Below, one piece after another: positions 1 through 38,409 of a DNA stretch of 38,409 nt. Both the position numbers and the translations under genes were made by a program. The notes beneath the pieces were generated by a model that was not told where the DNA came from, did no database searches, and saw only the letters and a program-made list of their open reading frames with translations. Origin of the DNA: Brevundimonas sp. GTDB taxonomy: Bacteria > Pseudomonadota > Alphaproteobacteria > Caulobacterales > Caulobacteraceae. The stretch is taken from contig JADCBH010000330.1 in assembly GCA_020253595.1 (NCBI GenBank), forward strand, positions 1-38,409. The letters run 5' to 3'. Position 1 is the stretch's first letter. Every line of letters starts with the position of its first letter.

Positions 1-104
1 GGCAGCTTCGCTGGTCCGTCCCCGCCGCCATAGTCGCGAGCGTACAGGCTCAGACCATCGTGAGAGGTCCATCTCCGCTCAGCGTAGGGTTGCGGCTCTG
101 ACAT
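1..104 (-). CDS. alpha/beta-fold hydrolase, N-terminal part (runs off the window edge)
   Basis: Translated by hand; not in the ORF track. ATG at 104 with GGAG 6 nt upstream gives MSEPQPYAERRWTSHDGLSLYARDYGGGDGPAKL. The DGLxLYxRDY pattern is typical of the first strands of alpha/beta hydrolases. Confidence 0.7.
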   Translation of the reverse strand, partial: MSEPQPYAERRWTSHDGLSLYARDYGGGDGPAKL

Positions 105-170
105 TCCCGGCTCCGATCACCACGCCCGTGCGCGCGACGTGAAGGTATTTCATCAACGCGGGAATTGCGA

Positions 171-692
171 TCAGGCGCCGATGAGATCGCGCACGAAAGT
201 GTCCAGGTTGCCCGTCTCGAACAGAAAGCCCGAAATGCCCGCGCGGCGCGCCGCCTCAAGGTCACTTTGGCGGTCCCCGATCATGAACGACCGGCTGAGA
301 TCGATGTCATGATCGGCGGCGGCCTTCAGGATCATTCCGGGATTGGGCTTGCGATCCGGGTGGTCCGGGTGGCGATACCGCTCGTCCTGCGCCTCGGCGT
401 GGAAGGGACAGGCGTACACCGCGCCGATACGCGCGCCCATTGACGCGAGTTTTCGCACCAGCAGGTCGTTGAAGCGATGCATCCGATCTTCGCTGAAGAG
501 ACCCCGCGCCACACCCGACTGGTTCGTGACAATGACGATCAGATAGCCCAGCGCATTCAGCCGCCGCACGGCTTCGGCGGCCCCGGGGATGAGGATCAGG
601 TGCTCATCCAGATGCGGATAGCCGCTGTCCTCGATCAGGACGCCGTCGCGATCCAGGAAGACGGCGGGAACCAAGGAGGAAGCGGGCAACAC
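171..692 (-). CDS. gmhB: HAD-IIIA phosphatase, D-glycero-D-manno-heptose 1,7-bisphosphate phosphatase (GmhB)-like
   Basis: Motifs FLDRDGV, VTNQSG, CPFH..RKPNPGM and IGDRQSD. Start moved to GTG at 692 (GGAG 6 nt upstream); the longer ORF-track start overlaps the divergent gene. Confidence 0.8.
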   Translation of the reverse strand: MLPASSLVPAVFLDRDGVLIEDSGYPHLDEHLILIPGAAEAVRRLNALGYLIVIVTNQSGVARGLFSEDRMHRFNDLLVRKLASMGARIGAVYACPFHAEAQDERYRHPDHPDRKPNPGMILKAAADHDIDLSRSFMIGDRQSDLEAARRAGISGFLFETGNLDTFVRDLIGA

Positions 693-848
693 AGGAAACT
701 CCAATGCGGGGTGCGGTTGAATACGGTCGACCGTTGCAAGGCGCAACGCGATGTGAGCCGCTTCGGTTTGGCTTTGAACGCCGCTTCGCGCTAGAGGCGG
801 CCAACCTAGAGGATGCGCGCCAGCCGCCGTCGCGAAAGACACCCCCGC

Positions 849-2012
849 ATGAGCATCGCCTTCATCGACCTGCAGGCCCAGCGCCGCCGCCTGAACGGCA
901 GGATCGAAGCCGCCATCATGGCCGCCGTCGAGAGCGGGGCCTATGTCATGGGCCCGCCGGTGCGCGAGTTCGAGACCATGCTGGCCGAGTTCGGTCAGGC
1001 GAAACACGCCGTGTCATGCGCCAACGGCACCGAGGCCCTGGTCCTGCCGCTGATGGCCTGGAACATCCGGCCGGGCGACGCCGTGTTCGTGCCCAGCTTC
1101 ACCTTCTGCGCCACGGTCGAGATCGGGCCCTGGCTGGGCGCGACCCCGGTGTTCATCGATATCGATCCCAAGACCTACAACATGGACCCGGCCCATCTGG
1201 AGGCCGCAATCGAGGCCACGATCGCCGAGGGCAAGCTCAGACCCAAGGTCGTCATTGCGGTCGACCTGTTCGGCCAGCCCGCCGACTATCCTGCGATCAA
1301 GGCCATCTGCGACAAGCACGGGCTGAAACTGATCGCTGATTCCGCTCAAGGTTTCGGCTGTACGCTGGAAGGCGGCGCCCATCCGCTGAAGTGGGCCGAT
1401 TTGACGACCACCAGCTTCTTTCCGGCAAAGCCGCTGGGCTGTTACGGCGACGGCGGGGCCGTGCTGACCGACGACGATGATCTGGCGCAGGAGATGGACA
1501 GCTATCGCGTCCACGGCAAGGCGGTGGCCAAGGACCTGAAAGGCCGCACCTTCGACCACGATCCCAAGTATCTCAACATGCGCGTGGGCATGAACAGTCG
1601 TCTGGACACCGTCCAGGCTGCCGTCCTGATCGAAAAGCTCAAGGTCTTCGGTGAGGAGATCGAGTGGCGTAACCGGATCGCGGATCGCTACAACGATCTG
1701 CTGGCACCCCACGTCACGGCCGTCCCCTATGTCCCCAACGGCAATGTGTCCAACTGGGCCCAGTACACCATCGAGCATCCGAACCGCGACGGCCTTGCCG
1801 CTCATCTGAAGGCCGAAGGCGTGCCGAGCGCGGTCTACTACCCGATCCCCTGCCACCTACAGCCGGCCTATTCACACCATCCTCGCGGCCCGGGCGGCTT
1901 GCCTGTCACAGAGGCGAAAAAGGAGGTGGTGATCAGCCTGCCGATGCACTCCGACCTGGACGAAGCCACCCAGGACCGCATCGTCGCCGCCGTCGCCAGC
2001 TTCAAGGGGTGA
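849..2012 (+). CDS. DegT/DnrJ/EryC1/StrS-family PLP-dependent sugar aminotransferase (GnnB/WbpE-like)
   Basis: Motifs FIDLQAQ, NGTEAL, DSAQGFG, SFFPAKPLGCYGDGG (PLP lysine) and NSRLD. Start taken at ATG 849. Confidence 0.9.
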   Translation: MSIAFIDLQAQRRRLNGRIEAAIMAAVESGAYVMGPPVREFETMLAEFGQAKHAVSCANGTEALVLPLMAWNIRPGDAVFVPSFTFCATVEIGPWLGATPVFIDIDPKTYNMDPAHLEAAIEATIAEGKLRPKVVIAVDLFGQPADYPAIKAICDKHGLKLIADSAQGFGCTLEGGAHPLKWADLTTTSFFPAKPLGCYGDGGAVLTDDDDLAQEMDSYRVHGKAVAKDLKGRTFDHDPKYLNMRVGMNSRLDTVQAAVLIEKLKVFGEEIEWRNRIADRYNDLLAPHVTAVPYVPNGNVSNWAQYTIEHPNRDGLAAHLKAEGVPSAVYYPIPCHLQPAYSHHPRGPGGLPVTEAKKEVVISLPMHSDLDEATQDRIVAAVASFKG

Positions 2013-2016
2013 TCCG

Positions 2017-2952
2017 ATGAGCCCGCAACTCGCTCCCCTCAAGGCCGGCGTGGCCGGTGCCGGCGTCATGGGCCGAAACCATGCCCGCGTGCTGGCCGAT
2101 ATCCGTGACTTTGACCTGACCACCGTCTTCGACATGGACGCCGTGACCGCCCAGGGTGTCGCTGACGTCTATGGAGCCGGCGCGGTGACCTCGGCCGAGG
2201 CCTTTGTCGCCGCCGGACTGGACGCAGCGGTGGTGTCGACGCCCAACCGCACCCACGCAGACCTGACTGTCGCCCTGCTGGAAAAGGGCGTCCATGTCCT
2301 GGTCGAAAAGCCGATCGCGGCGACGGTCGCGGACGCCCGGCGCATGATCGACGCCGCCGAGGCCAACGGCCGGGTGCTGATGGTTGGACAGGTCGAGCGC
2401 TTCAATCCGGCGGTCGAGGCGGTGAAGCGCGCCATCGCCGGCGAGGATGTCATCTCGATCCAGATCACCCGCGTCGGGCCCTTCCCGCCACGTATGGGCG
2501 AAGTGGGCGTGGTCATCGACCTGGCCGTCCACGACATCGACATCATTCGCCACCTGACGGGATCCGAGGTGGCCGAGGTCCAGCCGCAGTTGGCCCACAC
2601 CCGCGCCGAGCGCGAGGACACGGCGCTGCTGCAGTTCCGCATGGACAACGGGGTGATCGCCCACATCACGACCAACTGGGTCACGCCCTACAAGACCCGT
2701 ACACTCCAGGTCGCCACCCAGAACAAGTTCGTGGTCGCCGATCTGATGACCCGGCAGGTCACCGAATACTTCGGCCAGCAGCCGGACGGCAGCTATTCGA
2801 CGCGCGGCGTCCACTCCTGGCCCAACGAGCCGCTCAAGAAGGAACTGGAAGCCTTCGCTCACGCAATCCGAACTGGCGAGGCACCCGCTGTGACGGGCGA
2901 GGACGGCCTCAGGAACCTTGAGGTCGCCCTGCGTTGCCTTGGTGAAGGCTGA
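2017..2952 (+). CDS. Gfo/Idh/MocA-family NAD-dependent oxidoreductase (GnnA/WbpB-like)
   Basis: Rossmann motif GAGVMG, plus HVLVEKP, ERFNP and DLAVHDID. Starts 4 nt after the aminotransferase. Confidence 0.9.
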   Translation: MSPQLAPLKAGVAGAGVMGRNHARVLADIRDFDLTTVFDMDAVTAQGVADVYGAGAVTSAEAFVAAGLDAAVVSTPNRTHADLTVALLEKGVHVLVEKPIAATVADARRMIDAAEANGRVLMVGQVERFNPAVEAVKRAIAGEDVISIQITRVGPFPPRMGEVGVVIDLAVHDIDIIRHLTGSEVAEVQPQLAHTRAEREDTALLQFRMDNGVIAHITTNWVTPYKTRTLQVATQNKFVVADLMTRQVTEYFGQQPDGSYSTRGVHSWPNEPLKKELEAFAHAIRTGEAPAVTGEDGLRNLEVALRCLGEG

Positions 2953-3189
2953 TCAAGATCCGCCAAGGCGGGTGGCACCTGTGATCCGACAGGCATAGTC
3001 GATCTCCGGGCGACCGGATGTCGCGTTGCCGTTGGGTGTCAGAACGCCTCCGCGCGCCCTGCAATCGGCGGTGAGACGGTCCAGCTCTGCCGTGTAGCGG
3101 TTCTGGCCTTCAACGCCCGAAGTCGCACACCCGGCGAGGGTCAGCCCGACAAGCAGGAGCACGGTTGCGGAAACGGTAAATCGGGTCAT
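2953..3189 (-). CDS. small lipoprotein, hypothetical
   Basis: Signal peptide with lipobox LAGC and two further Cys (DCRARGG...YACR). GGGAG upstream fits ATG 3189 better than 3195. Confidence 0.7.
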   Translation of the reverse strand: MTRFTVSATVLLLVGLTLAGCATSGVEGQNRYTAELDRLTADCRARGGVLTPNGNATSGRPEIDYACRITGATRLGGS

Positions 3190-3221
3190 CGGCATTCTCC
3201 CATTGAAGTGGTGGATGAGGG

Positions 3222-3848
3222 CTAGCCTGGGGTCGAGATGAGCGCGTCGTCCATCTCTCGCGCTCTTATGGCCGCCGGTCGGCTCATGATCCGGCCTACA
3301 TAGGCCTTGAAGGTCTCGCGATCCGGCAAGGTCTTGAACTGAAGCCCCCAGCCGATCTGTGAGCCGACATAGACGTCGGCGGCGCTGAATCGATCGCCCA
3401 GGATGAAGGGGCCGGCTTCAACAGCGGTTTCGAGGGCGTCGACCATCTGCTCGTAGCTGCCGTACCCGACCATTCCCTGCCTTTCGGGCGGAGCCCGCCA
3501 GCCGAGCGACTTCGCAGTCACGGCAGCGTCCACCGGCCCGGCGGCGAAGAACATCCAGCGCAGATAGGCACCCCGGGCCGGATCATCGAAGGCTGGTGCC
3601 AATCCCGCCCCCGGATAGGCGTCGGCCAGATAGGCGCAGATCGCGGCGCACTCGGTTACCGTCACGCCGCGATGCCGGATGGCAGGCACCTTCCCCATCG
3701 GATTTATGGCCCGATAGGCCGGAGCCTTCATGGTCGTCCCGTAGTCCAGAACCTCGGTGCGATAGGGCTGGCCCAGCTCTTCCAGCATCCATCGCACGAT
3801 GCGACCGCGCGACATGGGGTTGGTATAGAAGACGATCTCTTCGGACAT
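3222..3848 (-). CDS. glutathione S-transferase family protein
   Basis: Motifs NPMSRG, INPMGKVP, TECAAICAYLAD and GDRFSAAD. GAGGAGG RBS before ATG 3848. Confidence 0.9.
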   Translation of the reverse strand: MSEEIVFYTNPMSRGRIVRWMLEELGQPYRTEVLDYGTTMKAPAYRAINPMGKVPAIRHRGVTVTECAAICAYLADAYPGAGLAPAFDDPARGAYLRWMFFAAGPVDAAVTAKSLGWRAPPERQGMVGYGSYEQMVDALETAVEAGPFILGDRFSAADVYVGSQIGWGLQFKTLPDRETFKAYVGRIMSRPAAIRAREMDDALISTPG

Positions 3849-3918
3849 TGGGCCTCCTCGATCACCTTCAACGATGCGCCGGACGCGATCGTGCCGCAAG
3901 GCGCGCAGGGGACCTGTT

Positions 3919-3969
3919 CATTCACGTTTCGCGGATGGACGCCCCCCGCCATTCACGAAACCGGGACGG
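3919..3969 (+). promoter_or_regulatory. candidate LytTR-type direct-repeat operator upstream of the DUF2141-oxygenase operon
   Basis: CATTCACG at 3919-3926 and 3950-3957. TTCGCGGA (3928) and TTCACGAA (3952) are 24 bp apart. 3928-3941 matches 6795-6808 at 11/14 positions. Confidence 0.4.
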
Positions 3970-4037
3970 TCGCTTCCGCAACTCCGGTGGCGGTCTGCCG
4001 GGCTGTCGGGCCAGGGTCAGGTCATCGGAGGCCGGTG

Positions 4038-4069
4038 GTCGGTCTCCCCTCGCAAATCGGAGACCCGAC
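4038..4069 (+). promoter_or_regulatory. hairpin sequestering the RBS of the first DUF2141 gene
   Basis: GTCGGTCTCC (4038-4047) pairs with GGAGACC-C-GAC (4059-4069), which contains the GGAG RBS directly before ATG 4070. Confidence 0.5.
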
Positions 4070-4483
4070 ATGATCCGCATCACCGCCCTGATCGCCGCCC
4101 TGGCTTTCGCCGCCCCGGCCCTGGCCCAACTCACCAGCGACCTGACCGTAACCTTCGAGACCGGCGCCGACACTGGTGCCCTGATGGTCGCTCTCTATGA
4201 CGCCGCCGGATACAACGGCGGCCAGCCGGTCAGGGCCGTCCGCCTCGACGTTGCCGCTGGCCAGCGGACGGCCTCCTTTGCCGGGCTCCAAGCGGGCGAG
4301 TACGGCATCCGGGCGTTTCACGACCTCAACGGCGACGGCGAGATGAACCGCAATCCGTTCGGCATGCCGACCGAGCCCTACGCCTTCTCCAACAACGCCG
4401 TGGGCAACATGGGTCCGGCAGGCTGGGACCGCGCCCGCTTCACCGTTCAGGGCGCAACGGCCCAGACCATCTCTATCCGCTGA
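4070..4483 (+). CDS. DUF2141-family secreted protein (copy 1)
   Basis: Signal peptide MIRITALIAALAFAAPALA and family signature GEYGIRAFHDLNGDG...FGMPTEPYAFSNN...GP. GGAG RBS. Confidence 0.85.
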   Translation: MIRITALIAALAFAAPALAQLTSDLTVTFETGADTGALMVALYDAAGYNGGQPVRAVRLDVAAGQRTASFAGLQAGEYGIRAFHDLNGDGEMNRNPFGMPTEPYAFSNNAVGNMGPAGWDRARFTVQGATAQTISIR

Positions 4484-4546
4484 ATCCGACGGGCCGTCGC
4501 TTTCGACGCGGCGTCCTTCCCTTTGCGCCTGATCACGAGACCCGCC

Positions 4547-6013
4547 ATGAACGCTTCCCGTCGTCACTTTCTGATGAGCGCCGCCGCCCTGTCGGCGGCG
4601 GTCGCCACGCCTGAAACCGTTTGGGCCGCAATGGCCCAGGAGGCTGCGGCCCCCTGGGCGCTTGCCACCGCCGATCTGGAAGCTGACGTGGCTCCCCGTG
4701 CGATGCGATTGGTGCACGGGCGTGCGCCCGACGGACTGGCCGGGACGCTGTTCCGCAACGGGCCCGGAAAGTTCCGCCGGCCCGGCGGTTCGGCCACCCA
4801 CTGGTTCGACGGCGACGGACTGATGCGGTCGTTCCGCATCGAGGATGGAGCCGTAATGCTGGCGGCCCGATTCGCGGACACCCCGAAACGACGCACAGAG
4901 ACCGAGATCGACGCCGTGGTGACCCCCGGTTTCGGCACGGCTGGCGACGCCCGCGCCCGGATCGGCTCAAACGACGACGCCAATGCGGCGAACACCGCCG
5001 CTATGGTCACGGGGGATAAGGTCTGGGCGCTTTGGGAGGGCGGATCACCATTACAGATGGATGCCGCGACCCTCGCGACCGAGCGGTTCGTCACCTTGCG
5101 CGATGATCTGCGGGGCATGCCCTTCCAGGCCCATCCGAGGCGGGCGCCCGACGGCACCATCTGGAACGTCGGCACCAACGCTGACCAGGCGATCATCTGG
5201 CACATGAACCCGGACGGAAGCCTCATCACGGCCGGGCTGGTGGCCCTGCCCCGCGCCAGCTACCTGCACGACTTCACAGCGACGGAGCGCTCCCTGATCT
5301 TCGTGCTCCAGCCTTGGGTGTTCGCCCAAAGGCGCATGCCCTTCTCGACCCAGTTCGCCTGGCGCCCGGAGCTAGGGACCCAGGTCCTGGTCGTGGACAA
5401 GGCGGATCTGACGAGAACGCGTGTCTTTGAGCTTCCAGCCTTCAGCTTCTTTCACCTCGGCGACGGCTGGGAAGAAGCGGATGGCACAATCCGTTTCGAC
5501 GTGGCGGCCAATCGCGACGCCTCCTTCGCCATTGAGGGTGCCCGCGTCCTGGTGGCCCAACGGGGAGCTGTTCCCGGCGAACCGAGCGTCCTGAAGCTGA
5601 TAACACTCCACGCCGACGGCCGCGCCGAGATGGCCTCTACGGGCGTGACCGCAGAGTTCCCGAAGGGGGATCCGCGTCGTCCGTGTTCGCTGCGCAATCT
5701 GACGGTTCATGTTCACGGCGAACGCGGGGATCGCCCCCTGCCTAACGGCCTGGCGATCCAGAACTGGGCGACCGGCCAGAACCAGGCCTTCCTTTTCGAC
5801 GACACCCAGATCATGGAAGAGGCCGTGTTCGTGCCCAAGCCCGGCCGAACGGACGAGGCCGATGCCTGGTTGGTCGCGCCGTCCATCAATCTCGCCGAAG
5901 GCGTAACGGAACTGCACGTCTTCGATGTCGCGGCGGTCGAAGCGGGCCCGGTTGCGACCTGGCGGGCCGATGTTGCCCTGCCGGCAGGCTTCCACGGGGC
6001 CTGGCGCGGCTAG
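4547..6013 (+). CDS. carotenoid oxygenase (RPE65/ACO/LSD) family non-haem iron dioxygenase with twin-arginine signal peptide
   Basis: Motifs RNGPG and HWFDGDG; four iron-ligand His motifs (AHP, YLHDF, FFHL, GFHG); EAVFVP. The N-terminus MNASRRHFLMSAAAL...VWAAMA is a Tat motif. Confidence 0.9.
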   Translation: MNASRRHFLMSAAALSAAVATPETVWAAMAQEAAAPWALATADLEADVAPRAMRLVHGRAPDGLAGTLFRNGPGKFRRPGGSATHWFDGDGLMRSFRIEDGAVMLAARFADTPKRRTETEIDAVVTPGFGTAGDARARIGSNDDANAANTAAMVTGDKVWALWEGGSPLQMDAATLATERFVTLRDDLRGMPFQAHPRRAPDGTIWNVGTNADQAIIWHMNPDGSLITAGLVALPRASYLHDFTATERSLIFVLQPWVFAQRRMPFSTQFAWRPELGTQVLVVDKADLTRTRVFELPAFSFFHLGDGWEEADGTIRFDVAANRDASFAIEGARVLVAQRGAVPGEPSVLKLITLHADGRAEMASTGVTAEFPKGDPRRPCSLRNLTVHVHGERGDRPLPNGLAIQNWATGQNQAFLFDDTQIMEEAVFVPKPGRTDEADAWLVAPSINLAEGVTELHVFDVAAVEAGPVATWRADVALPAGFHGAWRG

Positions 6014-6019
6014 ACGGCC

Positions 6020-6799
6020 TCAGTACCAGCCGGCGTCGCGCAACGCCCTAGCGTAGCGCCGGCTGACCGGGGCGACGACTCCCCCCTCGAGCGTCAGTGT
6101 CGCGCGACCATCGCCGCGGGCCACATCTCGAACGGCATCCTTGGCCACCCACCAGCTGCGATGGGTCTGGGCCCCTTCCAGCCCTTCCAGCTCGTCCAGC
6201 GCGTCCGACATCCGCATCAGGATCAGATCAGATCCACGGTCGGTGTGGATGCGGAGATAGTGGTCCTCCGCCTGTACGGCGCGAATGGCCGCACCCTTGA
6301 GCTTGGGCGGAAGCCTTGCCGGAAAGCGGGACGCAGGCTGGCCTGCCATGGGGGCGTGGGTCTGGATGGGTTGAGCCCGGTTCAGGAAGACGTTGATAGC
6401 GCTCATCGTGGCGGTCACGGTCACGACCGGACCCAACGACCACGGCAGGGCAGAAATGTCGTATAGTCGGCCTTCGAAGACCGGTCCGGTCGCCGCCCAG
6501 ACCATAAGGGTGACCGGACCGCTGATGGTCGCCGTCAATCCCGCCACAGCCAGCCAGGGCCGCTCGTCAAAATCAATCCAGCGCTCGATCAGCAAAGAGC
6601 ACAAATGCCCCCAACCGGCCCCCACTACCATGATCGGGACCCAGTAGGCGAACCGGAGCCAAAGCGACACTTCACCCGTGTTGAACGCCCCAGTCAGCGC
6701 CAGCACCACGCCAGCCATCGCTGCAATCGCGAGGCCCTTTGGCAAACTCTGTATGGAAGGCCCCCGGGGGCTGCGACCTGGCGACAATGGGGCGTTCAT
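6020..6799 (-). CDS. membrane-anchored LytTR-family DNA-binding regulator
   Basis: About 4 hydrophobic segments followed by the LytTR signature AEDHYLRIHT...LILMRMSDA..EL...G.QTHRSWWVA...VSRRY. No receiver domain. Start uncertain (ATG 6799 chosen). Confidence 0.88.
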   Translation of the reverse strand: MNAPLSPGRSPRGPSIQSLPKGLAIAAMAGVVLALTGAFNTGEVSLWLRFAYWVPIMVVGAGWGHLCSLLIERWIDFDERPWLAVAGLTATISGPVTLMVWAATGPVFEGRLYDISALPWSLGPVVTVTATMSAINVFLNRAQPIQTHAPMAGQPASRFPARLPPKLKGAAIRAVQAEDHYLRIHTDRGSDLILMRMSDALDELEGLEGAQTHRSWWVAKDAVRDVARGDGRATLTLEGGVVAPVSRRYARALRDAGWY

Positions 6800-6867
6800 G
6801 GGTGGACGGGCGGCTCGTGCTGGTGTTTCGCTTTTGCCGGACGGCGCGACACTGAGAGGGCGTTTCG

Positions 6868-7287
6868 ATGAAGTTGGCAATCGTATCGATGAGTCTGGGT
6901 CTGATGATCGCAGCCAGCGGTGCCGAGGCGGCAGATCTGAACTTGACCCTTCGAACGCAGGGCTCCGGGGGCAATCTGGCGATCGCCGTCTATGACAGCG
7001 CGGATGCCCTACGCCAAAGCCGCAATCCGGTGGCGACCCGGACCGTGCCTGCGTCTGGCGGGGCCGTTTCGGTAACTATTCCCGGTCTGGCCCCCGGTCG
7101 CTACGCGGTAGCCGTTTTTCACGACGCTGACAGTAACGGCGAACTGACGCTTTGGCCCGTCGGCCTGCCACGCGAAGCCTATGGCTTTTCGCGCAACGCC
7201 CGAGGTCGTTTTGGCCCTCCGGCCTTCGATGCTGCCGCTTTCGACCTGCCCGTCACGGGTAGCCGGCAAGCCATCACACTGCGCTAG
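6868..7287 (+). CDS. DUF2141-family secreted protein (copy 2)
   Basis: Signal peptide ending in AEA and signature GRYAVAVFHDADSNG...GLPREAYGFSRN...FGPP.FD. Divergent from the LytTR gene. Confidence 0.85.
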   Translation: MKLAIVSMSLGLMIAASGAEAADLNLTLRTQGSGGNLAIAVYDSADALRQSRNPVATRTVPASGGAVSVTIPGLAPGRYAVAVFHDADSNGELTLWPVGLPREAYGFSRNARGRFGPPAFDAAAFDLPVTGSRQAITLR

Positions 7288-7291
7288 ACAT

Positions 7292-8344
7292 TCACAGGCC
7301 CAGGCGACGGGCACGGGCGGCGATCTCAAGCAACAGGCGCTCGGCGATCAGGTGTTCGGGCATGCCGGTCGTCTTGGTCATGAGGTCAGCGGTGTTGACG
7401 CTGTCCTGCACCTCGTCGAGCCGGTCCAGGCTCCAGGCCCTGGCCTGACGCAGCATCTCGGCCTCCTGCTTCCAGAAGACCCCCGCAGCCTTGGCGGCCT
7501 CCTTGGCCCCCGCGCCGGACCCTTGCAAAACGTTGATTCGGCGCAGCTTGCCGAGGTGGATCGACGCGGATCGAACAGCCATGACCGCGCTCTCACCCTC
7601 GGCCAGGGCGCGTCGCAGACCACCCTGCGCCGGTCCGGGACGACCGCCAAACGCCTGAAGCGCCGCGTCGGACAGGGACGCGTCGGCTTCCACGCCCAGA
7701 TGCGCTTCCAGTTCCTCGACGTCGATCGTCCGACCGGAACCGGGGCCGATGTAAAGGGCCAGGCGCTCGATCTCCTGACGCATCAGCCCCCGCTCCTTGG
7801 GCAGGCGGGCGACGAAAACGGCGAGCGCATCCGACGTCAGGTTCACCTTGTCCGCAGCCAGCGCTTCACGCGTCATGCGGGCGATGTCGCCAGCCTCGTC
7901 CTCATAGCAGGCGATACCAACCGTGGCCTTGCCGGCCTCGGCGGCCTTCCTCAGTGCGGAGTCGCGGCCCAAGGCGCCGGCCTCGACGACCAGCATGGCG
8001 TCGGGGTTGAAGCCGCCCTCGCCGTGGGTCTTGAGCGCGGAAGCGACAGCCTTGTCGATCGAAGCCTTGTCCGAACCCAGCCGCACGCGGACGAGGCGCC
8101 GGCCGCCGATCATGGACAGCGCCGTAAGGGCCTCCTCCAGCCGGGTCTCGTCGGCGTCGATGTCGCTGTCGGTCAGGACGGTGACATTGAAGGGGTCATT
8201 CAGGTCCGGCGTGATGGCCTTGCAGAGGATCTCGGCGCGCTCAGCGACGCCGGATCGGTCCTTGCCGTGGATAACGGCGGCGCGGATGCCCGCGTCAGGC
8301 TTCGACAGGAAGCGATCGACCTCGGGCCGCTTCGCCAGAATCAT
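7292..8344 (-). CDS. holA: DNA polymerase III subunit delta
   Basis: Alphaproteobacterial HolA pattern (HGKDRSGVAER, EIERLALY, VFWKQ); third gene of the leuS-lptE-holA operon. Confidence 0.9.
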   Translation of the reverse strand: MILAKRPEVDRFLSKPDAGIRAAVIHGKDRSGVAERAEILCKAITPDLNDPFNVTVLTDSDIDADETRLEEALTALSMIGGRRLVRVRLGSDKASIDKAVASALKTHGEGGFNPDAMLVVEAGALGRDSALRKAAEAGKATVGIACYEDEAGDIARMTREALAADKVNLTSDALAVFVARLPKERGLMRQEIERLALYIGPGSGRTIDVEELEAHLGVEADASLSDAALQAFGGRPGPAQGGLRRALAEGESAVMAVRSASIHLGKLRRINVLQGSGAGAKEAAKAAGVFWKQEAEMLRQARAWSLDRLDEVQDSVNTADLMTKTTGMPEHLIAERLLLEIAARARRLGL

Positions 8345-8354
8345 GAGAGGGGGA

Positions 8355-8852
8355 TCACTCCGAGAGCGCCCGCAGCAGATCGAGACGGATCAGGCGGGCC
8401 AATTCGGCGGCGGCGCGATCCTCGCCATCCTGCTGGGCGGCGATGGAGGCATAGGGTTGATCGGCCGAAGCGTAGGTCGTCGTCACCGCCTGGACGCCGG
8501 TGATTGGCACGCCGCCTGAGGTCGGCGTCAATGTCCAGGTGGCGCGGACCGTAAGTTCATACCGGGTGGCGGTATCGTCGATCCGGCGGCCGAGCGGGCG
8601 ACGGTTCTGCTCCACCGCCGTCTCCAGCCGATAGAGAGGCGCGGCCGAGCGGTCCCAGGCCAGAGCGTCCTCAAGCTGCTCGCGCAGGCGGTAACCCAGA
8701 CGATCGTCCTGGGTCGACACAGCGATACGCCGGATCGGAGACCCCTGCGCTGTCTCTGCATACATCGGCGTGAAGCCGCACCCAGCCAGCAGAAGGGCGA
8801 TGGACAAAAGTCCAGCCACAGGCGTCAGCGCAGCCAGGCGTTCCCGGCTCAT
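8355..8852 (-). CDS. lptE: LPS assembly lipoprotein LptE
   Basis: Lipobox LAGC followed by GFTPMY; lies between leuS and holA. Confidence 0.85.
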
Positions 8853-11443
8853 CCGGCCACCAGATTGATAATGCGGTCGGGCACGACGATGACCTTGCGA
8901 ATGGATTGGCCGTTGGCCTCCAGATACGCCTTCACCGTCGCATTGGCGAGCGCTTCAGCCTCGACCGCGGCGGTATCTGCACCGCGCGGCATGGAGATCT
9001 CGGCGCGCCGCTTGCCGTTGATCTGGATCGGCAGCACCACTTCATCGTCGGCCGCCAGCGCCGGGTCGTAGGTCGGCCAGGGCGCGTTCAGGACCATCCC
9101 GGTTTCGCCCAGACGGGTCCAGCATTCTTCGGCCAGATGCGGGGTAACGGGCGCGATCAGACGCGCAAGCGCCGACAGGGCCTCGCGCTTGGCTGCGCCG
9201 CCCGCGCTCTCGTGATCGCGCACGGTGGCGACGAAGGCGTAGAGCTTGGCGATGGCGGAGTTGAAGCGGAAGCCTTCGACCCCGTCCGACACGGCCTTGA
9301 TGGCCTTGTGGGTCTCACGGATGAGGGCGGCATCCTGATCCGTCGCGGGGCTTTTGGCGTCGAAGCCGTCGAACAGGGCCCAGACGCGCTGGACAAAGCG
9401 GCTTGCCCCCTCGACCCCTCCCGGCGTCCACTGCACGTCGCGCTCTGGCGGACTGTCGGACAGGACGAACAGGCGGCCAGCGTCGACGCCGTGGCTTTCC
9501 AGGATTTCGGCGGGGGCGACCACGTTCTTCTTGGACTTCGACATCTTTTCGATGTCGCCGATGACCAGGGTCTCGCCCGTTGAGCGCTGGCGGGCGGATC
9601 GCTTGCCACCGTCGTTCGAAAGCTCGACGTCGGTCGGTTCAACCCAGCCACCGTCGGTCCGGCGGTAGGTCTCGTGGACCACCATCCCTTGTGTGAACAG
9701 GCCCGCGAACGGCTCCTTCACTGACAGCATGCCGGCATCCGACAGGGCTCGGGTGATGAAACGGGCATAGAGCAGGTGGAGGACCGCGTGTTCGACGCCG
9801 CCGATGTACTGATCCACGGCCAGCCAGTGATCGGCTGCCGCCTTGCTGATCGGCTCGGACACGGTCGGATCAGTGAAGCGTGCGAAATACCAGCTGGAAT
9901 CGACGAAGGTATCCAGCGTGTCTGTCTCGCGATGGGCGTCCGCGCCACAGGACGGGCACTTCACGTGCTTCCATGTCGGATGACGGTCGAGAGGATTGCC
10001 AGGAACGTCGAACGTCACATCGTCGGGCAGGACGACCGGCAGCTGTTCCGCAGGGACCTCGACCACACCACAGGACGGGCAGTGGATGATCGGTATGGGG
10101 CAGCCCCAATAGCGCTGACGGCTGACGCCCCAGTCACGCAGCCTGTAGATGGTGGCACCCTGGCCATGGCCAGATGCCTCCAGCCGACGGATCGCCTCGG
10201 CCTTGGCCTCCTCGACGCCCAGGCCGTCCAGGAAGTCTGAGTTGAAGATCCGACCCGGACCGACATAGGCCTCAGTGCCGATCTCAACGCTTTCTGCTCC
10301 TTCGGGCCGGACGACCGGAAGCACCGGCAGGCCGTACTTGCGGGCGAAGTCCAGATCGCGCTGGTCGTGACCCGGGCAGCCGAAGATCGCGCCGGATCCG
10401 TAGGTCGACAGCACGAAGTTGGCCGCCCAGACCGGCACGGTGCGATCCGGATCGAAGGGATGGCGTACGCGCACACCCAGATCCACGCCCAGCTTCTCGG
10501 CCTTCTCGATATCGGCCTCGGACGTCCCGGTCTGGGCGCAGGCCTTGATGAAGTCCGCGACATCGGGCCTATGCTCGGCGATGGCCCTGGTCAGGGGGTG
10601 GTCCGCCGACAGAGCCAGAAAGCTGGCCCCGAAGAGGGTGTCAGGTCGGGTCGTATAGACTTCGATCGGGTCGCGGTCGTGGCTGGGCTCGCCCTCAAGC
10701 GCACGGGCCAGGAAGGGTGGAACCTCAGCAATGTCCCACCACAGGGTCGCGCCCTTGGACTTGCCGATCCAGTTTTCCTGCATCAGCCGGACCTTCTCGG
10801 GCCAGCGGTCCAGCGTCGACAGCCCCTCGATCAGGTCATCGGCATAGTCGGTGATCCGCAGGAACCACTGGTTCAGCTTGCGCTTCTCGACCAGGGCCCC
10901 CGACCGCCAGCCCCGGCCATCGATCACCTGCTCATTGGCCAGCACGGTGTTGTCGACCGGGTCCCAGTTGACCACCCCGTCCTTGCGATAGACGAGGCCG
11001 CGCCGATACAGCTCCAGGAACCAGGCCTGCTGCTTGCCGTAGTATTCCGGGTCGCAGGTGGCGAACTCGCGCGACCAGTCCAGCGAGAGCCCCAGAAGCT
11101 TCAGCTGGTCGCGCATGTTGGCGATGTTGTCGTAGGTCCAGCCCTTGGGGTGGATGCCCCGCTCCATGGCCGCGTTCTCGGCCGGCATACCGAAGGCGTC
11201 CCAGCCCATGGGATGCAGGACGTCGAAGCCCTGCGCCCGCTTATGGCGCGCCACGACATCGCCCATCACATAGTTGCGGGCGTGACCCATGTGGATGTTC
11301 CCCGAGGGATACGGAAACATTTCAAGGACGTAGTATTTCGGGCGACCCGTATCCCGGGTGACGAAAGCGTCGGCTTGCGCCCAGCGCGCCTGTTGGCGGG
11401 GTTCAGCGGTCTTGGGGTCGTAGCGGGTCGAAGAGGCGGACAC
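8849..11443 (-). CDS. leuS: leucine--tRNA ligase
   Basis: MFPYPSG with HIGH-like HMGH, KMSKS, editing-domain TTRPDT, DTLDTF and YIGGVEHA. Confidence 0.98.
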
Positions 11444-11503
11444 GGGATTCCTTCAGGCGGCTCCTAGCGGAGAAACCGAAGGAGGCGGTCTAGTTAGCGG
11501 TGT

Positions 11504-11956
11504 TCAGCCCGCGTTGGCGAGGTTCAACTGACGCGCACGGGTCAGGATCGCGTTCTCGAGGTCCGCTTCGGTCTGGGCGGCGACAGGAGCGGCGGTCCAG
11601 CCGCCAGCGGCGTCACGAACCTCCTTGGTGACCGTGACGTTCAGCGCATCGGCACGCAAACGGGTGTCCAGAATGAAAACCGTCGCCTTGAACCGCTCAT
11701 TGGGCGTCTGGGGATTGATGTACCAGTCATAGTTCACCACGCCGCCCCAGGGATCGGCCGTGAGCAGCGGCATGAAGCTGAGCGTGTCGAGCGTCGCCCG
11801 CCAGAGGTATCCGTTCACGCCAATGCCGGTCTGGACATCAGCGCGCTGGGCCTCACGGCCCCCGCCGAACAGCCCGCCGCCGCAGCCGGCAAGCGCAAGG
11901 CCGGATGCCACCAGGACCGCGGCCACAACGACCGTCTTGCCGCGAACGAAGCTCAT
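11504..11956 (-). CDS. DUF3576-family lipoprotein
   Basis: Lipobox LAGC; GVNGYLWRATLDTLSFMPL..ADP.GGV..DWY and LENAILTRARQL. GGAG RBS before ATG 11956. Confidence 0.85.
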   Translation of the reverse strand: MSFVRGKTVVVAAVLVASGLALAGCGGGLFGGGREAQRADVQTGIGVNGYLWRATLDTLSFMPLLTADPWGGVVNYDWYINPQTPNERFKATVFILDTRLRADALNVTVTKEVRDAAGGWTAAPVAAQTEADLENAILTRARQLNLANAG

Positions 11957-12188
11957 TGAGGGACATCTCCAACCAACCAGGGGCATTCGACGGGGCCGGT
12001 CAGGGCACACACGGCGAAGCGACGCTCTATAACACGCTGAAAAGGGGCGATGACAAGGCAAAGACGGCGGTGTCCGCCCATGGCGGCATTCGCGTGGCAG
12101 CCGAAGCCGGCTCGGCGCCGTTCGCGTGACGCTTGCGCCACAGGCCGCGGGAAGAGTGGCGAGAACCCGGTCTCGCGGAGAGGGTTGC

Positions 12189-12217
12189 GTTGACCGGGCG
12201 GTCAACCGGTGTCTAAT
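12189..12217 (+). promoter_or_regulatory. perfect palindrome overlapping a sigma70-like promoter of the ntrZ-like gene
   Basis: GTTGACCG-GG-CGGTCAAC (12189-12206); TTGACC-N16-TCTAAT. Confidence 0.45.
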
Positions 12218-12292
12218 CGACAGATTGCGAACCGATTGTTGTCGGTTTCGCTCCGAGGAACCGACCGCAAGCGTCGGCTCGAAGGGTAGGAT

Positions 12293-12685
12293 ATGCGGCT
12301 GTCGGTCGTCATCGCCGGGGTTGTGGGGCTCGCCGCCTATGTCGGCGTGAGCAACGACGCGTCCGCGCAAAGCCGGTCGCGCGCGCCAGCCGTAACCCTT
12401 GCCGAAGCCTCCACCGCTGCCCAGCGTACGTCACCTGCGCCGCGCCGGAGCCTGCGCTGGAACGAAAACGGCCGCTGGGGCCTGGATTTCAACCTGAGCC
12501 AGCCGGTCGGTCGCGACGCGCAATGGGGCGATGTCGAGGCGGGAGCCTATTACCGCCTGTCGCCCCGACTGCGTGTCGGTGCTACGGCCGGACTCGCCGC
12601 TCCGGAACAGGACCCGGCCCGCGCCGCCGAGACGGATCGCAGGGCCCAACCTCGCGTCCGGCTGGAATCCATCTTCCGCTTCTGA
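12293..12685 (+). CDS. ntrZ: NtrZ-like periplasmic regulatory protein
   Basis: Signal peptide; RWGLDF..QP.....DVEAGAYY.LSP.LRVG and C-terminal FRF. Divergent from DUF3576-leuS, as recalled for Caulobacter ntrZ. Confidence 0.6.
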   Translation: MRLSVVIAGVVGLAAYVGVSNDASAQSRSRAPAVTLAEASTAAQRTSPAPRRSLRWNENGRWGLDFNLSQPVGRDAQWGDVEAGAYYRLSPRLRVGATAGLAAPEQDPARAAETDRRAQPRVRLESIFRF

Positions 12686-12692
12686 TCCGCTT

Positions 12693-14741
12693 TCAGTCGT
12701 CCGGGACGTTTGCGTCCAGTTCGTCAAGCCACGCTCGCGCTGTGCCATCCGATGGGGCACGCCAATCGCCGCGCGGCGACAGTGATCCACCCGTGACCAC
12801 CTTGGGCCCGTTGGGCAAGGCCGAGCGCTTGAACTGGCTCGTCTGGAAGAAGCGGATGAGGAACCGGCGAAGCCAACCCTTGATGGTCACCAGATCGTAG
12901 GCGACGCGGTCGGCTTCGGGATGATGGGCCGGCCAATGGCCACGCGTTCCGTCACCCCAGGCCTGATAAGCCAGATAGGCGACCTTGGATGGGACAAGGC
13001 CGTAGCGGGTGATGTGAAACAGGAAGAAGTCGTTCAGGGCGTATGGGCCCACGGTCGCCTCTGTCGACTGCAGCCTTCCGTCAAACGCCGGGACCAGCTC
13101 GGGCGAGATTTCCGTGTCCAGAATGGCGTGAAGGATTGGGGCGGCCTCCAACATCTCCGGACGCACCGCGACCCAGCGGATGAGATGCCGGATCAACGTC
13201 TTCGCCACCCCGCCGTTCACGTTGTAGTGGCTCATGTGGTCGCCGACCCCGTAGGTCGCCCAGCCCAGCGCCAGTTCCGACAGGTCGCCCGTACCGAGCA
13301 CAAAGGCCTGGTTCTGGTTGGCGAGGCGGAACAGATAGTCCGTTCTCAGACCGGCCTGGACGTTCTCGAACGTAACGTCGTGGACGGGTTTTCCGTCAGC
13401 ATAGGGGTGGCCGATGTCCTTCAGCATCCGCTCGGCCGCCGGACGGATGTCGATCTCTGCGCCCGTCACGCCCAGAGCCTGCATCAGGGCCCAGGCATTG
13501 GATTTCGTTCCCGCCGATGTCGCGAACCCGGGCAGGGTGAAACCCAGGATACTAGTGCGCGGAAGCCCCAAGCGGTCGAACGCGGTGCAAGCGACCAGCA
13601 GGGCCTGAGTCGAGTCCAGTCCGCCAGACACTCCGAGGACGATGCGCTCGCTGCGGGTCGCCTTCATCCGCCGCATCAGGCCCTGGACCTGGATGTTGAA
13701 GGCCTCGAAACAGTCCTGGTCCAGACGCGCCGGGTCGTCGGGCACAAAGGGAAAACGGTCGAGCGGGCGGACAAGCGCAGAGGCTGAGGCCGTGGGGCGC
13801 ACCCGAAAGTCCAGTCGAACGAAACCTTCGTCGTCCAGTTCGCGACGCGCGCAATCGGCGAAGGTGCCCGTGCGCATGCGCTCCAGCCCGATGCGGTCGA
13901 CGTCGATGTCTGCGACCGTGAGATGGTTTTCCAGCGAGAAGCGCTCGCCGGTGGCCAGCCTGGCCCCTAGCTCATGGATCGTCGCCTGCCCGTCCCAGGC
14001 CAGATCGGTGGTGGACTCGCCCCAACCCGAAGCAGCGAAGACATAGGCACCCATCGCGCGCGCCGACTGACTGGCGCAGAGCATGGCCCGCTCCTCGGCC
14101 TTGCCGATGACGATGTTGGACGCCGACAGGTTGCAGAGGATGCGCGCACCCGCCAGCGCCTGGCGGGTTGAGGGCGGAAGTGGTGACCAGAAGTCCTCGC
14201 AAATCTCCAGCCCGACGAGGAAGCCTTGTCGGTCTTCGGCCTGGAACAGTAGCCGTGTCCCAATCCAGCTGTCCGCTCCCGAAACCCGCAGGGTCTCCGC
14301 CCCGATGTCGTCCCCGGACGAAAACCAGCGCTTCTCGTAGTATTCCCGATAGTTCGGCAGATAGGTCTTGGGCACCGCGCCGACAATCTGGCCACCGGCC
14401 AGCAGGACGGCGCAGTTCAGAAGCCGGTCTCCGTGGCGGAGCGGAGCCCCGACGACGACGGCGAGCCCCGCCTCGCCGGCCGCCTGGGCCAGCGTCGGCA
14501 GCTGGACCTCCACCGCATCGAGCAGAGCCGATTGCAGGTGCAGGTCGTCAATGGCGTAGGCCGACAGGCTGAGTTCAGGAAAGACCAGCAGCTCGACCCC
14601 GGCTTCACCGGCCTTGCAGATCAGTTTGAGATGCTCCTCGGCATTGGCCGCTGGGTCCGCGACGTGCACGACCGGCGTAGCGGCACCGACACGGACGAAT
14701 CCATGTGTGCGGGGGCTGTGGAAGGGATGAAGCTCGGCCAA
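12693..14741 (-). CDS. nadE: glutamine-dependent NAD+ synthetase (nitrilase-like glutaminase fused to synthetase)
   Basis: Glutaminase triad motifs FPEL, PK.YLPNY.EYYEKRWF and EICED; synthetase motifs GVSGGLDS, GTGDLSE and SQFKRS. TTG start. Confidence 0.96.
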   Translation of the reverse strand: MAELHPFHSPRTHGFVRVGAATPVVHVADPAANAEEHLKLICKAGEAGVELLVFPELSLSAYAIDDLHLQSALLDAVEVQLPTLAQAAGEAGLAVVVGAPLRHGDRLLNCAVLLAGGQIVGAVPKTYLPNYREYYEKRWFSSGDDIGAETLRVSGADSWIGTRLLFQAEDRQGFLVGLEICEDFWSPLPPSTRQALAGARILCNLSASNIVIGKAEERAMLCASQSARAMGAYVFAASGWGESTTDLAWDGQATIHELGARLATGERFSLENHLTVADIDVDRIGLERMRTGTFADCARRELDDEGFVRLDFRVRPTASASALVRPLDRFPFVPDDPARLDQDCFEAFNIQVQGLMRRMKATRSERIVLGVSGGLDSTQALLVACTAFDRLGLPRTSILGFTLPGFATSAGTKSNAWALMQALGVTGAEIDIRPAAERMLKDIGHPYADGKPVHDVTFENVQAGLRTDYLFRLANQNQAFVLGTGDLSELALGWATYGVGDHMSHYNVNGGVAKTLIRHLIRWVAVRPEMLEAAPILHAILDTEISPELVPAFDGRLQSTEATVGPYALNDFFLFHITRYGLVPSKVAYLAYQAWGDGTRGHWPAHHPEADRVAYDLVTIKGWLRRFLIRFFQTSQFKRSALPNGPKVVTGGSLSPRGDWRAPSDGTARAWLDELDANVPDD

Positions 14742-14802
14742 GGCGCAGTCCTGAGAGTTTTGCTCATATAGAGCCTAAGTCGGTGCGTGGCCACGATAGA
14801 CC

Positions 14803-14837
14803 GTGACCTCTCGCTCGGCGACGGCTAAAGCGCTTCC
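14803..14837 (+). promoter_or_regulatory. sigma70-like promoter, probably giving a leaderless ftsY mRNA
   Basis: GTGACC-N17-TAAAGC-N6-ATG; no Shine-Dalgarno sequence. Confidence 0.5.
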
Positions 14838-15791
14838 ATGACCGACGCGCCCAAGAAGGGCTGGTTCCAGCGCCTGAGCGCGGGGCTGGCCCGCTCCAGC
14901 CAGCAGATGACCGAGACGGTCGTCTCCGCCTTTGTGAAAGAGCCCCTGAGCGAGGAGGCACTCGAAAGGCTTGAGGAGCACCTGCTCGAGAGCGATCTTG
15001 GCCCCGCCGCGACGGACCGGATCGTCGAACGCTTCCGTCAGCTCCGGTTTGGCAAGGTCTCGGACGAGCGCGAGGTCAAGGAAGCCTTGGCCGAAGCCGT
15101 CGCCGCCGAGCTCCTGCCCCGCCAAGCGGGTTTCGATCCTCTCGGCTCTGAGGGTGTTGGCGGGGGCGTCAAGCCTTTTGTGGTGCTGTTCGTGGGCGTC
15201 AACGGCTCCGGCAAGACCACGACCCTGGGCAAGATCGCCGCCGACCTGACCCGGCGTGGAGCCAAGGTGATGATTGTGGCGGGCGATACCTTCCGCGCCG
15301 CGGCCCGCGAGCAACTCAAGGTCTGGTCTGAACGCGCCGGGGCCACCTTCGAGGCACGACGGGACGGAGCCGACGCCGCTGGACTGGCGTTCGACGCCTA
15401 TTCCAGGGCGCGCGAAGAAGGTTTCGACGTCGTTCTGATCGATACGGCCGGCCGACTTCAGAACAAGAGCGCCCTCATGGACGAACTCCTGAAGATCGTG
15501 CGGGTGCTGAAGAAGATCGATCCGGACGCTCCGCACGAGACCCTGTTGGTGCTCGATGCCACGGTGGGCCGAAACGCCCTGGCCCAGGAGCAGATCTTCG
15601 GCCGTGCCGCTTTCGTCTCTGGCCTGGTGATGACCAAGCTGGACGGGACGGCGCGGGGCGGGGTGCTGGTCCCTGTCGCGCAGGCTTCGGACGCCCCGAT
15701 CAAGCTGATCGGTGTGGGTGAAGGCATAGACGACCTGCAGCCGTTCGACGCTCGGGCGTTTTCCCGATCCCTGGTCGGGCTGGAGGACTGA
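14838..15791 (+). CDS. ftsY: signal recognition particle receptor FtsY (NG domain only)
   Basis: Motifs GVNGSGKTTT, DTFRAAA, DTAGRLQ, TKLDGTARGG and GVGEGIDDL. Confidence 0.97.
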   Translation: MTDAPKKGWFQRLSAGLARSSQQMTETVVSAFVKEPLSEEALERLEEHLLESDLGPAATDRIVERFRQLRFGKVSDEREVKEALAEAVAAELLPRQAGFDPLGSEGVGGGVKPFVVLFVGVNGSGKTTTLGKIAADLTRRGAKVMIVAGDTFRAAAREQLKVWSERAGATFEARRDGADAAGLAFDAYSRAREEGFDVVLIDTAGRLQNKSALMDELLKIVRVLKKIDPDAPHETLLVLDATVGRNALAQEQIFGRAAFVSGLVMTKLDGTARGGVLVPVAQASDAPIKLIGVGEGIDDLQPFDARAFSRSLVGLED

Positions 15792-15793
15792 TC

Positions 15794-16480
15794 ATGGCCG
15801 AGCCCCAGACCCAGGCAGAGACGGCCCCGCCACCCTGGATCCGCCAGCTGGTGGATTTCGGTGCCATCGCCGCCTTCGCCCTGGCCTTTCTGGTCCTGCG
15901 TCTTCAGGGCCTGACCGGCGATGAGGCCTTGGTGAAGGCGACATGGGCCCTGGTCGCCGGCGCGGCCGTCGCCGTGGCGGTTGGTCTTTTCGTCGAGAAG
16001 CGCCTCGCACTCATGCCGCTTCTGGTCGGAGGCTTCGCCCTCGTGTTTGGCGTCCTGACCCTGGTCTTCAACGACGACCTGTTCGTGAAACTGAAGGTCA
16101 CGGTTCTGAACGCATCCCTGGCCTTGGCCTTGCTGGGTGGCGTTCTGTTGGGCAAACAGCCGCTCAAGGCCCTGCTGGGCACAGTCATTCCGGTCAATGA
16201 TCGAGCGTGGCGTATCCTGACGATCCGGTACGGATTCTTTTTTCTCGCCGTCGCCCTCGTGAACGAGGCGGTTCGGTCCGAAGCGCTTGTTGCATGGGCC
16301 GCGCCGAAGTTGGGCCTCAACGGAGTGGATCCCGCCGACGTGTGGGTCAGTTTCCGGGGCGTGCTCTGGATCGCCTCCACCGCCTTCGGCCTGGCGCAAG
16401 TGCCCTTGATCATGAAGAATCTGGTCGAGGACAGCCCCGTGGATCCCTCCGCGCCCGCGCGGCCCGACACCGCCCCTTGA
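15794..16480 (+). CDS. yciB: inner membrane-spanning protein YciB (IspZ)
   Basis: Multiple TM helices; FGVLTL.FNDDLF.K.K.T and NE.VR...WV.F. Follows ftsY. Confidence 0.85.
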   Translation: MAEPQTQAETAPPPWIRQLVDFGAIAAFALAFLVLRLQGLTGDEALVKATWALVAGAAVAVAVGLFVEKRLALMPLLVGGFALVFGVLTLVFNDDLFVKLKVTVLNASLALALLGGVLLGKQPLKALLGTVIPVNDRAWRILTIRYGFFFLAVALVNEAVRSEALVAWAAPKLGLNGVDPADVWVSFRGVLWIASTAFGLAQVPLIMKNLVEDSPVDPSAPARPDTAP

Positions 16481-16549
16481 GGCCCTCTGGAAATCATCTG
16501 TCGTCAAACCGTAAAGCGAGGCTGATAACCCTCCGCACACGGCAAGGGG

Positions 16550-17158
16550 ATGGCGTCTATGGTGAAGTCCGGAAAACAGGCGCGGCGTTCAGGGACGCTG
16601 GCCGACTCTCCCAGTCACTTGATGCACCGAGCGCTTCAGCTCGCGCTTGACGTCTACGCCGAAGAGCTTGGAACCGATGGCCCGACACAGCGCCAGTTCG
16701 CCGTCATGGAAGCCGTCTCGGTCAAGGAGGGGCTAACCCAGACGGATCTGGTCAAGGCCACCGGTATAGATCGTTCCACTCTGGCAGACCTGGTGTCGCG
16801 CATGACCGCCAAAGGCCTGCTGACCCGCGAACGCTCGACATTGGACGCCAGAGCCAAGGCGGTGAGGCTGTCCCCTGAAGGCCAGGCACTGCTCGACGCG
16901 GCCCGGCCCAAGGTGGAGGCCGCCGATCGGCGCATCATGGGTCTGTTGCCCAAGGGCAAGCGCGACGGGTTTCTGGATCTCCTGTCGGAGCTGGCGTCTG
17001 CCGCCGATGCTGCACCGGATCAGGCCAAGGCCGAGGCCAAGGCGCTGAAGAAGGCGCAGAAAGAGGCCAAGAAGGCCGAAAGGGCAGCCAAGAAGGCCGC
17101 CGAGCCCAAGAAGGCCCGAAAAGCCAAGAAAGCGAAAGTCGTCGAGCCCGCCGCCTAG
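16550..17158 (+). CDS. MarR-family winged-helix regulator with Lys/Ala-rich C-terminal tail
   Basis: TQRQF.V, GLTQTDLV..TGIDRSTLADLV.RM..KG...R.RS..DARA..V.L, then about 45 aa of KA-rich sequence. Confidence 0.9.
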   Translation: MASMVKSGKQARRSGTLADSPSHLMHRALQLALDVYAEELGTDGPTQRQFAVMEAVSVKEGLTQTDLVKATGIDRSTLADLVSRMTAKGLLTRERSTLDARAKAVRLSPEGQALLDAARPKVEAADRRIMGLLPKGKRDGFLDLLSELASAADAAPDQAKAEAKALKKAQKEAKKAERAAKKAAEPKKARKAKKAKVVEPAA

Positions 17159-17373
17159 ACGCGGATGTCCAGCAGGGCACCCGGACGTGGGAGCCGGGGA
17201 GACTCGTCTTGGGTCGAGACGGGCGCGGCCAACGGGCTCGCGGGCTTCGACTGCGTCGCTCCAGCGTCAGACAGAGCGGCGCGGAAGAAGGCGGCCTGAG
17301 CGGCGCGCACCTGGGCGGAGGCCCCGGAAACAACTGGCTGTGAGATCGGCAGGTCGGGACGGATCGCGGTCAT
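17155..17373 (-). CDS. small hypothetical protein (72 aa) ending in RPGALLDIRV
   Basis: ATG-started ORF filling the gap between ccmG and the MarR gene; AQAAFFRAAL helix and C-terminal G.LLDI.V motif. Confidence 0.65.
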   Translation of the reverse strand: MTAIRPDLPISQPVVSGASAQVRAAQAAFFRAALSDAGATQSKPASPLAAPVSTQDESPRLPRPGALLDIRV

Positions 17374-17381
17374 GACGACAG

Positions 17382-17413
17382 GGTTAACGATCCCCGTCGA
17401 AAAAAGGTTAACG
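17382..17413 (-). promoter_or_regulatory. two GGTTAACG direct repeats (CtrA half-site-like) upstream of the 72-aa ORF
   Basis: GGTTAACG at 17382-17389 and 17406-17413; each reads TTAACC on the minus strand. Confidence 0.45.
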
Positions 17414-18010
17414 CGCTGCCGCTTCTCTCTGGACCGCGAGCTCTTCGGGCGTCCGCGCGGTCGGCAAAGGGCGCGCAGGGGTATCCAGCGCGGCGACCAG
17501 ACGGTCTACGTCGGCCTGGGTCAGCAAAGGTCCGGAGGCCTTGGCGACCACGCGCCCCATGGCATCGACGGCGAAAGTCTCCGGCACACCAGACACACCG
17601 AGATCAAGTCCAGCCCGACCCTCACGGTCCACCAGCACCATGGAGAAGGGGTCACCCAGTTCATCAAGGAAGGCGCGGGTAGCGACCGGATCATCCTTGT
17701 AAGCCACGCCGACCACGGCGATGCCGCGAGCCTTGAGCGTCATCAGCTGGGGGTGCTCGATGCGGCAGGGAGCACACCAGCTGGCGAACAGATTGACCAG
17801 CATGGGGCGACCCACACCAGCGGTCTTCAGGTCGACATTCTGGGGGCCTGCAACATCACCCTGTAGAATCGGAAGGACGGTTTCCGGAACGCGCTGTCCG
17901 ACAATGGCGTCTGGCCGGTACTCAGGCTCTCGCTGGAGAGACCAGCCAATGAACAACACCGCCAGGGCGGCCAGCACGACGAGCGGGATCAGGGTCAGCC
18001 AGCGGCTCAC
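17408..18010 (-). CDS. ccmG: thiol:disulfide interchange protein CcmG/DsbE
   Basis: N-terminal TM helix; FASWCAPC..EHP (CxxC), GVAYKD and GVSGVPETF. Confidence 0.92.
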   Translation of the reverse strand: MSRWLTLIPLVVLAALAVLFIGWSLQREPEYRPDAIVGQRVPETVLPILQGDVAGPQNVDLKTAGVGRPMLVNLFASWCAPCRIEHPQLMTLKARGIAVVGVAYKDDPVATRAFLDELGDPFSMVLVDREGRAGLDLGVSGVPETFAVDAMGRVVAKASGPLLTQADVDRLVAALDTPARPLPTARTPEELAVQREAAAR

Positions 18011-18198
18011 TGCTTGCCGCCTTCCATGGCGGGGTTGGCTTGAGGCTGAGGGTCTTCAGCTTCGAGCCGCTTCAGCTCAGCCTTCCAGCGTCGGGCATAA
18101 AGGACCGCGCGGGCCACAACGGCACCCAGAACGATCACGGTAATGGCCCAGGCAGGCCAGACGAAGGCACCATAAGGGCTCATGTCGAGGTCAAGCAT
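18007..18198 (-). CDS. ccmD: heme exporter protein CcmD
   Basis: MLDLDMSPYGAFVWPAW, a single TM helix and a charged tail. ATG overlaps the ccmC stop and the stop overlaps the ccmG start. Confidence 0.85.
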   Translation of the reverse strand: MLDLDMSPYGAFVWPAWAITVIVLGAVVARAVLYARRWKAELKRLEAEDPQPQANPAMEGGKQ

Positions 18199-18917
18199 CA
18201 GGCCTCCTGCACGCGACGGGCACGAATCCCCTGGACCCGTCGGCGGACGACCTCGGCCCGGATGGACGTCAGCCACACCGCGCCGAACAGGGCCCCATAA
18301 CCCGCCATCATGGTCAGAAGCGGGGCGAGAAACACCGGGTCCAGACTTGTGCCTCCCGCCCGCAGCAGAGAAGCGGGCTGGTGCAGGGTGTTCCACCAGT
18401 CCACGGAAAACTTCACGATCGGCAGGTTGATCAGGCCGACGAGGCCCAACACGGCGGCAGCGCGGGTAGCCTTCTGTTCGTCATCGATCGACGAGCGCAG
18501 CGCCATGTAGCCGAGATAGAAGAGGAACAGGACCAACACGCTGGTCAGCCGCGCGTCCCAGACCCACCAGGTCCCCCACATCGGCTGTCCCCAAAGACCG
18601 CCGGTGATCAAGGCGAGGGCGGTAAAGGCCGCGCCGGGCAAGGCGGCGGCACGGGCGGCCGCATCGGCCAGGGAATGACGGAAAACGAGGGCGAAGAAGC
18701 TGGAGACGCCCAGCGCGGCATAGGCGGCCAGCCCGAGAGAGGCAGCCGGCACATGGACGAACATGATCCGCACCGTATCGCCCTGCTGGTAGTCGCCCGG
18801 GGCGGCGAAGCTGAGCCAGGTCCCGATCGCCAGAAGCAATGCGGTCAGACCCCATAGAATGGGGGTCACCGGCGCAGTGAAGCGCATGAACCGCTCAGGA
18901 TTGGCGAGGCCGAACAT
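18198..18917 (-). CDS. ccmC: heme ABC transporter permease CcmC
   Basis: WWD motif WGQPMWGTWWVWDARLT, plus FVHVP and WWNTLHQ. Start is ATG 18917 or GTG 18923. Confidence 0.95.
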   Translation of the reverse strand: MFGLANPERFMRFTAPVTPILWGLTALLLAIGTWLSFAAPGDYQQGDTVRIMFVHVPAASLGLAAYAALGVSSFFALVFRHSLADAAARAAALPGAAFTALALITGGLWGQPMWGTWWVWDARLTSVLVLFLFYLGYMALRSSIDDEQKATRAAAVLGLVGLINLPIVKFSVDWWNTLHQPASLLRAGGTSLDPVFLAPLLTMMAGYGALFGAVWLTSIRAEVVRRRVQGIRARRVQEA

Positions 18918-18990
18918 CGTCACCGCGCTCTACGCGGGCCCCGTCGCAGGGGCAAGCGCTCGCGTGTCGCGGGGACACGGCCGGACATGG

Positions 18991-19021
18991 AAACGGGGCC
19001 GGAACGATTGTTCCGGCCCCG
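18991..19021 (-). terminator. intrinsic terminator of the cold-shock gene
   Basis: Perfect 12-bp stem CGGGGCCGGAAC/GTTCCGGCCCCG with a 4-nt loop, followed by TTT on the minus strand. Confidence 0.75.
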
Positions 19022-19056
19022 CGTCTTCCGTTCGTCCGTGAGGACGGACGGTGTGA

Positions 19057-19269
19057 CTATTCCGGTGCCTTCAGCTGGCCGGCGGATTCCTTGCCGGTGC
19101 GGCGGTCCTTTTCGACCTCGTAGGAGATCTTCTGGCCTTCGTTCAGGCCGTTCATGCCCGCGCCTTCAACGGCCGAGACGTGCACAAACACGTCCTTGCC
19201 GCCGTCGCTCGGCTCGATGAAGCCATAGCCCTTGGTTGAGTTGTACCACTTGACAGTTCCGGTCGCCAT
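19057..19269 (-). CDS. cold-shock protein (CspA family)
   Basis: GTVKWYN..KGYGFI (RNP1) and DVFVHVS (RNP2); 70 aa; GGAGAG RBS. Confidence 0.96.
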
Positions 19270-19426
19270 TTCAGCTCTCCGTTCGATGTTGGTGCCGGGC
19301 AAGAGCGCCTGGAACCTGTCGGGTCTGAATGGGATCGGCCAGAAACTCGGTGCGTTCGCAGAGAGAAGGGCGTTACGCAGAGAGATCGACGACTGGCCGT
19401 ATGGACCCTTTGTGCTTCAGGCACAA
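19270..19426 (-). promoter_or_regulatory. csp promoter and ~120-nt 5' leader with tandem repeat and palindrome
   Basis: Minus-strand TTGTGC-N17-CATACG; inverted repeat TTGTGC-N5-GCACAA at 19410-19426; tandem repeat at 19352-19366 and 19370-19385. Confidence 0.55.
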
Positions 19427-19439
19427 GCGTTGCAAGGAT

Positions 19440-19682
19440 TCAGTGGTCATCCTCATCATCCCTCATGAGCGTCGCCGCCTCCTCTTCGCCTTGCGGTGCG
19501 ACGTAGTTGTCGAGGCACAGCTTGCGCAGAGCGCCGGTCATGGACGCACCGTAAAGCCGGTCCTTGACCCCCTCATAGCCCTCGGCCTGGAGCCTGGCCT
19601 TGATATCGCCGACTGTACGGCAGGCACCGCTGCGGGCCAGCTCATAGGCGCGTTCGATGGTCGTCGGACGAAAGCTGTTCAT
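19440..19682 (-). CDS. hypothetical protein (80 aa)
   Basis: TTIERAYELARSG.C..V.DI..RL.AEGY looks like a conserved small helical alphaproteobacterial protein; fills an otherwise empty gap. Confidence 0.7.
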   Translation of the reverse strand: MNSFRPTTIERAYELARSGACRTVGDIKARLQAEGYEGVKDRLYGASMTGALRKLCLDNYVAPQGEEEAATLMRDDEDDH

Positions 19683-19838
19683 CTGCCTAGATAGGGTCCG
19701 AGCGACGACTTTGCGACCGGGGGCGGCAGCGCGCTGGCCGTGCGGTTCCCGTGGATGGCACTACATGGTTGTGTTGATCGTACTCGGTGCCGGGTAAGGC
19801 GACTTGCGTGAAAGAAACGGGTCGGGCACGGAGCGGCG

Positions 19839-20606
19839 GTGACCGCCTCCGCACGCATCGCCGCCCTATATCGCCACCCGGTCAAGGGGCTGACCCCCGA
19901 GGCTCTCGGTCGGACCCAGCTTGATACCGACGCAGCCTTTCCCGGCGACCGCCTCTACGCCGTCGAGATCGGGCCTTCGGGCTTCGATCCAGATGCTCCG
20001 GCCCACATTTCCAAGATGCGGTTTGCAGTCCTGGCCCGCATTCCGGCGCTGGCCAGGGTGATCAGCCGCTGGGACGCAGCGACGGGAGACCTGACCGTCG
20101 AGGCTCCGGGGGCAGCCCGGCTCAACGTTCGTCTGGGCGATCCGGACGGTGACCGGGCGCTCGAAGCCTGGCTTGCAGCCGTACTGGGCGAGGCGGCGAC
20201 CGCGCCGCTGAAAGTGCTCGACGGTCGGGGCCACCGCTTCATGGATGATCCGAAGGGAGCGGTGTCGATCCTCAACCTCGTCAGTCTGCGCGATCTGTCA
20301 GAGCGTGTCGGGCGACCGCTTGATCCCTTGAGATTCCGGGCCAACATCCATGTCGAGGGCTGGGCGCCGTGGATCGAGAACGATGTCGCCGGGCGAGTCT
20401 TGCGGGTCGGCGGAACGGTTCTGCAGGCGATCAAGCCCATCCGGCGCTGCGTCGCCGTGGACGTCGATCCGGGCACGGGCGAACGCGATGCCGATCTGGT
20501 CAGCGATCTGATGCGCCTCTATGGCCATGCCTTCTGCGGTCTCTACCTGTCGGTACAGACGACCGGCGAGATCGCCGTGGATGACCCCGTCGAGTGGATG
20601 GAATGA
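19839..20606 (+). CDS. MOSC-domain protein (YcbX/mARC-like)
   Basis: Motifs LYRHPVKG, GDR.YA, RFRANI and RC.A.DVDP.TG. GTG start after GGAG. Confidence 0.9.
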   Translation: MTASARIAALYRHPVKGLTPEALGRTQLDTDAAFPGDRLYAVEIGPSGFDPDAPAHISKMRFAVLARIPALARVISRWDAATGDLTVEAPGAARLNVRLGDPDGDRALEAWLAAVLGEAATAPLKVLDGRGHRFMDDPKGAVSILNLVSLRDLSERVGRPLDPLRFRANIHVEGWAPWIENDVAGRVLRVGGTVLQAIKPIRRCVAVDVDPGTGERDADLVSDLMRLYGHAFCGLYLSVQTTGEIAVDDPVEWME

Positions 20607-21487
20607 GCGACGCCCCTACCCTGCTGACGGCCTGGAAATCAGCGCAGGCCGCCCTGAAAGCGCAGAAGATCGACAGTCCGGCCATCGACGCCCGCCTGCT
20701 GCTGGAGGCGGCGACCGGCTGTTCGCGCCTGGACATCCTGACCGACCCCTACCGCGCCGTGACGGCTGACCAGCAGACCACGCTCGACGGCTATCTGGAG
20801 CGTCGACTGCGGCGCGAGCCAGTATCGCGTATCCTGGGCCGCAAAGGCTTCTGGAAGATCATGCTGAACGTGACACCCGACGTCCTCAGCCCTCGGCCAG
20901 ACACCGAGACGCTGATCGACGTGGCGCTGCTGGCGTTCGAGCCCGGCCAGCACTTCCACGCCATAGACCTGGGTACCGGCTCGGGAGCGATCCTGCTAGC
21001 GCTTCTGACCGAACGGCCCGGCGCACACGGCGTCGGAACGGACATTTCGTCTGAGGCCTTGGCGGTCGCGCGCGAGAACGCCGCCAATCTGGACCTGGAC
21101 GGTCGTGCCGCCTTCCTTCGCACAGAATGGGCGGCGGGGTTCGGCGACCAGAGTTTCGACCTGGTGGTGTCCAATCCGCCCTATATCCCGTCAGACGACA
21201 TTTCCGGCCTCGACCCGGAAGTGCGCGATCATGATCCGGCGCTGGCCCTTGACGGTGGTCCGGACGGGCTGCAGGCCTATCGCGACCTCGCCCCGGAAAT
21301 CATGCGCATCCTGAAACCCGGCGGCATCTTCGCTGTCGAGATCGGCTGGGACCAGGGCCCGCAGGTCAAGGAGCTGTTTGAAGCGGCGGGCTTCACTGAC
21401 GTTAAGGTGGTCAAGGACTTGGGTGACCGCGATCGTGTTGTGACGAACGGACCCGATCCACGCACCACGCCGATCCGGCAGGGCTGA
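20603..21487 (+). CDS. prmC: release factor glutamine methyltransferase
   Basis: Motifs REPVSRILG, PRPDTE, DLGTGSGAI, SNPPY and ALDGGPDGL. ATGA overlap with the MOSC gene stop. Confidence 0.95.
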   Translation: MSDAPTLLTAWKSAQAALKAQKIDSPAIDARLLLEAATGCSRLDILTDPYRAVTADQQTTLDGYLERRLRREPVSRILGRKGFWKIMLNVTPDVLSPRPDTETLIDVALLAFEPGQHFHAIDLGTGSGAILLALLTERPGAHGVGTDISSEALAVARENAANLDLDGRAAFLRTEWAAGFGDQSFDLVVSNPPYIPSDDISGLDPEVRDHDPALALDGGPDGLQAYRDLAPEIMRILKPGGIFAVEIGWDQGPQVKELFEAAGFTDVKVVKDLGDRDRVVTNGPDPRTTPIRQG

Positions 21488-21492
21488 ACCCA

Positions 21493-22284
21493 GTGCGCGT
21501 CGCCACCTGGAACATCAACTCCGTCCGCCTGCGCATCGACCAGGTTGCCCGCTTCGTGTCTGAGAGCGGGACCGATGTCCTTTGCCTGCAGGAGATCAAA
21601 TGCCTGGAAGACCAGTTTCCGCGAAACGCCTTCGCCGAGATGGGCCTGCCGCATCTGAAGATCGCGGGTCAGAAGGGCTGGCATGGGGTGGCTATCGCCA
21701 GCCGTCTGCCGATCGGGCCGTCTGAGACCTTCAACGCCTGCAAACTGGGGCACGCCCGCTGTGTTTCGGCGCGGATCGCCGGGGTGGACGTTCAGAACTT
21801 CTACATTCCCGCCGGCGGCGACGTGCCCGACCGGGTGCTGAATCCGAAGTTCGATCACAAGATGGACTTCTATGAGCGTCTGACCGAGACGGCACGCCGA
21901 CTGGATCGGTCCCGCCCCTTGCTCATGTGCGGTGACTTCAACATCGCGCCCAGCGAATATGATGTCTGGAACCACCGCTTCATGTCCAAGGTGGTCAGCC
22001 ACACGCCGATCGAGGTCGAGACCCTGAACAGGCTCCAGGCCGCCGGAGCCTTCACCGACGTGGTGCGCGAGGCTTTCCCGGAGCCGCAGAAGCTGGCCAG
22101 CTGGTGGAGCTACCGCGCTGTGGATTTCCGAAAGACTGACCGGGGCCTGCGCCTCGATCACATCTGGACCTCACCCGGCCTGACGCCAGCGGTGGTCGCC
22201 AAGAGCGTGGCAATCCACGTGCCTGTCCGGGCGTGGGAGCAACCGTCAGACCACTGCCCCATCACCGTCGATCTCGACGTCTAG
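21493..22284 (+). CDS. xth: exodeoxyribonuclease III
   Basis: Motifs ATWNINSVR, LCLQEIK, GDFNIAP, SWWSYR, RLDHIW and SDHCP. Confidence 0.93.
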   Translation: MRVATWNINSVRLRIDQVARFVSESGTDVLCLQEIKCLEDQFPRNAFAEMGLPHLKIAGQKGWHGVAIASRLPIGPSETFNACKLGHARCVSARIAGVDVQNFYIPAGGDVPDRVLNPKFDHKMDFYERLTETARRLDRSRPLLMCGDFNIAPSEYDVWNHRFMSKVVSHTPIEVETLNRLQAAGAFTDVVREAFPEPQKLASWWSYRAVDFRKTDRGLRLDHIWTSPGLTPAVVAKSVAIHVPVRAWEQPSDHCPITVDLDV

Positions 22285-22297
22285 ATCGGGCTCAGGC

Positions 22298-22477
22298 CTA
22301 TCCGCGCTTGGACGCCTTACGAAAGGCCGGCTTGGCAAGCGCAGTGTTGCGCGCGCTCACCGATTTCTCCGGGTGCTGTCCGGGCTTGAAGGCCGGACCG
22401 CCGGGCTGGGTCCCTGCCTTCTTTGCGGCGAGGACGCGTTTCAGGGCTTCGGCGGGGGTCTCGGGCTGATCAGTCAT
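22298..22477 (-). CDS. unannotated 59-aa basic protein downstream of parB
   Basis: Translated by hand: MTDQPETPAEALKRVLAAKKAGTQPGGPAFKPGQHPEKSVSARNTALAKPAFRKASKRG. ATG is preceded by TAAGGGAGGGGC, third codon positions are GC-rich, and the ORF fills the parB-xth gap. Confidence 0.7.
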   Translation of the reverse strand: MTDQPETPAEALKRVLAAKKAGTQPGGPAFKPGQHPEKSVSARNTALAKPAFRKASKRG

Positions 22478-22503
22478 GCCCCTCCCTTAGCACAACGAGC
22501 CTC

Positions 22504-23385
22504 TCAGCCCCGCATCAAACGACGGCAAAGGTCGTCCAGCTGCTCCAGATTGGCGTAGGACAGGGTCAACTCTCCCTTCCCGCCCCGGTCGGCCAGCGTC
22601 ACCTTAAGGCCCAACGCATCCGCAAGATCCTGCTCAAGCGCGGCCGTGTCCGGAGAGGACGAGGGCTCGGCCTTTGCGCGCGATTTCGGCTGCCCGCCCT
22701 GGGATTTGCGAGCCAGCGCTTCAGTCTGACGAACGTTCAGGCCTTCCAGAACGATCTTCTCGGCGAGCGCGTCAGGATCCTTAGCGGTCAGGAGCGCACG
22801 GGCATGGCCCGCCGAAAGCACCCCGTCGCTGACCAGTTCCTTGGCGCGCGGCGTCAGATACGTAAGGCGCAGGGTGTTGGCGACATGACTGCGGGACTTG
22901 CCGACGATACCGGCCACTGCGTCCTGGGTGCGGCCGAACCGCTCCATCAGCGACGCATAGGCCAGAGCCTCTTCGAGTGGGTTGAGGTCCGCACGCTGGA
23001 CGTTCTCGATGATAGCGACCTCCAGCACCTCCAGATCGTCCATCTGACGGACGATGATCGGCACTTCGGTCAGGCGAGCGCCCTGGGCCGCCCGCCAGCG
23101 CCGTTCGCCGGCGATGATCTGCCAGACCCCGTCCTCGCCCGGCTGGGTCCGCACAAGTATGGGCTGCAAGACGCCCTTGTCCCGGATCGACTGGGTCAGT
23201 TCGGACAGGTCTTCGGGCCGGAACACCTTTCGCGGCTGGTCCGGGTTCGGCTTCAGGCTCTCGATCGGCGCAAGTTGCACGCCCGTGGGAAGAGGCTGAC
23301 CTGGCGTGACCGGCGCGGCCTCTGTCGCCGCATCGCCCAGCAATGCCGACAGACCACGACCCAGACCTCTTTGACGTTCAGACAA
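22504..23385 (-). CDS. parB: chromosome partitioning protein ParB
   Basis: GLGRGLSALL ParA-interacting peptide, PNPDQPR, IAGERRWRA (CTPase box), ENVQRADLN and HTH KSRSHVAN. TTG start at 23385 chosen by analogy to Caulobacter ParB. Confidence 0.96.
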   Translation of the reverse strand: MSERQRGLGRGLSALLGDAATEAAPVTPGQPLPTGVQLAPIESLKPNPDQPRKVFRPEDLSELTQSIRDKGVLQPILVRTQPGEDGVWQIIAGERRWRAAQGARLTEVPIIVRQMDDLEVLEVAIIENVQRADLNPLEEALAYASLMERFGRTQDAVAGIVGKSRSHVANTLRLTYLTPRAKELVSDGVLSAGHARALLTAKDPDALAEKIVLEGLNVRQTEALARKSQGGQPKSRAKAEPSSSPDTAALEQDLADALGLKVTLADRGGKGELTLSYANLEQLDDLCRRLMRG

Positions 23386-23405
23386 GTCGTTGTTTCCGTT
23401 CGTTT

Positions 23406-24215
23406 TCAGGCTGCGAGGCGGCGACGCTCGCGCCCCACGACTTCCTTGGCCAGCCGGAGATAAGCTTGGCTGCCGGTGCATTTCAGATCGTAGATCAGGA
23501 CAGGCTTGCCGAACGACGGCGCTTCGGACACCCGGACGTTCCGTGGGATCACCGCGTCATAGACCTTGTCGCCGAAGTGGGTGCGGACGTCAGCCGCCAC
23601 CTGACCGGACAGCGCATTGCGCCGATCAAACATGGTCAGCACCAGACCCTGGATTTCGAGGGTTGGATTCAATGATTGACGCACCATCTCGATGGTCTTC
23701 ATCAACTGCGTCAATCCTTCGAGCGCGAAGAACTCGCACTGCAACGGCACCAGAACGCCATCGGCAGCAGCCATGGCATTGAGCGTCAGCAGGTTCAGCG
23801 ACGGGGGGCAGTCGATCAGGACATAGTCATACCGGGCGCTACCGTTCGAACCTTGCTGCGCCAGCGCATCCCGAAGGCGATAGGAGCGGCGGTCCGCCTG
23901 GCTCAGCTCGATTTCGACACCGGACATGTCCGCATCGGCCGGGATGATCTCCAGCCCGGGTACGGCCGTTGGTACGGCCGCGTCATCCACGGATCGACCG
24001 TCGACGATGACATCGTAGATGGTGATCCGCCGTGTTTCACGTGGAACACCCAGACCCGTGGACGCATTGCCCTGGGGGTCCATGTCGACGATCAGAACGC
24101 GTTCGCCGATAGCGGCCAGGGCGGTGCCCAGGTTGATCGCAGTCGTGGTCTTGCCAACCCCGCCCTTCTGGTTGGACACGGCGAGCACTCGGGCAGGACG
24201 GCTTGAACTAGCCAC
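23406..24215 (-). CDS. parA: chromosome partitioning ATPase ParA
   Basis: Motifs NQKGGVGKTTT, DMDPQGNA, IDCPPSL and IPRNVRVSEAPS. Confidence 0.97.
   Translation of the reverse strand: MASSSRPARVLAVSNQKGGVGKTTTAINLGTALAAIGERVLIVDMDPQGNASTGLGVPRETRRITIYDVIVDGRSVDDAAVPTAVPGLEIIPADADMSGVEIELSQADRRSYRLRDALAQQGSNGSARYDYVLIDCPPSLNLLTLNAMAAADGVLVPLQCEFFALEGLTQLMKTIEMVRQSLNPTLEIQGLVLTMFDRRNALSGQVAADVRTHFGDKVYDAVIPRNVRVSEAPSFGKPVLIYDLKCTGSQAYLRLAKEVVGRERRRLAA
24033..24048. promoter_or_regulatory. parS site inside parA
   Basis: TGTTTCACGTGGAACA; one mismatch to the consensus TGTTTCACGTGAAACA. Confidence 0.85.
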
Positions 24216-24822
24216 GGGGTTTCAGGCTCCGAACGGTGACGATACGGCCGCGCGGATCACTGCGCGAGACGGAGAGGTCAGCGTCCACTTGCCAGACCTT
24301 GGTCGCGTCCCGCAACTCGACCTCTGCCTTCTCTCCCTTCAGAAACAGACCTTGTGCACCACGCTGGAGGTAGGGCTGTGCATAACCCAGCAACTTGTCC
24401 ATAGGGGCGACGGCGCGAGCCGTGACGACGTCGACCTTGAGTGCCTGCTGCTCGGCCCGGCCCCAGATGACCGTGGCAGAAAGGGTCAGAGCATCCACAA
24501 CCGACTGGAGGAACCGGCACCGCTTCTGCAAGGAGTCGATCAGCCAGACATGGGTGTCCTGACGGTCCTTGATCAGTATCGCCAGCACCAGGCCGGGGAA
24601 GCCGGCCCCGGCACCAAGGTCGGCCCATGTCTGGGCGCCCGGAGCCAGATCCAGCAACTGGGCACTGTCCCAGGCGTGCCGATTCCAGAAGTCCGGGATC
24701 GTGTCCGGGCCCACGAGGTTCATGACCGCGTTCATCTCGGTCAGCCTGCCCAGAAAGGCTTCAAGCTCCGACATTCGCGCTGGATCGGCGCGGGTCAGCC
24801 GCTGGAACTCTTCGGCTGTCAT
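24208..24822 (-). CDS. rsmG: 16S rRNA m7G527 methyltransferase RsmG (GidB)
   Basis: Motifs RH..DS.QL, DLGAGAGFPG, VTARAVA and LKG. Confidence 0.95.
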   Translation of the reverse strand: MTAEEFQRLTRADPARMSELEAFLGRLTEMNAVMNLVGPDTIPDFWNRHAWDSAQLLDLAPGAQTWADLGAGAGFPGLVLAILIKDRQDTHVWLIDSLQKRCRFLQSVVDALTLSATVIWGRAEQQALKVDVVTARAVAPMDKLLGYAQPYLQRGAQGLFLKGEKAEVELRDATKVWQVDADLSVSRSDPRGRIVTVRSLKPRG

Positions 24823-26684
24823 CAGGCTGCGACAGCCGAGCGTTTCACATGCGCCAGAAGGGCGGTCAGCGCTCCGGGAGTGACGCCCTCGATCCGGGCA
24901 GCCTGACCCAAGGTGCGGGGACGCACGCGATCCAGTTTTTCCCGCACCTCATTGGACAGGCTTCCGATCGCGCCATAGTCGAGGTCGGCGGGCAGGCCCA
25001 GAGTCTCTTCACGACGCAGCGCCTCAGCATCTGCGGCCTGGCGATCCAGATAGCCGGCATAGCCCGCGTCAATCTCCACCTGCTCCCGAATGGCGGGGGC
25101 CCAGTTCTGGATCACGGGGAAGGCCGTCTCGAAGTTGGCCAGGGTCACACCCGGATAGGCCAGCAGGTCTCGCATCGTCCGGCGCTGGCCGTCCGGATTG
25201 ACCGTGATCCCCAGGGTCTGGGCCTCTTTCGGCGTGAAACGGGTCTCCCGCGCAAGGGCCGTGGCAGCTTCCAGAGCCTTTGCCTTGGCTTCGAATGCGA
25301 CGCTTCGGGTCGAGCCGACCACGCCCGCCTGGACGCCAAGCCGGGTCAACCGTTGATCAGCATTGTCGGCGCGGAGCGTCAGTCGGTATTCCGCCCGGCT
25401 GGTGAACATCCGGTAGGGCTCGGTCACACCGCGTGTGACCAGATCATCAATCATGACACCGATATAGGCCTGGTCCCGGCCCAGAACGATGTCCGACGAT
25501 CCCGCAGCGGCTCGAGCCGCGTTGAGCCCGGCAATCAATCCTTGAGCGCCGGCTTCCTCATACCCGGTCGTACCGTTGATCTGACCGGCGAGGTACAGGC
25601 CCGGCCGCCGCTTGACCTCGAGCGCTGAGGTCAACTCGCGCGGATCGACATAGTCGTATTCGATGGCATAGCCGAAACGAAACACCTCGACGGCTGCGAG
25701 ACCCGGCATGGTCCGAAGGAAGGCCATCTGGGTCTCTGGCGAGACCGAGGTCGAAATGCCGTTCGGATAGACGGTCGGGTCGTCCAATCCTTCAGGTTCC
25801 AGGAATACCTGATGCGAGGTCTTGTCCGCGAACCGCACGACCTTGTCCTCGATCGACGGGCAGTACCGAGGACCGCGTCCGGTCAGGCGACCGCCGTAAA
25901 CCGCGCTCTCTCCGAGGTTGGTCGCGATGATCCGATGGGTCTCCTCCGTCGTCGCCGTGATGCCACAGGCAATCTGGGGGACCCGGATCCGGTCAGTGAG
26001 GAAGCTGAACGGAACGGGCGTCTCGTCGGCCTCCTGCATCTCAAGCCGGTCCCACGCGATCGTGCGTCCGTTCAGGCGTGCAGGGGTCCCCGTCTTGAGC
26101 CGACCCATCATTAGGCCGGCACTGTATAGATCTGAAGCTAGCCCCGCTGAAGGCGCTTCACCATGCCGGCCCGCGGGGATACGGTCCTCTCCGCGATGGA
26201 TGACGCCGTTGAGGAATGTGCCCGTCGTCAAAACAACGGCACCGGCGCGCAGCTCGGTGCCTTCACCCGTGACGACGCCGACGACCCGGTCACCCTCCAG
26301 GACCAATCTCTCTGCAGTGCCCGCCATCCGCGTCAGATTTGGGGTGGAATGTAGTTCCGCCTGCATCGCCTCGCGATACAGCCGCCGATCGATCTGGCTG
26401 CGAGGGCCGCGAACCGCCGCACCCTTGGACCGGTTCAGCATGCGGAACTGGATGCCGGATACATCGGCGAGGCGGCCCATCAGGCCATCGAGCGCATCGA
26501 TCTCACGAACGAGGTGGCCCTTGCCGAGACCACCGATTGCGGGATTGCAGGACATCTCCCCAATCGTCTCGAGCTTCTGCGTCAGCAGGAGAGTTCGCGC
26601 GCCGAAGCGGGCTGCGGCTGCCGCAGCCTCACAGCCAGCGTGGCCGCCGCCGATAACGATAACGTCAAAAGAAGAGGCGCTCAT
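24822..26684 (-). CDS. mnmG: tRNA uridine-5-carboxymethylaminomethyl synthesis enzyme MnmG (GidA)
   Basis: Motifs [43 protein letters not shown] and [14 protein letters not shown]. Start at ATG 26684. Confidence 0.97.
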
Positions 26685-26694
26685 TGGAAGGCGG

Positions 26695-26723
26695 GACATA
26701 GTGGAAAGTGGTCCGAAACGCCA
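26695..26723 (-). promoter_or_regulatory. sigma70-like promoter of mnmG-rsmG-parA-parB
   Basis: TGGCGT-N17-TATGTC on the minus strand, 10 nt before the ATG. Confidence 0.4.
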
Positions 26724-26733
26724 CCTCGCCTCG

Positions 26734-26749
26734 TGTTTCACGTGAAACA
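26734..26749. promoter_or_regulatory. parS site, intergenic, upstream of mnmG
   Basis: Perfect 16-bp palindrome TGTTTCACGTGAAACA. Confidence 0.95.
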
Positions 26750-26802
26750 GACGCTTCGGGGCCGTCGCTCGCCCACATCAGGCACGCCCGCCGGGCAGTC
26801 CG

Positions 26803-28101
26803 TCACTTGCCGATGCAGAAGGTGGCGAACACCTCACCCAGGACATCTTCGACGCCGATCTCACCCGTAACCCGCGAGAGCGCCTCGGCCGCCCGCCGAA
26901 GATCATCGCCCGCCAGTTCCGGGGCATCGTTCAACCGGGTTTGAGCAACCGCGACGGCATCGGCCGCCTCGGTCAACCGACGCCGATGTCGCTCCCGGGT
27001 CACGGCAGGGAAATCTGAACCTGACAGGTCGCGAGCTAGTCGGTCTGCCAGAGCGCCTCGCAGCACGTCGATCCCGTCCCCGGTGACCGAACTCACCCGG
27101 AAACCCTCTTCCGACAGTATCCCTCCGAGATCGGCCTTGGTCCAGACCGTCAGGTCGTCGGAGCGGACGTAGGCCGCAGCAGGGCCATCTGGGTCTCCCG
27201 GTGCCCGCACCCATAGTCTGAGATCCGAGGCCTCAGCCCGCGCACGGGCGCGTCGCACGCCCTCGGCCTCGACCGGATCATCGGACTCACGCAGACCCGC
27301 AGTGTCAGACAAGGTCACTGCATATCCGCCGATGACCAGGTCCGCGTCCAGAACATCACGGGTCGTTCCGGCGATCGGTGTGACGATGGCCGCCTCGCGC
27401 CGCACCAGTGCGTTGAAGAGGGCGGACTTCCCGGCGTTGGTCTCTCCGATCAGCACGATCCGGTAGCCCTCCCGGACCCGTTGCCCTCGGTCGGCATCGG
27501 CGAGGGCGGCGCGAAGATCGGTCAGAAGGCGATCAAGCACCGGGCCTGCGGTCCGGGCGAGGTGGTCAGGAACATCCTCGTCTGGGAAGTCGATTTCCGC
27601 CTCAACAAGGGCCAGGGCCGACAGCAGGTCCCGCCGGAAGCCCGCGTAGGTCTCGGACAGGGCGCCGTCGAGTTGCCCCAGCGCCTGGGCCGCCTGGGCT
27701 GCCGTTTCCGCATCCACGAGGTCGGCCACTGCCTCAGCCTGAGCCAGATCCATCCGACCATTCTGGAAGGCGCGCCGCGTGAACTCACCGGGATCGGCCG
27801 GGTGAACGCCCAGGTCGATCAAGGCCCGCGAAACCGCTTCGACGACCGCACGGCCCCCATGAAGATGCAGCTCGGCGGAGTCTTCGCCTGTGTAGCTGCG
27901 CGGCCCTGTGAAACGCAAAACGAGCGCCTGATCGAGAACAACTCCGTTGTGACGCAAGGACCGAAGGCTCGCTATGCGTGGCTTCACCACGCCTGCGCCC
28001 AGCCCAATCAGGATCGCAGCGGTCTTTGGCCCAGACAGCCGGATGATCGCCACCGCCCCGCGACCGGGCGGAGTGGCAAGGGCGAAGATAGTGGAGCCCA
28101 T
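26803..28101 (-). CDS. mnmE: tRNA modification GTPase MnmE (TrmE)
   Basis: Motifs TIFALAT, SYTGED, GEFTRRAF.NG, NAGKS, GTTRD, DTAG and C-terminal FCIGK. Confidence 0.96.
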   Translation of the reverse strand: MGSTIFALATPPGRGAVAIIRLSGPKTAAILIGLGAGVVKPRIASLRSLRHNGVVLDQALVLRFTGPRSYTGEDSAELHLHGGRAVVEAVSRALIDLGVHPADPGEFTRRAFQNGRMDLAQAEAVADLVDAETAAQAAQALGQLDGALSETYAGFRRDLLSALALVEAEIDFPDEDVPDHLARTAGPVLDRLLTDLRAALADADRGQRVREGYRIVLIGETNAGKSALFNALVRREAAIVTPIAGTTRDVLDADLVIGGYAVTLSDTAGLRESDDPVEAEGVRRARARAEASDLRLWVRAPGDPDGPAAAYVRSDDLTVWTKADLGGILSEEGFRVSSVTGDGIDVLRGALADRLARDLSGSDFPAVTRERHRRRLTEAADAVAVAQTRLNDAPELAGDDLRRAAEALSRVTGEIGVEDVLGEVFATFCIGK

Positions 28102-28152
28102 CGCTGATGACGCTTCAGTTGGCAGAGCCGCTAGAAAGGAGGCGGACCTGCC

Positions 28153-28380
28153 TCACGATTTCACCGCCGCCTGCATCATTTGGCGGAACTGGTCCTGGGC
28201 CTGAAGACCGAAGGCCGTCCAGGACCTCATCAGTTCCTCCGGCTGCATCGCCGTGATGTTGGCCTCCATTCGGGCCTGCATCTCGGCGACAAGACGCTCG
28301 TTCAGCGGGGTGACATCCGGAAGGCCCAGAAAGGCGCGAGCCTCTTCCGGTGTGCATTCGGCCTCGACCTTGAATTTCAT
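28153..28380 (-). CDS. DUF6489-like small protein
   Basis: MKFKVEAECTPEEARAFLGLPDV.P signature; GGAG RBS. Start is 28380 or 28383. Confidence 0.8.
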   Translation of the reverse strand: MKFKVEAECTPEEARAFLGLPDVTPLNERLVAEMQARMEANITAMQPEELMRSWTAFGLQAQDQFRQMMQAAVKS

Positions 28381-28443
28381 CATGGCGCTCCAACCTCTCA
28401 GATCGATCTCATAGGCCGATCCGGCCACCGAAAGGAACCCGCG

Positions 28444-29430
28444 ATGCCCGATGCCACCATGCGCGCCGTCCGCCTTGACCGCGCGGGAGGGCCCGAGGTT
28501 CTGGAACTCACCGATGTGCGGATCCCGGAGCCGGGCCCTGGCGAGGTTCGCATCCGTCACCAGGCGATAGGGCTGAACTTCATCGACATCTATCAGCGAG
28601 ACGGTCTCTACCCCCTGTCCTATCCGACTGGACTCGGGCTTGAGGCGGCCGGGGTGGTCGAGGCCGCGGGTGTTGATGTCACACGCTTTGCCGTCGGCGA
28701 TCGGATCGCCTACGCCAACGGGCCGCCGGGCGCCTACGCAGAGAGACACGTCGTCCATCAGGACCGGGCCGTCCAACTGCCGGAGGACATCGGCTTCGAA
28801 ACGGCTGCGGCGGCGATGCTGAAAGGCATGACCGCGGAATACCTGGTCCAACGCGTGTTTCACGTGAAACAGGGTGACGCCATTCTGGTCCATGCAGCCG
28901 CAGGAGGAGTCGGATTGATCCTCTGCCAATGGGCGCATAGCCTCGGCGCGACCGTGATCGGCACCGTAGGATCCGAGACCAAGGCCGAACTGGCCAGGGC
29001 ACACGGCTGCGACCACGTCATCCTGTATGGTCACGAGGATGTCGCCGCCCGGGTCAGGGAGATCACATCCGGCCAGGGCGTGGATGTCGTCTACGACTCT
29101 GTGGGAGCCGCAACGCTGGATGCCTCACTCAACAGCCTGCGCCGTCGCGGACTGTTCGTGACCTACGGGAACGCCTCGGGGCCGGTGCCTCCCCTTGAGC
29201 CGCTCAGACTGTCCCGGAGCGGGTCTCTGTTCATGACCCGGCCGACCCTGTTCGACTATGTCGCCACGGTGGAGGAGCTCGACGCATCCGCAGCGGCCCT
29301 GTTCGAGGTCATCCGTTCCGGCGCAGTCAGGATCGAGATCGGACAGACGTTTCCTCTCGATCAGGTCCGCCAGGCGCACGAGGCGCTCGCCGGGCGCCGG
29401 ACAGTCGGATCGACGCTTCTGATCCCCTGA
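28444..29430 (+). CDS. qor: NADPH:quinone oxidoreductase (zeta-crystallin/MDR family)
   Basis: Motifs GGPEVL, GLNFID.Y.R.GLYP, HAAAGGVG, YDSVG and GNASG. AAAGGA RBS. Confidence 0.93.
   Translation: MPDATMRAVRLDRAGGPEVLELTDVRIPEPGPGEVRIRHQAIGLNFIDIYQRDGLYPLSYPTGLGLEAAGVVEAAGVDVTRFAVGDRIAYANGPPGAYAERHVVHQDRAVQLPEDIGFETAAAAMLKGMTAEYLVQRVFHVKQGDAILVHAAAGGVGLILCQWAHSLGATVIGTVGSETKAELARAHGCDHVILYGHEDVAARVREITSGQGVDVVYDSVGAATLDASLNSLRRRGLFVTYGNASGPVPPLEPLRLSRSGSLFMTRPTLFDYVATVEELDASAAALFEVIRSGAVRIEIGQTFPLDQVRQAHEALAGRRTVGSTLLIP
28856..28871. promoter_or_regulatory. parS site inside qor
   Basis: Perfect TGTTTCACGTGAAACA, read as V-F-H-V-K-Q in frame. Confidence 0.92.
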
Positions 29431-29442
29431 CCCGATGCAGGA

Positions 29443-30858
29443 TCAGGTGTTCATCGACTGGAAGAAGTCCGCGTTGTTCTTGGACTGACGCAGCTTGTCG
29501 AGCAGGAACTCGATAGCGTCCTGGGGACCCATGGGGTTCAGGATGCGGCGCAGCACATAGGTCTTGGTCAGCTGATCCTTCGGCGTGATCAGGTCTTCCT
29601 TGCGGGTGCCCGACTTCAGCACGTCGATGGCCGGGAAGATCCGCTTGTCGGCCACCTTGCGGTCCAGGACGATTTCCGAGTTACCGGTGCCCTTGAACTC
29701 TTCAAAGATCACCTCATCCATCCGGCTGCCGGTGTCGATCAGCGCCGTGGCAATGATGGTCAGCGAGCCGCCCTGTTCCACGTTCCGCGCCGCGCCAAAG
29801 AAGCGCTTGGGCCGCTGGAGCGCATTGGCGTCGACGCCGCCAGTCAGGACCTTGCCAGACGACGGGACCGTGGCGTTGTAGGCACGGCCCAGGCGGGTGA
29901 TGGAGTCCAGCAGGATCACAACGTCCTTCTTGTGCTCGACCAGACGCTTGGCCTTCTCGATCACCATCTCGGCGACGGCCACGTGGCGGGTCGCCGGCTC
30001 GTCGAAGGTCGAGGCGACAACCTCACCCTTCACCGTGCGCTGCATGTCGGTGACTTCCTCGGGCCGCTCGTCGATCAAGAGGACGATCAGGAACACCTCA
30101 GGGTGGTTGGCCTCGATCGACTTGGCGATATTCTGCAGCATCACCGTCTTGCCAACGCGCGGCGGGGCGACGATCAGGCAGCGCTGGCCTTTGCCCAGAG
30201 GGGCGACGATGTCGATGACCCGGCCCGAGCGGTCCTTAAGGGTCGGGTCCTGGATCTCCATGTGCAGCCGCTCTTCCGGATAGAGCGGCGTCAGGTTGTC
30301 GAACAGGACCTTGGTCTTGACCGTCTCTGGGTCTTCCAGATTGATCGTGTCGACCTTCAGAAGGGCAAAGTAGCGCTCGCCCTCACGCGGGGCCCGCACT
30401 GCACCGTGGATCGTATCGCCCGAGCGCAGACCGAAGCGGCGGATCTGGGACGGCGACACGTAGATATCATCCGGTCCCGGAAGATAATTAGCGTCCGGGC
30501 TGCGCAGGAAGCCGAAGCCGTCAGGCAGGATTTCGAGCACACCATCGGCGATGATCTCGACCTCTTCCTCAGCCAGCGCCTTGAGGATGGCGAACAGCAG
30601 ATCCTGCTTGCGCAGGTTCGAGGCGTTCTCGACCTCAAGCTGTTCGGCGAAGGCAACGAGGTCAGCAGGAGTCTTTTCGTTCAGTTCGGCCAAGGTGATA
30701 CGGCCGGACGGCACCACGGGGTCGCCCTCTTCCTCAGCATCGTCGCCGAGATCGGCTGCAGCCTCCGCATCGTTCATGCCGTCAGCTTCGCCTGTCTCAA
30801 TCAGGGCGGCCTCTTCCGTCTCGGGAAGGTTGGCATCGGAATCGTGGGTATCAGACAT
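29443..30858 (-). CDS. rho: transcription termination factor Rho
   Basis: Motifs [31 protein letters not shown] and SGTRKEDL; acidic N-terminal extension. Start uncertain (30858 or 30888). Confidence 0.97.
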
Positions 30859-31072
30859 GAGAAGGCTCGATTGCGCACCGCCAGACATCCGCCGCGGAAG
30901 CGACAGATCGGGCGAGGCTGAAGATGTTGGCCTTGCGGCCGGAGGGAGGGCGACGGGTCCGAAGGCGGCGAGAGGCCAGCGATCAGTCGACGCGAGGAGA
31001 AGGGCAGCGCACCGGAGTACGCCTCACGGTCAGCGGAACCACGAACCGTGGGTTCGGGTCAAGCGTCGCCGA

Positions 31073-31525
31073 CTAGAAGGTCCATTCCAGAGTGACAGAC
31101 AGGACCATCAGGACAGCGAGGACGAAGGGCACCTCATTGGTCATCCTCCAGAACTTTGAGGTTCGGGTCGAGGTCCCTGCAAGGATGCGCTTGCGTTCTG
31201 CCACAAGGAAGCCGTGCCAGCCCAGGAGCAGGAACACCCCGGCCAGCTTCAGCCAGATCCAGGGTTGGGTCAGGATGACAGTGCCGCGCAGATGGATGAG
31301 CCACAAGCCCATGACAAGGGCCACGATCATGGCGGGTTTCAGAATGATCTTCAGCAGCCGGGCCTGCCACGCCCGCAGCTGGTCGCGCATGCCAGCGCGC
31401 ACCGCATCAGGCTTGTCGGCCTGTTCGGCGTCATAGGCGTAGAGCCGGGGCAAGAACAAAAGCCCGGCCATCCATGCGATCACCGCGAGGATGTGAAGCC
31501 CGCGCGCGAGATCGTACAGATTCAT
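31073..31525 (-). CDS. hemJ: protoporphyrinogen oxidase HemJ (CopD-like membrane protein)
   Basis: LHI.AVIAWMAGL..LPRLY.Y, W...KL..V..L...H and RM.NEVP. ATG overlaps the hemH stop. Confidence 0.88.
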   Translation of the reverse strand: MNLYDLARGLHILAVIAWMAGLLFLPRLYAYDAEQADKPDAVRAGMRDQLRAWQARLLKIILKPAMIVALVMGLWLIHLRGTVILTQPWIWLKLAGVFLLLGWHGFLVAERKRILAGTSTRTSKFWRMTNEVPFVLAVLMVLSVTLEWTF

Positions 31526-32631
31526 GCCGCGCGCCTTTCCGCCTGGCAAGGGCAGGCCTTCCACCGGCCCTGACAGCCGGGTCCAGCGGGTGCCGTTCCG
31601 GTCCGATCAAGGCTCTCGGACACGGCTGTCGCCAGACCGCCGATGAACGGGGCCATCACACTGACCGTTGGCACCCGCATATAGGGATGGACGCCGGCCT
31701 CATGGGCGAGCTCGCCGTACTCGATATCGAGCTCCACCAGCGTCTCTATGTGCTCTGACACGAAGGCGATGGGGGTGATAACGACCCCGACGCCGTCACG
31801 TCCGGCCTGGACAATCACATCTGGTGTCGCGGGCCCCAGCCATTTCAAGGGACCCACCCGGCTCTGGTAGCAGAGCACCCAATCTGTGAGTTCAGCATGC
31901 GCGGCAACGGCTGCGACCGTTGCCTCCACCTGCTCCTGGTAAGGATCGCCCTTCCCGCTAACCAGCTTTTCCGGAATGCCGTGGGCCGAGAACAGAACCC
32001 GCAACGGCTTTCCCGGATGTGCCGCCTGCGCCTCGATCATCTTGGCACGCACGGCCTCAGCCTGGGCTTCGATCCAGCCGTCCATCCTTGGATAGCAGCA
32101 GATGGTTCTCACTCGGCCTGAACCCGCATAGGCCTCACGCCAGGCTTTGAGCGACGATGCCGTCGTGGTGGTGGAAAACTGCGGATACAGCGGCAACAGA
32201 ACCACCTCGTCCGGGCCCCAGACCGCGACATCGGCCGCAGCCTCTTCGGTCAGCGGGTGCCAGTAACGCATGGCCATAAAGCTCTGGATCTCATCCCCGG
32301 GCAACAAACGAGACAGGGCCGCGTCCAGGGCGGCCATCTGCTTGCGGGTCTCTGCCTTCAAGGGCGAGCCCCCGTTCGCATCCATCTGGGCATAGTTGGC
32401 CTGGGCACTGGCTTCGCGCCGCGAGGAGATCAACCGGGCAAGCGGAGTGCGGACGAACCCCGGCAGGCCAATGATCGCTGGATCGTTGAACAGGTTGAAC
32501 AGAAAGGGCTGAACGGTCTCGGCATCGTCCGGGCCACCGAGATTGAAGAGGACCACAGCGATCCGTCGGCCGGATATCTTCCCGGTCGATGTGGGCGTCG
32601 TTCTGGACGTTGGCGCCGAAGTCGACGTCAC
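31522..32631 (-). CDS. hemH: ferrochelatase (probably [2Fe-2S]-binding type)
   Basis: Motifs NLGGPD, MRYWHP, PLYPQFS, FSAHG, YQSRVGP..WL.P and FVSEHIETL.ELD; C-terminal C-X6-C-X-C. GTG overlaps the hemE stop. Confidence 0.95.
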   Translation of the reverse strand: MTSTSAPTSRTTPTSTGKISGRRIAVVLFNLGGPDDAETVQPFLFNLFNDPAIIGLPGFVRTPLARLISSRREASAQANYAQMDANGGSPLKAETRKQMAALDAALSRLLPGDEIQSFMAMRYWHPLTEEAAADVAVWGPDEVVLLPLYPQFSTTTTASSLKAWREAYAGSGRVRTICCYPRMDGWIEAQAEAVRAKMIEAQAAHPGKPLRVLFSAHGIPEKLVSGKGDPYQEQVEATVAAVAAHAELTDWVLCYQSRVGPLKWLGPATPDVIVQAGRDGVGVVITPIAFVSEHIETLVELDIEYGELAHEAGVHPYMRVPTVSVMAPFIGGLATAVSESLDRTGTAPAGPGCQGRWKACPCQAERRAA

Positions 32632-33665
32632 TGGGCTCCGATCCGCTTCAGCACCTGCTCGACATGAGCGATCGGCACATCCGGCAGGATGCCGTGGCCG
32701 AGGTTGAAGACCCATGGCCCGAAGCCCCAGGCTTCCACAAGCTCATCCACCCTGCGGTCCAGCGCCGCACCGCCCACCCGAAGCAGCAAGGGATCGAGCG
32801 CGCCCTGGATCGGCTTGATCTTCTGGACCTCCCGACCCTTCGCCAGGCTGCAAGCGGTGTCTAGCGCCACGCCCTGGACGTCGACCTCGCGGGCATAGCG
32901 ATCGGCGTGAAGCGCCGAACCACGCGGGAAGCCGATCAAGGGAACAGTGACGCCCAACTCCCGCAGCCGGGCAACAAGGGCCTGATGAGGCTTGAGCACC
33001 AGCCGTTCGAAAAGATCGTCAGGCAGACCCTCCGCCCAGCTCTCGAAGATCTTCAGGCAGTCAGCACCCGCATCAGCCTGCATCTTCAGATAATGAGCCG
33101 TGGACTCCACGAGCACCGCCAGGACCGCATCGACCTTCTCTGGTTCGGCATAGGCATAGGACCGTGCAGTCGCGCGCTCCCCCTTGCCGATCGTGTCATG
33201 ACCCCCGTCCAGCATGTAGGTGGCCACGGTCCAGGGCGCGCCGGCGAATCCAATGAGGGCCCGGTGCGGTTCCAGCTCCGCGCGCACACGGCTCAGGCTC
33301 TCGCCAACCTCGGAGAGGGCTCGGCCAGCACCTTCCGCCAGGCCCTGCATGTGCTCAACGGATGGAAGTTCGCCCAGACGCGGACCTTCGCCCGTTTCGA
33401 ACCAGACCTTCTGCCCCAGCGCCTGCGGAATAAGCAGGATGTCCGCAAAGACGATGGCCGCGTCGAAACCGAACCGTCGCATGGGCTGAAGCGTCGCCTC
33501 CGCCGCCATTTCCGGGTTCAGACAGAAGGCGATGAAGTTCGGTGCCTTGGCCCGAAGCTCGCGATACTCGGGCAGGTAGCGTCCTGCCTGACGCATGAAC
33601 CAGACGGGAGGCCGCTCAAGGGTTTCGCCCCGAAGGACACGGATCAGCGAAGGCGTTGTGCTCAT
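32628..33665 (-). CDS. hemE: uroporphyrinogen decarboxylase
   Basis: Motifs PVWFMRQAGRYLPEY, FADIL, GFAGAPWT.A.Y and FNLGHGI. Confidence 0.97.
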   Translation of the reverse strand: MSTTPSLIRVLRGETLERPPVWFMRQAGRYLPEYRELRAKAPNFIAFCLNPEMAAEATLQPMRRFGFDAAIVFADILLIPQALGQKVWFETGEGPRLGELPSVEHMQGLAEGAGRALSEVGESLSRVRAELEPHRALIGFAGAPWTVATYMLDGGHDTIGKGERATARSYAYAEPEKVDAVLAVLVESTAHYLKMQADAGADCLKIFESWAEGLPDDLFERLVLKPHQALVARLRELGVTVPLIGFPRGSALHADRYAREVDVQGVALDTACSLAKGREVQKIKPIQGALDPLLLRVGGAALDRRVDELVEAWGFGPWVFNLGHGILPDVPIAHVEQVLKRIGAQ

Positions 33666-33671
33666 TCCCCG

Positions 33672-33700
33672 GCTTTACGGGGGGAACGACGTCCTCTCAA
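33672..33700 (-). promoter_or_regulatory. hemE promoter, probably leaderless
   Basis: TTGAGA-N17-TAAAGC-N6-ATG. Confidence 0.6.
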
Positions 33701-33876
33701 GCCCAGGGCTGTCCTCCTTCACCTGATCAAGATTTGAAAAGGAATGGAGGAAGCCAGCAGGAGGCGGGACACCGGGGATGAATCGGCCTGAATATCCGCC
33801 TTGGCAGGGATTGTCCGACGCTGATCCGGGACAAGACAACAATCATGTGACGGCCTGTCGAAAACGGGGACAAATC

Positions 33877-33891
33877 TTAACAAGTCGTTAA
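33877..33891. promoter_or_regulatory. CtrA binding site (perfect)
   Basis: TTAA-CAAGTCG-TTAA matches TTAA-N7-TTAA. Confidence 0.85.
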
Positions 33892-33939
33892 CGGACGGGC
33901 CTACGCTGGACGACCAGGCTGGTCCAATTCTGGGCGCCA

Positions 33940-33954
33940 TTTACCAATCGTTAA
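33940..33954. promoter_or_regulatory. CtrA binding site (one mismatch)
   Basis: TTTA-CCAATCG-TTAA. Confidence 0.65.
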
Positions 33955-34167
33955 GGATTTCCCCAACCGAAGCGCGCCAGTGATGATCCCTTGGGATGAT
34001 CCGGCCCCGGAGCGATCACATTGTCCGAAGCTCTCCCGGCTCGCCTCCGTATCGCCCCGCCGCTATAGACACCTGTGCATCGGCCCCGTCGGTCGGCGCC
34101 CCGGCCCGTCCACAGGATTTGTCGCCATTCGCACCGCTGTTCTGACCGCTGTCCACGGGCGTCCTGC

Positions 34168-35037
34168 ATGAGCCCGGCCCGCCCCGCCGGCGCTTCGCGC
34201 CTTGCGACCTACTTCCATGTGCACCTGGTATCCGACTCGACCGGCGAAACGTTGAACGCCATGGCCAAGGCGGTGACGGCCCGGTTCGACGGCGTCATCC
34301 CTATCGAACATATCTATGCGCTGGTCCGTTCGGACAAGCAGATGGAGCGCGTGCTGGCCGAGGTCGCCTCCGCGCCTGGCGTTGTTCTTCACACGATCGT
34401 CGATCGTGACCTGCGGGCCCAGCTTGAAGAAGGCTGCCGCGCCCTCGACATGCCCCAGATCGGGGCTCTCGATCCTTTGGTGGGGGCGCTTTCGCGCTAT
34501 CTCGGCGCGTCGCTGTCGACGCGCGTTGGTGCGCAGCACGCCCTCGACCACGACTATTTCAACCGCATCGGGGCTCTCGATTTCGCCATGGCGCATGACG
34601 ACGGTCAGGGAACAGCCGAGCAACTCGAGGGGGCCGACGTGGTCCTTGTCGGAGTCAGCCGCACGTCCAAGACCCCCACGTGCATCTATCTGGCCCACCG
34701 CGGTGTCCGGGCGGCCAATGTGCCGCTGGTGCCAGGTCAGGAGGACGGCGAGCGGTTGGTCGGGTTGAAGAACCCGCTGGTCGTCGGTCTCACAGTTTCG
34801 CCCGACAGGCTGGTGCAGATCCGTAGAAACCGTCTGGATGGCCTCAACGCCAATCACGCCTCGGCCTATGTGGAACCTGACGCCGTGCGGGACGAAACAA
34901 TCAAGGCACGGCGTGCTTTTGAACGCCGTGGTTGGCCCACGATCGACGTGACCCGCCGGTCGGTCGAGGAAACCGCCGCCGCTGTGTTGAACCTCCTCAA
35001 CGAACGCCGCAGCAAGAAAATCGGGGCGTCGTGGTGA
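34168..35037 (+). CDS. ppsR: pyruvate, water dikinase regulatory kinase/pyrophosphorylase (DUF299)
   Basis: Motifs HLVSDSTGET, YFNRI.A.DF...HDDG, GVSRTSKTPT and DVTRRSVEETAA. Confidence 0.93.
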   Translation: MSPARPAGASRLATYFHVHLVSDSTGETLNAMAKAVTARFDGVIPIEHIYALVRSDKQMERVLAEVASAPGVVLHTIVDRDLRAQLEEGCRALDMPQIGALDPLVGALSRYLGASLSTRVGAQHALDHDYFNRIGALDFAMAHDDGQGTAEQLEGADVVLVGVSRTSKTPTCIYLAHRGVRAANVPLVPGQEDGERLVGLKNPLVVGLTVSPDRLVQIRRNRLDGLNANHASAYVEPDAVRDETIKARRAFERRGWPTIDVTRRSVEETAAAVLNLLNERRSKKIGASW

Positions 35038-35624
35038 GCGAACTGATCCTGGCCTCACGAAGCGCGGCACGGCGGGCCATGCTCACCGGCGCGGGTGTGC
35101 GGTTCAATGTTGTGGACGCCGGTGTCGATGAGCCCGCCATCAAGGCTGCTTTCGGCTATGATGACCCTGCGGCTCTGGCGGTGGAACTGGCCAAGGCGAA
35201 GGCTCTGGCGGTGTCCCGGCAAGAGCCCGGCGCCTGGGTCCTCGGCTCGGACCAGACCCTGGCCTTCGAGGGCGCACTTGTGTCCAAGGCTCCAACCCTT
35301 GCCGCCGCGCGGGACCGCTTGCGGACAATGCGTGGCCGCATCCACCACCTGCACTCCGGGGCGGCGCTGGCTCGAGACGGAGCCGTCGCCTGGTCGGGCG
35401 TAGACACCGCGCAGATGGCGATGAGGGATTTCTCCGACGCCTTTCTGGACGCCTATCTGGATGCTGAGGGCGAACCGGTTCTGGCCGCCGTCGGAGCCTA
35501 TCGGCTGGAAGGCATGGGCAGTCAGTTGTTCGACCGCGTCGATGGAGACTACTTCACAGTCCTCGGCATGCCGCTGTGGGCTGTGCTGACAGAGCTGCGC
35601 CGCGCCGGAGTGATCGCGGCATGA
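35034..35624 (+). CDS. maf: Maf-family nucleoside triphosphate pyrophosphatase
   Basis: Motifs LILASRS..R, KALAVS, GSDQ and GAYRLEG.G. GTGA overlap with the upstream stop. Confidence 0.92.
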   Translation: MSELILASRSAARRAMLTGAGVRFNVVDAGVDEPAIKAAFGYDDPAALAVELAKAKALAVSRQEPGAWVLGSDQTLAFEGALVSKAPTLAAARDRLRTMRGRIHHLHSGAALARDGAVAWSGVDTAQMAMRDFSDAFLDAYLDAEGEPVLAAVGAYRLEGMGSQLFDRVDGDYFTVLGMPLWAVLTELRRAGVIAA

Positions 35625-36445
35625 CCCGCATCACGGGTGCAATGAAACTGGCAGGGATCGTCGGCAATCCCGTGACCCATTCCTTGAGCCCCGTCATTCA
35701 CAACACCTGGATCGAGGCTCTGGGTCTGGACGCGGTCTATGCCGCCTTCTCGCCAGCAGACTCGGCAGGGTTTGATACCCTGGTTGCCGCCGGCCGGGCA
35801 GGACTTCTGGCAGGGGTGAACGTCACGGCACCGTTCAAGGAACAGGCTTACGCCCTCGCCGATGAGGCGTCCGACACCGCGCGAGCGAGCGCTTCGGCGA
35901 ACATTCTGAGATTCCGCGATGGCCGGGTGTCGGCCGACAGCGCGGATGGAGAGGGCCTTCTTTGGGCGCTGAAGGATCAGGCACCAGACCTCGATCTGGC
36001 GGATGCATCTGTGGTGATGTTGGGTGCCGGGGGCGCTGCGCGGGCCGCAGTGGCTGCGTTGGCAAGCGCTGGGGCGCGCGTACGGATCGTCAACCGCACG
36101 CGGGAACGGGCTGAAGCTCTGGCGGCGGACATCGGTCTCGGTGTCATAGCTACCGACATGGCAGGGGCCTTCAAGGACGCTCGACTGATCGTTAACGCCT
36201 TGAGTGTCCGCCCGGACATCGACCCCACCATATTCGAACCGGAAACGGTCGTCCTGGACATGACCTATCGGCCGATCGAGACACCGTTCCTGAAGGCAGC
36301 CAAGACGGTTGGCCTGACGACAGTGGATGGACTGGGTATGCTGATCGGGCAGGCGAGACCGTCGTTTCGTGCCCTGTTCGACACCGAGCCACCGCCTCTG
36401 GACCCCCGACCGATCCTTTTGGCTCATCTGGGAGAAGCGGGGTGA
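35621..36445 (+). CDS. aroE: shikimate dehydrogenase
   Basis: Motifs [33 protein letters not shown] and [10 protein letters not shown]. Confidence 0.93.
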
Positions 36446-37083
36446 TCCTGCTTGGCCTGACCGGGTCGATCGGCATGGGAAAGTCGACGACGACCACCAT
36501 GTTTGCCGACCACGGCGCTGTGGTCTGGAACGCTGATGATGCCGTCCACGCCCTTTATGCGACCGGTGGCGCGGCCGTGGGTCCGATCGCCGAGGCCTTT
36601 CCAGGCGTGGTGGTCGATGGCGCGATAGATCGCCAACGGTTGGCCGAGGCGCTCGGCAATGATGAGTCAGCCTTTCGCCGACTGGAGACCATCGTGCACC
36701 CGCTCGTTGCTGCAGGTCGGATGGCGGACCTCGAGGCGGCGCGCGCCGCGAAGGTCAGACTGGCTGTCCTGGATATCCCCCTGCTGTTCGAAACGGGCGG
36801 CGACAGGGCCGTGGACGCTGTGGTGGTGGTCACCGCCGACGCTGACACCCAGAGGCGACGCGTGCTGGCTCGTCCTGGCATGACGCCCGAGCGGTTCGAG
36901 GCCATCTTGGCGCGGCAGCTGCCAGATGCCGAGAAACGCCGTCGCGCCGATTTCATTGTGGACACGTCAGGCGGCCTGGAAGCAGCGCGCACCGAGGTCG
37001 CCAAAATCGTGGGGACGGTTCTCTCACCAGGCTGGTCATCCCCGCGCCGGCCACTTTCCCCAGCGGCCAAACATCCGCATTAA
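36442..37083 (+). CDS. coaE: dephospho-CoA kinase
   Basis: Motifs [18 protein letters not shown] and DIPLLFE. Confidence 0.95.
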
Positions 37084-37088
37084 CGGAC

Positions 37089-37808
37089 ATGGCCCGCGAA
37101 ATCGTCCTCGACACAGAAACCACCGGCTTCGATCCCAAGACCGGAGATCGACTGATCGAGGTCGGCTGCATTGAAATCGAAGACCTTCTTCCGACCGGCC
37201 GCACCTTTCATCGCTTCGTCAACCCGGAGCGATTGATCCCTGAAGGCGCAATCAAGGTCCACGGCATCACCGATGATAAGGTCAAGGACGCGCCCAAATT
37301 CGGGGAGATCGTCGTCGATCTGATGGAGTTTATCGGCGAGGCTCCGGTGATCGCCCACAACGCCGGTTTTGACCGGGCGTTCATCAATCATGAATGCAGT
37401 CTTTGCGGTCATGCCCAGATCGAAGAGGCGCGCTGGATCGACACCCTGGCCCTGGCGCAGAAACGCTTTCCCGGGATGGCCAACTCTCTCGATGCACTCT
37501 GCAAGCGCTTCAAGATCAGTCTGGTCGAGCGCAGCCTTCACGGGGCCCTGATCGATGCCCGCCTGTTGGCGGACGTCTATCTGGAACTCAAGGGCGGCAA
37601 GGAGCGGGTTCTCGATCTGTCGACCCGAGCGGTCTCATCCAGCGTGAACACAGCGCTCGTTGCCGGCGCTCACGGTCCGCGCCCGCGTCCGCTGGCCTCG
37701 CGGCTGCAGCCGGACGAGGCCGAAACCCATCGCCTCTTTCTGATTGAGACGCTGAAAGATCGTTCGCTTTGGGCCGGTTACGGGGTCGAAATCGAGCCCG
37801 CCCCCTGA
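37089..37808 (+). CDS. dnaQ: DNA polymerase III subunit epsilon
   Basis: Exo motifs LDTETTG, AHNA.FD and HGALIDA.LLA.VY. Confidence 0.96.
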   Translation: MAREIVLDTETTGFDPKTGDRLIEVGCIEIEDLLPTGRTFHRFVNPERLIPEGAIKVHGITDDKVKDAPKFGEIVVDLMEFIGEAPVIAHNAGFDRAFINHECSLCGHAQIEEARWIDTLALAQKRFPGMANSLDALCKRFKISLVERSLHGALIDARLLADVYLELKGGKERVLDLSTRAVSSSVNTALVAGAHGPRPRPLASRLQPDEAETHRLFLIETLKDRSLWAGYGVEIEPAP

Positions 37809-37812
37809 CCGA

Positions 37813-38301
37813 TCAGGCCGCGCCTGGCTGTTGGGCGGCCTGGGCCATGCGTGCAGCGTAGATGCCGGCGAAATCGATCGGGTCCAGCATGAAGGGCGGA
37901 TAGAAGCCGCCGTCCGAGGTCGCACGGGCCACGATCTCACGCGCATAGGGGAACAGGTAGCGCGGGCATTCGATCAGCAGCATGGGCTCGATGTCCTGCT
38001 CCGACACGCCCTGAAGCTGGAAAAGACCACCGTACAGAAGTTCCACGTGGAACACCGGCGTCGTCTCGGTCGAAGCCTTGATCGACAGTTTCAGGTCGAC
38101 CTCGAACAGCCCGTCAGGACGACCTGCGGCATTCAACTCCACGCCCATGTCGATCTGGGGTTTGCCTTCGAGCCGCAGGCTGTCGGGCGCGCGCGGGTTC
38201 TCGAACGACAGGTCTCGCACATACTGGGCCAGGATACGGAAGCCCGCGATCGGCGGCTGGGCGGGGGTGCCGGAAGCGTCGGCGGGCGAGACGTCGGTCA
38301 T
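37813..38301 (-). CDS. secB: protein-export chaperone SecB
   Basis: Motifs [27 protein letters not shown] and PIDF. Start at ATG 38301. Confidence 0.95.
38039..38054. promoter_or_regulatory. probable parS site inside secB
   Basis: AGTTCCACGTGGAACA, containing the perfect 14-bp palindrome GTTCCACGTGGAAC. Confidence 0.7.
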
Positions 38302-38409
38302 GGTGCGAACAGTCGATTGAGCGTCAAAAGGACAAAGGTGCGCGCGACTAGCATCGGGGACGCGATGTCGCAACGCTCGCCAGAGCGGAGAGCCGGGGTG
38401 CGGCCTGCC

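Follow-up and report, generated by a model that had tools for sequence, protein, structure and literature searches.

The window, a stretch of 38,409 nucleotides from Brevundimonas sp., contains four adjacent genes that are flanked by a GST gene and by holA-lptE-leuS: two DUF2141 genes (D1 and D2), a dioxygenase gene and a LytTR gene (Table 1). The first-pass annotation had recognized these four genes, and they are real. The LytTR gene is convergent with the enzyme gene and divergent from D2 across a 68-bp gap, whose hairpin score (z +1.24) does not exceed that of shuffled sequences; the four genes do not form a single operon. LytTR is the only Pfam family in the minus-strand protein, which has no receiver, and no kinase gene occurs among the neighbours scanned around the locus, in agreement with the initial description. 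The PADLOC anti-phage defence models gave 0 families for the four proteins (4/4).

Table 1. Genes and predicted regulatory elements of the locus (positions within the window).
Feature	Position	Strand	Evidence
Palindromic box TTCRCG-N3-CGYSAA, predicted LytTR site	3919..3935	+	Footprint, 85 Brevundimonas upstream regions
Imperfect direct repeat 3950-3959 / 3973-3981, period 22, predicted LytTR site	3950..3981	+	Motif analysis
Weak sigma70-type promoter, inferred	3988..4017	+	TGGCGG 3988-3993, CAGGGT 4012-4017
D1, DUF2141	4070..4483	+	Pfam, 88 bits (cut-off 24.4)
RPE65/CCO-family dioxygenase	4547..6013	+	Pfam PF03055, 273 bits (cut-off 27)
LytTR one-component regulator, putative four-TM HigX paralogue	6020..6799	-	LytTR Pfam, 58.8 bits
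D2, DUF2141	6868..7287	+	Pfam, 96 bits (cut-off 24.4)

The conserved module comprises three genes, which encode a DUF2141 protein, an RPE65-family dioxygenase with a Tat signal and a four-TM LytTR protein. Among the close loci (the best 80 of 177, almost exclusively from Brevundimonas), a DUF2141 gene lies directly 5' of the enzyme gene in 75/75 assessable cases, and a LytTR gene adjoins the enzyme gene in 75 of 78. DUF2141 is also directly upstream of the enzyme at 28/28 distant loci, and the linkage recurs at 19/20 further Caulobacteraceae loci and at 9/9 loci of a later-fetched set; a LytTR neighbour is present at only 8 of the 20 further Caulobacteraceae loci. Module linkage spans alpha-, beta- and gammaproteobacteria, so that co-location of the three families in other genomes, the test proposed in the first-pass annotation, proves to be widespread. 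Around the 11 outgroup CCOs, neither DUF2141 nor LytTR occurs within 1.5 kb. A quick tree, from which L139 and L160 were dropped, places the linked enzymes in a separate clade (SH-aLRT 99). Within Brevundimonas, the four genomes that miss an intact enzyme also miss DUF2141, which is present in all 11 genomes with an intact enzyme. DUF2141 is nevertheless found in 8 of the 11 non-Brevundimonas genomes that lack an enzyme orthologue and is therefore not a dedicated subunit family. The enzyme itself is patchily distributed (49/151 Caulobacteraceae), and second, distantly related copies exist (L097, L098). Most Brevundimonas loci also have TetR, TonB receptor and MFS genes beside the module (68, 65 and 62 loci, respectively); I do not count them as part of it, because they are on another contig in the present genome and are missing from most distant loci. 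Scoring of 7,994 longer candidates gave 2 hits and no DUF2141-enzyme fusion, which is weak evidence. A literature search that took in few subscription journals or bioRxiv supplements found no published description of the DUF2141-dioxygenase-LytTR module. Within that search, the original statement that no description of such a system was known stands for the module as a whole; it fails for the membrane LytTR architecture, which appears in the accessible part of the report on HigX (PMC13384398).

By sequence, the enzyme is a non-heme iron dioxygenase of the RPE65/CCO superfamily with intact iron ligands. A query of the ESM Atlas returned RPE65 clusters only, and the structural model is a seven-bladed beta-propeller (pLDDT 91) whose best Foldseek match is ACO, the Synechocystis apocarotenoid-15,15'-oxygenase (TM 0.82). 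The ligands H196, H241, H303 and H483 are invariant in 54 aligned orthologues, as are the second-shell residues E164 and E425, while E370 is kept in 53/54; oxidative cleavage of a C=C bond is predicted from family membership. The protein begins MNASRRHFL and thereby presents the Tat motif S/T-R-R-x-F-L, as SRRHFL, before a hydrophobic stretch. R5-R6 is invariant in 54/54 aligned orthologues, whose starts were picked by an RR rule that was satisfied at 116/120 loci. Although the Pfam TAT_signal model remains below its cut-off (16.3 against 22.7 bits), the conserved arginine pair upholds the twin-arginine signal first proposed, and Tat export of the enzyme to the periplasm is predicted.

Detoxification of stilbenes or lignin aromatics by a lignostilbene dioxygenase is the role guessed for Xanthomonas XCV0111/XCV0112 in the accessible part of PMC3071791, and it agrees with the occurrence of orthologues in plant-associated Ralstonia and with the top PDB and NCBIfam scores of the enzyme, which are those of NOV1/LSD. 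The scores against the stilbene-cleaving families are, however, far under their cut-offs (NF053778, 141.6 versus 800 bits; NF053780, 81.7 versus 650 bits), and that against the 8'-apo-carotenoid 13,14-dioxygenase family NF052295 is also below its own (116 versus 675). Phenolic substrates require a Tyr/Lys pair (PMC12308385); the position of NOV1 K134 is occupied by W163 in 53/54 orthologues and Tyr is found at positions 128-129 in 0/54. The stilbene-binding pair is absent in the alignment, and the stilbene substrate suggested in the first-pass annotation is very improbable. W163-E164 and T150 correspond to W149-E150 and T136 of ACO, and residues 135-142 align to ACO W121-L128. In all 54 orthologues this segment has 0-2 bulky hydrophobics, as judged from the alignment alone, suggesting that a polar segment stands where ACO has its hydrophobic tunnel-entrance patch.

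Both DUF2141 proteins have, by inspection, hydrophobic N-termini that close in Ala-x-Ala, consistent with the signal peptides attributed to them. Their identity over 118 aa is 34%. D2, which is present at 26/75 loci of the close set (best 80 of 177) and has Trp in place of the interface residue Asn95 of D1, is an optional, diverged paralogue and would be a dispensable side addition; its candidacy as a core partner has to be given up. D1 is predicted to be a secreted transthyretin/CnaB-like beta-sandwich that acts as a small subunit of the dioxygenase. Modelling of DUF2141 with the oxygenase, as advocated at the outset, predicts a complex with an ipSAE of 0.75 (runs 0.73, 0.80 and 0.75; best of three controls 0.00), 100% contact agreement between runs and a partner pLDDT of at least 89. 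In a benchmark, the ipSAE mark was reached by 116/157 solved pairs and by 2/215 mismatched pairs; the alignments behind the test were my own, and near relatives of genuine partners pass it as well. There is no close solved DUF2141 structure that the prediction could have memorized (best Z 8.8). In the predicted complex, the D1 loop N95-P-F-G-M-P docks on enzyme residues 135-144 and 186-192. Conservation is higher at the interface residues of D1 than elsewhere in the protein (0.74 versus 0.60); on the enzyme side it is not raised (0.58 versus an average of 0.61).

The enzyme segment 135-144/186-192 would be the counterpart of the hydrophobic patch of ACO, which is a proposed route for taking substrate from membranes. 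Since the contact segment matches this patch, D1 would replace it and present or gate the substrate. DUF2141 might instead be a transient folding, stabilizing or metal-loading helper, the rest of the model being unchanged. Its generic beta-sandwich, whose closest fold neighbours, at middling Z, are pilotins and accessory domains among others, the Dx[DN]xDG-like motif at residues 85-90 and the presence of DUF2141 beside unrelated envelope genes would all suit a helper. However, the predicted contact falls on the region of the substrate-entry patch, and D1 has a Sec-type signal and the enzyme a Tat signal, so that the enzyme would already be folded when the two proteins meet. I regard the helper role as rather unlikely.

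The regulator gene likely starts at ATG 6799, from which its relatives align. Its hydropathy profile is weak when drawn from the single sequence, but four hydrophobic segments stand out in the family average, and the protein is best classified as a HigX-type one-component TM-LytTR protein, with four TM segments fused to LytTR. No COG4188 hydrolase gene lies beside it, its neighbours being the dioxygenase gene and D2. In this genome, such a hydrolase adjoins a different LytTR gene (L003, C143), which aligns with the module LytTR over the C-terminal 109 aa only (45%). Judged by its neighbours, the regulator is not the HigX orthologue, and L003 is a paralogue that stands beside the hydrolase.

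The candidate promoter of D1 has an 18-bp spacer, against 17 bp in 63/85 upstream regions, a spacing pattern that was picked after the footprint had been viewed; a scan for the sigma70 consensus gave 0 sites. LytTR proteins are described, in the accessible part of PMC6193735, as using 9-bp repeats, separated by 11-13 bp, immediately 5' of the -35, and the D1 promoter conforms to this spacing rule, with direct repeats of period 22 just 5' of the -35. The palindrome is significant at 17/19 distant and 7/7 later-fetched LytTR-linked loci, at 1/4 kinase-linked loci (P=0.05) and at 0/2 TetR-linked loci. A different motif, RTGACYTYYRGCA, occurs at 4/4 kinase-linked loci, in which a HisKA_3/LuxR pair stands in place of LytTR, and at 0/19 LytTR-linked loci; it was also present in 5/6 loci fetched afterwards. 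The motif before the first DUF2141 gene tracks the kind of regulator, the swap from LytTR to kinase counting as a single evolutionary event. Among further Caulobacteraceae, it is kept at 9/10 tested loci without an adjacent regulator, while the simple direct-repeat pattern precedes only 7/19 DUF2141 genes. Neither the LytTR-type nor the kinase-type motif was found at three betaproteobacterial loci. Autoregulatory repeats were not detected 5' of the LytTR gene (palindrome matrix P=0.42), and the D1 matrices were negative or weak across 6700-6900. A genome-wide regulon was considered and rejected, since the full matrix has a single site in its own genome, which is 82% complete; taken by itself, the 12-bp core is unspecific (638 genome matches). 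The motif that the two DUF2141 upstream regions were said to share did not withstand analysis: their longest common word, 8 nt, was equalled in 147/300 shuffles, and the D1 promoter matrix hits 0/26 D2 upstream regions (P=0.24 for D2 of the window).

I give a probability of about 0.5 to the reading that an exported RPE65-family enzyme with bound D1, induced by LytTR, cleaves a lipophilic polyene or alkene of likely extracellular origin. The enzyme would reach the periplasm via Tat and bind D1 there as a small subunit. The TM bundle of the adjacent membrane-anchored LytTR protein would sense the compound or the effect it has on the membrane, and LytTR, acting from the repeats just 5' of the -35, would activate the weak promoter and thus likely induce D1 and the enzyme, for the purpose of detoxification or scavenging. 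Turnover of endogenous carotenoids or signalling by apocarotenoids, the circuit of the first-pass annotation, would account for the ACO-like active-site residues, for crtY (lycopene cyclase) in this genome and for DUF2141 adjoining crtG in Sphingomonadales (PMC5989583, PMC9241875). Yet crtY, the one marker family used, was found in only 16/64 enzyme-bearing genomes and not in the other 48, most of which are near-complete, and no crt gene was recognized among the recurrent neighbours. This scarcity of crtY makes an endogenous circuit improbable, and a carotenoid made by the cell itself is probably not the substrate.

Envelope lipid remodelling, in which the sensor would monitor the membrane's physical state and the enzyme-DUF2141 pair would cleave an unsaturated envelope lipid of the cell itself, is unlikely but deserves more weight. 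At the kinase-linked loci, sensing would fall to a membrane HisKA_3 kinase paired with a LuxR-type regulator, a pair similar to DesK/DesR. At some loci, fatty-acid-hydroxylase genes (L162, L168) or PEMT/ICMT genes (L268, L270) lie 3' of the enzyme gene, other DUF2141 genes adjoin serine palmitoyltransferase or stand in a lipid-kinase/lptFG locus, and LptZ includes a DUF2141 domain. Such lipid-gene neighbours are, however, sporadic, the sphingolipid-linked DUF2141 proteins are other paralogues, and patchy occurrence with second copies is the pattern of accessory catabolic genes; moreover, enzymes of the RPE65 family are not known to cleave an isolated double bond in a lipid. HigX, for its part, is tied to envelope maintenance in the accessible part of PMC13384398, a point in favour of remodelling. 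The Caulobacter sphingolipid gene CC_1161 was considered as a DUF2141 gene; the accessible literature on CC_1161 does not support this.

More tentatively, the module may typify the first two-subunit periplasmic CCO class, in which DUF2141 stands in for the membrane patch as a detachable lipid-presenting module. Three unrelated kinds of intramembrane sensor would have been recruited to switch this enzyme on against a polyene that acts on membranes or an unsaturated lipid of the envelope. If true, the CCO family would gain a new substrate class and DUF2141 a first function. That function is directly testable, with a named partner and interface residues, and the little-understood alphaproteobacterial membrane LytTR proteins gain a candidate target promoter and a motif. 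The enzymes form a predicted soluble, exported clade of alkene-cleaving dioxygenases, and a soluble polyene-cleaving enzyme would have biocatalytic use. Should the enzyme need D1, its expression alone would explain negative assays; one of two CCDs was inactive from each of Sphingopyxis and Plesiocystis (reviewed in PMC5133782), enzymes that may not belong to the linked clade.

Among known systems, ACO (PDB 2BIW, 4OU9) shares with the enzyme the seven-bladed propeller, the 4-His/3-Glu centre and the W-E-G-G and N-T motifs, but it is only ~23% identical, single-chain and devoid of a Tat signal, and its W121-L128 segment is hydrophobic where the Brevundimonas enzyme is polar and predicted to contact DUF2141. 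NOV1, LsdA, LSD4 and MapADO belong to the same family and give the top sequence scores; their Tyr/Lys phenol clamp is missing from the Brevundimonas enzyme. No export signal was seen in the outgroup CCOs inspected. COG4704 is taken here to be DUF2141. The Xanthomonas genes XCV0111/XCV0112, an adjacent 'lignostilbene dioxygenase' and COG4704 pair in a table of PMC3071791, are likened to the module by annotation alone; their function was guessed from annotation, and export, partnership and regulation are not mentioned in the accessible part of that paper. Lancelet BCOLg (PMC13734108, accessible part) is, like the predicted module enzyme, an exported CCD whose nonpolar patch is reduced, and a role in the digestion of exogenous carotenoids has been proposed for it; it differs in being a glycosylated animal protein of the secretory pathway, for which that part mentions neither a partner subunit nor a one-component sensor. 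HigX of Caulobacter crescentus is likewise a 4-TM bundle with LytTR and no receiver, conserved beside one enzyme gene, but that gene encodes a COG4188 hydrolase and the ChIP-reported motif is unlike that of D1 (PMC13384398, accessible part). Finally, the LytTR Regulatory Systems HdrRM and BrsRM also combine a LytTR activator, membrane control and direct repeats just upstream of the -35; according to the accessible part of PMC6193735, they consist of two separate proteins, the gene for the inhibitory membrane partner lying downstream of the regulator gene, and are autoregulated, whereas the module LytTR has no motif 5' of its gene and carries its predicted TM domain fused within the same protein.

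All four genes that the first-pass annotation had assigned to an envelope sensing and cleavage circuit are present where it placed them, and its LytTR protein with about four transmembrane (TM) segments and no receiver was borne out by Pfam and by the hydropathy profile of 101 family sequences, in which four segments are hydrophobic. The genes, including the DUF2141 genes D1 and D2, lie between GST and holA-lptE-leuS. The window derives from Brevundimonas, the enzyme being 92% identical to its B. bacteroides counterpart. The gene for a small predicted lipoprotein with no Pfam family (2953-3195, minus strand) also precedes the module in several close relatives, and 14800-38400 resembles, by inspection of translations, an origin-region housekeeping set (ftsY, ccm, parAB, gidAB, mnmE, rho, hemH, hemE, dnaQ, secB).

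Genes of the locus and the basis of their assignment
Feature	Position	Strand	Basis
DUF2141 D1	4070-4483	+	gene calling + Pfam
RPE65-family enzyme	4547-6013	+	gene calling + Pfam
TM-LytTR	6799-6020	-	gene calling + Pfam; without receiver domain
DUF2141 D2	6868-7287	+	gene calling + Pfam

The co-location across genomes that the annotation had proposed to check proved widespread. GTDB genomes yielded 177 loci; in the best 80, which come almost entirely from Brevundimonas and are not independent of one another, DUF2141 lies immediately 5' of the enzyme gene in 75 of the 75 loci with enough flank, and LytTR within 1.5 kb of it in 75 of 78. D2 is present in just 26 of the 75; of the four genes claimed, D1, enzyme and LytTR are linked, and the module is a three-gene one. 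The DUF2141-enzyme pair recurs in 28/28 distant loci (other families, classes or second copies; L029 is counted here and in the close 80), in 19/20 further Caulobacteraceae loci and in 9/9 loci from the family of genome G208, Ralstonia and Variovorax; outside Brevundimonas, LytTR is usually upstream and divergent. Neither DUF2141 nor LytTR occurs within 1.5 kb of any of 11 outgroup carotenoid-cleaving oxygenases (CCOs). In a quick tree, from which two rows were dropped, the linked enzymes group as a single clade with support 99. That the module is real is close to certain.

The enzyme is carried by 32/36 Brevundimonas genomes, 49/151 Caulobacteraceae genomes and 15/350 Pseudomonadota (E<1e-60). 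DUF2141 is absent from all four Brevundimonas genomes without intact enzyme and present in 11/11 with it; it is not exclusive to the enzyme, occurring elsewhere in 8 of 11 other genomes without the orthologue. In three Caulobacteraceae genomes (L097, L098, L257; G013, G015, G653) the complete module occurs a second time, as a remote relative at about 35% identity that may have arrived by horizontal transfer. Two loci are broken, L108 (G020) with a C-terminal enzyme remnant and L109 (G034) with a split enzyme gene and no LytTR. Ralstonia megaplasmids bear the pair (117 of 119 plasmid records give a hit), and in one R. solanacearum record a gene annotated as a type III effector is nearby.

Across 54 enzyme orthologues (27-92% identity), R5-R6, four His, E164 and E425 are invariant, and E370 is kept in 53. 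The structure model is a CCO propeller (pLDDT 91, TM 0.82 to ACO, the Synechocystis apocarotenoid-15,15'-oxygenase), and the enzyme falls below all three NCBIfam equivalog cut-offs. In alignment, W163-E164 and T150 correspond to ACO residues, the stretch opposite ACO W121-L128 (which I take to be part of a nonpolar patch) is polar, and at a second ACO segment the enzyme is seven residues shorter. ACO draws substrate out of membranes via a nonpolar patch beside its tunnel, according to the available text of PMC13734108 and PMC5133782.

D1 is modelled as a transthyretin/CnaB-like sandwich, as structure comparison also indicates, and even the best-matching solved structure is not close (Z 8.8, rmsd 2.6 over 89). 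The modelling of DUF2141 with the oxygenase that the annotation had suggested, run on author-made alignments, predicted a complex (ipSAE 0.75, against 0.00 for the best of three controls) above a mark reached by 116/157 solved and 2/215 mismatched pairs; contacts agreed 100% between runs, with partner pLDDT at least 89. The prediction supports, but does not prove, binding, and D1 is likely a subunit of the enzyme. The modelled interface places D1 93-101 and 111-117 on enzyme 135-144 and 186-192, the region where the ACO-type patch is missing; conservation there is higher than average for D1 (0.74 versus 0.60) and not for the enzyme (0.58 versus 0.61). Since the top D1 contact, N95, is kept in 86/89 enzyme-adjacent DUF2141 proteins (three unparsed) versus Trp in 25/29 non-adjacent copies, D2 probably works with a different partner, which may be the product of the DUF2306 gene often next downstream. 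In L038, L048, L053, L063 and L069, D2 is gone and DUF2306 kept, the gap resembling, by inspection, the start of D2; repeated decay of D2 is suggested.

A footprint over 85 Brevundimonas upstream regions comprises a palindrome (3919-3935) and a period-22 direct repeat (3950-3981); two of its blocks are spaced as a weak -35/-10 pair (17 bp in 63/85), and LytTR-activated promoters have this layout in the available text of PMC6193735. The full matrix, trained without the window, finds one site in the window's own genome. When a matrix built exclusively from Brevundimonas sequences was used to score the palindrome, with P at most 0.05 over 100 Markov resamples counted as significant, it was significant in 17/19 distant and 7/7 later-fetched LytTR-linked loci, in 9/10 later and 2/4 earlier loci without adjoining regulator, and in 1/4 kinase-linked and 0/2 TetR-linked loci; 18 of 20 later Caulobacteraceae loci were covered. 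A cruder direct-repeat pattern fared worse in the later set (7/19). In one gammaproteobacterial subclade LytTR is swapped, in a single event on the tree, for a HisKA_3 kinase and LuxR-type regulator (Pfam-confirmed in L164-L166 and five more, by inspection in L143), and RTGACYTYYRGCA takes the place of the LytTR-linked motif in 4/4 kinase-linked versus 0/19 LytTR-linked loci, the pattern having been chosen on these data, and in 5/6 loci fetched afterwards. Judged from sequence, LytTR probably controls the D1-enzyme promoter. The upstream motif that D1 and D2 were said to share was not recovered: the longest common word, 8 nt, is matched by 147/300 shuffles, and the D1 matrix scores 0/26 D2 upstream regions. 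L265-L267 (Ralstonia, Variovorax) have the pair with neither motif and no adjoining sensor. DUF2141 recurs with DUF2306 and TM-LytTR, dioxygenase present or not (L207, L213, L199, L239, L240; contig C89, L008, of the own genome), and a repeat pair precedes 11/16 Brevundimonas DUF2306 genes; DUF2306 may also belong to the regulon.

The lycopene cyclase gene crtY turned up in 16/68 genomes. Each of these 16 is one of the 64 enzyme-bearing genomes, and the majority of carriers therefore apparently do not produce cyclic carotenoids. The predicted export of the enzyme, its putatively inducible promoter and its patchy occurrence would suit an enzyme that clears or exploits a compound from outside the cell, most likely a lipophilic polyene. 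I give this whole mechanism a probability of about 0.5. Its main rival, in which the module would modify unsaturated lipids made by the cell itself, seems unlikely; the type of kinase replacing LytTR, sporadically adjoining lipid-enzyme genes and DUF2141 paralogues in sphingolipid loci speak for it. Other DUF2141 genes lie immediately 3' of serine palmitoyltransferase in L208, L210 and L211 (G041, G053, G045; NF047599 above cut-off in L208 and L211) and within a lipid-kinase/lptFG locus in L214 (G368). These DUF2141 proteins are candidates for a role in how bacteria handle sphingolipids; a search for 'DUF' in the available text of two Caulobacter sphingolipid papers gave no mention of DUF2141.

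The module is real and conserved, its components are known families, and as a unit it is apparently undescribed: in the literature outside subscription journals and bioRxiv supplements, no exported bacterial CCO, DUF2141 subunit or regulatory unit of this kind was found. The available portions of other sources describe a secreted animal CCD (PMC13734108), DUF2141 beside crtG (PMC5989583, PMC9241875) and inside LptZ (bioRxiv 2026.10.02.756314), an adjoining Xanthomonas dioxygenase/COG4704 pair of guessed role (PMC3071791), and membrane LytTRs, namely HigX, the Caulobacter crescentus 4-TM regulator beside a hydrolase gene (PMC13384398). The hydrolase-linked counterpart of HigX in the own genome is L003 (G000:C143:678-801), not the module LytTR; there the gene for the HigX-like paralogue and the secreted-hydrolase gene that diverges from it are separated by a region with the repeat pair TTCACGAA/TTGGCGAA, which differs from the ChIP-derived motif in the HigX report, a candidate direct target. 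Another LytTR match in that genome, L004 (G000:C71:159-413), is interrupted by a TAG stop codon. Aromatic dioxygenases cannot do without a Tyr/Lys pair (available text of PMC12308385 and PMC6097328) that is replaced in the enzyme, with W163 in 53/54 orthologues and Tyr at 128-129 in 0/54. With ACO the enzyme has the propeller, W163-E164 and T150 in common and differs in its polar segment.
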